This document shows, one piece after another, positions 1-64,000 of a DNA stretch of 64,000 nt. The stretch lies in the IMG/VR virus record IMGVR_UViG_3300025732_000019; one strand, written 5' to 3'. This DNA comes from a virus. The notes under the pieces were generated by a model. The model saw nothing but the letters and a program-made list of their open reading frames with translations, was not told where the DNA came from and ran no database searches. Made by a program: the position numbers and the translations under genes. The number at the start of each line of letters is the position of its first letter. The first letter of the stretch is position 1.

Positions 1-1
1 C

Positions 2-508
2 GGACGTTGGTTGGTTCTGGGCCAATCGCGCTGTGAACGATATCCTACCGGAAGGAATTATCGTACAAAATGGTTGTGTCGCTGTGATTGTGGTACTGAA
101 AAATGGATAACTAAGGAAAGCCTTACAAAAGGAAAAAGTAAGGGATGCTATTCCTGTTCGGTCGAAAATAGTTTCGGAGAAAACAATCCCAATTGGAAGG
201 GAGACGGGGTTGTATCTGGTTCATATTGGTATCGTATGATACATAGTGCGGAATATCGAAACATCGAAGTTTCCGTAAGCATTGAAAATTTGAACGAGAT
301 ATGGACGGGTTATTGTGTTTTAACCGGATGGCCTATTTCAACCGAAGATGGAACCGCATCCCTCGACAGGATCGACAGCGATGCGGGATATGTGCCCGGT
401 AACATTCAATGGGTTCATAAAGACGTCAACATGATGAAAAATCACTTTCCCGAATCACGGTTCATCGAAGTATGCCAAGCGGTAAATGTGCACCTCACCA
501 AACCCTAA
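2..508 (+). CDS. HNH-type (homing) endonuclease, probably 5'-truncated by the window edge
   Basis: WLCRCDCG...GCYSC Cys motif and SLDRIDSDAGYVPGNIQWVHKDVNMMK beta-beta-alpha-Me motif; frame is open back to position 2. Confidence 0.75.
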   Translation, partial: GRWLVLGQSRCERYPTGRNYRTKWLCRCDCGTEKWITKESLTKGKSKGCYSCSVENSFGENNPNWKGDGVVSGSYWYRMIHSAEYRNIEVSVSIENLNEIWTGYCVLTGWPISTEDGTASLDRIDSDAGYVPGNIQWVHKDVNMMKNHFPESRFIEVCQAVNVHLTKP

Positions 509-511
509 ATA
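505..511 (+). promoter_or_regulatory. Late (gp55-type) promoter CTAAATA
   Basis: Same heptamer precedes many structural genes; AGGAG RBS follows before 536. Confidence 0.55.
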
Positions 512-535
512 TCTCTATGTTCCAAGGAGAGATAC

Positions 536-742
536 ATGGCTAAGAAAAGTATCACCATCGATTGCCCACAGTGCATGAACACATGCACTGTGCATGGCCA
601 GAATGCAGAACTCTCACAGTTTTGCCCGTTCTGTGGTGAAGTGTTTGTTGCGGCATATGATGACGATGATGACGATGAATCATACGGTGCAGATTTTGAT
701 GATGATGATTACCGCTCACTTGCGGATGATGACGAAGAATAA
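536..742 (+). CDS. Small Zn-ribbon protein with acidic tail
   Basis: CPQC...CPFCG, poly-Asp C-terminus, AAGGAG RBS. Confidence 0.65.
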   Translation: MAKKSITIDCPQCMNTCTVHGQNAELSQFCPFCGEVFVAAYDDDDDDESYGADFDDDDYRSLADDDEE

Positions 743-745
743 CGC

Positions 746-1300
746 ATGACTGTTGGAATTGATTATAGTATGCAGGCACCTGCGGCGTGTGTCTTCTCGG
801 AGACGCCGCAATTCTGGTGCGCGAGTCAACGCTCGTTTCCAACCTTGCCATCCCTCACCACGACAACGATTTCTGTTACCGAAGTCGTTCCACGTGCGGA
901 ACAGATGGCACAAGCGTTGATTCAATGGTTACAGCATTATCCAGATGTTCGTACCGTGTATATTGAAGACTATGCCTACAATGCAACTGGGCGCGTCTTT
1001 CATATCGGTGAACATGCAGGCATCCTCAAATATCTTTTGTGGTTGTCTCGCTACGATATCGTCGCGGTTCCGCCTACCGTCATTAAGAAGTTTGCGACCG
1101 GTAAGGGGAATGCCGATAAGAATCGTATGACGAGTGCATTCATGAAAGAATACCCCGAGGCGCATCGCTGGCAAGCCACATTCTTCCCTCGCACGGCTGC
1201 CACTGCGTCTGTTGCCAAATCCCCTCTTTCTGATTTGGCGGATGCTTACTGGATTGCCAAGTATGCGAAAGCATACATTGACAAGACAACAGTAAAATAG
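746..1300 (+). CDS. RuvC-like Holliday junction resolvase / endonuclease
   Basis: GIDYS, IEDY, PTVIKKFATGKGNADK and DLADAY motifs of the RuvC fold. Confidence 0.8.
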   Translation: MTVGIDYSMQAPAACVFSETPQFWCASQRSFPTLPSLTTTTISVTEVVPRAEQMAQALIQWLQHYPDVRTVYIEDYAYNATGRVFHIGEHAGILKYLLWLSRYDIVAVPPTVIKKFATGKGNADKNRMTSAFMKEYPEAHRWQATFFPRTAATASVAKSPLSDLADAYWIAKYAKAYIDKTTVK

Positions 1301-1306
1301 TATAAT
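1278..1306 (+). promoter_or_regulatory. Consensus sigma70 early promoter
   Basis: TTGACA-17 nt-TATAAT, then AGGAGG RBS before ATG 1329. Confidence 0.85.
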
Positions 1307-1328
1307 CTTAACCAAATTAGGAGGTTAT

Positions 1329-2720
1329 ATGAAGAGTCTGCTACGACTCGTCGCGCTGACATTGGCGCTATGGATAGTGTATTCGCTACTCACGTTTGCA
1401 GCATCGACTGAACAGGTATTGCGCGAAACCATAAATGGCATCGATGCGCGTTCAGCTATTGTCTTGAACGTGCAGACGGGTGATATTGTGTGGGAGCAGA
1501 ATGCACACGCGGTATTTCCGATTGCGAGTCTGACGAAATTGATGACCGCAGCAGTGGTGATCGACGAACAACTCCCGCTGGATCGGATGACGACGGTGAC
1601 GGTCGCAGACGTCAAATCCGCTTCGGTTACGTATTTGCGGCCGCGTGATACCGTCTCTGTAGAAACACTGATGTATCTCATGATGGTTGGCTCCGACAAT
1701 GCGGCCGCACGTATTCTCGGTCGACTTGTCGCGCAAAACACGTGGCGGTTTAGTCAAAAAATGAATACCTTAGCGAATGCGTTGGGTATGGAACGTGCAA
1801 CGTACGTAGAACCTTCCGGTCTTTTAAGCGGAAATCAAGCGTCGGCCGCGGATCTGGTGCAACTGTTGGTTCACGTGCAGCGACAGAGCGAATCGTTTCT
1901 ACACCACTTATTGAACACACGCATCTATCAAACGCGCATTGGAAAACGCACAGTTGTCGTCAGTAATACCAATCGGTATCTCAACGATCATTTTCTGGCA
2001 ACAAAAACTGGATACACCGCCGCAGCCAAATATTGCCTTGCGTTCATGTTCACCGCAGAGAACGGGCAGCAATATGCTGTGGTGATTCTCGGCGCGCCGT
2101 CGAGTTTGACACGATTTGAGATTAGTCAGCAAGTGTACGATATCTTGAACGAGACAGAAACAGAATCCACCAACATCGATGCGTGTGGGTTTCAGCCGAA
2201 AGCGATCAGTGAATCCGGTAAGACATTTATTCGCAGATTTGAATCGTTGCGACTGACGCCCTACTACGATCATATTGGTTATGCAGTCGGATATGGTATG
2301 CACACGTGGCAAGGCCAATCCGTAACGCGACGATTCCCGTTCGCAATTACGCCAATGGATGTCGAACAAGAGTTTGACGCACAATTGACGAAATACACAC
2401 AGGTGGTGAAAAGCAGCGTGTGCGCACCATTGTCGCAACCGATGATGGATTCGCTCGTCAGTATTGCGTGGAACCTTGGTCGCGTCAATACATCGATTGT
2501 CAACAAGTTCGAACGAAATCGCCCGTTGACCGCGATTGATTTCTTGACAACCGCCACAGTAAAACGCCGACAGACAGATGCACTCGTCAATCGTCGTTTG
2601 CGCGAATATCTGATGTTTACGGGCGATTACGATACTGCATTGGAGCGCAATACGAATCACAGTCTTCGTGCCGCAGTCAAGGGATTGCGCGTGGAAGTAT
2701 ATGATAACTCAATGATGTGA
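1329..2720 (+). CDS. Exported D-Ala-D-Ala peptidase (peptidase S11/PBP7-like) fused to C-terminal GH24 lysozyme-like domain
   Basis: N-terminal signal/TM; PBP motifs SLTK, SDN, KTG; C-terminal FIRRFESLRLTPYYD..GYAVGYG, SIAWNLG, LVNRRLRE phage-lysozyme motifs. Confidence 0.8.
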   Translation: MKSLLRLVALTLALWIVYSLLTFAASTEQVLRETINGIDARSAIVLNVQTGDIVWEQNAHAVFPIASLTKLMTAAVVIDEQLPLDRMTTVTVADVKSASVTYLRPRDTVSVETLMYLMMVGSDNAAARILGRLVAQNTWRFSQKMNTLANALGMERATYVEPSGLLSGNQASAADLVQLLVHVQRQSESFLHHLLNTRIYQTRIGKRTVVVSNTNRYLNDHFLATKTGYTAAAKYCLAFMFTAENGQQYAVVILGAPSSLTRFEISQQVYDILNETETESTNIDACGFQPKAISESGKTFIRRFESLRLTPYYDHIGYAVGYGMHTWQGQSVTRRFPFAITPMDVEQEFDAQLTKYTQVVKSSVCAPLSQPMMDSLVSIAWNLGRVNTSIVNKFERNRPLTAIDFLTTATVKRRQTDALVNRRLREYLMFTGDYDTALERNTNHSLRAAVKGLRVEVYDNSMM

Positions 2721-2732
2721 GATAATGCGCAT

Positions 2733-3302
2733 ATGAATATTTTTGTTCTTGACGAAAATCCAAAAGTTGCCGCACAGATGCATTGTGATAAGCATGTGTG
2801 CAAGATGTCTATCGAATACGCACAGTTGCTTTCGACAGCGCATCATATTCATAATACAGATATTGCGCAAACAGGCCATATCTACAAACCGACACATGCA
2901 AAGCATCCTGCGACATTGTGGGTATCCGCGCATCCATTGCACTATGCATGGGTCTTTGAACTCATGCGTGAAACGTGGAACGAATACACATATCGGTATC
3001 AGCGTGTGCATGCGTCAAGTCGTTTGCTGTCGGCACTTCAGATTGTACCCAATATGGGAACGATTGAAATGCCAACAGCACCCCCTCAGTGTATGCCAAA
3101 TGCGTGTAAGATATCCGGCAATTCTTGGCAAGCAACGGCTACCGCATACCGGCAATATTATATGATCGAAAAACGTGCATTTGCCACGTGGAAGACACGC
3201 GAGATTCCCACGTGGTTTATGCCACAAAATTGTGTTGACTCATTACCCATGTCGCAGTATAATATTTCTCATGAAACGAAATTCTCGTCATTGGGCAGAT
3301 AA
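2733..3302 (+). CDS. Pyrimidine dimer DNA glycosylase (DenV-like family)
   Basis: MNIFVLD...HCDKHVCKM..EYAQLLSTAH, YKPTH.KHP, PPQCMP, AYRQYY..EK signature. Confidence 0.7.
   Translation: MNIFVLDENPKVAAQMHCDKHVCKMSIEYAQLLSTAHHIHNTDIAQTGHIYKPTHAKHPATLWVSAHPLHYAWVFELMRETWNEYTYRYQRVHASSRLLSALQIVPNMGTIEMPTAPPQCMPNACKISGNSWQATATAYRQYYMIEKRAFATWKTREIPTWFMPQNCVDSLPMSQYNISHETKFSSLGR
3235..3263 (+). promoter_or_regulatory. sigma70 early promoter
   Basis: TTGACT-17 nt-TATAAT, 7 nt before ATG 3271. Confidence 0.75.
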
Positions 3303-3540
3303 ACTCACCGCTAAAGACATTCATCGCATCATCAAACACTTCGAAGAGTGTGAAGCGTATGCAAAACCGTTAGCAGATAAGAAACGGGAACTGTGGATAA
3401 TTGCACAGAAACGTGCGGCGTACATGCAAGAATTTTGGCGCAATATGCTTGTTGTGCAGCAAAACAATGAATCTATCGTACCGCATCTTCGCACTCTGCG
3501 AAATATCACGTGGTGCGCTGACGAACGTACGGAATCGTGA
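3271..3540 (+). CDS. Hypothetical protein (probably leaderless)
   Basis: ATG directly after the promoter; protein-like composition. Confidence 0.55.
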   Translation: MKRNSRHWADKLTAKDIHRIIKHFEECEAYAKPLADKKRELWIIAQKRAAYMQEFWRNMLVVQQNNESIVPHLRTLRNITWCADERTES

Positions 3541-3569
3541 GCAGCAACGTGGAATTAATGACGAATAAC

Positions 3570-3654
3570 GGAGAGGAGCCCAACGGTCGGGAAGCAGTCT
3601 TGAAAACTGTCGCCGGTAATACGGTAGCAGGTTCGAATCCTGTCCTCTCCGCCA
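3570..3654 (+). tRNA. tRNA-Ser (anticodon TGA)
   Basis: GGAGAGG/CCTCTCC acceptor + GCCA; anticodon arm GCAGT-CTTGAAA-ACTGT; long variable arm; GGTTCGAATCC T loop. Confidence 0.9.
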
Positions 3655-3670
3655 TTTTCATGAGGAATAT

Positions 3671-4180
3671 ATGAGTCTACGCAAACCCATTGCATTTAGT
3701 TCATTCGGTGGGTATCGTCGATTTACGCGATATTGGTGGAATGATATTTTTTGGTATCTGACGGGAATAACATTCTATTCATTTGAATGGACATTTGATT
3801 ATGGTCTGCCAGGATGGTGCCGAGATATTCATGCATATTGGCATCGTGCACGATATGGCTGGGCACCACGAGATACGTGGAGCCTCGATGGGTATCTTAA
3901 TCAAACATTGGCAGGGTCATTAGAATATTTGTCGGAACATACGCATGGATGCCCCGCCGCATATATCTCCGCAGAAGAGTCTGTTGACGCGGATTGTGAT
4001 CGATGGGAGGCGGATCTTCGTCGGTGGGCGTTAGCATTCAGTGAAGACCCGCAGGATGTGGATATTTTTGATGCCGAACACGGATATGCTCGGCACAATG
4101 CGGAAGAAAAGCGCCGGCGGCATAACCTGCATCAGGCGCTAAAAGAAATTGAACCAATGTGGGAGGCATTATGGGATTAG
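3671..4180 (+). CDS. Hypothetical phage protein
   Basis: GAGGA RBS; Trp-rich ORF packed with its neighbours. Confidence 0.7.
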   Translation: MSLRKPIAFSSFGGYRRFTRYWWNDIFWYLTGITFYSFEWTFDYGLPGWCRDIHAYWHRARYGWAPRDTWSLDGYLNQTLAGSLEYLSEHTHGCPAAYISAEESVDADCDRWEADLRRWALAFSEDPQDVDIFDAEHGYARHNAEEKRRRHNLHQALKEIEPMWEALWD

Positions 4181-4443
4181 CAAAAAAGAAACTGTATCTC
4201 ATTGAAACTACGTCGTCATTTCGACTTCGCTATCTCGTCGAAGCCGACTCTATGCAAGCCGCTGAAGATGAGGTAACGTCTGAACGTGCTGTAGAATGGC
4301 AGCAGAAACATCTTGGTGAATCGATTGATGGTGTCGAGGTTGTCACCCTGCGTCAACTGAAGACGGGCCGATATCACAAGGATAATAAGACGGATGGGTC
4401 GCATTGGGTGCCGGTTGAACGATTCATTCACAAAGGAAAGTAG
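4171..4443 (+). CDS. Hypothetical protein
   Basis: GGAGG RBS before ATG 4171. Confidence 0.65.
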   Translation: MGLAKKKLYLIETTSSFRLRYLVEADSMQAAEDEVTSERAVEWQQKHLGESIDGVEVVTLRQLKTGRYHKDNKTDGSHWVPVERFIHKGK

Positions 4444-4444
4444 T

Positions 4445-4762
4445 ATGAGTCGGCCAAACCTTGAACTTGATCTTCTTCGCAATATCGCACTCTGCGAACG
4501 AGTGCAGACTGACCGCGAATTTGCCAAATCGCTCTATGCGGCGTTGTGTAATATTGAGTTTCACCATCCTGAGTTGGATGAGCCGTGGGGTTGTACGTGG
4601 CGCTATGCGGGTGGGATTGTAGCCGATATGGAAAATAACGGCGGCGACTATATAGATTATTACTGCTCAGGCAACGAAGGTCATGTCACCGAGGAACTCC
4701 GCAGCATTTTTATGGAGATGGGGTGGGATCCTCAGCCATATCCCAAGATGAGCAACCAGTAA
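4445..4762 (+). CDS. Hypothetical phage protein
   Basis: LYAALCN...WRYAGGIVA...YIDYYCSGNEG; starts 1 nt after previous stop. Confidence 0.7.
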   Translation: MSRPNLELDLLRNIALCERVQTDREFAKSLYAALCNIEFHHPELDEPWGCTWRYAGGIVADMENNGGDYIDYYCSGNEGHVTEELRSIFMEMGWDPQPYPKMSNQ

Positions 4763-4766
4763 GCCT

Positions 4767-5009
4767 ATGCGTACATACGCACAAGAACTGGCCAGCGTCG
4801 TGCAGCAAGAACTACTTCCCCGACTAAAACGTTTGGGTGTAACGATTGATGGCTCTCCAATTACGCACGAAGATATGGCATTTTTAGTACATGCCAAGTT
4901 GCGCGGAGAGTTATCCCATCGGCAGCTTCGTACGATCATGGACGCAATGTGCGATCCAGAATTTCCCACGTTCGTGTCCAAAATGGAGACATCTGATCAT
5001 GAGCAATAA
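4767..5009 (+). CDS. Hypothetical protein
   Basis: Tight packing with flanking ORFs. Confidence 0.55.
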   Translation: MRTYAQELASVVQQELLPRLKRLGVTIDGSPITHEDMAFLVHAKLRGELSHRQLRTIMDAMCDPEFPTFVSKMETSDHEQ

Positions 5010-5301
5010 TAATCTTTATATCGTGCCCGAACAAAAAAAATCTTCTGAAACACAAACGCCATCCTCAGAAACACTGGTGATCGATACGTCGCCAAGCCGT
5101 GCGGCAGATCAGCCTGCGATTGAGACGCAGGAAGAGCGATTGCGCCGAGCAGAAGTGGCGGCTGCCAACATGCAGTATCTGCGACGAATGGTCGAACTTG
5201 CAGAACGGCAAGAACGTCGTGTCGTCATGAAGCAGAAGCGTAAAGCGAAGAACCGAGCCAAGAATAAAGTCGCTCGTCAGTCGCGCAAGCGTAATCGCTA
5301 A
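4999..5301 (+). CDS. Hypothetical protein with basic C-terminus
   Basis: GGAG RBS; ends KRKAKNRAKNKVARQSRKRNR. Confidence 0.6.
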   Translation: MSNNNLYIVPEQKKSSETQTPSSETLVIDTSPSRAADQPAIETQEERLRRAEVAAANMQYLRRMVELAERQERRVVMKQKRKAKNRAKNKVARQSRKRNR

Positions 5302-5317
5302 TACCTTACTAATCAAC

Positions 5318-5403
5318 GGGGGCGTGGCGTAATGGCAGCCGCGGAAGCCTTAAGAGCTTTTGTTCGCAAGAACGTGGGGGTTCGAGTCCCTCCGCCCCTA
5401 CCA
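5318..5403 (+). tRNA. tRNA-Leu (anticodon TAA)
   Basis: GGGGGCG/CGCCCCT-A-CCA acceptor; GAAGC-CTTAAGA-GCTTT anticodon arm; variable arm; GGTTCGAGTCC. Confidence 0.9.
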
Positions 5404-5415
5404 CCATTTTTCATC

Positions 5416-5488
5416 GGGGTTGTAGTTCAGTTGGTTAGAACGCAGCACTGTCACTGCTGAGGCCGCGAGTCCAGTCGCGGGCACCACC
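5416..5488 (+). pseudogene. Degenerate tRNA-Asp (GTC)
   Basis: Intact 5' half (GGGGTTGTAGTTCAGTTGGTTAGAAC; CAGCA-CTGTCAC-TGCTG), but no TTCG T loop and no complementary CAACCCC acceptor strand. Confidence 0.7.
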
Positions 5489-5495
5489 GTCGTAG

Positions 5496-5544
5496 CGTCT
5501 CAGATATGAAACCGTAACATACATAGTGTCTCATATCTGAGACG
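5496..5544. repeat. 14-bp perfect inverted repeat (long hairpin)
   Basis: CGTCTCAGATATGA (5496-5509) / TCATATCTGAGACG (5531-5544). Confidence 0.85.
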
Positions 5545-5609
5545 TTAGTATTCAATGTCATACATTTACGTCATTTTCAAACTCCTATATAGTATCAGTA
5601 ACCTTTTTC

Positions 5610-6536
5610 ATGGAGTTTGACATGGCGTTATCTGTTCGTGAACAATCGTTCTTGCTCGTTGCGGCCGTTGCTCTCGGTATTACACTCGGTGTTCTTGTGC
5701 GCCCTGCACCGTCAGGTTCAGATCTGAATGTCACATTAGCGCATCCAGCCCCAAACGTTGCCACACTACAAGTGCCTGTGCCTGTCGTCACCGAAAAAGT
5801 GGTGAAAGAGTACGTGCGTGTGGAAGACCGCGCGGCGCTGACGGCATTGATCGAAGAAAACCGAAAACTCAAAGTGCAGGTGCAAGAACTAAGCGTCACC
5901 GTGGCCGAATATCGCAGCGCAGGCACCGGCACTGCGACGGTGACACCGGCGACACCTGCGTCAGTAGAACCGGAACCCGTGCATGCGGAGTTTAAGGATT
6001 GGCGACTGGCATTTACATTGAATGGCACCGATGCTAACTACACGTTGACACAGAAGTTTGTCATTCTCAACACCGTAGGAAAGAACAAGAAGAATGTGCC
6101 AACGCAACTCATTCGATTGTATGAGGTGGGCCCCGATGAGCAGCGAACCCCCATTCCAACGGTCGAAACCACCACTATTGCCGCAACCGAAAATCTTCCC
6201 CATACGTTTTCACATATTACGGTACAAGCGGGGTTAGGTGCAACATTTTCGACGACAGGAACCACATCTTCGACACGTGCAGGAGTCGTGGCCGTCACGT
6301 GGTTACAACGAGGTCGTTCTATTGCTACGGCAGACACTCGTTGGTCGTACCTTGCGCCAGCCGTGGCGCTGACGAACACCGAGAAGATTATTGGTATTGT
6401 TCCCATTGCGTTCAATCTTGGTAGCCTACCCAAACAGCCATTTACCAATGTCTGGATCTCTCCGTTTGTTGGAACCACAGATATTGCTATTCCGCGAGTG
6501 ACGCGATTCGGAATATTTGGAACAGCAACATTTTAG
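5610..6536 (+). CDS. Membrane-anchored hypothetical protein (TM + coiled coil + beta-rich C-terminus); start may be 5622
   Basis: Hydrophobic N-terminal helix, heptad segment, terminal FGIFGTATF; GGAG precedes ATG 5622. Confidence 0.65.
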   Translation: MEFDMALSVREQSFLLVAAVALGITLGVLVRPAPSGSDLNVTLAHPAPNVATLQVPVPVVTEKVVKEYVRVEDRAALTALIEENRKLKVQVQELSVTVAEYRSAGTGTATVTPATPASVEPEPVHAEFKDWRLAFTLNGTDANYTLTQKFVILNTVGKNKKNVPTQLIRLYEVGPDEQRTPIPTVETTTIAATENLPHTFSHITVQAGLGATFSTTGTTSSTRAGVVAVTWLQRGRSIATADTRWSYLAPAVALTNTEKIIGIVPIAFNLGSLPKQPFTNVWISPFVGTTDIAIPRVTRFGIFGTATF

Positions 6537-6537
6537 G

Positions 6538-6566
6538 TTGACGTGCGCATCAACAGATCGTATAAT
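6538..6566 (+). promoter_or_regulatory. sigma70 early promoter
   Basis: TTGACG-17 nt-TATAAT, 8 nt before ATG 6575. Confidence 0.8.
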
Positions 6567-6574
6567 ATACAACT

Positions 6575-6970
6575 ATGAAGTCAAACACATCATCTCAACC
6601 GGCATGGTGTTGCCTTACGTGCGGCACTAAGTTTGGACGCTGGTACGTATCGGGCACATATACCGGCCCTGTTGGGCACCTCGCAACATGGCATCCCGGT
6701 ACCTGCGGCGTCTGTGGCTATGGACGTGAGGTTACGGAACCTCGCGACTTCGGATACCTCATTCCTGCATGGAACAAAAACCTTCACTTCCGCCTTCGGC
6801 CAAGAGCAAACAAACTCTCCAAGTTTGGCAAGCTACCTCGCAAAGCTGCTAAAGCCCACGAAACACGCAGAAAAAACAAAGCTCGAAAGCGTATGCTCAA
6901 AAAGATTGATGATGCGGTTCGTGCACGGCATAATGCGTTTGACCCGACGCCGCGCCTACGAAAAGCGTAA
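6575..6970 (+). CDS. Zn-finger protein with basic tail
   Basis: CCLTCG...GTCGVCG; K/R-rich C-terminal half. Confidence 0.6.
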   Translation: MKSNTSSQPAWCCLTCGTKFGRWYVSGTYTGPVGHLATWHPGTCGVCGYGREVTEPRDFGYLIPAWNKNLHFRLRPRANKLSKFGKLPRKAAKAHETRRKNKARKRMLKKIDDAVRARHNAFDPTPRLRKA

Positions 6971-7026
6971 GTGCGCTACAATATACGTTGTCACGTCTGT
7001 TTGATACATAGTTGAGGTAATACACA

Positions 7027-7218
7027 ATGCCACGATGGGATTTTCAATGTGAACAGTGCCGGTGCGTTATGGAGATCAGTTTTTCGTCATACGCTGCATC
7101 GGAAACGGCCACATGCCCGACGTGTCACTCTCCCCTTCGACGTCTTCCGAGCACCGCAGTTTTTACCATTCATGGATACAACGCAAAAAACCTCTATTCG
7201 ATCAAAGGAAAATCATGA
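7027..7218 (+). CDS. FmdB-family zinc ribbon protein
   Basis: MPRWDFQCEQC...CPTC...RLPS pattern; GAGGT RBS. Confidence 0.75.
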   Translation: MPRWDFQCEQCRCVMEISFSSYAASETATCPTCHSPLRRLPSTAVFTIHGYNAKNLYSIKGKS

Positions 7219-8165
7219 GCACAAACGCTAAAGGCGGCACAGAACTGATCTGCGCCAATCTTCACGCAGCACTTCCGGAATTAACCAGTCAGGTGCAGAT
7301 CATCATGTCGCGCCCAGAACAGGTGACGCTAGAAGACAAACCGCGTATTCTGTGGTTGCAAGATCTACCACAAGACCCTGCTAGTGCATGCCTTCGCGAT
7401 AAATCGTATCGCACACAGTTCAATCGTATTGTGTTCTGCTCACATTGGCAGCAACAGCAGTATCAACAGTATTTGGGCATTCCGTATGCAGAAGGCGTTG
7501 TCATCAAGAATGCGGTGCCGTTTCGTGAAGCGCAGTTTCCAAAGCCGCGCACGGAGAACAAGCTCAAGTTTATCTACACTTCGACGCCACATCGTGGATT
7601 AGCGGTTCTTGCGGCGGCCGCAGAAGCCCTCTCCAAGATTCGTCAGGATTGGGAACTGCATGTCTACTCCTCATTCAAGATCTACGGATGGGAAGGAGCG
7701 GATGCCCAGTTTGAACCACTCTACACGTTGCTGAAGAATAATCCCTGCGTCGTCTATCACGGCACACAGCCGAATGATGTCGTGCGTGACGCGTTGCAGT
7801 CATCTCATGTGTTTGTCTATCCGTCAATCTATGCGGAAACCTCATGCATGGCGATTCAGGAAGCCCTCATGTCTGGCTGTCTCGCGATCACCTCAAACTT
7901 TGGTGCGCTGCCAGAAACGTGCGCAGAGTGGGCATGGATGTTCCCGTTCGACGAACGGCCGGAACTCATGATTCATCGCACGTTAGCTGGCATGCAGCGC
8001 GCCTTGGAATCTTACGATGAACCGCTGATGCAGGAACAACTGCGTGTGCAGAGTCTCTACTATCAGCAGTTCTATGCGTTTGAAGGCCGAGTGCCGACAT
8101 GGAAGCGATTGCTGGAAATGGTCATTGAAGAAGGCACGCCGGTGCAGAAGCTGGTTATTGAATAA
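7215..8165 (+). CDS. Glycosyltransferase, GT4/GT-B family
   Basis: GGTE N-terminus, YTSTPHRGL, YPSIYAETSCMAIQEA (ExxxxxxxE); AAGGA RBS, ATGA overlap. Confidence 0.85.
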   Translation: MSTNAKGGTELICANLHAALPELTSQVQIIMSRPEQVTLEDKPRILWLQDLPQDPASACLRDKSYRTQFNRIVFCSHWQQQQYQQYLGIPYAEGVVIKNAVPFREAQFPKPRTENKLKFIYTSTPHRGLAVLAAAAEALSKIRQDWELHVYSSFKIYGWEGADAQFEPLYTLLKNNPCVVYHGTQPNDVVRDALQSSHVFVYPSIYAETSCMAIQEALMSGCLAITSNFGALPETCAEWAWMFPFDERPELMIHRTLAGMQRALESYDEPLMQEQLRVQSLYYQQFYAFEGRVPTWKRLLEMVIEEGTPVQKLVIE

Positions 8166-8410
8166 TGGCGCGAGTGATTCCCTTTCCGACGCCGGAGTCA
8201 ACACCAAACACCACAAATGTGGTGTTGACACGCGATGATCACAAAGAACGTCTTATTTCGGAAACGTCATTCTATTGTAAGCGATTGCTAGGATTTTATC
8301 GGTCAACCGGATTGTGGCACGACAAATGTAATCGCCCGATGGGCATGGCGATTCATTCGCTACAAGATGTCTGTAATCTCATGTTGGAGCAAGCACATGT
8401 TAAAGAATAA
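8165..8410 (+). CDS. Hypothetical protein
   Basis: TAATG coupling to the GT. Confidence 0.55.
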   Translation: MARVIPFPTPESTPNTTNVVLTRDDHKERLISETSFYCKRLLGFYRSTGLWHDKCNRPMGMAIHSLQDVCNLMLEQAHVKE

Positions 8411-8849
8411 AAACTTGGGTGAAGTCTTCGAACGTCAGCAGAAGTTGGTCAAAATTCCCGACAAAGTGGACAACTTACGGCAAAACGATACTCCCGGCAT
8501 GCGCTACATTTTGCAATTAGCGCATGCTGATGTAAAATGGTTGTTACCAGAAGGTGCACCACCGTACAAAGCGGATCCGGGCACACATGGATTGACGCCA
8601 TCGAACTTGTTTCGCGAACTACGAACGCTCTATTTGTTTCTCGACGGAGGCAATCCAACACTGACACGCTTGCGTCGTGAACAACTGTTTGTGCAACTAC
8701 TTGAACGTGTACATGTGTCTGAAGCAGAAATGTTGATTGCCTTGAAAGATAAGAAGTTTGTCAACAAGTATCGATGCCCTAAAAACGTGGTGGAAGAGGC
8801 GTTTCCGCAGTTGCTAGAACAACCATTTCAAATTCGGTTTATTCGGTAG
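8397..8849 (+). CDS. Conserved T4-like phage hypothetical protein
   Basis: WLLPEGAPPY...LYLFLDGGN...RREQLFVQLLE.VH..EAE pattern recalled from non-enteric T4-like phages. Confidence 0.7.
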   Translation: MLKNKNLGEVFERQQKLVKIPDKVDNLRQNDTPGMRYILQLAHADVKWLLPEGAPPYKADPGTHGLTPSNLFRELRTLYLFLDGGNPTLTRLRREQLFVQLLERVHVSEAEMLIALKDKKFVNKYRCPKNVVEEAFPQLLEQPFQIRFIR

Positions 8850-8864
8850 GAGAGGAACATCGTC

Positions 8865-9065
8865 ATGTCGAGAAGTTGGCAAGGAAAATACCGTGCTCGG
8901 GATTCCAAGAAAGTACAGAAGTCAAAGCGCAAACGAGAACCCAATGCCTACGACAGCAAGATTGTCAAACCGCCAACAAAAACTGAACTACGTAATACTT
9001 TGCAGCATGCTATCTTGACGCAAGACCATGAAGCATTTGAAGATTACGATGAATGGGAGTTCTAA
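8865..9065 (+). CDS. Hypothetical basic/acidic small protein
   Basis: GAGGA RBS; basic N-terminus, acidic C-terminus. Confidence 0.55.
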   Translation: MSRSWQGKYRARDSKKVQKSKRKREPNAYDSKIVKPPTKTELRNTLQHAILTQDHEAFEDYDEWEF

Positions 9066-9068
9066 TCG

Positions 9069-9407
9069 ATGAATACCAATGATGACATGCCAACGCCAGA
9101 TATTTCGAGTGTGGTGCAGTCTGTTATTGCGAAAAACTTGAACCTTGAGTATGAACGCGTGATTTCCCCATCGCGTCTTATTAACACCGTGATAGGAAGT
9201 CTGTGCTTTTTCAGTAGTGTGCGCGCCCTGTCACAGGGTACAACCCCAACAGATTTTGTCATTGGTGCGATCGCCGCTGCCGGTTTTTTGCGAGTAGTGG
9301 TCGGCCCGATTACTATAGTACAGTTGACTCATGCATCGTCTGTTCGCTTCGAGCAATGGTTGATGGAAGAAGACGCGAAAGACGATACGGAGAATAATGA
9401 TGCCTAA
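9069..9407 (+). CDS. Hypothetical membrane protein
   Basis: Two hydrophobic segments. Confidence 0.55.
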   Translation: MNTNDDMPTPDISSVVQSVIAKNLNLEYERVISPSRLINTVIGSLCFFSSVRALSQGTTPTDFVIGAIAAAGFLRVVVGPITIVQLTHASSVRFEQWLMEEDAKDDTENNDA

Positions 9408-9657
9408 TTATGATTTTCAATGCACCTCATGCGGCTTTACCGTCACCGATATGCAGTTGACAATTGCGAACCGCGACTATCCCACCACGCAGCCGTGCCC
9501 GCAGTGCAACGAACTCGGTTCAATTGAGCGGTGTGCATCCGCGCCCGGTGTGGGGTACACCATCAATCGCGGCGGATTGAAGACGCCTGAAGCGTTCAAA
9601 GACATTTTGCGCGACATTAAGAAACGGCACCGTCGCTCGACCATCAACATCGACTAA
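9397..9657 (+). CDS. FmdB-family zinc ribbon protein
   Basis: MPNYDFQCTSCG...PCPQC. Confidence 0.75.
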   Translation: MMPNYDFQCTSCGFTVTDMQLTIANRDYPTTQPCPQCNELGSIERCASAPGVGYTINRGGLKTPEAFKDILRDIKKRHRRSTINID

Positions 9658-9661
9658 CATC

Positions 9662-10339
9662 ATGTTTCATCACTATCCTCCACTGTCGCTTCCGACATTG
9701 GAGCAGATGAATCTGAAAACCGGTCGCGTTTATCACGTGCTCAACGGTGCAGACTCCGGCGTGCATTATCCGTCTATCACACGGGTACTCGGTGCAAAAC
9801 CCAAACCGCAATTGGAAGCGTGGAAACGGCGCGTGGGCCATCAAGAAGCACAACGCGTCTCACAAGCTGCGTCTGGGCGTGGTAAGAAACTGCATGCGCT
9901 GGTTGAGGAATACGTCGGTAATCATCCCATTGGCACAATTGAACCCCACGTCAATGAACTGTGGCAGCATCTATCGCCATGGCTCGATGCGCATATCACG
10001 GGTGTCTACGGTCAGGAATGCGATCTCTATTCACGCAAACTCGCAGTTGCGGGTCGTACCGACATGATTGCCACCGTTGATGGTGCATTGGCGATTGTCG
10101 ATTTTAAGCAAGCGAATCGGCCGAAACGCCCCGAATATGTTGGCGACTATTACCTTCAAGGTACGTTCTACAGTCTTGCTTTGTATGAACTAACAGGAAT
10201 GCAAGCAAAACATATTGTTATTCCAGTAGCTTCGCCAGAAGGATTGCAAGTTTTTGTCACACAACCGAAGCTTCATTACCAAGAACTTTTCAAGCGAATC
10301 AAGGATTTTTACATTGATCTGGAGATGCGAAGCGATTAG
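9662..10339 (+). CDS. PD-(D/E)xK exonuclease (Cas4-like phage exonuclease)
   Basis: YPSITRVL, RGKKLH, AGRTD, IVDFK, YYLQ...Y motifs. Confidence 0.8.
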   Translation: MFHHYPPLSLPTLEQMNLKTGRVYHVLNGADSGVHYPSITRVLGAKPKPQLEAWKRRVGHQEAQRVSQAASGRGKKLHALVEEYVGNHPIGTIEPHVNELWQHLSPWLDAHITGVYGQECDLYSRKLAVAGRTDMIATVDGALAIVDFKQANRPKRPEYVGDYYLQGTFYSLALYELTGMQAKHIVIPVASPEGLQVFVTQPKLHYQELFKRIKDFYIDLEMRSD

Positions 10340-10350
10340 TGTGGTATAAT
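10340..10350 (+). promoter_or_regulatory. Extended -10 promoter for the tmRNA
   Basis: TGTGGTATAAT immediately upstream of the tmRNA. Confidence 0.6.
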
Positions 10351-10361
10351 AGATACTAAAT

Positions 10362-10613
10362 GTAGTCAATGAAGTAATCGAGACATGTTTTGGACGCGGC
10401 TTCGATGCCGCCACCTCCACCAATAAACCTATGGGGGGTGAAAGGTTTCGACAGAGCAGAGTTGAGGTTATGGAGACTACCGACACGTCGCTGTCGTTAA
10501 ACAGAGACACACAGAACTGACAACCAGTTCTCATTCGCAGCCTGAACGCTGCTTCTGCTTATGATAAACATAAGCGCGGTCTTGGCGTCGTACCGGGCAA
10601 CAGAAAGCACGCC
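10362..10613 (+). ncRNA. ssrA: Circularly permuted (two-piece) tmRNA
   Basis: 3' acceptor part (GCGGC-TTCGAT-GCCGC, CACCTCC-A-CCA ending 10422) precedes the 5' part GGGGGTG (10434); acceptor stem has G3:U70; inter-piece helices GTAGTC/GACTAC and TGTTTTG/CAGAGCA; tag frame ...TDNQFSFAA* (10516-10545); ends with CCGGGCAACAGAA hairpin. Confidence 0.85.
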
Positions 10614-10686
10614 ATAGTCGTAAGTAGGGGAAACGCTATTTACCAGCACGCCGGCTCTGCTGACAACAACCCGGCACCTTTATTAT

Positions 10687-10911
10687 ATGCCTGTGATGAA
10701 CGTCTCGTCTGAACAACTCACCAAAGAGTTGCAATCCATCGTCGCAAGTCATCGTCTCTCGTTTCTCGATGCGGTGTTATACTATTGCGAACAACGCAAC
10801 ATTGAACCCGAAGATATTGCTCTCAAGTTGGGCGACCGAATCAAATCGGAGTTAGCGCGAGAAGCGCGGCATCTTCATCTCTTACAGGCGAATACCGAAG
10901 AGTTATTCTAA
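10687..10911 (+). CDS. gp33: Late transcription coactivator gp33
   Basis: SFLDAVLYYCEQRNIEPE...IKSEL..EA..LHLL; gp33-gp59-gp32 synteny. Confidence 0.85.
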   Translation: MPVMNVSSEQLTKELQSIVASHRLSFLDAVLYYCEQRNIEPEDIALKLGDRIKSELAREARHLHLLQANTEELF

Positions 10912-11610
10912 ATGACTGCGGAACAGGTGTATCAATTCAGCACCGCGTATCGTTTGTATTTTTCAACAGATTCATACGACTTCATTAAGTATCGCGGAGT
11001 CGTCAAACGCGGTGTCTTCATGCAACAGCGTGACCGACAGTTTTACTATCGGCTCGCCACCAAGTTTTCTGACTCACAAATCCATGCGGCGCTGATGCTG
11101 GCGTATTTCTTCAAACCCAAAGCGTACATTGCGGATGTTGTTGCGGCAGAAAATATGAACGCGGGATTAGATTTTTCCACTCGCGCAGAAAACGGTATGC
11201 CGCTCTACCTCGCAAACTTGTATGAGTTACGCAAACGACTCACACCCGATGCACTCGATGCATGGCTCTATGCGCCGAGACTATCTGACGGAAGCCGAGC
11301 GGTACTGCCCGACTGTCTTGCAGACATCATGAACCGCAGTCTTCCTCTTGATCTCGCATGTGCGCTCTTGCTGATTCCCCATGACGAATACGGGTATCAT
11401 TGGCCACAGTATTGGGAAACGCGGGAACCCGCAGGATTTACGTTTGGGGTACGGTCGTGGTTAACGCGACTTCGAAAGTTCGATCAACTGCTGGCATGGC
11501 ATCACACCACGTGGCGGCGTGACAGTCGAATTTTAGCATCACGATTCTGGTCATCCTATACGCAACTCTCATTGATGCCTATTGAAGGAGAGCAGACACT
11601 CTTTTCTTGA
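10912..11610 (+). CDS. gp59: Helicase loader gp59-like
   Basis: YFSTDSYDFIKYRG...RDRQFYYRLA; sits between gp33 and gp32. Confidence 0.7.
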   Translation: MTAEQVYQFSTAYRLYFSTDSYDFIKYRGVVKRGVFMQQRDRQFYYRLATKFSDSQIHAALMLAYFFKPKAYIADVVAAENMNAGLDFSTRAENGMPLYLANLYELRKRLTPDALDAWLYAPRLSDGSRAVLPDCLADIMNRSLPLDLACALLLIPHDEYGYHWPQYWETREPAGFTFGVRSWLTRLRKFDQLLAWHHTTWRRDSRILASRFWSSYTQLSLMPIEGEQTLFS

Positions 11611-11636
11611 CACACCTAAGTATTTCATCGTATAAT
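11607..11636 (+). promoter_or_regulatory. sigma70 promoter for gp32
   Basis: TTGACA-18 nt-TATAAT; AAGGAG RBS downstream. Confidence 0.75.
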
Positions 11637-11677
11637 ACGTTTCATACACCGTCACATTACGTTTATAAGGAGCATAC

Positions 11678-12601
11678 ATGGCAACAAATTTCACGTCTCT
11701 CCGTAAGAACCGCGCCTCTCTCTTGACGAAGCTCACCGAGGAAGTCAAGAAAACCTCTTCAACTAAAGGCAGTGCCGACGAGCGTTTTTGGAAGCTGTCT
11801 GTCGATCCCAAGACGGGCATCGGATACGCACGGATTCGGTTTCTGCCGGCGCCGAAGAACGAAGACATTCCGTGGGCACGTGTCTTCTCACATGGGTTTC
11901 AGGGCCCCACGGGATTGTGGTTCATTGAGAACTGCCCGACGACGCTGAGCGATCGGCCATGCCCCGTCTGCAAGAACAACAACAAGCTGTGGAATTCCGG
12001 CATCGAATCCGATAAGGCAACGGTGCGTGAGCGTAAGCGTAAGCAGAGCTACATCAGCAACATTCTGGTGCTTGATGATCCTGCGCATCCGGAAAATAAC
12101 GGTAAGGCGTTCTTGTATAAGTATGGGCCGAAGATCCACCAGAAGATCATGGAACTGCTGGAACCGCAGTTTCCCGATCAGAAGCCCGCAAATCCGTTTG
12201 ACTTGTGGGAAGGCTGCGATTTCAAACTGAAGTCTCAGAAGGTTGCAGGGTACCAGAACTATGACAAGTCAGAGTTCGCTGAACCGTCAGAACTGTTTGA
12301 AGACGACGACGCGAAGAAAGAAAAGACGTGGGAAAGCGAATTCTCGCTCACGGAACTCGTGTCGGAAGCCCAGTTCAAGAACTACGAAGAACTCGAAAGC
12401 CGCTTCACGCGCACGTTGAGCGGTGAAGTGGAAGGGCCGTCAACCGCTGCGCAGGCGATTGAGGAGGAAGTGATTCCGAAGAGCGCACCCGTGTCGAAGG
12501 CGGCCGCCAAGCCCGCACCGAAGCTGGCGACCAAGCCCGCGGCTGCTGATGAAGATGACATCAAGAAGTTTTTCTCGGATGTCTTGGATGATGATGAGTA
12601 A
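11678..12601 (+). CDS. gp32: Single-stranded DNA-binding protein gp32
   Basis: DERFWKL, IRFLPAP, HGFQGP.G.WFIENC, CPVC, NPFDLWEG, NYDKSEF, acidic tail. Confidence 0.97.
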   Translation: MATNFTSLRKNRASLLTKLTEEVKKTSSTKGSADERFWKLSVDPKTGIGYARIRFLPAPKNEDIPWARVFSHGFQGPTGLWFIENCPTTLSDRPCPVCKNNNKLWNSGIESDKATVRERKRKQSYISNILVLDDPAHPENNGKAFLYKYGPKIHQKIMELLEPQFPDQKPANPFDLWEGCDFKLKSQKVAGYQNYDKSEFAEPSELFEDDDAKKEKTWESEFSLTELVSEAQFKNYEELESRFTRTLSGEVEGPSTAAQAIEEEVIPKSAPVSKAAAKPAPKLATKPAAADEDDIKKFFSDVLDDDE

Positions 12602-12626
12602 GTTTGTGAGATAGTATGTAAGCTAT

Positions 12627-12663
12627 ATATGCCGTGGTGACTTCTCATCACGGCATATTTTTT
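12627..12663 (+). terminator. Rho-independent terminator after gp32
   Basis: ATATGCCGTGGTGA-CTTC-TCATCACGGCATAT followed by T-run. Confidence 0.85.
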
Positions 12664-12674
12664 AGAGGATAGCT

Positions 12675-13037
12675 ATGGGGTGGATGATCTTCGGAAACAA
12701 TATCGTTTGGTTGGCTGCTGTGGTCACAATCAGTGCCTATAGCTACACCATCTATCGTCGTAATCTCACGTTAGAGCGCACCTGTCGAGACTTGCAAGTG
12801 TCAAACATCCGCTTGACGCAGCATCTTGACTTTCTAATTCGCCGATTTCATTTGACGACGCCGCCGTATGTGACTGATTCCTCGATGTCTAAACTTTCTG
12901 AAATCGGTCAACCTATGATAGTGCGGTGTTGGCACTGTCAGAAATCACAACAGGAACCACACGACGCGTCATGCCCGTGGTTCTATGTGCAGTCGAATAT
13001 TGAATACGTCAATCATCGACCGTCGTTGCGTAACTGA
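12675..13037 (+). CDS. Hypothetical membrane protein
   Basis: N-terminal TM, CWHC...H...C motif, GAGGA RBS. Confidence 0.6.
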   Translation: MGWMIFGNNIVWLAAVVTISAYSYTIYRRNLTLERTCRDLQVSNIRLTQHLDFLIRRFHLTTPPYVTDSSMSKLSEIGQPMIVRCWHCQKSQQEPHDASCPWFYVQSNIEYVNHRPSLRN

Positions 13038-13045
13038 CGTAACGA

Positions 13046-13507
13046 CTAGTCGAAGTTCTTCAGGTGTGCGCGTAACTGCCACGCATGCTTGAGATGCGCT
13101 GCCATCCGATCTTGCAGGATATTGGCCAACCCCAAATCTCCTGCGGATTCGGCCGCGCGAAACGCTTTCGCCAACGACGTTTGCACCTGCGAGTTCACTC
13201 CCACCAAATCCTGCAACAGCGGAGTCGGCTGACCGTTCACCAACTGCGCGTCAGCAATCGTCGCTAATTTTGCGACGTGCGACAGCGTATACGGTGCGTA
13301 GACATCATGCTGGCGTAACGCTTCCGCAATCGGATCAATCGACTCAAAGACGTCTTCGTAGAGTTGACCGAAATACTTGTGCAGTGGAGCGAACAGCATT
13401 CCTTCTACATTCCAATGCGCGCCATGCGCACGAAGGTACATGACATACAGGTTGGCCATCAATTCTTTCAATGCGGCACTTAAGACAATTTCAGACGGGC
13501 TGGGCAT
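13046..13507 (-). CDS. dps: Dps / ferritin-like DNA protection protein
   Basis: HGAHWNVEG..F..LHKYF..LYE, D..AE, KHAWQL; GAGGA RBS before ATG 13507. Confidence 0.9.
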   Translation of the reverse strand: MPSPSEIVLSAALKELMANLYVMYLRAHGAHWNVEGMLFAPLHKYFGQLYEDVFESIDPIAEALRQHDVYAPYTLSHVAKLATIADAQLVNGQPTPLLQDLVGVNSQVQTSLAKAFRAAESAGDLGLANILQDRMAAHLKHAWQLRAHLKNFD

Positions 13508-13532
13508 ATATGGGTTCCTCATGGTTATTTAG

Positions 13533-13569
13533 CAAAACAAAAAGGGAAGAAGCCGAAGCCTCTTCCCTT
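13533..13569 (-). terminator. Rho-independent terminator after hsp20 (cUUCGg loop)
   Basis: AAGGGAAGAGGC-TTCG-GCTTCTTCCCTT-TTTGTTTT on the minus strand. Confidence 0.85.
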
Positions 13570-13602
13570 ATCCATGCTCACGATCAGTGTTCGTCTATGG
13601 TG

Positions 13603-14085
13603 TTACGGTGCTGACGGTGTGACGGTAATCTGCCGTCGTTTATCCTTTTCTGGCAGTACCCGTTCTAATTGAATGCGTAGAATACCATGCTCAAACGACG
13701 CATCTTTTGCGTAGATATCGTCTGCCAACGGGATCTCCTTGACGAAGCTTCGGAGTGCAAGACCCCGGTGCAGATATTTGGGTGCTGTTTCCGCATTAGA
13801 CGGCTCAGGACGCGTTCCTTTGATGGAAAGCACTCCACGCTCCACCGAGACATCCAAATCGCTTATATCGAATCCTGCAAGCGCAAGTTCAATAGCAAAT
13901 TCGTGTTCTCCAAACTGGAGAATGTTGTGCGGTGGATAGTTCTGGGCAGATGCAACGTGCCGAGTGGCATACGCTAATTCATCAAACAATCGGTCGAACC
14001 CGACCGAGTATTGGTGAAATTCTTGGGGAAATGAGGTACTTTCGACAGCCGTCAGAAATTGACGAAGAGGGGTAAGTGCAGTCAT
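13603..14085 (-). CDS. hsp20: Small heat-shock protein Hsp20 (IbpA-like)
   Basis: VGFDRLF, NYPPHNI, IELALAGF, YLHRGLA.RSF, GILRI.LER..PE. Confidence 0.95.
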   Translation of the reverse strand: MTALTPLRQFLTAVESTSFPQEFHQYSVGFDRLFDELAYATRHVASAQNYPPHNILQFGEHEFAIELALAGFDISDLDVSVERGVLSIKGTRPEPSNAETAPKYLHRGLALRSFVKEIPLADDIYAKDASFEHGILRIQLERVLPEKDKRRQITVTPSAP

Positions 14086-14143
14086 GTGTGTTCTCCTATG
14101 AGCAACAAAAGCTGTCAGACGCCTCGAAAGCGCGTCTCACAGC
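14086..14143 (-). promoter_or_regulatory. ROSE-like RNA thermometer in the hsp20 5' UTR
   Basis: Stable 5' hairpin followed by GUUGCUC-AUA-GGAGAAC, with UUGCU opposite the SD. Confidence 0.55.
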
Positions 14144-14247
14144 GGGTTATATCTCTATATAGGTGACGTGCGAACCGTCAGGTACTGTGTGCCACCATCC
14201 CACGGCATAACTGCCACCAGACCACAACGGTACGTCATGCATATCGA

Positions 14248-15870
14248 TTAAGGCTTCCAGAAGACATGCACGGGTTCATATTTCATGATCTTCCCATTTT
14301 CAAGTTTGAGAAAATTCTTCGCTGTCGCTTCTCCGTCTTCAGTGACGCGATTCGCGCCAGGCATGTTCATGAGCGCCATCAGCACGGTTTCTTTGTATTC
14401 GAAACCAAGTTCTTGCGCGATACGAATGCTATCCTGCTCCAGCGGAAGATACTTCTTTCCCACTTTTAAGTCAGCAATGTTCCACAACAAATACCGTTTG
14501 TGATTCAGGAAGTCGTATGCATTCTGCAACGTTGGTCGCAAGAACCCATCACGCCACAAATCATATGACGTGTATTTCTTATAGCTCTGGTTCTCGTCTT
14601 CACTGTACGCTTCTCGATTGAAATATGGAGGGCTAGAAAAAACCAGATCACCTGTGCCTTTGAACTTCTGAAAATCCGCAGTCGTGTGAAACAACTCACT
14701 CCCCAACTGATGCACGGTATGTGCATGCGGTTCATCGAATAACGAGTTTTCAAACCGAATGTGATTGTAGCGTTCTGCAATCGTGCTGTAGATACTCGTG
14801 GTCTTCGTATAGAATGCAGGATTCGGATCAGTGCCAATGTAGCGTAGTTGCTGCATGGCACCTGACGGTAGTTGTCGATTATACGACATCGCACCAATGA
14901 GACGCCCGGCCCAACCGGATGACGGATCCCATATCGTCACAGAAGGCGCAGTAACGTGCTGCAAAAACGTTTCGTATAACAACTTCGCTGTCAGCGGAGG
15001 AAAATTGACCGCATACTGACACATAGAAATACGGAAGCTGCGAAACAGATTGGGAAACAGCCGCTGCCCCTTCTCGTAGATGCGCAGATGAAACTCATAC
15101 TCGTCGTTGCGATGCTTTGCTAACACATTGCGATACGCGGTTGATGGTAACAACTGCTCAGCTTCAACACGTTGCAATTCCGCATACGTCAGCGTCATGA
15201 GTTCACTGGTGCGCATCTTATCGTTGTAGCCTGTGTATTGCTGTTCACGGCGCGCTAACGGTTTCGCCTCCAGTAACAATTCTTGCTCACCATACGCCCG
15301 CTCATGTGCAGCAAATTGATCAATGAACGTATATGCATTGCGCGGTTGAATTTCTGGGCGATGTCGAAGCGTATCTCCACTCACGACTGTTACTGCAAAC
15401 ATGTAGAAGCTATCACGCAGAAAGTGTCGGCGTGCGTAGGGCAGGTATCGCTGAAACAGTTCTGGCTTCGCGAAGAAGTCATAGATGCTGCGGCCATCAT
15501 CCTTCTCTGTATAGTTGATGCGCACTCGATACATGTTTCCGGCATGCCACGCATTCACGGCACTGCCAAGACTGACATGCGTATTGTGGATCACACGTCG
15601 ATTCGACAGCGTATCCTGCTTCCACATCTTCTGCACATCGAACCCTGCTAACTGCACAAACTCATCATCGATTTCTTGCTCTGACCATCCACGTCGCGGC
15701 GGCAAGTTTTCGTCATTCCAATATGATAAGAATGACTGACGCATGTGCACGACATACGCCTCAAACTCCGCATCCGTCATCGCAAGAATTTCGTCAAACG
15801 TGCGATTGACGGTCAAGTCATCTAATAATGGATGGATCCGCGCAATCGGAAATGGTTCACGCTTTGTCAT
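14248..15870 (-). CDS. Large amino-type (N4C/N6A) DNA methyltransferase
   Basis: WDPSSGWAGR SAM-binding motif, GTDPN, FSSPPYF catalytic motif; TAATG coupling to gp46. Confidence 0.75.
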   Translation of the reverse strand: MTKREPFPIARIHPLLDDLTVNRTFDEILAMTDAEFEAYVVHMRQSFLSYWNDENLPPRRGWSEQEIDDEFVQLAGFDVQKMWKQDTLSNRRVIHNTHVSLGSAVNAWHAGNMYRVRINYTEKDDGRSIYDFFAKPELFQRYLPYARRHFLRDSFYMFAVTVVSGDTLRHRPEIQPRNAYTFIDQFAAHERAYGEQELLLEAKPLARREQQYTGYNDKMRTSELMTLTYAELQRVEAEQLLPSTAYRNVLAKHRNDEYEFHLRIYEKGQRLFPNLFRSFRISMCQYAVNFPPLTAKLLYETFLQHVTAPSVTIWDPSSGWAGRLIGAMSYNRQLPSGAMQQLRYIGTDPNPAFYTKTTSIYSTIAERYNHIRFENSLFDEPHAHTVHQLGSELFHTTADFQKFKGTGDLVFSSPPYFNREAYSEDENQSYKKYTSYDLWRDGFLRPTLQNAYDFLNHKRYLLWNIADLKVGKKYLPLEQDSIRIAQELGFEYKETVLMALMNMPGANRVTEDGEATAKNFLKLENGKIMKYEPVHVFWKP

Positions 15871-17570
15871 TACGCCCGCAGACATGAGAATCCTCGTTCC
15901 TTCACAAAGTGCAATACATGGTGAAATTTATCGATCATTTGATCTTTATGTGAAATCACAAAAACGTTGGCCTTTTCAAGCGTCTGAATAATCTTCAAAA
16001 ACTCATCGGTGCCATTTCCATCCAACGAGCTATCGAACACCTCATCAAGCACTAGCAAGTTACATGAGGCATTGTTCTTAAGTTGTGCAATTGCTCGCCA
16101 CGTCAGCAATAACGCCAAATCGATACGCTTCTTCTCACCTTCACTAAACGAATCGTAGGTAAAGTCGTCACGATGCCGTGATTGCATGTGCTCTTCAAAT
16201 TCCGCATCCAATGTAAAGTAAATCGGAAAATCCATGGCCGTCAAATACGTGTTGATCTGCTTATTGATGATCGGCAAATAGTGGTTGATGATGCGCGATT
16301 TGATACCGCTATCCTTGAGCAGCGCATTCGCGACATCCAAGACACTCTTGCGTCGTGCAGCATCCGTATGCGTTGTAATCACATCCTGCAATCGTCGTTG
16401 AATATCTTCGGCATCAACACCAATCGCGGGTTTGGGTTCTAATGCTTTCACGCGTTCTTTTGTCAATTGTCGTACACGCTGCTCATATAACGGTTGCTGC
16501 GCATGAAGCGTATGCTGTTCCTGCGAGAGCGCGTGTGCGTCGGCCAACGCGGTTTGATACTCATCAATCTTTTTGGTGTATCGCGTATGCAGTGTTTGAC
16601 ATTGCGCCATCGCTACCGTCAAACTGGCATGTTTTTCTTCCAACGTCGTAAATTTCTGTTGCTTGAATATTTCGGTAATCATTTGCGCACATGTCGGGCA
16701 TGTATCATGCGCCTCATAGAACTCATGTTCTTTCTGAAGCTTCTTTTCTTTCGTCACCATCGCTTTCAATGTTTGTGCATACTCTGTGACTTTTCGTTCC
16801 GCTTCCTCACATGCGGTGCGAATTTCATCATAGGTGCGAATCGCCGTTTCTAATTCTGCAATGCGATCTCGCGTACGCTGCATCGTCGTCTGCGTCTCTG
16901 CTAACTGCTGGTCGATGAGCGCGACAGTATGCTCTTGCTCATCCGTCACGTGCGCGGTGAACGTTTCTGCCATCCGTTTTTGTTCTTCAAGCAATGTACG
17001 CTGCTGCGTTAATTGCTCGATCTGCGACTTCACATTCGCGAGTTCATCTTTCGTCAGCACACTCATGGTGCTGAAGATCTCAATATCCAATAATGATTCT
17101 ACAATCTCACGCCGAGCGGCAGATGTCAAGCGCATGAACGGCACATACGATGCGCTTCCAAGTACGACGATCTGCATGAAGCTCTTGTAATGCATGCCAA
17201 GAATATGCTCTTCCAGCATCGTCTGATAATCCGATAGTGATGCTGGCGGGGGGATCAATTCTTGATCGCGATAGATTTCAAACACATTCGGTTTGATACC
17301 ACGTTTGATGTAATACGCATGCTCATTATGTCGAAACCAGAGTTCGACGAGTGCATCGCGGCCATTGATTGCATTGATCAGTGTCGGTTTGTTGATGTTG
17401 CGTAGGGCACGACCAAACAACGCAAAGCACACCGCTTCCGTCATCGTCGATTTCCCTGCACCATTTCGACCGATAATCAACGTTGTGGCATGTTGATTCA
17501 GCGCAATGTCAATAGGCACATTGCCTGTCGCAAGGAAATTTTGATAGCGTACGCGCTCAAAAATAATCAT
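15870..17570 (-). CDS. gp46: Recombination endonuclease ATPase subunit gp46 (Rad50-like)
   Basis: GRNGAGKST Walker A, CPTC hook, FSEGEK signature, LDEVFD Walker B. Confidence 0.97.
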   Translation of the reverse strand: MIIFERVRYQNFLATGNVPIDIALNQHATTLIIGRNGAGKSTMTEAVCFALFGRALRNINKPTLINAINGRDALVELWFRHNEHAYYIKRGIKPNVFEIYRDQELIPPPASLSDYQTMLEEHILGMHYKSFMQIVVLGSASYVPFMRLTSAARREIVESLLDIEIFSTMSVLTKDELANVKSQIEQLTQQRTLLEEQKRMAETFTAHVTDEQEHTVALIDQQLAETQTTMQRTRDRIAELETAIRTYDEIRTACEEAERKVTEYAQTLKAMVTKEKKLQKEHEFYEAHDTCPTCAQMITEIFKQQKFTTLEEKHASLTVAMAQCQTLHTRYTKKIDEYQTALADAHALSQEQHTLHAQQPLYEQRVRQLTKERVKALEPKPAIGVDAEDIQRRLQDVITTHTDAARRKSVLDVANALLKDSGIKSRIINHYLPIINKQINTYLTAMDFPIYFTLDAEFEEHMQSRHRDDFTYDSFSEGEKKRIDLALLLTWRAIAQLKNNASCNLLVLDEVFDSSLDGNGTDEFLKIIQTLEKANVFVISHKDQMIDKFHHVLHFVKERGFSCLRA

Positions 17571-17573
17571 AGA

Positions 17574-18677
17574 TTAGATTCGCACCGATTGACTCTGTGT
17601 CAACGCCTCACGATACGTATTTTGTAGATACGTCTGAAGCTCCATTTTATCACAAGTGACGGATAAGTCTGACACATATTCTGTCATCAAGGAGAGTGTA
17701 TCGATGTCTGCGGATGCTGTATGTTCTGCCTCCGGGTCATCAATGTGCGCTTGCTGCACGTCATCGACCACAATCACATCCTGCGCATTGACTTTTGCCA
17801 ATGCATCCATCAGCAAATCAAACCAGTATGGTTGCGTTTTGGTTTTGACGATCACTTTGACATACGCATTCGCATACGGTGACTGTGCGGTCGTGACGTC
17901 TGCCAATATCTGCTCAATATACGAAGGTGGCTGATCGGCATCGTCATACACCAATCGCGCAAACATACTATACGGATTCTCAATAAACGTCAATTCGTGT
18001 GTGTCGGTATCCAACAAATGAAACCCGCGAGGATCGCGATAGTCGCTCCAGACCATCGCATAGGGTGCACCGAGATAGTGAATCGGGCCATTCGACGAAC
18101 GATGATGAAAGTGCCCTGACATGACGAGTTTGAAACGATCAAACAAGTTTGGCGACAGACCCTCATGATTTGGCATACCACGATACATTTGAAACCCGCT
18201 GATTTCCAAATGCCCTAACACGATGGCACAGCGAGAGTGTTCAATATATTTCATCGATGCCGCACGATTGCTATCGCAGACCCACGGTAATAACAAAATA
18301 TCCGTATTCGCAATACTAATCTCTGTCGGTTCACTATGAATGACGAGAGAGGGATCATGACGATACAACTCTTCTACAGAATTGATGTGTGTGCTATCGC
18401 GAAGAAAGCAATCGTGATTGCCAATGATGACGTGCTCAATGATGTTTCGCTGTCGTAGCGGTGCGCGATAGGCCTGCTCAATGAACCGAGCAGTGGAGAA
18501 GTTTACAAACTTGCGACGATCACCATAGTCGCCGCCATGCAATACATGCGTCACATGATGAGTATCCAGTGCCGGAAAAAAGACATCATTCAAAAATTTG
18601 TGTTGCCATTCAAGAACAACAGCACTGTCGTTCCGCACACCGAAGTGACTATCAGATATTACCGCTATCTTTGCCAT
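17574..18677 (-). CDS. gp47: Recombination endonuclease subunit gp47 (Mre11-like)
   Basis: SDSHFG, GGDYGDRR, GNHD, SGHFH metallophosphoesterase motifs. Confidence 0.95.
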   Translation of the reverse strand: MAKIAVISDSHFGVRNDSAVVLEWQHKFLNDVFFPALDTHHVTHVLHGGDYGDRRKFVNFSTARFIEQAYRAPLRQRNIIEHVIIGNHDCFLRDSTHINSVEELYRHDPSLVIHSEPTEISIANTDILLLPWVCDSNRAASMKYIEHSRCAIVLGHLEISGFQMYRGMPNHEGLSPNLFDRFKLVMSGHFHHRSSNGPIHYLGAPYAMVWSDYRDPRGFHLLDTDTHELTFIENPYSMFARLVYDDADQPPSYIEQILADVTTAQSPYANAYVKVIVKTKTQPYWFDLLMDALAKVNAQDVIVVDDVQQAHIDDPEAEHTASADIDTLSLMTEYVSDLSVTCDKMELQTYLQNTYREALTQSQSVRI

Positions 18678-18678
18678 A

Positions 18679-19251
18679 TTATTCAATCGCCATTTTTGAT
18701 TTGCGTGTCTTCTTTCGGCTGGTTTTTTGTTTCATCTCACGACGACGTTCGCGACGTTTGTCGTGATACTCATCAAATCGTTGAATAAACTCTTGCACAT
18801 TCTCATACGACAGCATCTCCGTATCGACGTGAAAGTGGCCACTACCATCCGGAGACGTTTGCGTATCCCCCGAAATGATCGCGTCTTCCATCAAACGATA
18901 CTTGAGATAGGTGTGCTTGCGTTCTCGCTGAATGCGCCGCACAAACGCATAGTAGATCACAGAGGTGAAATATCCAAAAGGATTTTTGGATTTGCGTGGA
19001 TTGAAATTGTGCATATACATCAGACAATTTTCCACGCCATCCGAGATCATATCTTCACGAAACGTGTAGTTGATAAAGTTGGGTCGATACGACAGATGTG
19101 TCGCAATGCGTAAGAAACATTCACCAACAAATTCTGGAATGGGCGGCACACGTCGATTCAACTGTTTTGCTTTTCGACACGCACGGCGATAATCACGTAA
19201 CGCCGCTAAAAATGCTTTATTATCGACGTAATGTTCGGCACTAGACGACAT
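18679..19251 (-). CDS. gp55: Late sigma factor gp55
   Basis: HYVDNK, YRPNFINYT, DMISDGVENC, NPFGYFT..IYYAF.RRI. Confidence 0.97.
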   Translation of the reverse strand: MSSSAEHYVDNKAFLAALRDYRRACRKAKQLNRRVPPIPEFVGECFLRIATHLSYRPNFINYTFREDMISDGVENCLMYMHNFNPRKSKNPFGYFTSVIYYAFVRRIQRERKHTYLKYRLMEDAIISGDTQTSPDGSGHFHVDTEMLSYENVQEFIQRFDEYHDKRRERRREMKQKTSRKKTRKSKMAIE

Positions 19252-19271
19252 GTCACCTCCATAGTTTTTAC

Positions 19272-19300
19272 ATTATACTACATGCATGACAACCGCACAA
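19272..19300 (-). promoter_or_regulatory. sigma70-type promoter for gp55-47-46
   Basis: TTGTGC-17 nt-TATAAT on the minus strand; GGAGGTG RBS. Confidence 0.65.
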
Positions 19301-19310
19301 ATAAGGGGAG

Positions 19311-19339
19311 TTGACAGCATTACATATTCATGATAAACT
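19311..19339 (+). promoter_or_regulatory. Divergent sigma70-type promoter facing an AT-rich non-coding tract
   Basis: TTGACA-17 nt-TAAACT. Confidence 0.5.
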
Positions 19340-19426
19340 AAACGTGAGCAAAGAGAGAGAAAAAAAATACTATATTCTTATAGTATCTAGTACTTAGAAT
19401 CTTATCAAATCTATAACTTAAGTAAC

Positions 19427-20896
19427 TTAAGTATCCGTAGGCATTTTCAGGCATCGATACCAATCTTCCAACGACATTTCATGCATGGAAAATGGAAAGT
19501 GCTCACTGGTGTAATATTGTACACGTTGTTCGGCATGTCGGAATGTATGATTGACAGAGGCACCCACACGAAGATCATCCACAAAGTCAATCAATTTGGC
19601 ATGCGTCTTTCCTTCCGCCAATCGTAATCCACGGCCAATTGACTGCAACACACGAATCTTAGACTTCGATGGGGATGCGAACACTAAGGCATCCAAATTG
19701 GGAATATTCACACCAGTAGACATAGTACCGTATGATGCCACAATAATATGATCGCGACCCTCCGTCACCAATTGCCGAATGCGTTCTCGCTCATCAGCCG
19801 CAATGTCTCCGGAGATGAAATGCACATTCCGATGAGATGCTAAGTTGCAAATTGCGGCATGCAACGGTTTTCCGTGTTTTTCCACATAGTTAAAAAGCAC
19901 CAGCACATTTCCACGCGTGGATGCCGCCAATTGAGCTACAATCTGAAGACGCACGGGATGCTGTACCAAAAACTCCACTTCATCTTGATAGATTGCTCGA
20001 CGTAGATTCCGACACTCATCTTTCGGGTATTTGAGCACACACATTTTCACCTGAAGCGGCGTCAGATGCTGTTGTTCCATGAGTTGTTTGGTAGTCGTGA
20101 CGCGCACCACATCACCAAACAAACCTTCAAGAATCAGTCGATGCGCTTGTGTGTCGTCAAGCGTGCCCGTAAATCCAAAGCGGTTTGCAATTGAGACGCA
20201 CTTTTCTAGCAAGCCCGTCAGTGACTTGGCCTTCGCAAGATGCACTTCATCGACAATGATCGTTCCAAACTGTTCAAAGTATTCTGGAGGCATCTCATAG
20301 ATTGACTGCCATGTTGAAACCACGACAGGTGCATTAATGTCTTTCTCACGACCAGCTTGAATGGTTTGAATAAAATCTGCATTGAACCCGTACGACACAA
20401 AGTCTGATGCCATCTGCGACACCAGACTTGTGGTTGGCACCACGATCAAGGTACGCTGTTGCAACAAACACGTGAGCAAGTAAATGATCAATGATTTACC
20501 ACTGCCAGTAGGAGAAAGAACGATTCCACGTTGTTGTGTGAGCATCGCGACAATCGCGTCATGTTGATATGAGCGCAGTTCGTGAGGCAGTTTTCGTGCT
20601 GCGCGTTCCAGACGCGGTATCAGCGATGACGTATCCACTACAGCAGGCGGTATCAGATTGGTAACAGGATATTGACGTTGTGCGGCAAACTCTAAGACAC
20701 GGGCCAGCAATCCTCGATAGATAAGGTGCCCGCGAAGTTTGAAGAGGTGAATTTTTCCCGACCAATGCCGTTTACGAAACTGCGGCATGAACTTTGCTGA
20801 CTGCACATCGAATGCGAAGTAATCATGCAGTTCTCGTGCTACATGATCGTCGCATTCGATTCGCATCCAGACATGGTCAATAGGCACAAGAGTCAT
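19427..20896 (-). CDS. uvsW: UvsW SF2 DNA helicase
   Basis: SPTGSGKS, DEVH, FGFTGT, LQSIGRGLR. Confidence 0.97.
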   Translation of the reverse strand: MTLVPIDHVWMRIECDDHVARELHDYFAFDVQSAKFMPQFRKRHWSGKIHLFKLRGHLIYRGLLARVLEFAAQRQYPVTNLIPPAVVDTSSLIPRLERAARKLPHELRSYQHDAIVAMLTQQRGIVLSPTGSGKSLIIYLLTCLLQQRTLIVVPTTSLVSQMASDFVSYGFNADFIQTIQAGREKDINAPVVVSTWQSIYEMPPEYFEQFGTIIVDEVHLAKAKSLTGLLEKCVSIANRFGFTGTLDDTQAHRLILEGLFGDVVRVTTTKQLMEQQHLTPLQVKMCVLKYPKDECRNLRRAIYQDEVEFLVQHPVRLQIVAQLAASTRGNVLVLFNYVEKHGKPLHAAICNLASHRNVHFISGDIAADERERIRQLVTEGRDHIIVASYGTMSTGVNIPNLDALVFASPSKSKIRVLQSIGRGLRLAEGKTHAKLIDFVDDLRVGASVNHTFRHAEQRVQYYTSEHFPFSMHEMSLEDWYRCLKMPTDT

Positions 20897-20912
20897 GTGC
20901 CTATTTAGAGGA

Positions 20913-21350
20913 TTAGAGCACGCCGTTACGGAAACGTAAGAAGTCGATGCAGTTTTTCACATGGTAGTTGCGTTGGTTGATTTGCTTCAACACATCTTCA
21001 AGAAACTTGAGGATTTCTTCAAGCAGTGCTTTCTTTTTTAACGCGGTTTGAATATCCGGATCGCCTTCGATATAGACATCCACGTTTTGTGAGAGGATTT
21101 TCAGAGGCAGAGGATCCCATCCCAGTCTGACACGTTCCACATCATCCATCTTGCCTAAAAAGTATTCCCACTTCTGTCGATAGAGTAGTTTGTATTCACT
21201 ATCGACCATGCGATAGCGCAGACGTTCGTGTGAGTAATACTTCCACCATTTTGCATGCAGCAACGGCACATTACGCGCCGCTTCATCAAGGGCAGATAAG
21301 TCGAGATCCGCATCATTCCGCCATTCATTCAAATAGTCATCAAGCGTCAT
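20913..21350 (-). CDS. uvsY: Recombination mediator UvsY
   Basis: PLLHAKW, YIEGDPD, INQRNYHVKNCIDF.RF; adjacent to uvsW. Confidence 0.9.
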   Translation of the reverse strand: MTLDDYLNEWRNDADLDLSALDEAARNVPLLHAKWWKYYSHERLRYRMVDSEYKLLYRQKWEYFLGKMDDVERVRLGWDPLPLKILSQNVDVYIEGDPDIQTALKKKALLEEILKFLEDVLKQINQRNYHVKNCIDFLRFRNGVL

Positions 21351-21370
21351 GCGGATATGATACTACATGT

Positions 21371-21940
21371 TTACTCTGTATGCAAGCGAATATCGAAATT
21401 GGAACATGCAAAAGAGCATGTTGTCGTGAGCAACGGCGGTTCACTGTCGGTGGTTTCAAATGAGACGGCCGATAACTCAAAGGGGAAAATGTCATCATAA
21501 TGAATTTCGGCAATGATCGCACTCGTATCTGGCGTCAGCACCTGTAGTGTGGCATGTGTTTTTTCCAGCATGATCGCTTTCGGTCGTACTGCTCCTACTA
21601 ATGATTCTTGCTTGGCGCGAAACTGTACAACTTCTTCAAACGAATGCGGAAATCCGTATCCCTTCATCCAATAGTACAGACTGAAGTAGTTCTTGAAATG
21701 TGCATCGATGATATACTTGACTTCAAATGTGCTGTAGGAGAGATGATCGCCCGTATGGTGTACGGTGGAGAAGGGGTTGTGTTGCAACACCATACCTGAC
21801 GTCACACTAGGCAATTGCACTGACTGGATGAAAAACGACAAGTCTGGCAGTCTATCAATCGTGAACCGAAAGTGATTGCCGTAGAGGCCGTTTGTGGCCT
21901 GCTGAAAGAGTGACGGCGTGTAGTCTTGTGGAAGTTCCAT
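21371..21940 (-). CDS. gp3: Tail completion / tube terminator gp3-like
   Basis: FRFTIDRLP.LSFFIQSVQLP, GDHLSY, NYFSLYYWM, DIFP..LS tube-fold motifs; synteny. Confidence 0.8.
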   Translation of the reverse strand: MELPQDYTPSLFQQATNGLYGNHFRFTIDRLPDLSFFIQSVQLPSVTSGMVLQHNPFSTVHHTGDHLSYSTFEVKYIIDAHFKNYFSLYYWMKGYGFPHSFEEVVQFRAKQESLVGAVRPKAIMLEKTHATLQVLTPDTSAIIAEIHYDDIFPFELSAVSFETTDSEPPLLTTTCSFACSNFDIRLHTE

Positions 21941-22018
21941 ATCAAGTATTTAGGAGTGCGTTGGCGAACAAAATAAACGGATTGTGTTACTGAAAGGTAA
22001 AGGTATCTAAATACATGC

Positions 22019-22759
22019 ATGGATTACACACGCATTTACCATCAAATTGTAGAACGAGCAAAGACACGCGTGCTTCAAGGATACCACGAGAAGCATCATA
22101 TTGTGCCAAAAGCTTTGGGAGGCACCGACGATGCGAATAATCTTGTCTGTCTCACACCCAAAGAACATTTTGTGTGTCATTTGTGTTTGGTGCGCATGTC
22201 TACTGGAGTAGCAAAAGCGCGTATGTCACTTGCCGCCAAACGACTGATTGACAGCCGCAATCCTGCATACGCACATGTGCGAATAACAGGTCGTCTCTAT
22301 GCGTCTTTACGCGAAACTATTGCGGCAGAGACGAGAGTGCGCATGTCTGCGGTCAATAAGGGAGTACCTAAAAGTGCGGAATGGAAACGGCAGATGTCGG
22401 AGCGAATGAAGGGAAATTCACACGCAAAAGGAACAAAACACACTCCTCGTTCAGAAAAAACGCGAGAACTTCTTAGTCAGCGTGCAAAAGAACGGGCCGC
22501 AAATGGGCGACATCCGATGGCTGGGCGTTCACATTCGAAAGAAACTCGGGAAAAAATATCTCAGGCGAAACGTGGAAAGAAGATGAAGCCTGAACATGTA
22601 GAGGCGATGAGGCAACGAATGACTGGAAAAAAACGAGGTGTGTATCGGGATGTTCACGTAACCTGCCATCCAGAACGACCGCATTTAGCTAAAGGATTAT
22701 GTAGTGCATGTTATTGGAAAACATGGAGGAAAAAGAAAACCGCCGTGGAGTCTGAATAA
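22019..22759 (+). CDS. HNH homing endonuclease with NUMOD3-like repeats
   Basis: EKHHIVPK..GGTD..NNLV.LTPKEHF..H; HSKETREKIS repeats; own CTAAATA at 22007-22013. Confidence 0.85.
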   Translation: MDYTRIYHQIVERAKTRVLQGYHEKHHIVPKALGGTDDANNLVCLTPKEHFVCHLCLVRMSTGVAKARMSLAAKRLIDSRNPAYAHVRITGRLYASLRETIAAETRVRMSAVNKGVPKSAEWKRQMSERMKGNSHAKGTKHTPRSEKTRELLSQRAKERAANGRHPMAGRSHSKETREKISQAKRGKKMKPEHVEAMRQRMTGKKRGVYRDVHVTCHPERPHLAKGLCSACYWKTWRKKKTAVESE

Positions 22760-22771
22760 ACTCCACGGCGG
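22731..22771 (-). terminator. Terminator after gp23
   Basis: CCGCCGTGGAG/CTCCACGGCGG stem followed on the minus strand by TTTTCTTTT. Confidence 0.8.
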
Positions 22772-22809
22772 CCATGTTACGCGTACACTATCAAAGTGTA
22801 CACTTTTTA

Positions 22810-24129
22810 CTACATTAGATTTCTTACGTTGACCAGCCGATAGTACTGATTCGAACGTGACACAATCGAACCATCCGAAGTGCCGTCAGCGTTGCTGAAC
22901 GGATTCGCAACCACGCCGTAGCGGGTCTGGAAGCCGATCTTCGGCTGGAAGCTGTTCGGATCCTGTGCGCGGAGCATCTGCAGCGGCACGTACGGGCAGT
23001 AGAACAAACCTGCATCATACGGGCTGTTACCGCGATAGCCCACCACGAAGTGCTGAGCATCGTTCACAGGTGCGTACGGATCGATGTAGACCTTGTAGCG
23101 ACCCTGCAGAGTACCGACATAGGTCGAACCCGTGTCGTCCACCGACAGCTTGGCGTCATACGCACTGTCGTAGCTCAGGAAATCCGCAGCAGCGAGGGCA
23201 CTCGCGACGTCTGACGAGCAGAGCACGATGTTACCCTTGCCACGACGGGTGGCCTTTGCGATTGCGTTGGCATCGCGCTCGATCTGGAAGAACAGACCCT
23301 TGAACCGCTCAACCATCCAGCGGCCATCCGAATCCGTATCGAGGTCGAACACGCCCGCGGTCGCAACGTTGTTGTTTGCGCCAGCAACGGCACCGAAGTA
23401 GATCGTGCGGATGATCTCACGGTTGATTTCCGCGAGGATTTCCGCCGATAGAATGTTCGCAAGCTCAGTCTCAGCATCCAGACCATGAACCGCCTTCAGA
23501 TCCTGAGCGATTTCGATGGTGTATTCTGCCTTCAGCTTACGGGTCTTTGCAGTCACCGTCACCTTGTCGATGGAGAATGCCATCTCGGGGATTGCGGTGT
23601 TGCCTGAGGTACCAAGACCTTCACCCACGAGCGTTGACATACCACCGGCGTAGGTATAGTTGGTGCTGTTCGACAGCGCCGACGAGTTACCTGACGGCAG
23701 TGTGCCTGTCTGTGATGCAGGGCTACCGAGGCCTGCTGACGCGAACGCAGTGTTCGCCTCATAGAACAGAGCTTCATCGCCACCCTGTGACGAGTACTTC
23801 GACTTCATTGCGAAGATCAGACCCGTCGGGCCCGTCATCGGCTGCACGCCGCACAGATCGTACGCGATCAGATTCGGCATTGCACGGCGAATCAGGGAGA
23901 TCAGGATCGGATCAAAACCCTTAAGGTTCGTCGCACTCGGAAACGCACCCGACTGGTTCGCGGGAGCATCTTCGTTGATCTGCTGAGCCTTCGCCATTTC
24001 GCGGGCGGTGTTCTCCAGCATCATCGTGGTGACCTTCTTCTTCCACGACTCCTTGATTTCGGGCAGATCGGGGTGATTGATCACCTTCGACCACTTGTTC
24101 TTAACGTCTTCTGACAGAAAATCGGCCAT
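22810..24129 (-). CDS. gp23: Major capsid protein gp23
   Basis: LIRRAMPNLIAYD.CGVQPMTGPTGLIFAM, AEINREIIR, FYCPYVPLQ, FQPKIGF.TRYG. Confidence 0.99.
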   Translation of the reverse strand: MADFLSEDVKNKWSKVINHPDLPEIKESWKKKVTTMMLENTAREMAKAQQINEDAPANQSGAFPSATNLKGFDPILISLIRRAMPNLIAYDLCGVQPMTGPTGLIFAMKSKYSSQGGDEALFYEANTAFASAGLGSPASQTGTLPSGNSSALSNSTNYTYAGGMSTLVGEGLGTSGNTAIPEMAFSIDKVTVTAKTRKLKAEYTIEIAQDLKAVHGLDAETELANILSAEILAEINREIIRTIYFGAVAGANNNVATAGVFDLDTDSDGRWMVERFKGLFFQIERDANAIAKATRRGKGNIVLCSSDVASALAAADFLSYDSAYDAKLSVDDTGSTYVGTLQGRYKVYIDPYAPVNDAQHFVVGYRGNSPYDAGLFYCPYVPLQMLRAQDPNSFQPKIGFQTRYGVVANPFSNADGTSDGSIVSRSNQYYRLVNVRNLM

Positions 24130-24174
24130 TGTAGTTAACTCCTAAAAAGCGTGTCTATGACATCGCGTGAAAAC

Positions 24175-24181
24175 TATTTAG
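24175..24181 (-). promoter_or_regulatory. Late promoter CTAAATA for gp23 (representative copy)
   Basis: Same motif on the minus strand at 13526, 20902, 21947, 25513, 27255, 31782, 37985, 43737, 45271, 45857, 46800, 48264, 51362 and 62342, each upstream of a gene start. Confidence 0.85.
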
Positions 24182-24194
24182 TAAAATCCAACTG

Positions 24195-25463
24195 TTACCA
24201 GTTTGACTTCACCTGACGAGAGATCGCGTCTGCCACCGCATCCGCTTCGCTCTTCACCTTGGTAGTATTCTCACTAACCACCTGCACATTTTCCTCAGGC
24301 AGTCGGTCCATCTTTGTTTCCTTTGCACCGAAGTAACTTTCCTTCAACATCCCCAACTTCTCACGGAAGTCTTTCGCATCCACATAATCAGTGTTTTCAG
24401 CGAGCTTAGCCAGCTTCGCCGCTTGTGTTTCACTCATATTACGAGCAAACTCCGCAACAATACGCTTCTTGTTTGCGGCTTCTGCCAACCGACGCAACTT
24501 CAAGTTCTTCGTGTGTTCTTCGTTCAGCTTTGTTTCCAGAGCTTCAACACGCGAAGTCAACGTCTCGACCACATCAACCTTGCTTTCCGGCACGTCAATG
24601 TAGCTTTCCTTGAACAGTGACTGAAGACCATTCAAGAAATTTTCCGCGAGTTCTGTACGCAGGTTCTTGCGCACGTTCACGCGATTCTCTTCCATCCACG
24701 TCTCGACCACCACCGACAGGTAGGTGTTCAGACGATCCGTGAGCTTCTGTTCCGCAACCGCGAGCTTCTGCGAGTAGCGAGCCTTGTAGTGCTCGTTCAA
24801 CTTCGTGCTCACCTGCTTGGTGGTATCCTTGATGGCGCTCTCGAAGATTGCGGCCACGCGCTTTTGCTGTGACGCATCGAATCCGGCGCTCTCGAAGATG
24901 TTTGCTTTTGGCATCTTGACGCGAATGGAGACTGACTCTTCGACCTTCTTCTCGTCGTCGTCTTCCTCGTCCATCTTCTTCTCGTCGTCGGCTTCCTCAT
25001 CCATCTTCTTCTCGTCGTCAGCATCCGCATCCGCACTCTCGTGCACGTCGTCTGCCTTCTTCTCGTCGTCGGCCTCTTCAGCGATCTTCTTTTCGTCGTC
25101 GTCGGCTTCTTCGTCGACCTTCACGTCAACTTTCGCCGGCTCGTCTTCCATCGCTTCGTCGAGCGCCTTGTCGAGATCGTCAACCTCTTCGGCCTTGACC
25201 TCGTCGTCGCCAAACGCCACTTCCACTTCCTTCTCGTCGTCTTCCACAACGCCCTTCAGGTGTGAAGGCTCTGCGGCCACTGAACGTGGAATGGATGTAT
25301 CCTGCCCTTTGACACCCTTCGCGGCGTCAATCTTAGCAGCATTGGGTTCTGTCTCAGGTGTTGTGCCGCCCAGATCGTCGAACGACGCGCCACCAAGATG
25401 TGACGGCTCTTGATTGCGATGCTGCAACTGAGCCGCTGAAACGGGATTGACTAACTCGCTCAT
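24195..25463 (-). CDS. gp22: Prohead core scaffold gp22
   Basis: Acidic linker, AAIFESA, YLSVVVETWMEEN, LFKESYIDVPESK; lies between gp21 and gp23. Confidence 0.92.
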   Translation of the reverse strand: MSELVNPVSAAQLQHRNQEPSHLGGASFDDLGGTTPETEPNAAKIDAAKGVKGQDTSIPRSVAAEPSHLKGVVEDDEKEVEVAFGDDEVKAEEVDDLDKALDEAMEDEPAKVDVKVDEEADDDEKKIAEEADDEKKADDVHESADADADDEKKMDEEADDEKKMDEEDDDEKKVEESVSIRVKMPKANIFESAGFDASQQKRVAAIFESAIKDTTKQVSTKLNEHYKARYSQKLAVAEQKLTDRLNTYLSVVVETWMEENRVNVRKNLRTELAENFLNGLQSLFKESYIDVPESKVDVVETLTSRVEALETKLNEEHTKNLKLRRLAEAANKKRIVAEFARNMSETQAAKLAKLAENTDYVDAKDFREKLGMLKESYFGAKETKMDRLPEENVQVVSENTTKVKSEADAVADAISRQVKSNW

Positions 25464-25531
25464 TGGGTATCTCCTCTAACTGTTCTGTGGAATTCAAATG
25501 AACCACAGATTTTATTTAGTAAAACGCAGTT

Positions 25532-26209
25532 CTATGAAATAGTTGTACCTTGACGTAATGCCTTCATAAACGATTCGAACACCGCACTTTCAATGTGCTT
25601 GCGCTGCGGCACCGTTTTCACCGAGGCGGCATGCAACTGCCGCTCTAACCGTTCAACGGCTGCCGGTGAGAGCACGCCGTTATCCCACACCCATTCACGC
25701 TGTTCACGTAAACCGTGTACAAACGCTTCAGGAGCACTTGGGTCTGCAACGATGTCTGCTGCGGTAGCGAGATAGAAGTCTTCTCCTACGACCGCTGCGT
25801 CGTCATTATCGTGCAATGACCCGACACCGCGTGACGACACACCAAACTTGACACCTTCGTCGATGAACGACTTGACGATTTTGCCGTATGGGGTATCCAT
25901 GATCTTCGCACGCCCAACGAAATCGGTGCCGTTTGGCACCAACTTGGTGATCATGTGCGACACTCGATCCAGATTGATGTGTGGAGAATCAGGATGCCCC
26001 AACTCGCCAAGTGCACGATTCTGCTGCACGTATTCGCGGTTATAGCGTTCGACTTCACGCTCTAGCACCGCATAGGGATAAATGCGACCGTTGCGATTTT
26101 TGACTTCTGACTGAAGAAAAACGCCTTCAATCTGATAGTTTTTCGAACCGTTGTCGACCGCTTCAATCAGCGGGGTGACACGTTCGAACACTTCGGTAAT
26201 GAATTTCAT
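25532..26209 (-). CDS. gp21: Prohead protease gp21
   Basis: NRNGRIYP, ALGELGHP, GVSSRGVGS, DIVADPSAPEAFV. Confidence 0.97.
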   Translation of the reverse strand: MKFITEVFERVTPLIEAVDNGSKNYQIEGVFLQSEVKNRNGRIYPYAVLEREVERYNREYVQQNRALGELGHPDSPHINLDRVSHMITKLVPNGTDFVGRAKIMDTPYGKIVKSFIDEGVKFGVSSRGVGSLHDNDDAAVVGEDFYLATAADIVADPSAPEAFVHGLREQREWVWDNGVLSPAAVERLERQLHAASVKTVPQRKHIESAVFESFMKALRQGTTIS

Positions 26210-26236
26210 GAGTGTTTTCCTAGAAAAAGAAAATCG

Positions 26237-26545
26237 TTACTTCTTCCACGACTCATCTTTGGCTTGATATCCCGCATCAACCGACTTAAAGAATTCGTTT
26301 TTCTTGTCATCCGGAATATCCGCAGGCGAGTCATAGCCGTGCTTCTTCAGCATGCCACGAAAGTATTCTTGATACTTGATGTCATCGGCTGAAGCCGATG
26401 CATCGGCTTCTTCCTTGAAAATCGTCTGACGTTCTGATGCCAAACGATCCGCAACCTTCTGCTGCATAATCTCTGCAAACACTTGATTTGCGTTCGACCA
26501 CGAGGCCGACTTGACGTTCTGAATGAGTTGTGAAAGTGAATTCAT
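26237..26545 (-). CDS. Prohead core protein (gp67/gp68 position)
   Basis: Small helical protein between gp20 and gp21; GAGGA RBS. Confidence 0.6.
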   Translation of the reverse strand: MNSLSQLIQNVKSASWSNANQVFAEIMQQKVADRLASERQTIFKEEADASASADDIKYQEYFRGMLKKHGYDSPADIPDDKKNEFFKSVDAGYQAKDESWKK

Positions 26546-26558
26546 GATGCTTCCTCTA

Positions 26559-27245
26559 TTAGTATCCGGGTACGGCAACAAATCCCGCAGTCTTGCGGAA
26601 TTCCGTGATCACGGTGTATGACAGTGCTGTACCTAATGTACCATCGTTATATGTGCTGATGTAAAAATTTCCAGTCGGGTTGAGCACGGGATTATCGAGT
26701 TGTGCAGGTAGCGCATTCTTGCCAAAATATCCGGAACCGGATAAGAGCATTGACGGAGCAACATACGCAGTTGAGTTCGCATAGGCGCCACCGAACCCTA
26801 ATTCTACCGTCATACCCGCACTGATGGAATACCACACACTTGTGATATCCAAGTTTCTTGCTGGCGTGACAAATGCGCTCGAACTCTTGGAATTACAGGT
26901 GCCCAATGTAGTATTGCCAAACGTAAACGTCAGCACTTCATTATCCGCAAATGCGGTGTTTCCTGTCAGGGCAGTGATTACTGCGGTGTTGACGGCTTTG
27001 TTCCATTCCGATACGATTGCATGCGCATTGCTGGTGGTACCCACAACAACGGCACCGGGTTGAACATACACATTGCTGTTTGCGACCACCAATGAATATG
27101 CCCGAGCCGCAAGAGTAGACACATTGATCTTTAGTGAATCCGTCTCGTTCGCCCCGTTACTGGTGTAATACAAAAAACGAGCGACGAGTCGTGACGACGT
27201 GTCGATGAGAATTTGAACGTTTGCGGTTCCTGATGAGATGGCCAT
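26559..27245 (-). CDS. Putative virion structural protein
   Basis: Own late promoter; S/T/N/G-rich; internal module resembling the inserts in gp13/gp14. Confidence 0.6.
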   Translation of the reverse strand: MAISSGTANVQILIDTSSRLVARFLYYTSNGANETDSLKINVSTLAARAYSLVVANSNVYVQPGAVVVGTTSNAHAIVSEWNKAVNTAVITALTGNTAFADNEVLTFTFGNTTLGTCNSKSSSAFVTPARNLDITSVWYSISAGMTVELGFGGAYANSTAYVAPSMLLSGSGYFGKNALPAQLDNPVLNPTGNFYISTYNDGTLGTALSYTVITEFRKTAGFVAVPGY

Positions 27246-27253
27246 AGTTGGTA

Positions 27254-28936
27254 TTATTTAGTATTTGCAGTCGTCTTCGATGCTGGAGGTACAACATCCG
27301 ATTTCGCTGCCGGGTTAATCTGTACCGTATTGTCGCGAGTTTCCGAACTGCTATCGGTATCGCGCAATGTGGCATCCGCTTCACGATCAAATGATGACGC
27401 TTCTGACGACTCATCTGCCATATCCGCTTGCATAGAGGATAGATCATCATCCGTCAGTTTGAACACTTCACGCTGAATGTATTGCTGTGAGAAGTACTTG
27501 CCGACAAAAGGTTCCAGTGACGTGGCGAGATTCACGCGAGCCGTCATGATTTCGTTTTCTTTGAGTTCTTCGAAATACATATCTTGCTGCCACTTGTAGC
27601 GAATCTGATCCTTAATTTTGTGCCACTCCGCTTCAGTCATGACCTTTTTCAGTCGCAATTGTTTTTCAAGTAGTTGATCAAACAAGTACTGAAATTGGGT
27701 TTGTAGACGGTGTACGAACTTACTAAACCGCAATTCGTCGCGAGTGATTTCTGTTGCGCGGCCCAGTTGAAACCCTTGACCGAATTCCGTACGCGTCGGA
27801 GGCAATCCCAAAGCGCGGTACAACTTCTTGCGGAAGTAATCGACATCTTCCATCTGCGATAGATTCTGCCCTGCAGGTAGCGTCTGTATTTCGGTACCCT
27901 TTCCGCCTTCGCGTCGTGGCAACCAAAAGTCTTCCAGCATCGACATGAACTTGCGGTCGTCGCGAATTTCACCTGTGCCCACATCATAGACCAGCTTATT
28001 ACGATACCGCTGCATTATGTCGTACAGATATTGTTCCGCTTTTTGCTTGGGAAGATTACCCACGTCAATGTAGAACACACGACGTTCTGGTGCACGGGAG
28101 ACGCGATACACCACGCATGAGTCTTCAATCATGCGTAGGAGATTGAGCGGCTTGATCGCCTTATGCAACCATGAGAGCACGGTCTTCTTATTGGCGTCGT
28201 ACAGGCCTGACGGGCAAAACGCTATCGAATCGGTAGTGATACGAATGCCGTTATAATTCAGTAATGCCGCTGTGGGATTTGTGGAACCAGAAATGTTCGA
28301 GGGTGCCACAAACCCCATTGGGTTGTAGACGAAGTACTCGCGTACAACTTCTACGATATCAAACTGTCCTTGCTGATGACGCTTGCGCGCCACTTCACGC
28401 ACTTTTCGAATCGTGCGCGGATCGACAAGGCGTAGTTCTTGAATACCGTCTTGGGGATTCTTTTCGTCGATGACGCAGTGCATATAGAGACGGCCATCCA
28501 CATACCACTGACGCACAATGCTGTATGCATCGCGGTGGAAGTTCAACATCTTGAGAATGTTGTTAAATTCTGCGTGTAGACGGGCTTCGAATTCTTCTCC
28601 CAAATCCACATAATCCAAATTCAGTGAAACGGGAATGCGATCCGCATCCTGCACTACAAGTTCATTGACGATTTGATCGACAGCTTCATCAACTTCAGCC
28701 ACAATCTGCATTTCTCGATAGCGGTTGATGAGTTGAAAGTCATCAACAACCGTGCCATCAAGATCGAGATAGTATCCAAAGTAGCCACCAGCAGTGCCAA
28801 ATTGCACATTGAGCGCGCCATCTTGATTATCCGGTGGAACAAAGCTAACGGTATTCGAGGTTGGGGCGACTAATGATGCAGTTGGGGCCGACGACTTACG
28901 ATTGAAATCAAATTCAAAGCCAAATAAACGTGGCAT
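27254..28936 (-). CDS. gp20: Portal protein gp20
   Basis: WYVDGR, RAPERRVFYIDVGNLPK.KAEQY, EDFWLPRREGGKGTEI, EITRDELRF. Confidence 0.99.
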   Translation of the reverse strand: MPRLFGFEFDFNRKSSAPTASLVAPTSNTVSFVPPDNQDGALNVQFGTAGGYFGYYLDLDGTVVDDFQLINRYREMQIVAEVDEAVDQIVNELVVQDADRIPVSLNLDYVDLGEEFEARLHAEFNNILKMLNFHRDAYSIVRQWYVDGRLYMHCVIDEKNPQDGIQELRLVDPRTIRKVREVARKRHQQGQFDIVEVVREYFVYNPMGFVAPSNISGSTNPTAALLNYNGIRITTDSIAFCPSGLYDANKKTVLSWLHKAIKPLNLLRMIEDSCVVYRVSRAPERRVFYIDVGNLPKQKAEQYLYDIMQRYRNKLVYDVGTGEIRDDRKFMSMLEDFWLPRREGGKGTEIQTLPAGQNLSQMEDVDYFRKKLYRALGLPPTRTEFGQGFQLGRATEITRDELRFSKFVHRLQTQFQYLFDQLLEKQLRLKKVMTEAEWHKIKDQIRYKWQQDMYFEELKENEIMTARVNLATSLEPFVGKYFSQQYIQREVFKLTDDDLSSMQADMADESSEASSFDREADATLRDTDSSSETRDNTVQINPAAKSDVVPPASKTTANTK

Positions 28937-28949
28937 GTAATCACCTTCT

Positions 28950-28975
28950 GAGAGGTACCCCGAAGGGTACCTCTC
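28950..28975 (-). promoter_or_regulatory. 11-bp cUUCGg hairpin between gp19 and gp20, no U-tract
   Basis: GAGAGGTACCC-TTCG-GGGTACCTCTC just upstream of the gp20 SD. Confidence 0.7.
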
Positions 28976-28990
28976 GAATATTATCTCTAC

Positions 28991-29581
28991 TTATCCGACG
29001 GTAACGTCGACCGTCAGAGTCGGGTTATCGCGTGTTGGAATCTGACCCGACACTTCCCACCACTGATAGGTGAACTCGCACGTATACGTTTCAATGGAAT
29101 CATTCGTGCTCCAATCCAGACTAATCGTGCCCAGATTGTTAGGAAACGCACCAATGAAGTTGTAGGTACGAAGACGGTTGCCTTCACGACCGAACTGCGT
29201 CAGCGACAGATCGCTCACAAAGTTACCTGACTGAATGCCGCCACGATACTGCGACGTGGCGGAACGATGCCCTGACATACGATCCATCCACTCTTCGAGT
29301 GCCTTACGAATCGCAAAATTCTCATCGTTCATCACCGTCACACTCAGCGTCGCAAACGTGCGGTCGCCGAGATAGTTCAGCTTCCGACCAAAATACGAAA
29401 CGGGAACCGTTCCAATGGTCGAAGCTGGAATTTCCGACACGCTGACCATGAATCGCGATAGCTGTTCCGCGAGACGGCCAGTCGAAACGCTTGCAGGCCA
29501 ACGAAGTTCCATCTCAAAGAGCGAGGGACGGGCACCGCCGTTGATGAGCGTATTGCGAAACTGATCGAGATTGAATGCCAT
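28991..29581 (-). CDS. gp19: Tail tube protein gp19
   Basis: GGARPSLF, GRKLNYLGDRTF, TVMNDENF, FIGAFP, FTYQWW. Confidence 0.96.
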   Translation of the reverse strand: MAFNLDQFRNTLINGGARPSLFEMELRWPASVSTGRLAEQLSRFMVSVSEIPASTIGTVPVSYFGRKLNYLGDRTFATLSVTVMNDENFAIRKALEEWMDRMSGHRSATSQYRGGIQSGNFVSDLSLTQFGREGNRLRTYNFIGAFPNNLGTISLDWSTNDSIETYTCEFTYQWWEVSGQIPTRDNPTLTVDVTVG

Positions 29582-29622
29582 AACTTGTTATACTCCTTGG
29601 CTGTGGAATGCGGTGTAAGTAC

Positions 29623-31719
29623 TTACACCGCCCCCACGACTTCTTGGAACGAAACGCCTGAACGAACCGCCACGAAATTCAACTGAATGAAGTTGATTGA
29701 ACGTGAAGGCTTCACATAGATGTCACCCACAAACTGATTTGCATCCACCACTGCTGGTGTGTTGTTTGTGGTATCGCACACGACTAAGAAGTCAGTAACG
29801 CCGCGGCGTGCTTTCACATCCCGCAGATACGGCTCCACCACATTCCGGAATGCGGAACGCGTGTACTCGTCGTTGAACTCAAAGAGTTGGCTCTTGGCAT
29901 AGCGTGCAATCGTCTTTTCCAATGCAATGAAGAGACGGCGCACATTGATACGGTCAAACGCACTCGGACGGCTCAGCAACGTCTTATCGCCGTAAAGCAC
30001 GACGCCCTGTCCGGGGAAGCTCACGACAGGATTGACTCCCACCTTGTAGATGTCGTCGCGGTCGGCTTGCTTCGGATTCCACGCCAACTTCACGACGTTC
30101 TTGATATTGCCACGCGTGAACCCTGCGGGTGAGAACCACGGATCGTTGGTCGTATCCGTGCGTGCTGCCAAACCGGCCATGTCGCCGTTGAGCGGCACCC
30201 ACCGATAAACGTCGTTATACTTGTCGTAGGTGTACTTCCACCCGCTATCCATCACCGCGTAGCTGCTTGAAGGCAGATCGTTACGATCTCCAATCACGTC
30301 ATCCACTTCGTTGTCTGCGTTGTCGACCACGCTAGCCTTGAGCGGTGAAACGAACACCACGCAATCCTTGCGAACTTCTGCAATGTTGCTGATGAGGTAT
30401 CCAGCGGTAGCCATTGACGCGGGGCCCGCTGCGAGTAACGAGATGTCGTACTGATCCGCATCTGCGAACAGATCGTACGCAGTCTGCACTTCACCCGCAC
30501 TGATCACTTCGTTCGCGTCGTTGCCGCCATCAAGCGACTTCGTGTATGGCAATACCGCAGCACCGAACGTCAGACCCGTTGAGGGTGAACCCCAGTTGGT
30601 TGTGGTGCCCACGTGACCCATCCACCATACGTATGCAGACTGACGGTTGAGCACGTTTGCGTAGTAGTTGGAATCGCCATTGAGCGTCTTTGCATCCGAT
30701 GCCTTTGACAGGAACGCAAAACGCTCAAGCACGGTACCGGGAACGCCTGTAAACAGACCGTCTTGGTCGACGACAACCGCGTGCAGTTCATCTGTCGATC
30801 CGCTGCGAGCCGTAGCCCAATCACTTGTACCCGGCGCCGCATCAAACAGTGAGTTATATTCCCACTTGCGCGACCAGTTACCTGTCGTGAATGAACCCGT
30901 ATCGTCTGCAGCTTCTGCGAGCGTCAATGCCGTGTTGCTCGCGACGGATGACACTTGATATGACTTTCCGTTCGCCACAATGTAATCACCAGCAAGCAGT
31001 TCGCCGGAAAACAATGTGCCTGAGCCAGACACGCTGGTGCTATCCGCAGTCAGCGAAAGTGTGCCCGTAAGGCCACTGTTGCTAAATGCGCCAGCACTGG
31101 GGCACAGACTCACTTTGAGTGAGTTGCCAAGATCGCCCGGCCATTTTGCGGATGCAAGGCCATATCCGGAAGCACCTGACGCGTAGTTGTTGTCGTGATC
31201 CGCATCATTCTGCACCAGCACGCCATACGCGGCGACTGTTGCACTTGACACAGCATTCGACAGCGCCGACGTCACCGTCAGCGAGGTGTTGCTGGCAATA
31301 GAGTTGACAGTAGCTTCCACGCTACCGGCCAATACGATCTTCTGACCAACTTTCAGTTCTGTCTGAAAGAGTGTCCCGGTGCCTGTCAATGCAGTCGCAC
31401 TAGAATTCGCAACAGTACCTGTCAGCGTCTTGAATGCGGCAGTTGCATTCAGTGCTCGCGCACTCAGCGCACGCACCACTTTTAACTGGTTGGAATACGA
31501 CAGAAACGACTGCGCAGTGAACCAGTATTCGTAGACGTTTGTATCTGGTTTGCCAAACTTACGCACCAAGTCTTCTTCCGAACTAACATTGATAACATCG
31601 AGGCCTGGGCCCCACTGAAACGGGCCAGCAAAACCACCTGCGGAAAGAGAAACTGCTTGAACGCCAGCGGTCAGATCAATTTCTGAAATGTTGACGCCCG
31701 GCGAAACTTGAAATGCCAT
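29623..31719 (-). CDS. gp18: Tail sheath protein gp18
   Basis: SPGVNISEIDLT, PWFSPAGFTRG, GDKTL, FDRINVRRLF, KPSRSINFIQLNF. Confidence 0.98.
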   Translation of the reverse strand: MAFQVSPGVNISEIDLTAGVQAVSLSAGGFAGPFQWGPGLDVINVSSEEDLVRKFGKPDTNVYEYWFTAQSFLSYSNQLKVVRALSARALNATAAFKTLTGTVANSSATALTGTGTLFQTELKVGQKIVLAGSVEATVNSIASNTSLTVTSALSNAVSSATVAAYGVLVQNDADHDNNYASGASGYGLASAKWPGDLGNSLKVSLCPSAGAFSNSGLTGTLSLTADSTSVSGSGTLFSGELLAGDYIVANGKSYQVSSVASNTALTLAEAADDTGSFTTGNWSRKWEYNSLFDAAPGTSDWATARSGSTDELHAVVVDQDGLFTGVPGTVLERFAFLSKASDAKTLNGDSNYYANVLNRQSAYVWWMGHVGTTTNWGSPSTGLTFGAAVLPYTKSLDGGNDANEVISAGEVQTAYDLFADADQYDISLLAAGPASMATAGYLISNIAEVRKDCVVFVSPLKASVVDNADNEVDDVIGDRNDLPSSSYAVMDSGWKYTYDKYNDVYRWVPLNGDMAGLAARTDTTNDPWFSPAGFTRGNIKNVVKLAWNPKQADRDDIYKVGVNPVVSFPGQGVVLYGDKTLLSRPSAFDRINVRRLFIALEKTIARYAKSQLFEFNDEYTRSAFRNVVEPYLRDVKARRGVTDFLVVCDTTNNTPAVVDANQFVGDIYVKPSRSINFIQLNFVAVRSGVSFQEVVGAV

Positions 31720-31792
31720 AGAACATTCTCCTAATATGGAGTAAGTGACTGAAATAAGCCGTTGTTATGCGGCGACATGGTTATTTAGGGAT

Positions 31793-33454
31793 TTACGTTT
31801 TCCAGAAATCCGTATCCTCCACCACCGCATATCGTGACGATGTTGCATCTTCCCATGTGACTTCTGGTTGTACATCAAAAAACCCTATAAACGGTTCCTC
31901 CAGCGTAACGGGTTCCGCTTGGTTCATGAGCATGCGACGCATCGACAGACCCACATAATTTTCAAATCCACTTTGTGCCGTCAACCATCCGAGAATCACC
32001 AGCGTCATCACACAGTCGTCATGTGCGCCTTCTTCCGCTTGATAGGTGCCGCCTTTCGCGACAAATGTCGTGAGTTCTCGAAGTGTTTGGTAATCCGTAA
32101 TCAGCAATTGATCCCGTTCAATCATCGCACGAAGTTGCGCACACCCAATACGTTTCGTCGCTTGCGTCATGCGCAATCCCATACGCGCTTTGGGATTGAA
32201 CCCCCCTCCAAGCATTTGCCCTTTTTTGGGATGTGAGCGCACATAGATCATGTTCTCATACTCTAATTCTGTGTGCAGCGAATCCGCGACCGTCAACCCC
32301 ACGTCATTGATTTCCACGAGCACGAACGCATTGCAATAGTATTGGCCGATTTGTTTGACTAGGGGTGCTAACAACTGCGGTGCCAAATTGTTTCGTCGAA
32401 ACATCGCGACTTGACGAAACGGCGCGACTGAAATATCGAAGACGCTAATGGCCGCATAGTCTTGTTCGTGCCCTTGCGACGTATCGACAGTCATGACATA
32501 GACATGCGCGGGATCCCGTTCGTCAGCGCGAATGGGTTTGACGTAGATCTTGAGATCGCCTCGATCTTCCACAGGCGTCATATACGTCATCTGTGAGAGT
32601 TTATAGCCCGGAATCAGCGTGTTTGCGGATCCTTGGAACGAGCATTCAAACTCTTGCTGGAATGCCTGCTCACCAAGATTCTTGCGCATTTCCTCGGCCC
32701 ATTGCTCGTCGCGACCGGGCACATCACGCCACGTAAACCCAATCGTCTTATAGGTATTACGTTTTTCTTCCGAATCATTCCAAATCTTGTAAAACAGATT
32801 GTATCCGTTTGGTGTGCTAATGACGAACAACTTCGTCGTCTTACCAGACGAGATTGCCGGAAACACGGAGGTCATGAACTCACCCGCAATGTTTTCAGGC
32901 ACGTGCGCAAACTCATCGAGGAACAGAATGTTGAACGTGTCGCCGCGGATGGCGCTGGCACTGGTGCTTTCCGCACGTACGCGGGAGTTGTTCGCGAGCA
33001 TGATGAGCTTCTGATCCCACTTGAGAATGCCTTGCTTTAGGAAGTTGGGCAGATACTCATACGACTGCTTCAATCGGCGCAACAGCTCAATCGCAGTGTT
33101 TTCTTTATTCGCAAGAATGCCAACACTTACATCCGGATGAAAGGTAATGAACCAGAGAAAATATCCACACACCACGACGGTCGATTTTCCCGACTGACGC
33201 GCCATCTTGCAGATAACGAATCGGTTGTTTTCGAAGACGTCGATGATGCTCTCTTGGAACGGCCACATCTTGAACGGCACGATACCATGATCGACGTGCA
33301 CGATCTTAACGTAGTTATTGATGAAGTAGAACGGGTCGTTCGCGCATTTCACATACTCTTCAAGTTCTGCTTGTGTAAGCGAGACTTGTTCGTTGGGAAG
33401 CGGCAGGTTGGGGTTCCCGTTATACCCCTTTTCAGAGCGGGTACTCTTAGGCAT
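31793..33454 (-). CDS. gp17: Terminase large subunit gp17
   Basis: YNGNPNL, RQSGKST, FLDEFAHV, STPNGYN, HDDCVM. Confidence 0.98.
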   Translation of the reverse strand: MPKSTRSEKGYNGNPNLPLPNEQVSLTQAELEEYVKCANDPFYFINNYVKIVHVDHGIVPFKMWPFQESIIDVFENNRFVICKMARQSGKSTVVVCGYFLWFITFHPDVSVGILANKENTAIELLRRLKQSYEYLPNFLKQGILKWDQKLIMLANNSRVRAESTSASAIRGDTFNILFLDEFAHVPENIAGEFMTSVFPAISSGKTTKLFVISTPNGYNLFYKIWNDSEEKRNTYKTIGFTWRDVPGRDEQWAEEMRKNLGEQAFQQEFECSFQGSANTLIPGYKLSQMTYMTPVEDRGDLKIYVKPIRADERDPAHVYVMTVDTSQGHEQDYAAISVFDISVAPFRQVAMFRRNNLAPQLLAPLVKQIGQYYCNAFVLVEINDVGLTVADSLHTELEYENMIYVRSHPKKGQMLGGGFNPKARMGLRMTQATKRIGCAQLRAMIERDQLLITDYQTLRELTTFVAKGGTYQAEEGAHDDCVMTLVILGWLTAQSGFENYVGLSMRRMLMNQAEPVTLEEPFIGFFDVQPEVTWEDATSSRYAVVEDTDFWKT

Positions 33455-33464
33455 ATGCGTTCAC

Positions 33465-33914
33465 TTACTTAGTGTCTTTTTGGATAGAACGAAGCTCTCG
33501 TAACAAATCAGCAGCGCGTCCGACAAACACAGCTTTTTCGATTGTGACGTTGCTTTCGTTTTGATCCGTTTTGACTTCTGTAGAGGCGTCTTTTCGTGCT
33601 TTATGCAAATGCACTAGTTCTTTGTTCGCATTGACAATAGCGGTGAGCATCGTGGCGACGACTTCATACGCTCGCGGGCTGTCCCCACTCTGCGCTAACA
33701 AAATGGCGCTTTTTGCCGCTTCCTTGACATCATTGATGCTATCGGTGATCGTGGTGCGGGCATATTGAAAATCTTTTTCTAACGCACCATTCGGAGGGGC
33801 CTCGACGGGTTCTGCCACCACAAGTTCAGTCGATGTCGTAGTCGCGAGCGCCGTCGATGCATTGGCCACTAACGTGGGTTCGACATCAAATATTTCATCT
33901 AATTGTTTCGTCAT
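33465..33914 (-). CDS. gp16: Terminase small subunit gp16
   Basis: DFQYAR, SPRAYEV, AVFVG..ADL. Confidence 0.9.
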   Translation of the reverse strand: MTKQLDEIFDVEPTLVANASTALATTTSTELVVAEPVEAPPNGALEKDFQYARTTITDSINDVKEAAKSAILLAQSGDSPRAYEVVATMLTAIVNANKELVHLHKARKDASTEVKTDQNESNVTIEKAVFVGRAADLLRELRSIQKDTK

Positions 33915-33916
33915 AC

Positions 33917-34717
33917 CTAATCAGGTTCGTATGTGAAGTCTTCCGTAATCGTCGTATTCGACGTAATCGTTGTTGACGTACTGTTGATCGTCTGATTCGC
34001 GGGATCCGCTTGCACCGTGATCGTCACCTTTGGCAGCGTGTTCGCATTCGGTGCTGACAGATCTTCATACGGAGAGTTATACAGATTGACGATGACTTCT
34101 TCGATACGCTTACTATCCTTGACTGGGCCATAAAAGAACACCTTCATCGAAAATTCCAGTGTCCAGATAATGACGCGGCGCGTGACAAAATCGCCTTCAT
34201 AATTATCCGAATGTGACACGCTTTGCAGCGTAATCGGCACCACATCAACAAGATCCGGATAGTTCGCTAACGGTCGAACAGCAATCGTATAATCGGGAGT
34301 GAAGAATGGAAGAATCTGTTCAACAATCTGCATACCATCCTGTTGCAGTTTTGTCAAGACGGAAAGCGTCATCGTTAGCGTATACGGCACCCCGACATAC
34401 AATTTTGCTAACTTATGTTCTTCATTGCTGTTGAACTTGAGATTATTGAGCGTGTTCATCTTCCGCGACGGATCGTATGCGATATTCGACAACTCATACG
34501 AAATGCGCGGCACGACTTGTGCCACACCACGCAGAAATTCTGGATCTTGCGTGAGTCGCGTCAACCATCGCTCTTTGGGGCCGTATTCTAACGGCACCTG
34601 TTCACGAAACGTCTCGGCGCCGCTTTCATTCTCACGGGTAATCGTGATGCTGTCAAACAGTGACCCAAACGCTAACAGATAGCGACGGAGAAGAAGATGC
34701 TTGAAATGCGTGTGCAT
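33917..34717 (-). CDS. gp15: Tail sheath stabiliser / completion gp15
   Basis: FGSLF, VPLEYGPKE, QIVEQILPFFTP, DNYEGDF..RR.IIWTL. Confidence 0.95.
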   Translation of the reverse strand: MHTHFKHLLLRRYLLAFGSLFDSITITRENESGAETFREQVPLEYGPKERWLTRLTQDPEFLRGVAQVVPRISYELSNIAYDPSRKMNTLNNLKFNSNEEHKLAKLYVGVPYTLTMTLSVLTKLQQDGMQIVEQILPFFTPDYTIAVRPLANYPDLVDVVPITLQSVSHSDNYEGDFVTRRVIIWTLEFSMKVFFYGPVKDSKRIEEVIVNLYNSPYEDLSAPNANTLPKVTITVQADPANQTINSTSTTITSNTTITEDFTYEPD

Positions 34718-34720
34718 ATG

Positions 34721-35593
34721 CTAATCGTCTAACATGTGTGTGCCGCGAGTGACAACGACACCCAAGGGATTGCCTTGCAAGAACTCGTTGTCGCTGATCG
34801 GATCGTGAATCGTCGGTGCCGTATTCGGTGTGGTATTGCTGACGACCCATGCCGCGTTACTGTTCGCACCACGTACCGTGGTGACATTCGCGAAGGTGCC
34901 CGTGATCTGCTGCACCAAGAGCGTGCGCGTATTCGCTGTCCATTGATAGACTTCGCCCGTCGCTGTCGCGGATGCAAGGTTCGCACCTTGATAGGCAGTT
35001 TCACCAATCGTGAAGGTACCATTTCCGCCCGCGTTCATGACGAGCGCAATCGTGTATGCATCACGTGAGGCGACAGCATCGACATCAGTATTGCCAGTGT
35101 TGACGACTTCGTTCGTGAAGTTCATCATCTCACACCGAAGCTCATAGGTGTAAAGTTTACCTAACTGGAACAGTTCTTCTTTGTTTTCCACAAATCGGAT
35201 TTCAAACAAATACCGATTTGTCGGCGTCATCTGAATATAGATAAGATCATTTTCGCGAGGTCGCACAATCGTTGCATCACCTGCCGTCACCGTATTTGCA
35301 AACCGTCGCTGCGACACAACGAGTGTGATCTGATCTTCGATGTGTAACCCGAATTTGCTGATGAACTCAGATTGACCCGTAAATGCTTCGTACGACTTGA
35401 CGTACATCTCGACTTCAATCGCATCTTGAAAGTTCGCTAGTGGATCTTCGCCCAGAAACGCATCGATGTTGCCTTCAGAACGCGGCAAGTAGTAGACGTT
35501 GTGGCCGTAGATCTGAATGGATTCATCAATCAGATCGGCGACCAAATTTTGCTCTGTAGCAAATGTCGTCTGATTAAAATAGGGATTGATCAT
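34721..35593 (-). CDS. gp14: Neck protein gp14
   Basis: EQNLVADLIDESIQIYG, SKFGL, RPRENDLIY, FQLGK. Confidence 0.95.
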   Translation of the reverse strand: MINPYFNQTTFATEQNLVADLIDESIQIYGHNVYYLPRSEGNIDAFLGEDPLANFQDAIEVEMYVKSYEAFTGQSEFISKFGLHIEDQITLVVSQRRFANTVTAGDATIVRPRENDLIYIQMTPTNRYLFEIRFVENKEELFQLGKLYTYELRCEMMNFTNEVVNTGNTDVDAVASRDAYTIALVMNAGGNGTFTIGETAYQGANLASATATGEVYQWTANTRTLLVQQITGTFANVTTVRGANSNAAWVVSNTTPNTAPTIHDPISDNEFLQGNPLGVVVTRGTHMLDD

Positions 35594-35599
35594 GACGGT

Positions 35600-36613
35600 T
35601 TAGCCAACAATAAACTGCGGCGGTTCCTGAAACTCTGTGCGCACTTGTTCTTCCAAATCGCGAATTTCCTGTTGCGCTTCTGACAGAATCGCACGACCGT
35701 CAAGATTCACTCCGCCGGGTAATGCGATGCCCGTGTACTTGGAAAGATTCAACCCCCATTGACGCTTGATCAAGGATGTGGCATACCGCTGCAACCACCG
35801 ATCACTCCATACATCGGTATACGCTGCGGGGTCGATGGTGCGATACCCTTCAAGCACAATGTGCTGACCGGGCGCGAATGTTGCATACCAGTTCACATCG
35901 ACGTAGAGACGATTCATGTGTCGTGAGAAGCGCACCGATGGCCGACCACGGAATGTGTCGTTCAGCAACTGCTGATACGAACGACCAATGTGATACGGGA
36001 TGATTGAATTGGAGGTGAAGTTCGACAACAGCGAGATATTGAACTGCGACTGCGGGTCGAACAGAATATCCGCAGAGATGCGCGAATCGAACGGGGGAAA
36101 TACCTTTGTAATGCCAATCACCGAATCGACAACGGGAAACCATTTGTTGTCCATGTCGCCAAACGTCACACCGTTGGCTGCCACAGTACCAGTCGCGCCC
36201 GATTGCTTGCCCAGAACAACTTCTCCCGCCACAAACGTCTTGCGAGCGGTATCACTGTAACTATCTGTGGTCGCAGCGCCGGTATTGGATGAGGCGACCG
36301 TAAAGAAAATAATGGAAGTTGAATTGACGGTACGCGTGACGATGCCTTGCACGTTTGACGTTTGACCGACAATCATTTCACTATTGGTAAAGGTTCCCGT
36401 GGTCGCTCCGGTAAACAGTAGTGTGCTGCCCGTTACCTCATGGCGCATATACGTCTTGACCACCGCATCCATGTGATACTGCTGATAGACGTATAGCGAC
36501 TCATCGATGCGATCTTCCACTTGCGCATCAGAGACGTTGATCTGAAGTACACCATCGCCAAGAGCGCGAAGGCAATACGATTTGAAATCGTTACGTGTAG
36601 TTGGAATGGCCAT
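35600..36613 (-). CDS. gp13: Neck protein gp13
   Basis: YCLRALG...INV...QVEDRID, WLQRYATSLIKRQWGLNLSKY, LPGGV. Confidence 0.95.
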   Translation of the reverse strand: MAIPTTRNDFKSYCLRALGDGVLQINVSDAQVEDRIDESLYVYQQYHMDAVVKTYMRHEVTGSTLLFTGATTGTFTNSEMIVGQTSNVQGIVTRTVNSTSIIFFTVASSNTGAATTDSYSDTARKTFVAGEVVLGKQSGATGTVAANGVTFGDMDNKWFPVVDSVIGITKVFPPFDSRISADILFDPQSQFNISLLSNFTSNSIIPYHIGRSYQQLLNDTFRGRPSVRFSRHMNRLYVDVNWYATFAPGQHIVLEGYRTIDPAAYTDVWSDRWLQRYATSLIKRQWGLNLSKYTGIALPGGVNLDGRAILSEAQQEIRDLEEQVRTEFQEPPQFIVG

Positions 36614-36619
36614 AAAAGG

Positions 36620-37975
36620 TTACGAAGCCCATTTATTGGTACCGACAGGCAGCACGAGGCGGCCTCCGGTGCTATCGAAACGTGCAATCGCATTGACACT
36701 GACATTCGCTCGCAAATCCGCGGCCCCCAATACGGCGAGTGTGCTATTGAGTGTGGTGGCGCCTGTGACCCCGAATGTACTCAGCGCATTGACTGCGCCT
36801 GTCACGCCCAAGGTACTCAGCGCATTGACTGCGCCTGTCACACCGAAAGTGCTCAATGCATTCACCGCGCCGGTCACGGATGCGGTATTGCTGAACGTGG
36901 CCGCCCCGGTAATACTTGCGGTTCCACCTATCGTCACATTACCGAATAGCGAATTGCCTACGACGTGTAACGGAGATGTGGGTGAACTGATATTCACGCC
37001 GACACGGTTGTTGACGGTATCGACAAACAAGACGTTGCTATCAACCGCGACGTTACTGGTAAATGACGCCACACCCGTCACATTGACGGTATCACTGAAT
37101 GTGGCGGCGCCAGACACAGATAATGTCGTGCTGGTGCCTGCAGGTGCCGCCAATAACCGCCAACGACCTGTGGCTGTGGTGTACAATAGCGGAATTGAAC
37201 CACCGGGTGGCACGTCAACATCTTGGTTGGAGACAGTCTTGAATCGGTTCAGGGCGCTCGATGACGGGTCTTCACTCTTGAGCGTAATCTTATAGGAACC
37301 GGATAGGTTCTGAAGGTATAGTACTTTAGCACCGATAGACAGGTTTGTGGGAGCGACAATACCCGTCAGAATAATATTCTGCGTATCCGGATTCATGTGC
37401 ACGACTTGCGCATCGTGCAATCCACTGGGATTGTAATTGTCGTATTGTGCTGACGACACGGTAGCCGCAATAACTGCTCCACTTTCGCTGAACAGAATTG
37501 ACCGCATGTAGGCGGTGTTCGATGCCACCAGATTGTTCGCAACGGAAACGTTGCTTGCAAATGATGCAACATTACCGATTGTCAGTGGCCCAGATGCGGT
37601 AAATGTGACCGCACCATTAAATGTGGCGGCAGCATTCACCGATAGCGGGCTGGCGTTAACGACGGTTCCACCGGGCGACTGGAATAGTGTCGTATTCGCG
37701 GACACACTGACGACCAGCGCGGAACTATTGACAGAGACGTTGGCGCCAAATGTCGAGTTTCCCGCAAGAAAAAGACCACTCAAGTTCGCGAGCGTTTTTC
37801 CGCCATTAAGCGACAGACTCGTATTTGTATGGGAAGAATTACCAATCGTGAAGGCACCGATAGCATTGCCGCCCACAACGACGGTATTGCTATTCAAAAG
37901 ATCAATAACCGTATTGGTACGGGTGACCCATGTGCGGAACGTATCGGTAGTTTGTATCGGTGTAATCAGTGGCAT
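36620..37975 (-). CDS. Fibre/whisker-like virion protein at the wac position
   Basis: N-terminal DTFRTWVTRTN motif, beta-rich repeats, immediately upstream of gp13, own late promoter. Confidence 0.65.
   Translation of the reverse strand: MPLITPIQTTDTFRTWVTRTNTVIDLLNSNTVVVGGNAIGAFTIGNSSHTNTSLSLNGGKTLANLSGLFLAGNSTFGANVSVNSSALVVSVSANTTLFQSPGGTVVNASPLSVNAAATFNGAVTFTASGPLTIGNVASFASNVSVANNLVASNTAYMRSILFSESGAVIAATVSSAQYDNYNPSGLHDAQVVHMNPDTQNIILTGIVAPTNLSIGAKVLYLQNLSGSYKITLKSEDPSSSALNRFKTVSNQDVDVPPGGSIPLLYTTATGRWRLLAAPAGTSTTLSVSGAATFSDTVNVTGVASFTSNVAVDSNVLFVDTVNNRVGVNISSPTSPLHVVGNSLFGNVTIGGTASITGAATFSNTASVTGAVNALSTFGVTGAVNALSTLGVTGAVNALSTFGVTGATTLNSTLAVLGAADLRANVSVNAIARFDSTGGRLVLPVGTNKWAS
36759..36877 (-). 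repeat. About 3.3 x 36-bp in-frame tandem repeat (VTGAVNALSTFG)
   Basis: Visible in both DNA and translation. Confidence 0.85.
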
Positions 37976-37987
37976 AGATGTCTATAT

Positions 37988-39292
37988 TTAGGTAAAAGTT
38001 GTCATGACTCCCATTTCCACGTTCGGTGTACGAATCAGGGGCGCGGGTGTGCCCACATGATATTGTTCACACAAGGTGCGCACGTCGATTTTTGCTTGCC
38101 AATCACTATAGCAATATGGAAACTGATATGGTATTTCTCGAATCCACGCCGCAACATTACTTGCGTCTGACGGAGACATTTCCGTCAGACGTGCAGGATT
38201 AAACAGCACCGCTGTAGGGTTCCAGTCGCGCCATGTGCCGTCTTGAATACGAGCCGCAGTAAACCGTGCTGTCGGAGAAATCGGATGTTGGGCACGATGA
38301 ATCGCGTCAGCGTTCGTATCCACTCCCGCAATACGAATATCTGGTCTATATATAGTTAGTCGTCGCAGCAGATGCCCATTTCCGCATCCGAGATCCAACA
38401 CACGTGCCTGCTCCGGTAATTGCGTCGCTAACGCAGGGATCATATCTTCGTGAGTCGTACGCATGCCTTCTGCAGACGAAAATTGATTATCCTTCCATAG
38501 CGTCTTTCGAACACGCTCATAGTGCCCCGTACGAAAGAACTGCTGTTTCTGCGGCGTCCAGTCGCTGCGTGTTGAGATCTTCAACGCAGGTGTGACGATC
38601 TCCGCAATACCAAATAGTCGTGACCACTTTAGCGGCCATGACAAGACTTCACGAATGGTGTGCATCTCCTCACGGTATCCATGTGCGCAACCCAAATCAA
38701 ACATCGCGTGACCGATGCGTTGCGACGCGTCGCACGTATAGGAACACGGCATATGCGACACCAAACGCAGGCCCATCCAGCGCAATAGGGTGCTCGCGTA
38801 GGGGTCGCTATTCGGATGCGCACCCTCGCGTGTTTGTTCCCACGTGCTATCGACACGACCCGCGCCCCATGTGGCATCATACGCGTCTCGGCAGCAGGCG
38901 GGATAGCCTAAGAGTTCGCCATACTGCGCATCGGTTTGTGGAAACGCCCGGTCATAGTATTGCGGGTTCAAATACAAAACCCGATAGACGAATTTTCCAT
39001 CGCGAATGGGTTGAGAGGTGCTGCTATACGAAGAGGCAACACCTACGGTAGTTTGTGGTACGCATAGAATGTTATGCCGCGCAGCCCAGCGGGTGGCCTC
39101 AATAAGACCATCGGAAGGAACATTCTGAAACGCGGCGGGTCGCAGACCGTGCACAACAGCCAATCGTTCGACATCTTGATACGCATTACTCGCACGCGTG
39201 AACAATGGTTGCCACCACTCGCGTTCATCAGCACTGCGCCATGACCATCGTGTCCAATCCGGGAGTACCGGAACATTATCTCTTGTTGACAT
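37988..39292 (-). CDS. Cys-motif domain fused to class I SAM-dependent methyltransferase (434 aa)
   Basis: LLGYPACC and SHMPCSYTC motifs; C-terminal VLDLGCGNG and GVD; GGAG RBS before ATG 39292, overlapping the rSAM end. Confidence 0.75.
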   Translation of the reverse strand: MSTRDNVPVLPDWTRWSWRSADEREWWQPLFTRASNAYQDVERLAVVHGLRPAAFQNVPSDGLIEATRWAARHNILCVPQTTVGVASSYSSTSQPIRDGKFVYRVLYLNPQYYDRAFPQTDAQYGELLGYPACCRDAYDATWGAGRVDSTWEQTREGAHPNSDPYASTLLRWMGLRLVSHMPCSYTCDASQRIGHAMFDLGCAHGYREEMHTIREVLSWPLKWSRLFGIAEIVTPALKISTRSDWTPQKQQFFRTGHYERVRKTLWKDNQFSSAEGMRTTHEDMIPALATQLPEQARVLDLGCGNGHLLRRLTIYRPDIRIAGVDTNADAIHRAQHPISPTARFTAARIQDGTWRDWNPTAVLFNPARLTEMSPSDASNVAAWIREIPYQFPYCYSDWQAKIDVRTLCEQYHVGTPAPLIRTPNVEMGVMTTFT

Positions 39293-40619
39293 CTGTATGA
39301 TCTCCATGATCAGAATAATCACCGTGGGGAACGTCATCGTGCGTATGGGGCTGTGTATCCGTATGATCGCCGTGCTGGTCACCGTGCTTCGTCGCGGGTG
39401 TGGTGCTCGATGACGGCTGCGTGTACTTACTCAAATATGGCGTTTCTTCTTGCGACCATGCGGCGTACATCTGCGCTTCAATTTCTGTGCGCTTGGGGTG
39501 CTCGGAAAACGGCACTTCACCCGCGGCGCGAAGTCGTCGTGCGCCTTCCGCAAATAGACGCTTGAAGGTGCCGCAGTACGTGGAGCGCATGCGCCAATCG
39601 TGATTCGCGCCTTCACCGGGGCATTGCCCGTAACACATGAGCCAATATTCACATCCCTGACATCCACCGTATTCCTGCGGCGTGACATACAACGCAAGTT
39701 GTCGTTCAAAATGTCGAGCACCGGGATGACCGATAAACGTTGAAGCACCGTTTTTCGTGCCGCATCCTTCGGCCGGCAACCAGTTTTGACCATCCTTATT
39801 GGTGCGTGAACAATGCGACGGCGAACCATCATTCTCAATACCATTTACTGCACTGGTATTCCACGGGTCGCAAGGTTTCCAATGACATACGACTGAATCT
39901 CCGTTCCCGCGCTGGAGTTTCAGGATCTCGTCAAACTTGGAGATGCGCAACTGTTTGAATGAAGGCAGGATATTCCAGATCTCAATCAGCCGATCTGCAA
40001 TCTCCTCACTAGGAAGATACAGTTCGTGCGCTTTATGATCCATCTCCATCAAATGCATATTGACATGACGCACACCCATTGTGTCTAGTTCGTGCAACCA
40101 TTCAAGAAATCGAGGAAAGCGATCCGCTCGGCAGTTGCCGGCATGCAGCGTCACGATCAAACTGGGGAGTAAATGCGGAGTGGTGACCGCGCGGCCGCAG
40201 AGTTCTTTCAATGCCCACATGGTACGTTGTGTCTGTTTTCGTGTCGCCTCTAAAGTGCCTGCCCATCGACTATCGTTCAGTTCATCGGGGCCATCCATTG
40301 AGATGCCCACATGCGTGTTATATTTGATGAAGAGTTCGATGTGTTTTTCGGTAATGAGCGACGCATTCGTTTGCACACCCGAATGGCCAAAACGTGTGTG
40401 CGCGATCTGTAACAGTTCGTCTAGATCTTTGAGAGAAAGAATGAGAGCTTCGCCCCCAAACAAGGAGAAGTATTCGTCCGGCTTGAGCTTGTCGATGGCT
40501 GCAAGCACGGCCTTACGGTCATACTTGTGAGATTTTTGCACATTGCGCATTTCCGTTTCGTAACAATACTTGCATTGTATGTTGCACGTAACACCTACAG
40601 GTCTAACTTCAATACTCAT
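39276..40619 (-). CDS. Radical SAM/SPASM-domain maturase with HxD-repeat C-terminal tail
   Basis: CNIQCKYC (CxxxCxxC), FGGEAL, QTN, ISMDGP; SPASM-type Cys CHWKPC...C...CQGCEYWLMCYGQCP...YC. Confidence 0.9.
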   Translation of the reverse strand: MSIEVRPVGVTCNIQCKYCYETEMRNVQKSHKYDRKAVLAAIDKLKPDEYFSLFGGEALILSLKDLDELLQIAHTRFGHSGVQTNASLITEKHIELFIKYNTHVGISMDGPDELNDSRWAGTLEATRKQTQRTMWALKELCGRAVTTPHLLPSLIVTLHAGNCRADRFPRFLEWLHELDTMGVRHVNMHLMEMDHKAHELYLPSEEIADRLIEIWNILPSFKQLRISKFDEILKLQRGNGDSVVCHWKPCDPWNTSAVNGIENDGSPSHCSRTNKDGQNWLPAEGCGTKNGASTFIGHPGARHFERQLALYVTPQEYGGCQGCEYWLMCYGQCPGEGANHDWRMRSTYCGTFKRLFAEGARRLRAAGEVPFSEHPKRTEIEAQMYAAWSQEETPYLSKYTQPSSSTTPATKHGDQHGDHTDTQPHTHDDVPHGDYSDHGDHTDVNKR

Positions 40620-40635
40620 AATAAACTACTTTCTC

Positions 40636-41295
40636 CTATGAACCTACGTAGACGGGTTGATCGTTATGTGCGACGTCACTGTGTGTGTCGTCATGAGAGG
40701 AACTATCGCTATGCACAGAATCCGTATGCACATCGACGTGCCCATCGCTGAAATAATCGGCATGATCCGCATGATTGTCGGTATGAGTGTCACCATAATC
40801 TGTATGCCACTCTGGCGCATCGTTGTGAAAATACGTATCGGTATGTACGTCATCATGATACGAGTCGGAATAGTCTGTATGAGATGAATAATAATCGTCG
40901 TGATCACTATAGCCGGCCGCGTCGCCATGACTTACACTATCACTATGTGAGTCAGTGTGTGCAATATCATCATGCACCGCATACTCATAGTTATTGTTCC
41001 CGATAATCCGCAGTTGTACGTTTCCAGTGGAGGCACTCGTGCCTCCGCTATTCGACACCCAAATAGAACCCGCAATAGCGCCTGTGCGGTTCGCAATCGA
41101 TGTGACGTTGAGTGTGCGGGCAAACCCACTGGCATCAACATAGCGAAGATTGGTGCCTTCCACCCACAACGAACCCACAATAGCACCAGATGCTAAACCG
41201 GTATTGCTGCCAATCGCGTACCACTCGACACCAGATGCATCGATGTAATGTACGGTGTTTCCGGCGACCCAAATGCTACCTGCTGTTTTTGCCAT
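40636..41295 (-). CDS. HxD-repeat protein 2 (putative rSAM substrate / virion appendage)
   Basis: Three GSxWV repeats, then 19 H-x-D plus Y/F-x-D motifs. Confidence 0.8.
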   Translation of the reverse strand: MAKTAGSIWVAGNTVHYIDASGVEWYAIGSNTGLASGAIVGSLWVEGTNLRYVDASGFARTLNVTSIANRTGAIAGSIWVSNSGGTSASTGNVQLRIIGNNNYEYAVHDDIAHTDSHSDSVSHGDAAGYSDHDDYYSSHTDYSDSYHDDVHTDTYFHNDAPEWHTDYGDTHTDNHADHADYFSDGHVDVHTDSVHSDSSSHDDTHSDVAHNDQPVYVGS

Positions 41296-41299
41296 AATC

Positions 41300-42016
41300 T
41301 TATCCTACGTAGACGGGCTGATCGTTATGCGCAACGTCACTGTGCGTCACATCCGCATGTGCCACATCGTTGTGTGTGGCACTATCGCTATGTGAATCGC
41401 TATGCACAGAATCCGTATGCGAATCGACGTGCCCATCGTTGAAATAATCGCCATGATCGGCGTGATTATCGGTATGAGAGTCGCCATAATCTTCATGATA
41501 CTCCGGCGCATCGTTGTGATAATATGTATCGGTGTGCGAGTCATCATGATACGAGTCGGAATAGTCTGTATGAGATGAATAATAATCATTGTGATCACTA
41601 TAGCCGGCAGTATCACTATGTGAATCGTAATGAGTTACGCTATCGGTGTGCGTAATGTCGCTATGCGGCACATCGGTATGCGACACATCATCATGCACTG
41701 CATACTCGTAATTATTGGTGCCGATGATGCGAAGTTGCACATTACCGGTATTCGCGCTGGTGCCCGAGGTGTTCGACACCCATAGCGACCCCGCGACAGA
41801 ATTAGCGCGGCTCGCAATCGTCGCGACATTCAGTGTGCGCTTGTATTGGTTCTCGTCGATGTACGCGAGATTACTGTTTTCGACCCAGATGGAACCGGCG
41901 ACCGCATTCGAGACAAGACCTGTATTGCTCCCAATCGCATACCATTCAACGCCCGAAGCGTCAATATAATGAAACGTGTTTCCGGATACCCACACACTGC
42001 CTGCGGTCTTAGCCAT
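41300..42016 (-). CDS. HxD-repeat protein 1 (paralog)
   Basis: Same architecture with 23 H-x-D motifs. Confidence 0.8.
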   Translation of the reverse strand: MAKTAGSVWVSGNTFHYIDASGVEWYAIGSNTGLVSNAVAGSIWVENSNLAYIDENQYKRTLNVATIASRANSVAGSLWVSNTSGTSANTGNVQLRIIGTNNYEYAVHDDVSHTDVPHSDITHTDSVTHYDSHSDTAGYSDHNDYYSSHTDYSDSYHDDSHTDTYYHNDAPEYHEDYGDSHTDNHADHGDYFNDGHVDSHTDSVHSDSHSDSATHNDVAHADVTHSDVAHNDQPVYVG

Positions 42017-42018
42017 GA

Positions 42019-43731
42019 TTATGTTGTCGCGTACTTATTCGCACCTACCGGCACGACGAGTCTTCCGGAAGTCGTGTCACATCGCACGATACCGTTGGCG
42101 CTGACAGAGCCGGCACTCCCGCTGACGCGAAGCAATTCAAGTAATGATTGATTGTCTGTATTTGCAGTGCCCACATATCCGATGATGACGTTGCCTGCAT
42201 CCGCACGCAGTACCGCACCAGCACGTGTGCCGCGTGTGCGATAGGTATCGCTGTTGGTACCGGCTTCGCAGTTGAATGCGATGAAAGGCGCGCCAGTGGT
42301 TTCACTGCCAATAACGGACTGAAACCCATCGTTGGCCGCGCCGAACTCCATTGACGACCCGCTGCGTCGCACACTCAGGAGTGCGCTGGTGACGGAACCG
42401 TTCACCGCAGCATTTCCCACATAGACACCTGTGCTGTTCGCAACGATCAGGTTCGCGCCTATTGTGGTGTTGCCCGATACGGTAAGTGTACTGAGAGTAC
42501 CAAGACCGGTGATGCCGGTATACGCACCCGACAACTGCGCGTTGGCCAATGTGCCCGTAGTAATGTTCGTCGCGTTCGTATAGTAGGAAGCGGCTTGACC
42601 ATTGAGATACGTGGTGTTATTCGCCGAATACGATGTACCCGTAAACACGGTAGAGTTGACGACAGCGCCATTCAACCCGATACTGCCTGCGGTAATCGCG
42701 GTGTTGACGGAACTGTTGCCAACAAAGTACGCGGACACATTCAACGAGACGTTTGCGCCCAGCGATACGCTACTGACGAGCAGCGCGGAACTATTCAGAC
42801 TGGTATTGACAGAGGAGTTTCCAAGTGTGAGTACACTGCCGGTAAACGACAGGTTCGCTGATGCATCAATCGCGTTGGTGCTGGTGTTCCAATATTGCAC
42901 CGCACCATTTCCACCTGCGCTACTTCCACCCGAGACGGTACTCCAATACGCAGTCGTTCCATTTGACGTGAGCACCTGTCCAGAAGTGCCAGTGCTACCA
43001 TTAGCAGTAATGGTTCGATCTACGGGCACCACGAGGCCCGTCGTAATCGCGGAAGACGTAATCGTCGTATTGACGCTACTGTTCCCTATGACAATCGCTG
43101 ACGTGTTACTGACCACATTCGCGCCGACGGCCAGTGCTGTAGTATTGGCCACGACGTTGCCTGTCGTCACGGTTGTGAATGACGGAGTGTCCGAGATCGA
43201 AACCGCAACGCTTCCCGATGATGCATTGACGGAGATTGGTAGTTGCCCAGCAAGTGCGGTGACACCAAGATTCGTGATGACGCCGGTGCTGTTACTATAG
43301 CCAATACCCGCACCATTGCTTACCGCGGCACGTGCGCGAGTATCGGTATAGTATTGATTGGTGCCTTCGGGAACAGCCGTCGTATTGATCGCGGCGCCAT
43401 TGAGAGTGAGTGTGCCACTGACCGTCAGATTACCGGTACTTGTGTTTGTGCTCACATTCAATGTGGCAATTGATGCGTTTCCGCTGACGACCAGCGCGAC
43501 GGTATTGATCGTGGCGTTGACAGTTAGATTGGCGTTTGCAGAGGTGTTTCCACGCAGACTCGTCGTCGCGAGAACCGTCAGCGTATTCGTCGTGATCTGC
43601 TCGACGACCAAATTACCGGAGATGTCACCAATTTTCAATACATTCGTGTTGAGTTCCGTCGCTACCGCATTGACGGTTGTGACAAGATCTTCGAACGTAT
43701 TTGCAAGTGTCAGTGGATCGATAGTGGCCAT
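42019..43731 (-). CDS. Tail-fibre-like protein
   Basis: ANTFEDLV..VN N-terminus, VPEGTNQYYTDTRARAA and GTSGQVLTSNG fibre motifs; late promoter. Confidence 0.75.
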   Translation of the reverse strand: MATIDPLTLANTFEDLVTTVNAVATELNTNVLKIGDISGNLVVEQITTNTLTVLATTSLRGNTSANANLTVNATINTVALVVSGNASIATLNVSTNTSTGNLTVSGTLTLNGAAINTTAVPEGTNQYYTDTRARAAVSNGAGIGYSNSTGVITNLGVTALAGQLPISVNASSGSVAVSISDTPSFTTVTTGNVVANTTALAVGANVVSNTSAIVIGNSSVNTTITSSAITTGLVVPVDRTITANGSTGTSGQVLTSNGTTAYWSTVSGGSSAGGNGAVQYWNTSTNAIDASANLSFTGSVLTLGNSSVNTSLNSSALLVSSVSLGANVSLNVSAYFVGNSSVNTAITAGSIGLNGAVVNSTVFTGTSYSANNTTYLNGQAASYYTNATNITTGTLANAQLSGAYTGITGLGTLSTLTVSGNTTIGANLIVANSTGVYVGNAAVNGSVTSALLSVRRSGSSMEFGAANDGFQSVIGSETTGAPFIAFNCEAGTNSDTYRTRGTRAGAVLRADAGNVIIGYVGTANTDNQSLLELLRVSGSAGSVSANGIVRCDTTSGRLVVPVGANKYATT

Positions 43732-43836
43732 ACCGATATTTAGAAGACTGCACGGGACACCCCCGACGAATGGCTGTTTGGGATGTCCGATGAGTTGGAT
43801 GTAGAATACTTCGTGGAAATGCTTACCAACGAGTAG

Positions 43837-44289
43837 TTAGGCCAATGCGAGAAGTGCCGCGGTGATCTCCGCGGCTCGTGCCTCACTCAACAAGTTCTTT
43901 CCCACCAGCATCGTAAAAATCTGCGTGATACGCGGGTCTGCGAGATTAATGCGATCCGCGAGATTGAACTGCGTAATCGCCCAGAATACTTCTGCATCAT
44001 TATAGGGGGCGTCTGCGGTCGGATGATACTTATTCATTTCCGACCACTCCTGTGCCGTCAGCACACCGACCACCTGTGCTTTGCTCACGATGGTGCGTGG
44101 AACGACAGGTGCGGGTGAAAACGTGTCGGTCGCGGCGTCGTAGCGCATGCCGACGGTGGCGTCGGGGCGGTCGGTGACATCCACAAAGATCCATTCATCC
44201 GATGGTGGTATAGGAAATCCGTTTGCTCCCGACCATTCGGTTTCTGCTTGCCCGTTGCGAATTTGTAATTGTCGATTCATTGTATGCAC
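43837..44289 (-). CDS. Hypothetical protein, possibly fibre assembly/chaperone; start may be 44280
   Basis: VGMRYD...DTFSPAP motif typical of small fibre-associated genes. Confidence 0.55.
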   Translation of the reverse strand: MHTMNRQLQIRNGQAETEWSGANGFPIPPSDEWIFVDVTDRPDATVGMRYDAATDTFSPAPVVPRTIVSKAQVVGVLTAQEWSEMNKYHPTADAPYNDAEVFWAITQFNLADRINLADPRITQIFTMLVGKNLLSEARAAEITAALLALA

Positions 44290-44291
44290 CT

Positions 44292-44879
44292 TTAATAAAG
44301 CTCTACTAATGTAGCAAAAATACGGCCGTCACCCCAGGCACCGATACTACCAGAAACTTGCGTACTACTATCTACGTTTGTAACTGGATAGGCCGTATAA
44401 GATGCTAGATCGCCACCATACCCACCCGGCTGATCTACGCCACGATAAAACAATAAACTTTTACTTGTATTAAACGTCGTAAGCGTTGCGGTCGGTGTAG
44501 GGCCTCCAGTAAAACTCAAACTAAACGATTGGATGTTTCGCACAACTCCCGGGTAGAATTCGATGACTTCCCAATAAATAGTTGAGGAGTTACTTCCATC
44601 CTGATATGGGCGAGTTGCCGTTAACGTCGTTGCATTCGTTAACTGGATATATGGAATTAATGACCGATTCGCAACTCCGCCATTTCCATTCCCTCGGCAG
44701 CTTACGACACTATAGTTTGTGTTTACACTGCTAATGGTAGAGGTTGCGGAGTAGTTTGCCCCAGTGATCGATGTAGATCCACGTTGAACAGAGGCAACAA
44801 GCAAGCTCGGTGAGTTCCATAAACTCACCATCCCTGCACTACCCAACGGGCCACTGCCCGTACCTAATCGTAAACTCAT
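44292..44879 (-). CDS. Putative virion fibre-tip protein
   Basis: Duplicated SVQRGS.../NIQSFS... beta module ending WEVIEF / LVELY. Confidence 0.55.
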   Translation of the reverse strand: MSLRLGTGSGPLGSAGMVSLWNSPSLLVASVQRGSTSITGANYSATSTISSVNTNYSVVSCRGNGNGGVANRSLIPYIQLTNATTLTATRPYQDGSNSSTIYWEVIEFYPGVVRNIQSFSLSFTGGPTPTATLTTFNTSKSLLFYRGVDQPGGYGGDLASYTAYPVTNVDSSTQVSGSIGAWGDGRIFATLVELY

Positions 44880-44891
44880 CGCTCGTCTCGT

Positions 44892-45254
44892 TTAGGTAAT
44901 ACGATTAACATAGCCATATATCACCAGCACATTCGTCGTGCCCGCAAAGGCATAAATGGTCGTGGCCGCAGCACCCGTACCCGTCACCGGCAACCCCGGC
45001 GCGACGAGCATTAATCCAGATTCACCCGGCACCGTCACTTCAATATCATTATCGGGTGAGGTCGTCCCGCCATATTGCACCGTGAGTTTCACTGCGGTCG
45101 TTGAGGAGTTCACACACCACAGCCACACCTCATCAATAATACTGGATGACGTGCCCGTAGCGTGAATCGTCGTGCCGGTACTGGAAGTTGCCGCGACCTT
45201 GATGCCTTTACCCTGTGAACTGCCCGAGAGAAGAACTTTTGAGAATGTGGCCAT
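44892..45254 (-). CDS. Small virion structural protein
   Basis: All-beta small protein; late promoter at 45271, GAGG RBS. Confidence 0.6.
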   Translation of the reverse strand: MATFSKVLLSGSSQGKGIKVAATSSTGTTIHATGTSSSIIDEVWLWCVNSSTTAVKLTVQYGGTTSPDNDIEVTVPGESGLMLVAPGLPVTGTGAAATTIYAFAGTTNVLVIYGYVNRIT

Positions 45255-45287
45255 TACCGAACCTCACACATATTTAGTGCGTGCATC

Positions 45288-45851
45288 TTACCGACCTCCG
45301 AAGATTTGCGTGGCTAACACAATCTGGTCACCGTCACCGCCACCAATTGCCACACCACTCAACGTAATCGCACCGGCGGTAATCGCGGTATTGACAGAAC
45401 TATTGCCTACAAACAGGGTGGAGGCATTCATCGTCACGTTCGCACCCACAGTAAATCCTGCTGAGGTGTGCACGGCGTTCGCCGTGCTATTTCCCACAAA
45501 CACCGTGGTCGCATTCGCACTCACGTTCGACCCAATCGTCAACGTGGTGACGGAGGGTGTCAGCAATAAATCATTCGGTTCGCCGTTGAGCACGCCAAAG
45601 AACGTCGCGCCCGTCGAAGGTGCCGAGGTAAAGGTAATCGTTGCCGCATTCACAGTGAACGCGACATCGGGTTCCTGAATGACACCGTTGATGCTAATGA
45701 GCAGATTTTTCGAGGTCGCAGGATAGACGGCCGCCCCACTGGAGGTCAGATTGAACACCGTGCAGGCACTATTGAACGACGCGGCGAGCGAGTCGATCTT
45801 CTTCGTGCGGGTGGTTTTATCCGTAGCGAGTGGGCGACCGAGGTATGCCAT
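45288..45851 (-). CDS. Virion structural/fibre protein
   Basis: MAYLGR N-terminus, LLISINGVIQEP module. Confidence 0.65.
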   Translation of the reverse strand: MAYLGRPLATDKTTRTKKIDSLAASFNSACTVFNLTSSGAAVYPATSKNLLISINGVIQEPDVAFTVNAATITFTSAPSTGATFFGVLNGEPNDLLLTPSVTTLTIGSNVSANATTVFVGNSTANAVHTSAGFTVGANVTMNASTLFVGNSSVNTAITAGAITLSGVAIGGGDGDQIVLATQIFGGR

Positions 45852-45866
45852 ATGAGTATTTAGAGG

Positions 45867-46793
45867 TTATGTCGTAGACTCATAGAATAATGTGCCGCTG
45901 GATATTTTAGTGCCGCTTGCCGTCCAACCTGCCGCTGTGCCGGGAGATGTGCGATGTTCGACTAAAGACGAACCTGCTGAAATATAGGTGCTTTGAATTG
46001 TTGAAAGATATGCACCATTATCATATCCAAACCATGTACCATAGGCGGATGGATACCCGGTTCCGGTATTATTTACACACGTATACGGAAGAGTAAAGGA
46101 TACTGACGTGGCATTACTGGTACCTTCCAAATGCCATTGCACAAATACTAATTTGCCAATTTTTTTATATTTAATAATTTTACGATTTGCTGTAAATGAC
46201 GACCATCCCGTGATGGTGGATGATGCGGTGTAATCTGTCCACGCCACGGAATAAATGTCAGTCGGAGTAAGAACCAGATTCGCGGTTGAATTGGCAATCG
46301 TAAGACTGGTGCTGGTGAGAACAAGATTCGCCGTAGAATTTCCAAGAAATACTGTTGACGTATTCGCAACCACATTCGCCCCAACGGTGACAGCACTACT
46401 TGTTTGAATGACATTCGCAGTACTATTGCCTACAAATACCGCAGAGGTATTGATAACGACATTCGCGCCCACACTGAATGACGACGCATTGATCACCGCA
46501 CCCTGCGACACCTGCCCCACGTCGAGCACATCCCCCAACAGAATGCCAAAGAACGGTTGGGTATTCGCGGGGGCGGCGGAGAACACGATGGTCGATCCGC
46601 TCACGGTGTAGGCGACTTCGGGTTCCTGCAACACACCACCCAAACTGACGATGAGGTTCGAGGCGGCACCGGGAACAAGTGGCACCGACGATTGTGTCAG
46701 CGAGAACGTGGTGCACGCACTATTGAACGATGACGTGATGTCGTCAAGGTGTGCGAAGCGCCCGATAGAAGGTTGTCGTCCGAGGTAGCCCAT
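45867..46793 (-). CDS. Virion structural/fibre protein, paralog of 45288-45851 with extra C-terminal domain
   Basis: MGYLGR, IVSLGGVLQEP; C-terminal KYKKIGKLVFV...FTLPY receptor-binding-like domain. Confidence 0.65.
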   Translation of the reverse strand: MGYLGRQPSIGRFAHLDDITSSFNSACTTFSLTQSSVPLVPGAASNLIVSLGGVLQEPEVAYTVSGSTIVFSAAPANTQPFFGILLGDVLDVGQVSQGAVINASSFSVGANVVINTSAVFVGNSTANVIQTSSAVTVGANVVANTSTVFLGNSTANLVLTSTSLTIANSTANLVLTPTDIYSVAWTDYTASSTITGWSSFTANRKIIKYKKIGKLVFVQWHLEGTSNATSVSFTLPYTCVNNTGTGYPSAYGTWFGYDNGAYLSTIQSTYISAGSSLVEHRTSPGTAAGWTASGTKISSGTLFYESTT

Positions 46794-46812
46794 ATGATGT
46801 ATTTAGGTGGGG

Positions 46813-48258
46813 TTAGACAGCGCCGTCAGAGAGACCACTAAGACCATATCGGGCTTGTGATAAGTTAGCCGTCGTATATGCAGCCGTCGCACTGGTACTA
46901 AAAGTGATGCGCTCTGCGGAGGTTGTAGGGCTGCTGATTGCAAAATTCGTGCTACCACCTGCGATGTAACCATATACCGTACCATCACTCACCGCAGGCA
47001 TAATCGCTCGTGTTGTCACGAGATTGGATACCGTACTCGCCGCAGTGGCACCCGTGCTGAATGTGAGACGATCACCGGTCGTCACTTCACTACTGGATGA
47101 CTGCCGCCGACCACCAAGAATATATCCGTAGGTAATGCCCCCGTCACTCACACCTGCGGCATAGCGTCGATCTTGAGAGAGATTTGCGGCAGTGTACGCG
47201 GCCGTCGCACTGGTACTAAACGTCACACGATCCGCTGTGGTGACATCCGCACCCGTGTTACCACCGAGATTATAACCATACGTGCCTGCATCACTGACGG
47301 TGGATGTACCATAGCGAGCGGTTGATAAGTTACTCACGGTACTGGCCGCAAATATTCCCGTGGTAAAGGTGAGACGATCCGCCGTGGAGTTATACGTAGA
47401 AGAATACCCGCCCAATCGGTATCCGTAAATCGCCCCATCAGACAACCCATTGAGATGGCCATCACCAACCGCGGCCGGTAAATTTGCGGTCGCATACGCC
47501 GCGGTCACACTGGTCGCAAAGGTAATACGATCTGTGGTAGCAACATACGCACCCGTCGTGCCACCCGCGGCGTATCCATACACCGTGGTGTCGCTAATAG
47601 CATATGGGGTAGCTTTTGCGACCGAAAGATTGCTCACGGTACTGGCCGCTGTCGCACCGGTGCTGAAAGTAGTGCGGTCTGTGGTAGCCACGACTGCGCC
47701 CGTCGTTCCACCCATCACATAACCATATATTGCTGATGCGTTCTCTGACTGTTCCTGTTCGCGTTTGATGCCGGGGTTGATCAAGATCTGTGTTGCAGAC
47801 ACCGCAATGCCTACCGGCAACGGATGTAACGGTTTCGTCGCGGTCACTGCGCCTGCGGTGCTCCCCGCATAATACAACGCCCCCACTGTCAAGCCCGAGA
47901 ACCCCGAGACGATGCCGCTAATCTGCACATTCACACTCGCAGCCGCTGACGCACTCGCGAGCGCAAACCCCGCAAAGAACGCTTGGGTACTCTTCACCAA
48001 GACATCCGCATCCATCTTATAGACACGTCCCGCAGTACCGCTGGTCAATGCGGGCTCGATGTACACCGCATCCCGTGCGGCTAGGGTTTCTCCTGCGGTG
48101 AACGATACCACATAGCCTGTTGCGATAATCGTATTGGAGGTGGTGATCGACCCTGCGGTGATGGTGGTGTTGACGGTGCTGTTACCGGTAAAGAGCGACG
48201 TGACGTTGGCGGTGACGGTGTTTGCGAGGGCGTCGTTCTCGATCTTAGTGAATGCCAT
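46813..48258 (-). CDS. Kelch-like beta-propeller virion protein A
   Basis: Six ~50-aa repeats SDG..YGY..GG...DR.TFST...NLS.AR. Confidence 0.7.
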   Translation of the reverse strand: MAFTKIENDALANTVTANVTSLFTGNSTVNTTITAGSITTSNTIIATGYVVSFTAGETLAARDAVYIEPALTSGTAGRVYKMDADVLVKSTQAFFAGFALASASAAASVNVQISGIVSGFSGLTVGALYYAGSTAGAVTATKPLHPLPVGIAVSATQILINPGIKREQEQSENASAIYGYVMGGTTGAVVATTDRTTFSTGATAASTVSNLSVAKATPYAISDTTVYGYAAGGTTGAYVATTDRITFATSVTAAYATANLPAAVGDGHLNGLSDGAIYGYRLGGYSSTYNSTADRLTFTTGIFAASTVSNLSTARYGTSTVSDAGTYGYNLGGNTGADVTTADRVTFSTSATAAYTAANLSQDRRYAAGVSDGGITYGYILGGRRQSSSSEVTTGDRLTFSTGATAASTVSNLVTTRAIMPAVSDGTVYGYIAGGSTNFAISSPTTSAERITFSTSATAAYTTANLSQARYGLSGLSDGAV

Positions 48259-48273
48259 ACGAATATTTAGGAG

Positions 48274-49701
48274 TTAGACGGCACCGTCGGAGACGCATCC
48301 AGCACCGTAGCGTGCTTGTGATAAATTGGCGGCGGTATATGCAGCCGTCGCGCCTGTACTAAAAGTGATGCGGTCAGCAGTAGTAACAATCGTACCAGAA
48401 GTTCCACCTAATGCATACCCATACACGTTACCATCTGAAACTCCAGACATCACATATCGTGCGAGTGATAGATTCGCGGCCGTATAGGCGGCCGTAGCAC
48501 TTGTGCTAAATGTGGTGCGGTCTGCGGTAGCGACCGATGCCCCTGTTTCACCACCGAGTGTATATCCGTACGTAGCGTTATCGGATACGCCTGTTAAATT
48601 GGCACGGGCTTGAGATAAATTACTTACGGTACTGGCAGCGGTAGCACCGGTGCTAAACGTTGTGCGATCGGCTGGGGCCACATAACCGGGAGAGCCACTG
48701 TAACCACCCATAGCATATCCGTATACCGAACCATCCGATAAGCCGGATAAATTACTTCGTGCTTGTGATAAATTACTCACCGTACTCGCGGCGGTGACAC
48801 CAGAAGTAAATGTAATACGTTCAGCAGTTACAACGTGCCAGCCACTACTTCCCCCCATTGTATAGCCATACACGGCCCCATCAGAAATACCCACTAGTGC
48901 TTGACGACCTTGCGATAGGTTACTAACGGTGCTGGCCACCGTCACGCTGGTAGCAAAAGTAATACGGTTCGCGGTCGTAACATATACACCAGAGTTTGTC
49001 GCGCCACCAGCAATATAACCGTACACAGAGGTGTCAGAAACGGCGGCCGGATAATAACTTGTATATGTTAGATTACTGACAGTACTGGCAGCCGTCGCAC
49101 CCGTGCTAAAGGTAATACGATCTCCCGTAGCAGCATACGCACCCGAATATCCACCTAACGCATACCCATACACCGCCGACACATTCTCTGACTGCTCATC
49201 TTCTCGCTTGTTGCCAATGTTGATATACAACTGCGTGGTCGAGACTGCGATTCCGACCGGCAGTGGATGTAAGGGTTTGGTGGCGGTAATCGCCCCTGCG
49301 GTACTTCCCGCATAGTACATCGCCCCTGCCGTTAACCCCACGAACCCCGAGACAATACCACTCGTTTGAATGTTGACGTTCGCACCTGCGGACGCCCCTG
49401 CCAATGCAACCCCCGCGAAGAACGCTTGGGTGCTCTTGACCAGCACATCCGCATCCATCTTATAGACACGCCCTGCGGTACCACTTGTCAGCGCGGGTTC
49501 CACATACACCGCATCTAACGCCGCAAGTGTTTCGCCTGCGACCAGCGGTACCGCAAACGCTTGGGTCGTCACCGTATTCGATAGCGTAATCCCACTCGAC
49601 GTGACAACGGTATTGACGCTACTGTTGCCAAACGACATCGACACGACGTTGGCCGTGACCGTGTTCGAGAGTGCGTCGTTTTCGAGTTTGGTGATCGCCA
49701 T
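48274..49701 (-). CDS. Kelch-like beta-propeller virion protein B
   Basis: Paralog of A with the same GTAGRVYKMDADVLVKS domain. Confidence 0.7.
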   Translation of the reverse strand: MAITKLENDALSNTVTANVVSMSFGNSSVNTVVTSSGITLSNTVTTQAFAVPLVAGETLAALDAVYVEPALTSGTAGRVYKMDADVLVKSTQAFFAGVALAGASAGANVNIQTSGIVSGFVGLTAGAMYYAGSTAGAITATKPLHPLPVGIAVSTTQLYINIGNKREDEQSENVSAVYGYALGGYSGAYAATGDRITFSTGATAASTVSNLTYTSYYPAAVSDTSVYGYIAGGATNSGVYVTTANRITFATSVTVASTVSNLSQGRQALVGISDGAVYGYTMGGSSGWHVVTAERITFTSGVTAASTVSNLSQARSNLSGLSDGSVYGYAMGGYSGSPGYVAPADRTTFSTGATAASTVSNLSQARANLTGVSDNATYGYTLGGETGASVATADRTTFSTSATAAYTAANLSLARYVMSGVSDGNVYGYALGGTSGTIVTTADRITFSTGATAAYTAANLSQARYGAGCVSDGAV

Positions 49702-49708
49702 CGGTTAG

Positions 49709-50968
49709 TTAGACGTACACGACCCCTGTCTCTCGGTCGCGGTGTTCGCAGCGAATCGACGTATCGCACCATAGCGTATACCCCGCATCGCGTGCCTTTT
49801 GACTAAAGAAACTATCCTGTGTGAGTTGCCCTGTGGTGACAAACCACGGCATCTCAATATGCTTGAACACGTCGGTCTTGATCAACGTGCAGCCCATCGG
49901 CACCGTGTAGAGTTCCACCAACCCATTCGTCGCATCGGGATTATCCAGCGTCTTGCGCTTCCCGTTCTCTAGCACGATGGGCACGCCGACACGCGGCCCC
50001 GGCTGACGCTTCGGATACCAGCCACACACGATATCCGTGTCGTGCGCCAATAAGCGTTCAATCGCATCCAGCGGCGGGAACGTATCGTCTTCGATGCACA
50101 TCAGATGCGTGGCGCCCTCGCGAATCGCTTGCAACACCGCTTCGGTATACCCACGGTCGATGGTCATCCCGTGAATGCAATGACGCCGACGTTCGACGGT
50201 CGCAGGAATGCTATACGGGCGCTCCAGTGCCGGCACCGTCTCCGGCTGCGTTTCACTCGCCGTCAGCGTCACGATGAGCATACGCTGTTTGCCGGTTTCC
50301 AAGTAGCGTCGCTGCACGGCTGCCACATCATCCGCCGCAGGTTGTGCGAGGAACCGATCTTCCGTCTTGATGATGTCGTCAATGCGCGAGGCAGGCAGTT
50401 TCAACGCTTCTGTGGGTGACGGCAGCGCCAGTGGTGACAAGTCGATCTCTCGCAACGCTTCCAGATTGCCGGGGCCGATTCCCAACTGACGTGACTGCTG
50501 CTCCTGCAAGGCTTGGCGCGTCAAGCGGTTCTGCCAATATTCGACCTGTGACGCATCCAGTTCATCGCGAGAGTAGCGTTTGCCGTAGTTTTTGTAGATC
50601 GCATAGAGCGACTGGAACTCACGAATCGCGCCGAGCATTGCTCGATCTTGTGCTTCCAGATCGATATGCTTGAGTTTTGCATTGAGCAATGACTTGGGTG
50701 TGTTTTCTTTTTCGAGTTCGTCGATTTCGATCTGAATGAGTTCCGAGTTGATCTTGGCGCGTCGAATATCATCATACTTGATTTGCAATTCCAAGACGCA
50801 TTGCGCCCAGCCTTGGGCGGGATGATCCATCGCTTGCGCACCGACCACGAAGCGTTTCAGCACTTCGGGGGTGCGTGCCATCTGAATTGCGTCAAAATCT
50901 TCTAACAGTTCCTGCTGACGCACATTACGTTCAATCGTCGCTAACGCTTCAGTCATCGTGTGTTCCAT
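49709..50968 (-). CDS. Coiled-coil protein with C-terminal GT-A (GT2-like) glycosyltransferase domain
   Basis: THLMCIEDD (DxD-like), DIVCGWY, PMGCTLIK..VFK, PWF, QDSFFSQKA...GY.LWCDTSIRCEH. Confidence 0.7.
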   Translation of the reverse strand: MEHTMTEALATIERNVRQQELLEDFDAIQMARTPEVLKRFVVGAQAMDHPAQGWAQCVLELQIKYDDIRRAKINSELIQIEIDELEKENTPKSLLNAKLKHIDLEAQDRAMLGAIREFQSLYAIYKNYGKRYSRDELDASQVEYWQNRLTRQALQEQQSRQLGIGPGNLEALREIDLSPLALPSPTEALKLPASRIDDIIKTEDRFLAQPAADDVAAVQRRYLETGKQRMLIVTLTASETQPETVPALERPYSIPATVERRRHCIHGMTIDRGYTEAVLQAIREGATHLMCIEDDTFPPLDAIERLLAHDTDIVCGWYPKRQPGPRVGVPIVLENGKRKTLDNPDATNGLVELYTVPMGCTLIKTDVFKHIEMPWFVTTGQLTQDSFFSQKARDAGYTLWCDTSIRCEHRDRETGVVYV

Positions 50969-50988
50969 TGTCTACTCCATCATTAAAG

Positions 50989-51345
50989 TTAGAACGGGGT
51001 GGCAGAAAGAGGTCGGGTAATCTCTAATGTGTCGGTCAAGGATGCGGGGCCGAGATATTGTTCGGGGGCATCGGGGGTCGCACTCCGCACCAGCGAGTTG
51101 GTCGGCACGACACGTTCCACGATGCCCAGTATATCCGATTCGGTGAGGGGCTGCACGCCAAACATGACCAGCGACCGCAGGGCATTGTCGATCTGTTCTT
51201 GTGTGCCGCTCAACCGACCGCGATAGCGACCATTTTCCACATAGTAGCCTCCATCAAAATTGACCCCGAGTGGAACGAGTGTTTCATAGGGTTGCAGACC
51301 ACTACCGTTGAGCACGACAAGTGAATATTCGATCCATTGAGACAT
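50989..51345 (-). CDS. Hypothetical late protein
   Basis: Late promoter at 51362, GAGG RBS. Confidence 0.6.
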   Translation of the reverse strand: MSQWIEYSLVVLNGSGLQPYETLVPLGVNFDGGYYVENGRYRGRLSGTQEQIDNALRSLVMFGVQPLTESDILGIVERVVPTNSLVRSATPDAPEQYLGPASLTDTLEITRPLSATPF

Positions 51346-51376
51346 AGAAAACCTCTAGGAGTATTTAGGTGTGATG

Positions 51377-52900
51377 TTAGACGGCACCGTCGGAGAGGGT
51401 ATTGGAAATGCCTCTTGCTGCTGGTAAATTACTGGCCGTAGCGGCCGCCAACACGGAAGTACTAAACGTAATCCGATCTGTGGTTGTGACATGATTTCCA
51501 CCACCCGTGTCGCCTCCACTGATATACCCATACACATTTCCATCGGAGACCCCTGCCAACAACGCCCGTGCCGATGACAAGTTTGCACTGGTTAAGGCCG
51601 CAGTTGCACCAGTGCTAAAGGTTGTACGATCCCCTGTTGTTACAGGAACTATTGATGTGTTATACCCACCGCACGTATAGCCGTAAGTAGCCCCATCAGA
51701 AACCGTGGCAATATCTGATCGGGCTACTGATAAATTACTGATCGTCGATGCGGCAATTGTTGCTGTGCTAAAGGTGATGCGATCCGACGTGCTCACACCA
51801 CCCGCCACACCGCCCGATGTAGAACCGCCCATCGTATAACCATAGGTCGCACCATCCGATAATCCTTGTGCCAAGCGCCCGGTACGAGCAGTTGAGAGGG
51901 TGGCACTAATTGCAGCGGAAATACCTGTGCTGAATGTGCGACGTTCGACGGATGATAAGACGGTAAAGGCAGAGTTATATCCACCGAGCACGTAGCCATA
52001 GACCGCTCCATCACTCAGCGAATAATGATTATATCTGGCGGCGGTGAGGGCCCCCACTGCATAGGCCGTCGTGACACTTGTTGCAAAGGTGGTGCGGTCA
52101 CACGTCGCTACGACGACCGATGAGTTGTACCCCCCATTGGTATAGCCATACACGGAAGCATCCGATGGACCACTTAACGAAAACCGCGCCTCAGAAAGAT
52201 TATTCACCGTGGAGGCGGCATACGCACCTGTGCTAAAAGTAATACGGTCGGCTGTTGCGAGATAGGCACCCGTATATCCACCCAGTTGATACCCATACAC
52301 CGCCGACACATTCTCCGACTGCTCATCTTCTCGTTTGCGACCGGTATTGATCAGGAGTTGTGTGGTCGAAATCGCAATGCCGACTGGTAATGGATGCAAG
52401 GGCTTGGTCGCCGTGATTGCTCCTGCGGTGCTGCCCGCATAATACATTGCGCCCGTCGTCAATCCCGTAAACCCCGACACCACACCCGATTGTTGTACGT
52501 TGACGTTGGCCGCGGCACTCGCACTCGCCAAGGCAAACCCTGCAAAAAAGGCTTGGGAACTCTTGATGAGCACATCCGCATCCATCTTATAGACGCGACC
52601 AGCGGTGCCGCCTGTCAAGGTGGGTTCCACATAGACCGCATCGAGCGCCGCGAGTGATTCACCCGCTACCAACGTCGTCGCAAATCCGGTCGGGGACGCC
52701 ACCACACCCGAGACGGCCCCTGTAATGCTACTACTGGTAATGACGGTATTGACGGTGCTGTTGCCAACAAAGACGGCTGAGGTATTCAGCGAAACGTTTG
52801 CGCCCGCGTAGAACGTCGCCGCATTCACCGATGCGGTAGTTGTGAGGGTGTTTGCGGTGACGTTTCCGAGGGAGGGGCCCTCTAACCGTTGGAGGGGCAT
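51377..52900 (-). CDS. Kelch-like beta-propeller virion protein C
   Basis: Paralog with six repeats, ends SDGAV. Confidence 0.7.
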   Translation of the reverse strand: MPLQRLEGPSLGNVTANTLTTTASVNAATFYAGANVSLNTSAVFVGNSTVNTVITSSSITGAVSGVVASPTGFATTLVAGESLAALDAVYVEPTLTGGTAGRVYKMDADVLIKSSQAFFAGFALASASAAANVNVQQSGVVSGFTGLTTGAMYYAGSTAGAITATKPLHPLPVGIAISTTQLLINTGRKREDEQSENVSAVYGYQLGGYTGAYLATADRITFSTGAYAASTVNNLSEARFSLSGPSDASVYGYTNGGYNSSVVVATCDRTTFATSVTTAYAVGALTAARYNHYSLSDGAVYGYVLGGYNSAFTVLSSVERRTFSTGISAAISATLSTARTGRLAQGLSDGATYGYTMGGSTSGGVAGGVSTSDRITFSTATIAASTISNLSVARSDIATVSDGATYGYTCGGYNTSIVPVTTGDRTTFSTGATAALTSANLSSARALLAGVSDGNVYGYISGGDTGGGNHVTTTDRITFSTSVLAAATASNLPAARGISNTLSDGAV

Positions 52901-52903
52901 AGG

Positions 52904-54379
52904 TTAGACGGCCCCGTCAGAGATACCTGTGGATCCAAAACGTGCCTGTGAGAGATTTGCCGCGGTATAGGCAGCGGTAGCTCCCGTGCTGAAAGTCGTG
53001 CGGTCTGCGGTGGTCACGCCGGCACCCGTGTTTCCCCCTAATACATACCCGTATGTAGCCCCATCGGAGAACGAAGACCCAGACGAAAAACGTGCTTGTG
53101 AGATGTTGGCGGCGGTAAAGGCTGCGGTGACACTGGTACTGAACGTAATGCGGTCGGCGGTGACGACTGGCACGCCGGTGTTTCCCCCTAACACATATCC
53201 ATAAACAGCACCATCAGAAAGACCACCACTGTCACCGCGTCCTTGTGATAGATTAGCCGCAGTATATGCGGCACTAACACCCGTACTAAAGGTGACGCGA
53301 TCCGAACCCGCCCATATTGCAGTAGTATATCCTCCAACAACATATCCATATACAGAACCATCGGAGATATCCGTAGCATCACTACGAGCGGATGAGAGAT
53401 TACCTGCGGTATAGGCTGCGGTCGAACTCGAACTAAAGGTGATGCGATCTGTCGTCACAACGGTTACACCCGACCACCCGCCCAAGACGTATCCATATAC
53501 CGCACCATCGGAAAGACCTTGCATATAGTTGCGGGCCAGTGAGATGTTGGCGGCTGTCCATGCGGCGGTGACACCACTACTAAATGTCACGCGATCTGTT
53601 GTTGTCGTGTAGGTCGAGGAAATTCCACCCAACGCATAGCCGTACACGGAAGCATCGGAGCATCCCGCCAAAAGATTACGTGCTTGTGTTAGATTACCCG
53701 TCGTATAAGCTGCGGTGGCCCCCGTAGCAAACGTTGTACGGTCAGTTGTTGCGACAGCAGCACCAGTAGACCCGCCCAACACATACCCGTACACCGCACC
53801 ACGTTGTTCCTGTTCGCGTTTGACGCCAGTATTGATGAGCAGTTGTGTCGTGGAAATCGCAATCCCGACTGGTAGCGGATGGAGCGGTTTCGTGGCGGTG
53901 ATCGCCCCCGCCGTGCTACCGGCATAATACACGGCACCCGTGGTCAATCCAACAAATCCCGATACCACGCCACTGATCTGCACTGCGACATTCGCCGCAG
54001 CACTCGCCGATGCTAACGCAAACCCCGCAAAGAACGCTTGCGAACTTTTCACCAAGACATCCGCATCCATCTTATAGACACGACCGGCGGTACCACTGGT
54101 TAGGGTCGGCTCAATGTACACCGCATCCAGCGCCGCCAGTGATTCTCCAGCGACCATGGTCACCGAATAGCCATTCGCCACCACCGTATTCGCGGAGGCG
54201 ACACTGCTTGAGGTAATGGTGAAGTTGACAGTACTATTCCCGACGAACACCGCAGACGTGTTCATATACACATTGGCGCCCGCATAGAACGTGGCGGCAT
54301 TAACGGTGTTACTACTCACCGTCACATTGTTTGCAGTGACGTTTCCGACGGATGGGCCTTCAATTTTTGTCAGTGGCAT
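52904..54379 (-). CDS. Kelch-like beta-propeller virion protein D
   Basis: Paralog with six repeats, ends SDGAV. Confidence 0.7.
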   Translation of the reverse strand: MPLTKIEGPSVGNVTANNVTVSSNTVNAATFYAGANVYMNTSAVFVGNSTVNFTITSSSVASANTVVANGYSVTMVAGESLAALDAVYIEPTLTSGTAGRVYKMDADVLVKSSQAFFAGFALASASAAANVAVQISGVVSGFVGLTTGAVYYAGSTAGAITATKPLHPLPVGIAISTTQLLINTGVKREQEQRGAVYGYVLGGSTGAAVATTDRTTFATGATAAYTTGNLTQARNLLAGCSDASVYGYALGGISSTYTTTTDRVTFSSGVTAAWTAANISLARNYMQGLSDGAVYGYVLGGWSGVTVVTTDRITFSSSSTAAYTAGNLSSARSDATDISDGSVYGYVVGGYTTAIWAGSDRVTFSTGVSAAYTAANLSQGRGDSGGLSDGAVYGYVLGGNTGVPVVTADRITFSTSVTAAFTAANISQARFSSGSSFSDGATYGYVLGGNTGAGVTTADRTTFSTGATAAYTAANLSQARFGSTGISDGAV

Positions 54380-54402
54380 AACGCTCTACAGACCGCGATG
54401 AA

Positions 54403-54735
54403 CTACGTCAGTTCGAGAATGCTCATCACCGCATCGACACTACTTGCGGTGTTCGATTTGACTTTGACACTATCGTTCGTCACCAGCACAATTTTCTGGT
54501 CACCACCACTTACTACCAACGACGCGCCCGGCAACACCGGCGCACCTTTGATGAGGTAGGTGTCATTGGTGCCGTCATTCAGGCTAATATCGACTTCCAC
54601 CGTCGCGGCGCTGATGTTCGCGACCGACAACCCGATGACTGTGGTTTGAGTGGAAGCGCCCACCGTATAACTGCCGACAGCGGTGAGGGTGGTGCCGATG
54701 CTACGTGAAAGTTTTCGCGAAAATGTGCTTGCCAT
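54403..54735 (-). CDS. Small virion structural protein
   Basis: All-beta TTVIGLSVAN...KIVL...SVDAVMSILE protein following a fibre ending AAIALG. Confidence 0.65.
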   Translation of the reverse strand: MASTFSRKLSRSIGTTLTAVGSYTVGASTQTTVIGLSVANISAATVEVDISLNDGTNDTYLIKGAPVLPGASLVVSGGDQKIVLVTNDSVKVKSNTASSVDAVMSILELT

Positions 54736-54744
54736 ACGTGTGTC

Positions 54745-57700
54745 TTATCCTAATGCAATTGCTGCAACAATGGGATCAAGCGAAACCGCAGTGACGGGTG
54801 TTCCGCTTATAGTTATGCTTCCTGCGGTGATGACAGTATTCACACTGCTATTTCCGACGAAGTGTGCCGTCGCGTTGAGATACACATTCGCACCAACGGC
54901 CATCGTCGTCGTATTGACGACCGTGTTCACGGTGCTGTTGCCTGTGATCAGCGATACCGATGTGTGAATGCTATTCTGTGTTGAGTTGCCAACAAAATAT
55001 GACGACGTATTGACAGCAACGTTACTGCCCACCGATAGAACGGTGGTGTTTGTCTGCACCGTATTCGATGACAGGAACACCGCTGAGTTGACGTTCAGGT
55101 TGCCTTCTGTTTTCGCACCGAGATACGACGCACTGTTAACGTTTAGGGCCCCTTCAAGTTTTCCGAATGCATACGTCGTGTTGTTTGCATTGATTGCGGA
55201 GTTGACATTGAGATCGCCTTCGGTTTTTCCGAATGCATATGTCGCATTGTTTGCGGTACCTGCGGTCGTCGCGTTGTTGACGTTCAGGTTGCCTTCGGTT
55301 TTTCCAAACGCATACGTCGCATTGTTTGCGGTACCCGAATAGGCGGTTGCGGTCAATGTACCGCTACCGATACTGATCTGCGATGAGTTCGTCACAACGT
55401 TGACGCTGCTGTTGCCCACCAACAGTGCCGATGTATTTGCCACGACATTTGCGCCGACAGCCAGTACGGTACTGTTCGTCGTGACGGTATTTCCAGAGAG
55501 GAATACCGCACTATTAACGTTCAGGTTGCCTTCCGTTTTGCCATACGCGTATGTTGCGTTGTTGACGTTGAGGTCGCCTTCGGTTTTTCCGAACGCATAT
55601 GTCGCATTGTTTGCGGTACCTGCGGTCGTCGCGTTGTTGACGTTCAGGTTCCCTTCCGTCTTCCCGTACGCGTAGGTCGCATTATTCGCTGTGACCGCGG
55701 AGTTGACATTCAGGTTGCCTTCGGTTTTTCCAAACGCATACGTCGCATTGTTCGCGGTGCCAGAATACGCCGTCGCGGTGAGGGTGCCCGCACCAATACT
55801 GATCTGCGATGAGTTGGTGACGACGTTGACACTACTGTTCCCGATCAAGAGCGCAGAGGTGTTTGCAATGACGTTCGCACCAACAGCCAGCACCGTGCTG
55901 TTTGTCGTGACGGTGTTCCCTGACACGAAAACGGCGCTGTTGACGTTCAGGTTGCCTTCACTCTTCCCAAATGCGTAGGTGCTGTTGTTCGCAGTACCCG
56001 CCGATGTGGCAGAGTTGACGTTGAGATCGCCTTCACTCTTTCCGAACGCGTACGTGCTATTGTTCGCCGTGACAGCGGAATTGACATTCAGGTTGCCTTC
56101 ACTCTTCCCATACGCGTACGTGCTGTTGTTCGCACTGACAGCACTATTGACGTTCAGGTTGCCTTCACTCTTCCCGAATGCGTAGGTCGCGTTATTCGCG
56201 GTACCTGCGGTTGTTGCATTATTGACGTTGAGGTTGCCTTCGGTCTTGCCAAATGCATACGTCGCATTGTTTGCGGTGATGTTGGTGTAGGTGCCCGAAA
56301 GCCGCGCATCCGGTACGGTACCCGTAGACAAGGCCGATGCATTGATGCCAGTCGTGCTGCCGCTATGAATGACGACTTGTGAGGTGGAGTTCCCCACATA
56401 CGCATTGCCTTTGAGATACAGATCGCCCGTATCTCCTGTCAAGCTCATCAGCGCGACTTCGCCTTGATTTTCCCACAAGAAGCCTTCGGAATTCAAACTT
56501 CCTGAACGACTGCGCACGTGCCATCCGGAGCGACTATCGATACTACTCGCAGCGACTCCGTTCGCTAATGACTTCGAGGCACCAGCTTGACTGAGATACA
56601 TACCCCAATTGGGGTCGGTTTCTGTCCAGAAGAAGATACCGCGTGTAGATGTACCATCGACGCCATTCTGAATGACCAGCTTCGATCCCGCATTTGCGGT
56701 GAGCACGCCGGTGAACGTTTTACTACCCGCAAAGCTCTGCGTCGTGGTATCGACGACACCATTGACGGTGGTGTTTGCGGAGGCCAATCGAGCCGCAGGT
56801 ACGGTGCCCGTTGAGATCGCAGACGCATTGATACCCGTCGTGCTGGTCGTCAGCAATACATTCGCGGAAAGTTGTGCTTCCGGAAGTGTGCCTGTCGTAA
56901 TGTTGCTGGCGTTCGTGTAGTAGGAACCCGGCTGGCTATTGAGGTTCGTCGCGTTCGATGCTTGCGACGCACTATTGACATTTAGATTCGCTTCACTCTT
57001 GCCAAACGCATACGTCGCATTGTTCGCGACCAGTGCGCTGTTGACGTTGAGATTGCCTTCTGTCTTGCCGTACGCATACGTGCTGTTGTTTGCGGTACCG
57101 GAAATGTCGATACCGTACGTACCAGACAACCGTGTATTGGCGAGCGTGCCACTACTGATATTCGTCGCATTCGTGGTGTCTACAGACGAATACGTCACCG
57201 TGCGCGAGGCCGCATTGATGTCAACCGTGGTGCCGCCAGACGCCGCGAAGTTGACTTGCGTATTCGAGAAGATCAAATTGTCTGATGCGTTTCCGATTCC
57301 CATCGCGACAACACCCACGGTGGCCGCAATGCTAATGGTGCCGTTTCCGTTGGTGATCGCAATATTCTCACCAGCAGTGAGTGTTGAGAGATTGAATGCG
57401 GATGAGTTACCGATGAGCAGCGCACCGTTTGTCGGCAGCGTGTCGCTAATCGCATTCAGCGACGTCGCGGCCATCGACGTAAGGTGGTAGTATTGACCTG
57501 TCGTACCACCCTGCAATCCGGCTAATGCGTTGTGGTTCGTGACCGGAGAGACGGCAAAGTCTGTCCGGAACGACGCAACGGTAATCGTGTTGCTGCCTTG
57601 TTGCGCAATGACTTGTCCGACAAGAATCGCTAATCCATCGATTTCAGACGGCAGCGACGACGGCACGGGCGCGACCGCCGCTTCCGCAGAAGTCTGGAAT

Positions 57701-60700
57701 TGTGTATTACCGTATACGACAACGAGATAGGAATTGCCAAGAATACCATCCGGCACCAAATACACATAGTCAGTGCGATACCGGTTATTCGACAATGCCG
57801 TCAGCGTACCGGCGTTATCATACTGCGTATTGCTGATGGTTTTACTGTCCGCTGTATATGTCCACGCGCTTCGATTATAGTAGTAGCGGAAGACGTTGTT
57901 GCTGTTAGTGCCCGCAATCGACGTATCGAAGGATGGGTGTGCGACAGGCGTCAGACCGTAATAGAACTTACCCTCGGTCAATGTGATGTATGTCGCTGTT
58001 CCGTTGCCAATACGGCTGCCGCCTGTGGCATGCGTGAACGGGCCATATTTGTATCCGTCACTCAGCACCAATAAGTCATCAACCTTAGTGCCGACATCCA
58101 CATTTTGGCTAGTTGCATCAATACCGACAATCTCACTATCCCGTCGTGAGAGCACATACAGCATTGTTTGTGTGTGCCCGTTGATATCATCTGGCGCGGT
58201 GGAGGTTGTAAAGATGGGCGACCCGCCGTTGTAATCCGCATGCACATAATTGACGTCGTTATTTGTGAGCGTCAGTGTGGCGCCGGGAACAAAATAGACC
58301 GCAAGGTTTGCGTGATCGGTATCTGCAGAACGCAGCATCACTTCCGCATTTGCGAGAGTGACGCTGCCGTTACCGTTATCAACAATACCACCGCCGTAGA
58401 CAAGACCAGACGACCACGCATAGTGAACCCAATCTTGCCCTGTGGTGACAGACGTCACATTTCCAACGGTGTGTAGTGCTGTGTTCGAAAGCGGAAGTTT
58501 CGCAGTCAAGTATACTGCGCTATTGACGTTCAGGTTGCCTTCCGTCTTTCCGTAGGCATAGGTGCTGTTGTTCGCACTGACAGCACTATTGACGTTCAGG
58601 TTCCCTTCCGTCTTGCCATACGCGTAGGTCGCATTATTCGCAACTACCGCGCTATTGACATTCAGATTCGCTTCACTCTTACCAAATGCATACGTCGCGT
58701 TGTTTGCGGTGCCTGCGGTCGTCGCGTTGTTGACGTTAAGGTTGCCTTCCGTCTTACCATAGGCATAGGTGCTGTTGTTCGCAACCAGCGCACTATTGAC
58801 GTTGAGATCGCCTTCACTCTTGCCAAACGCGTATGTGCTATTATTGGCGCTAACGGCACTGTTGACGTTCAGCGCACCTTCAGTTTTTCCATAAGCGTAT
58901 GTTGCATTATTGGCCGTCAATGCGGTGTTCACATGGAGGTCAGATTCACTCTTCCCAAACGCATAGGTGCTATTGTTCGCGGTTCCCGAGAACACTGTGG
59001 AGTTAACACTGGCGTTGACACTGGTGTTCCCGATCACTAACGCACTTGTTGTCAGTGCAACATTTGAACCGACAGTTAGAACCGTCGAATTTGTTTGTAT
59101 CGCGTTGCCTTGCAGGAAGACGGCACTATTGACGTTGAGATTGCCCTCTGTCTTGCCGTATGCGTACGTTGCATTGTTTGCGCTGACCGCACTATTGACA
59201 TCGAGTTGCGCTTCACTCTTGCCATACGCGTAGGTGCTGTTGTTCGCACTGACAGCACTATTGACATTGAGTTGTGCTTCACTCTTTCCAAATGCGTAGG
59301 TGCTGTTATTCGCGTTGATAGCAGAGTTGACGTTGAGGTTGCCCTCACTCTTGCCATACGCGTAGGTGCTGTTGTTGGCACTGACAGCACTATTGACGTT
59401 GAGATTCGCCTCACTCTTGCCAAACGCATAGGTGCTGTTATTTGCACTCAAGGCGCTGTTGACGTTGAGGTTGCCTTCAGTCTTCCCAAACGCATACGTC
59501 GCGTTGTTTGCGGTGCCAGAATAATTGGTGGCCGTCAACGTACCGGAGCCGATACTGATCTGCGATGAGTTCGTCACAACGTTGACGCTGCTGTTGCCGA
59601 CAAGAATTGCAGACGCGTTGACGACAACGTTTGCTCCCACTGACAAGACGCTTGAGTTTGTCTGTGCGAGATTACCAGTCAGGAAAACTGCGTTGTTGAC
59701 GTTGAGGTTTGCTTCGCTCTTCCCGAACGCATATGACGCATTGTTAACGTTGAGCGCACCTTCTGTTTTTCCATACGCATACGTGCTGTTGTTTGCGGTT
59801 AATGCGCTGTTGACATTCAGATCCGCTTCACTCTTACCAAACGCATAGGTGCTGTTGTTCGCGGAGAGCGCACTGTTCACGTTCAAGTTCGCTTCGCTCT
59901 TGCTAAACGCATAGGTCGCGTTGTTCGCAATAACGGCACTATTGACGTTCAGATCGGCTTCGCTCTTCCCAAACGCATAGGTGCTGTTATTTGCACTCAG
60001 GGCACTATTGACGTTGAGGTTGCCTTCACTCTTACCGAATGCATACGTCGCGTTGTTTGCGGTACCGGTATATACCGTGGCATTGACGGTTGCACTGCCA
60101 ATCGCTAACTGCGACGACGTGAGCACCGTATTGACGCTGCTGTTTCCGACACGTACCGCCGAGGTGTTCCCTGTAACATTCGCTCCTAAGGCAAATGTAT
60201 TCGCACTGATATTGCCCAACTTATTGACGGAGAACCGTGAACTGCTATTCAGTTGCAGATCGATCAGTGTCGAATTATCGTTGGCGGTGCTATCGGTGAT
60301 GTTCACCACCAACGCAGAGAACGTGTTGTCGGTTGTCCACGATTGCGTCACGTTGATCGCCGGGAGTGAACCGATCAACGTGTCGGCCGCAATGGTGAGA
60401 CTCGTCAGTGTGCCAATCGCGTTGACATTCGTGTACGCGCCCGCGAGACGACCCGCAGGAAGCGTACCACTGCTCATGTTCGACGCATTGGTATAATATG
60501 CCGCATTCGCACCGCTGAAGAATGCGGTATCGTTTGCACTTCCGGTGATGGTGATTCCGTAGGTGCCGTAGAGTTGATTGTTTGAGAGCGTGCCGGTGTT
60601 GATGTTTGTCGCGTTCTGATAGAACGCCGCGGCCTGACCATTGAAGTATGATGCGTTGTTCGCGGTACCGGTAATGCTGATCGCATAGTTTCCAGACAAC

Positions 60701-62193
60701 CGCGTATTTGCGAGGGTGCCACTGGTGATGTTATCCGCATTCGTTGTATCAACCGACGAGAACGTGACGCGATTATTGCCCGCATCAAATGCGACAGTGG
60801 TACCACCAGATGCGACAAACTGCACACGGCTATTGGTGAACTGATCCGCGTTCGCGCTGTTCGCGACAATAATTGGAGAGAGTGAACCCCCGATAGTAAT
60901 CGAACCGGGCTGGTTATTGATGGTGACGTAATCACCCGCCACCAATGTCGCGAGCACAAACCCGCTACCATTTCCAATTAGAAGTTGACCGTTTGACGGA
61001 GCAGAGTTGACGCCGGTACCACCATACGCAACAGACAGAAGACCGGTATTAACGCTGGTCGCATTCGTATAGTATGCCGGTAGGTGACCACCAAAATACG
61101 CGCTATCGTTCGCAGACGCCGCAGCACTCGCACTGTTGACGTTGAGTTGGTTCTCGTTCTTACCAAATGCGTGGGATGCGTCGTTAGCGGTGCCGGTAAA
61201 GACCGTCGAATTGACAATAGTGTTGACGGATGAGTTGCCAATCGTCAAGGCGCTTGGCGTCAATGTCACATTCGCAGCAACAATGAGTGTGTTCGCGGTA
61301 CGAATGTTTCCGTTGACGTCTAACGCATATGACGGCGAGATCGTGTTGATACCGACGCGTGACTGCCACACGTCAATCGCCATCACATCAGCGACGCCTT
61401 CTTTCTGCACGCGCACCAGTGTCGCATCCTTGACGATGGCGGCCACGTTATCATTGGGATCGTTTGTCGAGAGACGAATGGTGGATGCAGTGCCGTTCGA
61501 TTGCAGATTGATCGTGTTCGCGACAAGCGTCGTCGTGATGACGGCGCTACTATTCACATTCCCCGCAAAGACACCGTTGCCGTTAGCGTACAGATTACCT
61601 GTCGAAACATTCGTTGCGGTAATGAACGTGTTGACGGTGCTGTTGCCAACACGAATGGATGACGTATTCGCTTGTACGTTAGCGCCAACGACCACATAAC
61701 TGCTATTGACTTGCGCATTACCGATGGTGATGCCACTTCCGGTAATTGCGACATTCGGTGAGATCGATCCCACCACCAGCGTCGTCGTGTTGGCCACGAT
61801 CTCACCGATAGTGAATGTGGTTTGATTCGCCACCACATTCCCAACGGTAATCGCTGTCGCATTGATATTACTGGTCGTTACGGTGCCTGATATGTTGACG
61901 GTGTTGCTGAAGACTGCGGCGCCATTGAGATAGCTATTTCCGTCAACCGTCAGTGTGTTGGTGACGTGCAGGTTGCTGATCGCAACGTTACCGGTTAAAT
62001 TCGCGAGGCCTGCGGTTAAGGTACCCGTGACATTAACATTGCCGCTAAAATTAACTACGTTTGCTGTAACATTCGCGACACCGTTGGCGTCTGCGGAGAT
62101 GATATTGTTGTTGACATATGCCGCAAGTTCATTGAACTGCTCAACGAAATCGCTGAAGGTGTTGGCAAGTGTGACGGTATTTGAGAATGACAT
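54745..62193 (-). CDS. Giant (2482 aa) repetitive tail-fibre-like protein
   Basis: ANTFSDFV..FN N-terminus; dozens of ~22-aa ANNxTYAxGKxEGNLNVNSA repeats; GGTG/NGQLLIGNG fibre motifs. Confidence 0.8.
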   Translation of the reverse strand: MSFSNTVTLANTFSDFVEQFNELAAYVNNNIISADANGVANVTANVVNFSGNVNVTGTLTAGLANLTGNVAISNLHVTNTLTVDGNSYLNGAAVFSNTVNISGTVTTSNINATAITVGNVVANQTTFTIGEIVANTTTLVVGSISPNVAITGSGITIGNAQVNSSYVVVGANVQANTSSIRVGNSTVNTFITATNVSTGNLYANGNGVFAGNVNSSAVITTTLVANTINLQSNGTASTIRLSTNDPNDNVAAIVKDATLVRVQKEGVADVMAIDVWQSRVGINTISPSYALDVNGNIRTANTLIVAANVTLTPSALTIGNSSVNTIVNSTVFTGTANDASHAFGKNENQLNVNSASAAASANDSAYFGGHLPAYYTNATSVNTGLLSVAYGGTGVNSAPSNGQLLIGNGSGFVLATLVAGDYVTINNQPGSITIGGSLSPIIVANSANADQFTNSRVQFVASGGTTVAFDAGNNRVTFSSVDTTNADNITSGTLANTRLSGNYAISITGTANNASYFNGQAAAFYQNATNINTGTLSNNQLYGTYGITITGSANDTAFFSGANAAYYTNASNMSSGTLPAGRLAGAYTNVNAIGTLTSLTIAADTLIGSLPAINVTQSWTTDNTFSALVVNITDSTANDNSTLIDLQLNSSSRFSVNKLGNISANTFALGANVTGNTSAVRVGNSSVNTVLTSSQLAIGSATVNATVYTGTANNATYAFGKSEGNLNVNSALSANNSTYAFGKSEADLNVNSAVIANNATYAFSKSEANLNVNSALSANNSTYAFGKSEADLNVNSALTANNSTYAYGKTEGALNVNNASYAFGKSEANLNVNNAVFLTGNLAQTNSSVLSVGANVVVNASAILVGNSSVNVVTNSSQISIGSGTLTATNYSGTANNATYAFGKTEGNLNVNSALSANNSTYAFGKSEANLNVNSAVSANNSTYAYGKSEGNLNVNSAINANNSTYAFGKSEAQLNVNSAVSANNSTYAYGKSEAQLDVNSAVSANNATYAYGKTEGNLNVNSAVFLQGNAIQTNSTVLTVGSNVALTTSALVIGNTSVNASVNSTVFSGTANNSTYAFGKSESDLHVNTALTANNATYAYGKTEGALNVNSAVSANNSTYAFGKSEGDLNVNSALVANNSTYAYGKTEGNLNVNNATTAGTANNATYAFGKSEANLNVNSAVVANNATYAYGKTEGNLNVNSAVSANNSTYAYGKTEGNLNVNSAVYLTAKLPLSNTALHTVGNVTSVTTGQDWVHYAWSSGLVYGGGIVDNGNGSVTLANAEVMLRSADTDHANLAVYFVPGATLTLTNNDVNYVHADYNGGSPIFTTSTAPDDINGHTQTMLYVLSRRDSEIVGIDATSQNVDVGTKVDDLLVLSDGYKYGPFTHATGGSRIGNGTATYITLTEGKFYYGLTPVAHPSFDTSIAGTNSNNVFRYYYNRSAWTYTADSKTISNTQYDNAGTLTALSNNRYRTDYVYLVPDGILGNSYLVVVYGNTQFQTSAEAAVAPVPSSLPSEIDGLAILVGQVIAQQGSNTITVASFRTDFAVSPVTNHNALAGLQGGTTGQYYHLTSMAATSLNAISDTLPTNGALLIGNSSAFNLSTLTAGENIAITNGNGTISIAATVGVVAMGIGNASDNLIFSNTQVNFAASGGTTVDINAASRTVTYSSVDTTNATNISSGTLANTRLSGTYGIDISGTANNSTYAYGKTEGNLNVNSALVANNATYAFGKSEANLNVNSASQASNATNLNSQPGSYYTNASNITTGTLPEAQLSANVLLTTSTTGINASAISTGTVPAARLASANTTVNGVVDTTTQSFAGSKTFTGVLTANAGSKLVIQNGVDGTSTRGIFFWTETDPNWGMYLSQAGASKSLANGVAASSIDSRSGWHVRSRSGSLNSEGFLWENQGEVALMSLTGDTGDLYLKGNAYVGNSTSQVVIHSGSTTGINASALSTGTVPDARLSGTYTNITANNATYAFGKTEGNLNVNNATTAGTANNATYAFGKSEGNLNVNSAVSANNSTYAYGKSEGNLNVNSAVTANNSTYAFGKSEGDLNVNSATSAGTANNSTYAFGKSEGNLNVNSAVFVSGNTVTTNSTVLAVGANVIANTSALLIGNSSVNVVTNSSQISIGAGTLTATAYSGTANNATYAFGKTEGNLNVNSAVTANNATYAYGKTEGNLNVNNATTAGTANNATYAFGKTEGDLNVNNATYAYGKTEGNLNVNSAVFLSGNTVTTNSTVLAVGANVVANTSALLVGNSSVNVVTNSSQISIGSGTLTATAYSGTANNATYAFGKTEGNLNVNNATTAGTANNATYAFGKTEGDLNVNSAINANNTTYAFGKLEGALNVNSASYLGAKTEGNLNVNSAVFLSSNTVQTNTTVLSVGSNVAVNTSSYFVGNSTQNSIHTSVSLITGNSTVNTVVNTTTMAVGANVYLNATAHFVGNSSVNTVITAGSITISGTPVTAVSLDPIVAAIALG

Positions 62194-62411
62194 TAGGGTG
62201 TCTTTGCCATGAGAAGTTGTTCAACCAGAGTCGTCAATTGCTGCACGTGCTGTCGCAGTTCGGCCACTTCATCCTGCAAACGTTCTGCGTGATGCGCTGT
62301 TGCACGAGCGGCCCGCGCACGCAACAACGCACTTCTATCAGTATTTAGAAGTGCGTTTGATTGCGGGTCGCGCACATATTGCCGATCATCCGTCTTGAGG
62401 AACGGGGGCAT
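62193..62411 (-). CDS. Small conserved coiled-coil protein
   Basis: YVRDPQSNALLNTD motif plus coiled coil; follows the large structural gene as in other T4-like phages. Confidence 0.7.
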   Translation of the reverse strand: MPPFLKTDDRQYVRDPQSNALLNTDRSALLRARAARATAHHAERLQDEVAELRQHVQQLTTLVEQLLMAKTP

Positions 62412-64000
62412 TATTGATCCAAAGCGATGGCTCGGAAGTTCTTGATTCGAGGCAAGAGCGTCGTATCGTTACTTGCCATGATGACTTTTACCGCATATAC
62501 CTTAAAGCGATCTGTCGTATCTGTGCTTTGATCGAACGCTTTATCGTATCGCGTCTTGAAGGTGAACTCGCGGTACTGATTATCGATTGTTGAGATGACG
62601 CTATCCGGTGTCTCTTGCACCATCAGACGCCATGGCTGATCATCAAACCGCGATGTATCCACATCACCCGACAACACCTTGTAGTACACATAGATATTCA
62701 CCCCGCTCGGTCGGTATGCATCCAGATAGACGCGAATATCCCGAGCATCAAATCCATCCGCTAATGTGACAGGCTTGGTGATATACCGTGTCAGGGCATT
62801 TCCATTCGCTGATGACGATTCGCTGACGACGGCAAGTGCCGCGTTGCCGGAGATCGTGATTGTCGGCGTCGTGAGATAGCCACTACCTGAATCCGTAATG
62901 ACTACGCGCACGACCGTGTTCGACGAATCCACCACGGCATATCCAGTTGCATCCGCACCCACGTCACTATTGCTAATAGTGAGATCAAGATGGTCGTAGA
63001 TCGCATACGTGTTTGCGGCACGCGTAGCACTCAATGCTGCGGTGGCCGTAAACTGCGTGTTGCTCTGAATCGACGCCACCGTCACCGCAAGATTACCACC
63101 AATCACAACATCTTCGCCCACGTTCAGCGTATCGTTGAATGCGGTACCCGTACCGGTGACGATGGTGCATGCAGACGTGGTTGCAACCGTACCGGTTTGT
63201 GTATTCGGGCTATAGTTACTACCCGGATCGGTAATGCTGATCTGTGCATTCGACACACCCATATCGTTTAACAGATGCTTCAATGTGAGCACACTGAACT
63301 TCTTCAAATCGATGTATGGAGCCACGTCAGTGCTGTGCGTCGTGAACGCCGCGATCACATCAATCGTATTCGCCGTCGTGCCATTGATGATGGTGTTCGC
63401 AGGCGGATCCGACGCCCACACAGGATAGAACACCGGTTCATTGTTCGACGATTCGTAGCCTTGCAGCAGCGAACGTTGCGCTAACGAATATGACGCGTGT
63501 GAGTACACCGTGTATCGCGTGGCCACTTGACCTTCAAGATCGCCGTTCGCATTGATCGGCTTGATATCCATCAGATACGTGGTCGCGGTGGTATTACTGA
63601 ATTGCACTTCATGCGGATAGAACACCAGACTATCCACCATTGTGTTCGTCACTGGCTGCATCGCACGCAGTACCAGATATCCTGTATTCGAACCGCCCGA
63701 AAGCGACCATGTGGCACGATTCAAACGGAACATCAGATCTTCAAAAGGCGATTCCGTCCACGTGGAGGCGTTCTGCGACTTGAAGAAACTTCCGGCATAC
63801 GGCTGCTTCGCGACCTTTTGATCGGTGCCGATCACGGTACCGCCCAGTTCACCGGTATACACCGTGTAGGCGTCTGAGTCAGAACGAACAACTATTGCGT
63901 ATTCTAAGCCCGGTTGCAAATGTACAGGCGCCGCAAAGGCAAAGCGTGTGTAGGTGTTCGCGTCACTAAAGTTGGGTGCAGTCGTCGTATTCACACGATC
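62411..64000 (-). CDS. C-terminal part of a large baseplate-associated virion protein (5'-truncated)
   Basis: GSFFKSQNASTWT....EDLMF.L.RA, YITKPVTL, P.IKNFRAIAL. Confidence 0.75.
   Translation of the reverse strand, partial: DRVNTTTAPNFSDANTYTRFAFAAPVHLQPGLEYAIVVRSDSDAYTVYTGELGGTVIGTDQKVAKQPYAGSFFKSQNASTWTESPFEDLMFRLNRATWSLSGGSNTGYLVLRAMQPVTNTMVDSLVFYPHEVQFSNTTATTYLMDIKPINANGDLEGQVATRYTVYSHASYSLAQRSLLQGYESSNNEPVFYPVWASDPPANTIINGTTANTIDVIAAFTTHSTDVAPYIDLKKFSVLTLKHLLNDMGVSNAQISITDPGSNYSPNTQTGTVATTSACTIVTGTGTAFNDTLNVGEDVVIGGNLAVTVASIQSNTQFTATAALSATRAANTYAIYDHLDLTISNSDVGADATGYAVVDSSNTVVRVVITDSGSGYLTTPTITISGNAALAVVSESSSANGNALTRYITKPVTLADGFDARDIRVYLDAYRPSGVNIYVYYKVLSGDVDTSRFDDQPWRLMVQETPDSVISTIDNQYREFTFKTRYDKAFDQSTDTTDRFKVYAVKVIMASNDTTLLPRIKNFRAIALDQ

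Follow-up and report, generated by a model that had tools for sequence, protein, structure and literature searches.

A candidate tail-fibre maturation cassette of H-x-D repeat proteins, a radical SAM/SPASM enzyme and a DUF483 partner in phages

The systems closest to the phage cassette analysed here appear to be the triceptide clusters (XncB, OscB, MscB, YxdB, HaaB, YhhB, HtkB and ChlB), which likewise pair an anSME-related SPASM radical SAM enzyme with a repeated aromatic-x-X3 substrate motif and, in some clusters, a tailoring aKG-HExxH β-hydroxylase (PMC11002830, PMC11499958). Their known products include bonds from His-C2 to Cβ, made by HaaB, YhhB and HtkB, and from Trp, Tyr or Phe to the Cβ of Asp or Asn; the Asp/Asn Cβ is crosslinked by OscB, XncB and YxdB, and Phe-x-Asn by XncB and OscB (PMC11002830, PMC11499958). 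The putative phage substrates are, however, fibre proteins of 200-1200 residues with 10-93 sites rather than short leader-core peptides, the cassette has neither protease nor exporter, and a His-x-Asp pairing was not met among the described triceptide motifs. A second comparison is offered by the HXS antiphage system HxsA-D (PMC13128918), which also functions at the phage-host interface and in which a His-x-small-residue repeat protein, rather than a small peptide, is matured by radical SAM enzymes with a small partner. HXS occurs in bacteria and comprises five basic HxS repeats and two enzymes, with N-terminal cleavage, periplasmic export and a +8 Da change (PMC13128918), whereas the phage arrays, located in tail modules, are acidic and much longer. 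The anSME enzyme (PDB 4K36) resembles the phage enzyme in lacking an N-terminal recognition domain, in having two fully Cys-ligated auxiliary clusters and in acting at a β-carbon of a protein rather than a peptide, but it needs no DUF483 partner and its substrate motif is missing from the phage arrays. T4, too, has periodic His motifs in its distal tail fibre, namely the iron-binding HxH motifs at the tip of gp37; no dedicated enzyme is known for them, while the phage arrays allow Phe in place of His and are encoded alongside a radical SAM enzyme.

The same three-gene family was noted in phages and prophages as an 'rSAM module' of proposed DNA modification function in the Cumys preprint (10.1101/2024.08.14.607894, PMC11437467), the only paper mentioning the module that was found in our literature search. 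The enzyme is 37-38% identical and the DUF483 protein 31% identical to the versions of Thermus phages Cumys and phiMa, and the 'unknown' protein of the preprint is an H-x-D repeat protein (Cumys_13), although neither the repeats nor the fibre context were reported there, and the Thermus versions have no methyltransferase domain. The search found no paper describing such a modification of virus-particle proteins. The preliminary description, which knew of no maturase dedicated to phage structural proteins, stands in that none was found and is to be amended in that the module itself had been noticed, without its repeats.

Layout of the locus

The window is a 64,000-nucleotide stretch of DNA from a T4-like phage (IMGVR_UViG_3300025732_000019), in which five co-oriented minus-strand genes lie between two CTAAATA motifs and encode a fibre, the repeat proteins HxD-A and HxD-B, the radical SAM/SPASM enzyme and a DUF483-methyltransferase fusion (Table 1). 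The arrangement agrees with the one described earlier, including the spacing of the genes (gaps of 2, 4 and 16 nt, one overlap of 17 nt) that follows from their coordinates, the positions of both CTAAATA copies, and the placement of the block one gene upstream of gp13. The last gene product is 434 aa long when translation is taken to start at the ATG producing this overlap; the longest ORF begins at 39382. No convincing terminator was found within the five-gene block. T4-type late promoters are TATAAATA-like elements upstream of late genes that are recognised by gp55, and CTAAATA, with 15 minus-strand and two plus-strand copies in the window (about 3.8 expected per strand), most of them 4-17 nt 5′ of an ATG, is a putative promoter.

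Table 1 Features of the cassette and its surroundings in the window.
Feature	Position	Strand	Remark
CTAAATA motif, T4-type late-promoter-like	43737..43743	minus	5 nt 5′ of fibre start codon
Fibre protein, 570 aa	42019..43731	minus	no His; C-terminal peptide RLVVPVGANKYATT
HxD-A, 238 aa	41300..42016	minus	N-terminal domain, array, end motif QPVYVG
HxD-B, 219 aa	40636..41295	minus	HxD-A paralog
Radical SAM/SPASM enzyme, 447 aa	39276..40619	minus	without N-terminal leader-binding domain
Enzyme C-terminal tail, about the last 40 residues	39276..39398	minus	HGD/HTD units
DUF483-like domain + class I SAM methyltransferase fusion, 434 aa	37988..39292	minus
Second CTAAATA motif	37985..37991	minus	overlaps stop codon of DUF483-methyltransferase gene
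Second fibre, 451 aa	36620..37975	minus	gp13 comes after
gp13	35600-36613		one gene beyond block

Repeat arrays and their tail-fibre context

HxD-A and HxD-B are 79% identical, and HxD-A opens with an N-terminal domain (residues 1-107) of three GSxWV...YID units. In accordance with the earlier count, 23 of the 24 His residues in HxD-A and 19 of the 20 in HxD-B are part of an H-x-D motif, the sole exception in each protein being H16 of the N-terminal domain, so that the reported rule of Asp at +2 holds for every His of the repeat region; the Y/F-x-D triplets, previously given as four per paralog, number five in each array. Every array Asp is either at position 3 of an aromatic-x-D triplet (28/29 in HxD-A, 24/27 in HxD-B) or the middle residue of one. 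None of 100,000 shuffled versions of array A has more than 13 H-x-D motifs, compared with the 23 observed, and neither array is a tandem repeat at the DNA level. The arrays are rich in His and contain 31 and 28 acidic residues (D+E), respectively, with no Lys, Arg or Cys.

In a set of 60 non-identical repeat proteins with 14,059 array residues, Asp or Asn follows at +2 of 1903 of the 1920 His residues (99.1%), compared with a D+N composition of 21%, and Ser does so in two cases. The same holds for 77% of Phe, while Tyr is followed by D/N at +2 no more often than expected from the composition of the family (21%), which counts against stapling. The repeat slot x.N[IV][GA] is occupied at x by His in 220 cases, by Phe in 91 and by other residues in five. 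The spacing and the middle residue of the triplets vary freely. The originally proposed His-x-Asp motif is thus correct for the two paralogs but too narrow for the family, in which it reads His/Phe/Tyr, any residue, Asp/Asn; aromatic-X2-X3 triplets encoded beside the enzyme, as in triceptide systems, are clearly present. The C-terminal QPVxVG and the N-terminal domain are conserved. A RiPP in the strict sense, with a short leader-core precursor, removal of the leader and a released product, was considered as a class and rejected, as the substrates span 173-1186 residues, several are fused to fibre domains, and the related loci examined have no conserved protease or exporter.

The connection of the repeat proteins with fibres, proposed earlier from the window, is borne out by the related loci. 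In most of them, including that of Thermus phage Cumys, the product of the gene immediately preceding that of the repeat protein has the same C-terminal peptide as the fibre (RLVVPVGANKYATT), and the second fibre of the window shares N- and C-terminal ends (RLVLPVGTNKWAS) with the first, the last 41 residues being 49% identical. The neighbours of the cassettes in relatives are baseplate, tail-fibre and minor-tail genes. Furthermore, in-frame fusions join arrays to a J-like central tail fibre (phrog_31, E 4e-47), collagen-like tail fibres (PF01391) and a lectin-type Laminin_G_3 virion protein, the fused proteins comprising 500-1200 residues. The in-frame fusions and the position in tail modules support the assignment of the H-x-D/N arrays as parts of tail fibres, which would place them in the virion.

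The enzyme, its partner and their conservation

Both cysteine signatures reported for the enzyme are confirmed and invariant in 22 homologs. The CxxxCxxC motif, typical of the 4Fe-4S cluster that binds SAM, comprises C12, C16 and C19, and the protein matches the radical SAM family PF04055 with 53.7 bits (cut-off 29.5, E 3.6e-14). The SPASM pattern (C-x9-15-G-x4-C, gap, C-x2-C-x5-C-x3-C, gap, C) is complete as C250-x14-G265-x4-C270, C320-x2-C323-x5-C329-x3-C333 and C349, with C245 as an additional invariant Cys. All seven H-x-D triplets of the enzyme are located in its C-terminal tail, and at least three triplets of this type are present in the last 70 residues of 75 of 121 database homologs; this tail of the enzyme itself is listed among the points against a stapling reading.

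Over the 22 members, the best family matches are anSME (8.5e-25), DynA (7.8e-23), the cyclophane enzyme AmcB (7.2e-21) and the His/Tyr cyclophane enzyme YhhB (4.3e-19), and the best full-length sequence match is anSME 4K36 (E 8e-18). The slightly closer relation of the full-length enzyme to anSME than to the cyclophane synthases was counted against stapling, as anSME oxidises rather than crosslinks. The enzyme reaches 69.2 bits on the anSME model TIGR03942 (cut-off 349.45), and the anSME motif C/S-x-P/A-x-R is impossible in the HxD-A and HxD-B arrays because they contain no Cys, Lys or Arg. The match to curated cyclophane synthases (AmcB NF041718, YhhB NF041707, GrrM/OscB TIGR04261, XyeB TIGR04496, FxsB TIGR04269) is weak for all 22 members and at most 70 bits at cut-offs of 310-450 for the phage enzyme (69.9 versus 425, 45.7 versus 445, 37.5 versus 310 and 36.3 versus 450), a difference from triceptide systems that was also counted against stapling. 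Membership in HXS is likewise rejected, with 30 bits on HxsB TIGR03978 (cut-off 370) and Asp/Asn instead of Ser at +2. The family placement called for in the preliminary description thus puts the enzyme, by sequence, among peptide maturases of the anSME and cyclophane type, without assigning it to any of their curated families. Radical SAM enzymes need reducing conditions, and the tension of this need with an oxygenic or aerobic host was counted against the stapling reading.

The partner, which also sets the cassette apart from triceptide systems, consists of a DUF483-like domain (residues 1-260), in which C133, C134, H180 and C187 are invariant and C183 nearly so, and a methyltransferase domain (residues 262-434). 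On DUF483 PF04467 the window protein scores 15.6 bits, the Cumys protein 16.1 and another homolog (L027) 27.0 at a gathering threshold of 25, and the sequences indicate a distant branch of DUF483. The fold search with this domain gave no clear PDB relative, the best being 2guk_B (Z 7.2, rmsd 3.3, 99 aligned). The class I methyltransferase domain recognised earlier is corroborated by PF13847 (34.1 bits, cut-off 27) and by the match of its model to 2yqz_A (Z 14.4, rmsd 3.3, 159 aligned). It is present at this locus as described but absent from Thermus phages Cumys and phiMa and two IMG/VR loci, so the conserved third component is DUF483, and the methyltransferase is optional. The enzyme is predicted to dock onto DUF483, with an ipSAE of 0.83 for the complex with the fusion protein and 0.00 for the best of three controls; 58 of 80 solved complexes and two of 110 mismatched pairs attain the mark for this score, counts that are only approximate here because our own alignments were used. 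At least 43% of the contacts agree between runs, and the partner pLDDT is at least 82. The predicted interface comprises the family-invariant R306, L310, P314, D341 and R343 in the SPASM region of the enzyme, and W18 and the LHGIAE motif of DUF483.

Among 41 IMG/VR loci, three Thermus phages (Cumys, phiMa, phiLo) and three T4-like metagenome relatives (L103, L105, L106), the enzyme nearly always has DUF483 and one or more repeat proteins as neighbours, and a further carrier of all three is an Acidobacteriota MAG. The co-occurrence, set beforehand as a refutation test, is seen in almost all phage loci whose flanks are long enough, while an H-x-D/N repeat protein is absent from all 57 control loci with other SPASM enzymes. 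One locus counts against the reading, namely L104, a Nanopelagicales MAG contig of 27.9 kb, of which the 13.4 kb covered contain the enzyme and DUF483 without a repeat ORF. The repeat protein accompanies the enzyme through changes in gene order and across unrelated phages, and the cassette, located in the tail modules of otherwise unrelated lineages, is by sequence a conserved phage module. Accessory genes include the peptide β-hydroxylase aKG-HExxH (TIGR04267, cut-off 40), with 70.5 bits in L005 and 27-35 bits in L103, L105 and L007, and, beside the array in the Acidobacteriota MAG, the peptide chaperone PqqD (PF05402, 48 bits), both of which are hallmarks of peptide maturation pathways (PMC12636437).

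Possible function of the cassette

The original reading, a phage maturation system for virion proteins, is supported in every part testable in silico. The most probable explanation, with a probability of roughly 0.6, is a late-expressed module in which the radical SAM-DUF483 pair would staple His, Phe or Tyr to the β-carbon of Asp or Asn in tail-fibre proteins. HxD-A and HxD-B would form distal fibre parts, each with a small N-terminal domain, probably attached to the conserved PVGxNKW-type terminus of the fibre from the gene just upstream, followed by the acidic, hydrophobic-poor array. The enzyme, bound to the DUF483 domain that the next gene encodes, would generate a 5′-deoxyadenosyl radical that takes a β-hydrogen from Asp/Asn at i+2; the resulting carbon radical would attack the His imidazole or the Phe/Tyr ring at i, with an auxiliary Fe-S cluster accepting the electron. 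Each half of such a reaction has precedent in the triceptide enzymes. The product would be a three-residue macrocycle, -2 Da per site, at about 28 and 24 candidate sites in HxD-A and HxD-B, respectively, giving a rigid, protease- and heat-tolerant rod whose imidazole nitrogens and carboxylates would stay available for metals. Methylation by the fused methyltransferase may be an optional tailoring step.

A function in DNA or nucleotide modification, with the repeat proteins as unrelated neighbours, appears highly improbable. Phages often encode DNA methyltransferases. Homologs are located near deazapurine DNA-modification genes in some cyanobacterial genomes (10.1101/2024.08.14.607894), but the repeat protein travels with the enzyme, whose tail often bears the same triplets and whose relatives are peptide and protein maturases; in addition, the accessory genes encode hydroxylases and a chaperone that act on peptides, and no nucleotide-metabolism gene is conserved in the related loci examined. 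In another reading the repeat proteins would not be virion parts but precursors of a released product, for instance a metal-chelating or host-directed polypeptide made by a true RiPP or auxiliary metabolic pathway in the late region. The Acidobacteriota version beside PqqD, for which the 13 kb covered show no evident phage genes, is in line with such a product, and the conserved QPVxVG and N-terminal domain could serve as recognition sequences. This also seems improbable, given that no protease or exporter is conserved in the related loci examined, the fusions to large tail proteins and the recurrence of the cassette in unrelated tail modules.

A more serious alternative, though still an unlikely one, is that the arrays are metal-binding ladders, with His and Asp/Asn of neighbouring strands or chains coordinating Fe, Zn, Ni or Ca in a manner similar to the iron sites of T4 gp37, and that the enzyme pair installs another change, such as epimerisation, C-methylation, β-thiolation or hydroxylation of Asp/Asn, or an alteration of His. 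The extreme acidity and His content of the arrays would be suited to this, as would the shared orientation of residues i and i+2 in a strand; that such His and Asp would face one side of a β-strand and could simply bind metal was counted against stapling. The best full-length match is an oxidising enzyme, some cassettes carry a β-hydroxylase, so the Asp/Asn β-carbon may be oxidised rather than crosslinked, and HXS yields a +8 Da change on its HxS motif that does not resemble a crosslink (PMC13128918). However, the main replacement of His in the repeat slot is Phe, which is no metal ligand, and Cys, Glu and Gln never substitute for it; this alternation fits an aromatic-x-(Asp/Asn) crosslink motif better than a plain metal ligand, and a strict i/i+2 relation at variable spacing corresponds to the substrate pattern of three-residue cyclophanes. 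The two readings are mutually compatible as regards metal binding and stapling.

Gene block and repeat arrays

The five genes of the cassette are packed as tightly as the preliminary description had it, with intergenic distances of 2, 4 and 16 nt and a 17-nt overlap between the last two genes, and no convincing terminator was found within the block. CTAAATA motifs occur 15 times on the minus strand of the window and twice on the plus strand, against an expectation of about 3.8 per strand. The 15 minus-strand sites span positions 13526 to 62342 and usually lie 4-17 nt ahead of an ATG (for example at 43737, 45857, 46800 and 48264); with this spacing the late mRNAs would be leaderless or nearly so, and a Shine-Dalgarno sequence would have no room. 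A megablast comparison of the block with 50,697 phage records gave zero matches, and the window gp13 shares 35% identity with gp13 of Synechococcus phage BUCT-ZZ01. The phage is a T4-like myovirus only remotely related to the cultured members of that group.

Coordinates of the cassette and of related features. L103 and L105 are T4-like metagenome relatives, L046 is an Acidobacteriota MAG locus, and the other L handles denote further loci with related cassettes.
Feature	Locus	Coordinates	Strand
Fibre, 570 residues	window	42019-43731	minus
HxD-A, paralog of HxD-B	window	41300-42016	minus
HxD-B, 79% identical to HxD-A	window	40636-41295	minus
Radical SAM enzyme, 447 residues	window	39276-40619	minus
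Enzyme C-terminal tail with H-x-D triplets	window	39276-39398	minus
DUF483-methyltransferase fusion, 434 residues	window	37988-39292	minus
Second fibre, after cassette	window	36620-37975	minus
gp13, after second fibre	window	35600-36613	minus
CTAAATA motifs	window	43737-43743 and 37985-37991	minus
Fibre-end peptide, both flanking fibres	window	42019-42060 and 36620-36660	minus
Fibre-end peptide, general pattern (L/V)(V/I)(L/V)PVG.(N/D).(W/Y)A(T/S)	L001	4658-4951	
Same, other loci	L007, L010, L012, L018, L019, L021, L034-L039, L103, L105		
aKG-HExxH beta-hydroxylase	L103	4098-5042	
Same	L105	13491-14594	
Same	L007	4054-4989	
Same	L005	4854-5696	
Same	L023	1463-2239	
Conserved ~210-residue protein	L007	4986-5621	
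Same	L019	3370-3999	
Same	L010, L012, L015, L016		
Separate HADHVD protein	L013	7322-7690	
Same	L027	7339-7737	
Same	L030	7335-7691	
Repeat protein with Cys-rich end domain	L026	547-2190	
Same	L028	3988-5148	
Same	L017	1391-1936	
Same	L031	1102-1842	
Cellular cassette copy	L046	5700-10320	
Tandem enzyme paralogs	L105	4973-8362	

The H-x-D triplets counted by hand in the two repeat proteins were recovered exactly, comprising 23 of 24 histidines in HxD-A and 19 of 20 in HxD-B, with H16 of the N-terminal domain the exception in both; the Y/F-x-D triplets number five in each protein and not four. Every aspartate of both arrays is either the third or the middle residue of an aromatic-x-D triplet, and at most 13 H-x-D triplets arose in 100,000 shuffles, compared with the 23 observed. 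Hydrophobic residues make up 9-11% of the arrays, which have 28-31 acidic residues and lack lysine and arginine. Since they contain no significant DNA tandem repeats, DNA slippage was rejected as their source, and it is selection on the protein that maintains the H-x-D pattern.

Of the 1920 histidines in 60 non-identical repeat proteins, 1903 are followed two positions on by Asp (1419) or Asn (484), against a combined Asp and Asn content of 21%. The same holds for 77% of the phenylalanines, with tyrosine at background level. Some relatives have repeat units of five residues, in which the position two residues ahead of Asn is taken by His 220 times, by Phe 91 times and by other residues 5 times. 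His and Phe have only the aromatic ring in common, which argues against a pure metal-ligand role and for an aromatic-x-(D/N) unit. The five-residue units, such as HSNIG and FSNIA, also brought up a pentapeptide-repeat beta-helix, which was rejected for the window arrays because their triplets are irregularly spaced (1 to 7 residues apart, mostly 3-7) and Pfam gives no pentapeptide match. The repeat proteins and the first fibre match no family in Pfam, NCBIfam or PHROGs, a single sub-threshold match to Atu4866 being disregarded. A search of the ESM Atlas with HxD-A found nothing, and the N-terminal domain alone as a database query retrieved only six unnamed proteins.

Distribution of the cassette and tail-fibre context

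By tblastn, an enzyme 37-40% identical to that of the window is encoded in the Thermus phages Cumys, phiMa and phiLo. In Cumys and phiMa it is preceded by the gene of a 343-residue protein with the window-type N-terminal domain and 54 of 54 histidines in H-x-D, and followed by a gene annotated as a DUF483 protein; all three come after baseplate and tail-collar-fibre genes. A pattern scan of IMG/VR gave 41 enzyme loci, and here the co-occurrence on which the preliminary description had staked its proposal was borne out: where enough flank is present, one to five His-rich repeat proteins lie beside the enzyme, together with a DUF483 gene that is mostly methyltransferase-fused, in varying gene order. 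The loci departing from this set are those cut by contig ends. Three T4-like metagenome relatives share the window's synteny of fibre, repeat protein, enzyme, DUF483-methyltransferase, fibre and gp13. In a clade with an alternative gene order, a conserved protein about 210 residues long and assignable to no known family is encoded between the DUF483-methyltransferase and the enzyme.

An over-general pattern applied to genome contigs yielded, among the matches listed, a single true ortholog (L046), plus 57 loci with other SPASM enzymes, which served as negative controls. The repeat protein is present at L046, and none of the 57 control loci has an H-x-D repeat protein. A Nanopelagicales MAG contig (L104) carries the enzyme and DUF483, with no repeat gene found in the 13.4 kb seen. 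The cellular copy at L046, on a 2.6-Mb contig, consists of the enzyme, the DUF483-methyltransferase and an H-x-D array gene, and the array gene is followed by that of a PqqD-family peptide chaperone; the 13 kb examined around it showed no recognisable phage genes, in high-GC DNA in which naive ORF calls are unreliable.

The neighbours of the cassette match tail, tail-fibre and minor-tail families, and in-frame fusions connect arrays with a J-like central tail fibre (phrog_31, E 4e-47; PF13550), with collagen-like tail fibres (PF01391) and with a Laminin_G_3 virion protein. The arrays thus appear to belong to tail fibres and would be present in the virion. A C-terminal peptide of the LVLPVGTN(K/L)WAT type closes the protein encoded immediately ahead of the repeat gene in most lineages, among them Cumys and phiMa, and is also carried by both fibres flanking the window cassette; only 16 of about 945 ORFs of at least 100 residues from 44 loci terminate in the strict form of the pattern. 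We infer that the GSxWV N-terminal domain of the repeat protein may dock on this conserved fibre end as its putative site. Some repeat proteins have Cys-rich end domains, and the collagen-like neighbours have a Cys-rich peptide at their C-terminus (VVCAARPVGCLGTFTCV), which suggests possible disulfide-knotted fibre tips in this clade.

The radical SAM enzyme and its predicted partner

The CxxxCxxC motif (residues 12-19) and the SPASM cysteines reported earlier were both confirmed, the SPASM pattern being complete and the cysteines invariant in 22 homologs. The enzyme has no N-terminal recognition domain. Its best match, over the full length, is to the anSME structure (PDB 4K36, E 8e-18), and its N-terminal part matches the cyclophane synthase ChlB (E 5.7e-9). 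Over 22 family members the best NCBIfam matches are anSME, DynA, AmcB and YhhB, all so far under their cut-offs that the group forms a family of its own, with cyclophane synthases among its nearest named relatives. The protein database contains 700 homologs at E <= 1e-20, and the best 120 of the 700 are at least 42% identical to the window enzyme and almost all unnamed.

The class I methyltransferase proposed for the last gene lies at residues 262-434, as shown by Pfam and by a structural match of these residues to 2yqz_A (Z 14.4, rmsd 3.3, 159 aligned). Residues 1-260 form a distant DUF483 domain in which C133, C134, H180 and C187 are invariant and C183 is nearly so. Its model (pLDDT 92.4) matched nothing in the PDB by Foldseek at E <= 0.001, and in the ESM Atlas gave only DUF483-type leads. 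The wide fold search (VIA) placed first 2guk_B, of unknown function (Z 7.2, rmsd 3.3, 99 aligned), with NleE at Z 4.1, values that give no basis for assigning a function.

The predicted complex of the enzyme with the DUF483-methyltransferase scored 0.83, and the best of three controls 0.00. Among 80 solved complexes 58 pass the score mark, as do 2 among 110 mismatched pairs, counts that are only a rough guide here because own alignments were used. Contact agreement between runs was at least 43% and partner pLDDT at least 82. The predicted interface comprises the SPASM region of the enzyme (residues 253-344 and 388-391, including the invariant R306, L310, P314, D341 and R343) and residues 7-24 and 226-249 of the DUF483 side, with an invariant W18 and LHGIAE motif. 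The modelling supports a putative binding of the two proteins, and fold searches returned no similar solved complex.

Proposed maturation of the fibre

At somewhat less than even odds (roughly 0.45), we consider that in many phage lineages part of the fibre is a polymer of consecutive three-residue macrocycles, with tens to about 90 His/Phe-to-Asp/Asn C-C staples per chain made by a hitherto unrecognised radical SAM-DUF483 enzyme of two proteins. If so, it would be the first case of a virion protein matured by a radical SAM enzyme and a new kind of protein material, a rigid metal-presenting rod without a hydrophobic core. The enzyme would join the aromatic ring of His or Phe to the beta-carbon of the Asp or Asn two residues on, and the methyltransferase, given its absence from Cumys, phiMa and the IMG/VR loci L043 and L011, would act as an optional tailoring step. 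Known covalent maturation of phage particles consists mainly of proteolysis and self-catalysed capsid crosslinks, and a dedicated radical enzyme system rewriting the chemistry of receptor-binding appendages would be a new element in how phages assemble, remain stable and recognise their hosts. It would also provide a function for DUF483 and for at least 120 unnamed enzyme clusters, each at least 42% identical to the window enzyme, and extend cyclophane-type chemistry beyond short peptides to tens of sites on whole structural proteins. Heat- or protease-resistant stapled protein scaffolds, and enzymes processing very many sites per substrate, may be obtained from such systems; the Thermus phages Cumys, phiMa and phiLo are cultured carriers, so the hypothesis is open to direct test.

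The bond type is proposed by analogy with three-residue cyclophane synthases, which link an aromatic residue to the beta-carbon of its i+2 neighbour. Crosslinks through His-C2 are made by HaaB, YhhB and HtkB, those to Asp or Asn beta-carbons by OscB, XncB and YxdB, and those in Phe-x-Asn by XncB and OscB (PMC11002830, PMC11499958), which provides precedent for each half of the staple. Methylation by the cassette is likewise predicted. A different role was suggested in the Cumys preprint, which reports an 'rSAM module' of three genes from phages and prophages, suggests DNA modification and leaves the repeats unmentioned (10.1101/2024.08.14.607894). The closest described parallel, a His-x-small-residue repeat protein that radical SAM enzymes mature, belongs to the bacterial HXS defence system (PMC13128918), and literature searches turned up nothing relevant on a role of such enzymes in modifying phage fibres or virion proteins.

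Alongside the cassette, several relatives, the closest T4-like one included, encode an aKG-HExxH peptide beta-hydroxylase (TIGR04267), which scores 70.5 bits at L005 (cut-off 40) and 27-35 bits at L103, L105 and L007; tblastn at E <= 0.001 found no homolog in the 64-kb window. Together with the PqqD chaperone, this hydroxylase is a member of peptide-maturation pathways (PMC12636437).

H-x-D triplets are also present on the enzyme's own C-terminal tail, in PHGDHTD-type units (proteins P0091, P0092 and P0109); 75 of 121 enzyme homologs have three or more in the final 70 residues, with some tails extending to about 200 residues. In one short-tail clade the tail is replaced by a free-standing protein of 118-132 residues, which is encoded between the enzyme and DUF483 genes and carries two HADHVD motifs. 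As candidate roles, the tail may serve as a substrate of the enzyme itself, in docking or in metal storage. In the T4-like relative L105 two enzyme paralogs lie in tandem; one is 673 residues long and has 24 Hx[DN] triplets, located mostly within its long C-terminal extension, and the locus has two pairs of fibre and repeat protein with 40 and 47 triplets.

Follow-up and report, generated by a model that had tools for sequence, protein, structure and literature searches.

Why should a radical SAM (rSAM) enzyme end in the same His-x-Asp (HxD) motif that is repeated in the proteins encoded beside it? This question is raised by a cassette on the minus strand of a 64,000-nucleotide stretch of viral DNA (IMG/VR record IMGVR_UViG_3300025732_000019; hereafter, the window). 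Two HxD-array proteins, both presumed substrates, are encoded there: array protein 1 (238 aa; 41300–42016), with 23 HxD behind the same head as in protein 2, and array protein 2 (219 aa; 40636–41295), with a three-repeat head, 19 HxD and the terminal sequence NDQPVYVGS. They are followed by a radical SAM/SPASM-type enzyme of 447 aa (39276–40619) and by a fusion protein that joins a DUF483-like Cys-rich domain to a class I SAM methyltransferase (37988–39292) and whose start overlaps the rSAM stop by 17 nt. This gene order recurs in most of 78 viral loci, and an HxD array, an rSAM gene and a DUF483-like gene adjoin in nearly all of them and in many cellular loci. Some phages among the loci compared have two tandem rSAM paralogues. 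PHROGs annotated almost nothing of the long HxD proteins, some of whose long ORFs were probably over-extended by the ORF caller, and megablast of the 8-kb region against phage records gave no match.

The presumed array substrates carry 12–93 motifs each across the loci and obey an aromatic-x-Asp grammar, mostly His-x-Asp. In 60 arrays, Asp was located at +2 after 91% of His, 29% of Tyr, 23% of Trp and 21% of Phe, and after 0–3% of every other residue. Besides His, only aromatic residues precede Asp in this way, a pattern more in keeping with an aromatic-X-X3 motif read by an enzyme than with a site for metal alone; such a motif, which is required of a triceptide substrate, is present in the arrays.

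The enzyme core is that of an rSAM protein. Pfam PF04055 was matched with an E-value of 3.6e-14 and 53.7 bits (gathering cut-off, 29.5), and the CxxxCxxC radical SAM cluster motif (C12, C16, C19; 40563–40586) was near-invariant in sets of 36 and 120 homologues, placing the enzyme in the radical SAM superfamily. The SPASM-like region (39573–39887), recognized by its conserved Cys and a structural match to anSME, contains C245, C250, C270, C320, C323, C329, C333 and C349, all invariant in the 36 homologues, with C320 near-invariant in the 120. Judged from their conservation, these eight Cys would suffice for two auxiliary clusters, as in an anSME-like SPASM enzyme; the Pfam SPASM domain itself gave no match in the window enzyme at E ≤ 0.01. 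The best Foldseek matches were anSME (4k36-39) and the triceptide synthase ChlB (9gm3/9gmc), with E-values of about 1e-12 and TM scores of 0.55–0.71. ChlB was thus no better than anSME by fold, and the sequence profile matched ChlB only over the N-terminal 110 residues but anSME, the closest solved structure, over the full length (E 3e-20). The top NCBIfam matches were cyclophane-forming and anSME-type maturases, none of which reached its cut-off: AmcB (69.9 bits against 425), YhhB (45.7 against 445), XyeB (36.3 against 450), GrrM/OscB (37.5 against 310) and anSME (69 against 349). The HxsB model TIGR03978 likewise stayed below its cut-off (30 bits against 370).

Translation of 39279–39386 (residues 412–447) reproduced exactly the 36-residue C-terminal tail with seven HxD and one YSD that a sequence-only reading of the window had described, and the S/T/P-rich linker placed ahead of it in that reading was present as residues 401–411 of the 447-aa ORF (39387–39419), leading from the last core helix into the tail. 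The 411-residue core contains no HxD, despite its 18 His and 18 Asp. At the composition of the core, approximately 0.07 HxD would be expected per 36 residues, compared with seven in the tail, and shuffling of the tail residues gave a mean of 1.9 HxD, with P(≥7) = 3e-5. We looked for a tandem repeat in the DNA beneath the tail-coding stretch and found none, indicating that the repetition is maintained at the protein level; the ORFs overlapping this stretch in other frames are by-products of the His and Asp codons. In the AlphaFold2 model, pLDDT fell from 92 to 56 across linker residues 401–411, and residues 408–447 had values below 50 and were undocked. The tail is real and selected; it extends the enzymes of a radical SAM/SPASM family found in phages and prokaryotes, and is predicted to be intrinsically disordered.

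This enzyme family is large and undescribed, and most of its members keep the tail. An HGD/HxD tail was detected in about 112 of the 120 closest homologues, and also in the enzymes of Thermus phages Cumys and phiLo, at 37–40% identity. When unfused representatives with less than 50% mutual identity were considered, 61 of 80 had at least one tail motif and 58 of 80 at least two. The copy number ranged from 1 to 32, with the consensus HGD/HGDHTD, and the motif was still kept over core identities of approximately 30–100%, while linkers varied in length and sequence between homologues. Minimal tails consist of one motif 5–8 residues from the end, short forms keep one or two motifs at a fixed place, and many clades have a conserved docking-type end behind the motif. 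Short tails were also present at loci L033, L060 and L062, and in the short-tail homologue P0056 the segment around the first HGD was predicted to be ordered (pLDDT about 80), forming two short strands.

The tail has nevertheless been lost at least 6–8 times. Tail-less lineages with arrays of 12–84 HxD were a phage clade (L017–L053), Vicinamibacterales (L108–L111) and a set of soil loci (L128–L138). A search of tail-less loci for a separate small HGDHxD ORF found none, and viral contigs scanned with the tail-less homologues P0107 and P0113 yielded distant loci only, or none. This distribution suggests that the tail is an accessory, dispensable in several lineages and not essential. The sequence-only reading had proposed conservation in homologues as a check, and had named a tail that is unconserved, unmodified and dispensable for activity and metal loading as grounds for abandoning the idea. 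The tail proved to be kept across a large diverged family, down to about 30% identity, so lack of conservation cannot be held against the idea; dispensability was borne out in part, in that several lineages without the tail keep big HxD arrays.

The tail and the arrays share a grammar but not a sequence. Asp was found at +2 of 91% of tail His, the same figure as in the arrays, in agreement with the earlier view that the enzyme is linked to the HxD motif by its tail. The accompanying view, that the tail echoes YSDH and VPHxD in the neighbouring proteins, was not supported: the array of the same locus was no closer to the tail than the arrays of other loci, with a k-mer percentile of 0.50–0.55, or no co-variation. 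Gly occupied position 2 in 62% of tail motifs and 17% of array motifs; Tyr, Phe or Trp stood in place of His in 3.8% of tail motifs, compared with 13% in the arrays; and at five loci with arrays of 32–63% HxN, the tails showed HxN in 0 of 29 motifs. Directly abutting motifs (zero spacer) made up 40% in the tails, and tail copy number had no visible relation to array length. Given the absence of k-mer co-variation, the different preference at position 2 and the absence of HxN, we reject the idea that the tail was copied from the array beside it.

We also compared the occurrence of the tail with that of the DUF483-like partner. Proteins fused to this partner had a tail in 0 of 43 cases, compared with 78 of 118 unfused proteins (Fisher p 3e-16 on raw counts). 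With relatedness taken into account, the exclusion was not significant (seven independent pairs; median p 0.25), and the fusions arise mostly inside an already tail-less clade; a functional mutual exclusion was rejected on this basis and is kept as a lead. An association between the tail and a DUF483/methyltransferase gene directly downstream, seen in phage loci (56 tailed loci with this gene, compared with 0 of 10 tail-less ones), failed in cellular loci, in which tail-less enzymes have a DUF483-like partner directly downstream. No columns of the DUF483-like domain specific to the partners of tailed enzymes were found when these were searched for.

The window rSAM probably cross-links the His-x-Asp motifs of the neighbouring virion proteins. 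The enzyme would take a hydrogen from the Asp beta carbon, which would then be joined to the imidazole two residues upstream, and the product in these proteins would be a three-residue cyclophane-type crosslink resembling those of triceptide synthases. Our tentative proposal, which we consider possible although somewhat short of an even chance, is that the tail is a substrate mimic, tethered to the enzyme and bound at the sites where the maturation machinery recognizes HxD. It would be a flexible ligand with the same i/i+2 grammar but its own, stricter consensus (HGD, often HGDHTD), and this strictness, with Gly at position 2 and Asp never changed to Asn, is what an optimized ligand would show. 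One candidate site is the substrate cleft of the rSAM itself, where the tail might be modified in cis or serve as a placeholder; the other is the DUF483-like partner. The tail would keep the enzyme engaged or assembled as an accessory, and catalysis would be possible without it. Stated in the more definite form that the HGD tail is cross-linked by the rSAM that carries it, or that it is a tethered ligand docking the DUF483-like partner, the proposal is unlikely.

Modelling of the core and the tail as two chains, in the presence of SAM and three clusters, gave an ipSAE of 0.55, compared with 0.00 for the best control. Such a score is classed as 'weak support', a mark attained by 51 of 78 solved complexes and by 2 of 108 mismatches, while scores of 0.60 or less comprised only 5 of the 78 solved complexes and all four passing mismatches; it is, moreover, confounded, since the partner chain runs on directly from core residue 400. 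The runs agreed in at least 41% of contacts, with a partner pLDDT of 33–35. Several points speak against a substrate mimic: a simple active-site plug would hardly be expected in 1 to 32 copies, AlphaFold2 leaves the window tail undocked in its predicted structure, several lineages keep their arrays without a tail, and neither the DUF483-like columns nor, once relatedness is considered, the fusions track the tail.

A His/Asp/Gly-rich disordered segment might instead chelate Fe(II), Zn(II), Ni(II) or Cu(II), either as an iron supply for the three clusters of the enzyme or in the handling of array-bound metal. HGDH offers a 2-His-1-carboxylate set, and several features would suit metal: the strict Asp (0 of 29 HxN where arrays have 32–63%), the flexible Gly at position 2, the abutting motifs and the rarity with which Tyr, Phe or Trp replaces His. 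His-rich metal tails, such as those of HypB, UreE and SlyD, typically vary in copy number, are disordered and can be dispensed with. Known metal tails are irregular, however, and the strict i/i+2 pairing of 91% of His, identical to the presumed substrate grammar of the enzyme, would be left as an unexplained coincidence; other phage rSAM families met in the searches are without such tails; and, because all eight auxiliary-cluster Cys are conserved, there is no open cluster ligand site to fill. On balance, we regard a metal-binding tail as unlikely. Quite unlikely, in our estimate, is that the tail co-assembles with unfolded HxD arrays, directly or via bridging metal ions, and so recruits the enzyme to a long multivalent substrate, with copy number tuning avidity. 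Such a handle would account for the grammar common to tail and arrays and for a multivalency of 1–32 copies, needs no sequence-level co-variation, in line with the k-mer result, and would help where 12–93 substrate motifs must all be reached. Equally long arrays are served by tail-less enzymes, though, tail copy number does not visibly follow array length, and the self-association of HxD segments is only presumed.

The remaining two alternatives fare worse. Very unlikely is a functionless low-complexity appendage drifting in length: the highly variable copy number and the 6–8 or more losses would be expected of it, but the motif is kept over about 30–100% core identity with a family-wide consensus unlike that of the arrays, there is no DNA tandem repeat beneath the tail, and short forms hold one or two motifs at a fixed place. 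We find it barely credible that the tail is a fused precursor, with a core peptide that its own enzyme, or another subunit of an oligomer, modifies before it is released as a small product. A substrate-type motif at the C-terminus of an enzyme, behind a flexible linker, does recall the borosins (OphMA), the precedent for enzyme–substrate fusion. Separate and much larger substrates are always present here, however, the cassette is without a conserved protease gene, minimal tails hold one motif 5–8 residues from the end, and in many clades a conserved docking-type end follows the motif.

The comparative data thus narrow the options to a tail that is selected, not copied from the neighbouring array and not essential. 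Should the enzyme indeed cross-link its tail, or dock the DUF483-like partner through it, it would be the first case of a radical SAM maturase equipped with a working version of its substrate motif while also having separate protein substrates on a virus particle. The cassette appears to use radical chemistry of the peptide-antibiotic type on whole structural proteins of phages. The tail is a built-in, short and soluble candidate substrate or ligand, and may reveal how an rSAM that lacks an RRE domain is coupled to a partner or substrate; the C-terminal HGD/HGDHTD is, in addition, a simple sequence marker for finding the family.

Among known systems, substrate-type sequence attached to the enzyme that recognizes it occurs in borosin fusions (OphMA) and in the pseudosubstrate segments of kinases. 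These are unrelated enzyme classes; here, the tail occurs together with separate, far larger substrates, and its modification is conjectural. anSME (PDB 4k36-4k39) has two fully Cys-ligated auxiliary clusters and acts on a protein side-chain beta carbon; unlike the window enzyme, it oxidizes Cys or Ser to formylglycine in sulfatases and has neither an HxD tail nor an array substrate. The His-Xaa-Ser system (HxsA; HxsB/HxsC) likewise combines a substrate of His-x-small-residue repeats with rSAM/SPASM maturases, but the third residue in the window is Asp rather than Ser and the partner is DUF483-like rather than HxsD.

The triceptide synthases (XyeB/XncB, GrrM/OscB, YhhB, HaaB, HtkB and ChlB) share with the window enzyme an anSME-like rSAM/SPASM fold without RRE, and their substrates, like the arrays, contain aromatic-X-X3 motifs in repeats. 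Motifs that begin with His have been proven in the form of HAA, HNR and HTK, as links from His C2 to C-beta (PMC11499958), and in that of a His-x-Ser ring (PMC12912966); HxD was not among the characterized motifs in the literature searched. The window enzyme scored 36–70 bits on the curated triceptide models, compared with cut-offs of 310–450, and the substrates here are whole virion-type proteins with 19–93 motifs, in contrast to short leader–core peptides. A substrate motif on the C-terminus of a triceptide synthase itself, as in the window enzyme, was not reported in the literature covered. A further counterpart is the rSAM module described for the Thermus phages Cumys and phiMa (PMC11437467), in which the same three-gene cassette encodes an enzyme of the same family (37–38% identity); the trio in the window is adjacent as well, and its enzyme is 37.8% identical to Cumys_12 over 98% of the query. 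Kolesnik et al. (2024), in the passages retrieved, reported the gene trio and suggested a DNA modification of unknown kind; searching the text by term returned no mention of histidine, and those passages do not include the His-x-Asp arrays or the enzyme tail (PMC11437467). The Cumys enzyme, like that of the window, ends in HxD motifs, four in number.

The radical SAM (rSAM) enzyme of the window is encoded on the minus strand at 39276–40619 (447 aa by ORF translation), with the CxxxCxxC motif at residues 12–19 and a Ser/Thr/Pro-rich stretch at residues 401–411, after the last predicted helix. Its final 36 residues (39279–39386, minus strand) form the His-x-Asp (HxD) tail, for which the sequence-only reading was accurate: the peptide given there is the exact translation of this segment, with seven HxD motifs and one YSD. 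No HxD was found within the first 411 residues (the core), although 18 His and 18 Asp are present, and approximately 0.07 HxD would be expected per 36 residues at core composition, compared with seven in the tail. Shuffling of the tail's own residues yielded a mean of 1.9 HxD (P = 3e-5 for seven or more). Tandem Repeats Finder detected no DNA repeat under the tail, so it did not arise by recent slippage. The frame of the downstream DUF483-like/methyltransferase gene, +1 relative to that of rSAM, stays open through the entire tail-coding region (39292–39382, minus strand). A frameshift product joining the two genes is conceivable, because covalent rSAM–DUF483 fusions occur elsewhere; alternatively, His and Asp codons by themselves may explain why the frame is open.

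The enzyme matched PF04055 (radical SAM) with 53.7 bits. Its top NCBIfam matches were cyclophane-forming and anSME-type (anaerobic sulfatase-maturating enzyme) peptide maturases, every one far under the cut-off; since the curated cut-offs were not reached, the enzyme was placed outside every named triceptide family. The Cys-rich half is the C-terminal one, in which homologue alignments revealed eight conserved Cys. The core was predicted confidently by AlphaFold2 with 120 homologues (mean pLDDT 90.5), and its best Foldseek matches were anSME (4k36-39) and the triceptide synthase ChlB (9gm3, 9gmc), with E about 1e-12; the sequence profile of the enzyme ranked anSME top (E 3e-20). In a 791-aa homologue (P0127), a LAGLIDADG-type intein (PF14528) interrupts the SPASM Cys motif, and the HxD tail is still at the end.

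The window is a structural module of a T4-like myovirus; its large terminase (31793–33454) shares 44–46% identity with the terminases of Synechococcus phages and Methylophilales phage Melnitz, and is followed by neck and fibre genes. Upstream of rSAM, on the same strand, lie two HxD-array paralogues with a three-repeat head (41300–42016 with 23 HxD, and 40636–41295 with 19 HxD). Downstream, the gene for a fusion between a DUF483-like Cys-rich domain and a class I methyltransferase (37988–39292, minus strand) overlaps the rSAM stop by 17 nt. In these two and 60 related arrays, the shared head of approximately 95 residues carries three GS.W[VI] repeats and starts MAK.PGS.WVEG, and the conserved end is H.D.P..[VI]G. 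At some loci the array is apparently terminal in far longer ORFs (several hundred to >1,000 aa), some of these lengths probably being ORF-calling artefacts.

We identified 701 rSAM homologues at E <= 1e-10 by word-index search and 250 at E <= 1e-30 by exhaustive search of 50% representatives. At 78 viral loci, the array was almost always immediately upstream of rSAM and the DUF483-like gene immediately downstream, and the cassette was also detected in soil metagenomes and in MAGs of Acidimicrobiia, Vicinamibacteria, cyanobacteria and others. The universal partner is the DUF483-like domain, the methyltransferase domain being optional (absent from Cumys_11, L075, L079 and L080); across 102 non-identical sequences of the former, four Cys (a CC pair and C..C) are kept, and Trp, Pro, His and Gly positions are also conserved. 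By tblastn against phage records, the Thermus phages Cumys, phiMa and phiLo matched at 37–40% identity; the order in Cumys is an HxD-array protein (54 HxD, with the head of the window arrays and a similar end), rSAM and a DUF483-like protein. The literature search on this module found one paper (PMC11437467, on Cumys and phiMa), which, in the passages retrieved, reports the three genes and speculates on DNA modification; those passages leave the arrays and the enzyme tail unmentioned, and a term search of its text found no mention of histidine. DNA modification is a misfit for an rSAM module that is constantly accompanied by aromatic-x-Asp array proteins within tail/fibre modules.

The tail is widespread among relatives of the enzyme. 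Ends with HGD/HxD motifs (1–32 copies) were found in about 112 of the 120 closest homologues, and among 80 unfused representatives with mutual identity <50%, 61 had at least one tail motif and 58 two or more. The family consensus is HGD, very often HGDHTD, and the minimal tail consists of one or two motifs at the extreme end, after a conserved ...GM.PV.GG[YW]HGD segment. The window tail is predicted to be disordered (pLDDT < 50, residues 408–447). For the short-tail homologue P0056, order is predicted for the segment that runs to the first HGD (two short strands, pLDDT about 80), leaving only the last five residues loose. A short, conserved, hydrophobic end (..VPV.., ..VEVR., ..KKV.LW, ..GIEV.WL or ..ETGRY...E..EKYG..) comes after the HxD stretch in many clades, where this stretch may form a loop anchored on both sides instead of ending freely.

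Tails were compared with arrays. Across the 13,467 residues of 60 non-identical arrays, Asp stood at +2 after 91% of His, 29% of Tyr, 23% of Trp and 21% of Phe, but after only 0–3% of every remaining residue, which ties Asp to an aromatic residue two positions upstream. Array motifs are separated by one or two residues and have Ser, Thr, Gly, Asn, Ala or others at position 2, whereas tail motifs have Gly (56–62%) or Thr (23%) at this position and 40% of adjacent motifs have no spacer. Tyr, Trp or Phe occupies position 1 in 3.8% of tail motifs versus 13% in arrays, and some +2 Asp enrichment persists for Tyr and Trp in tails. The tail had been read as an echo of the neighbouring proteins, and this did not hold: 4- to 6-mers were shared with the own-locus array no more than with other-locus arrays (mean percentile 0.50–0.55), Gly use in tail and own array was uncorrelated (r = −0.13), and none of 29 tail motifs was HxN at five loci whose arrays are 32–63% His-x-Asn (L079, L075, L036, L054 and L016). 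Tails and arrays thus have a grammar in common, the tails being separately and more tightly constrained.

In several lineages the tail has proved dispensable. At least 6–8 losses were counted on a tree of 182 unique cores. One tail-less phage clade (L017, L019, L020, L024, L026, L049, L050 and L053) keeps arrays of 12–62 HxD, and no separate HGDHxD ORF as a substitute was found at its loci; tail-less enzymes also stand beside arrays of 54–84 motifs at Vicinamibacterales loci and on many soil contigs. HxD was found in the linker or end of 0 of 43 rSAM–DUF483 fusions, versus a tail in 78 of 118 unfused enzymes, which offers a lead: once the partner is fused, the tail might be superfluous. This exclusion was not leaned on, because the fusions arise mostly within an already tail-less clade and only seven phylogenetically independent pairs were available (none in the same direction, 2–4 opposite, median p 0.25). 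A search for DUF483 columns specific to partners of tailed enzymes found none.

When the core (residues 1–400, supplied with SAM and three 4Fe-4S clusters) and the tail (401–447) were folded as two chains, the score was 0.55, versus 0.00 for the best of three controls, a result graded by the tool as weak support and counted for little, because the chains are consecutive in one protein, which alone can yield such a score. Contact agreement between runs was at least 41%, with a partner pLDDT of 33–35. Of 78 solved complexes, 51 attained this mark, as did 2 of 108 mismatched pairs; a score <=0.60 was seen in only 5 of the 78 complexes and in all four mismatches that passed.

What could the tail do? 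The i/i+2 pairing is strict and identical in tail and arrays, so a function unrelated to HxD recognition is unlikely. Neither an exact copy of the substrate nor an essential part of catalysis is likely, given that the family-wide consensus is stricter, co-variation is lacking and losses recur. We tentatively favour a tethered substrate mimic occupying an HxD-recognition site of the machinery. This site would lie in the rSAM cleft itself, with the tail serving there as a cis substrate or a placeholder, on the DUF483-like partner, or on both. Metal binding by the tail, favoured by its strict Asp, its Gly and its abutting HGDH units, is considered less likely. Homotypic co-assembly with the arrays is somewhat less probable still; a neutral appendage is improbable, and release as a borosin-like peptide is the most improbable of these readings.

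The aromatic-x-Asp units of the arrays correspond to the aromatic-X-X3 motif of triceptide synthase substrates, where rSAM/SPASM enzymes join the aromatic ring to the residue-3 beta carbon. In the arrays, the replacement of His by Phe or Trp is difficult to reconcile with a purely metal-binding site. Together with the His-first motifs HAA, HNR and HTK (PMC11499958) and a His-x-Ser ring (PMC12912966), all experimentally proven, this grammar makes it likely that rSAM crosslinks aromatic-x-Asp triplets. Two tandem rSAM paralogues, both HxD-tailed, were detected in some phages (L006 8001–11451, L009 8001–11129, L011 8001–11390 and L012 103–3492); one tail is long (12–25 motifs, on the second paralogue in L006, and ending ..KKLW/..RIVLW in L009 and L011) and the other usually shorter (4–7 motifs). 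These tandem enzymes are reminiscent of the paired HxsB/HxsC enzymes.
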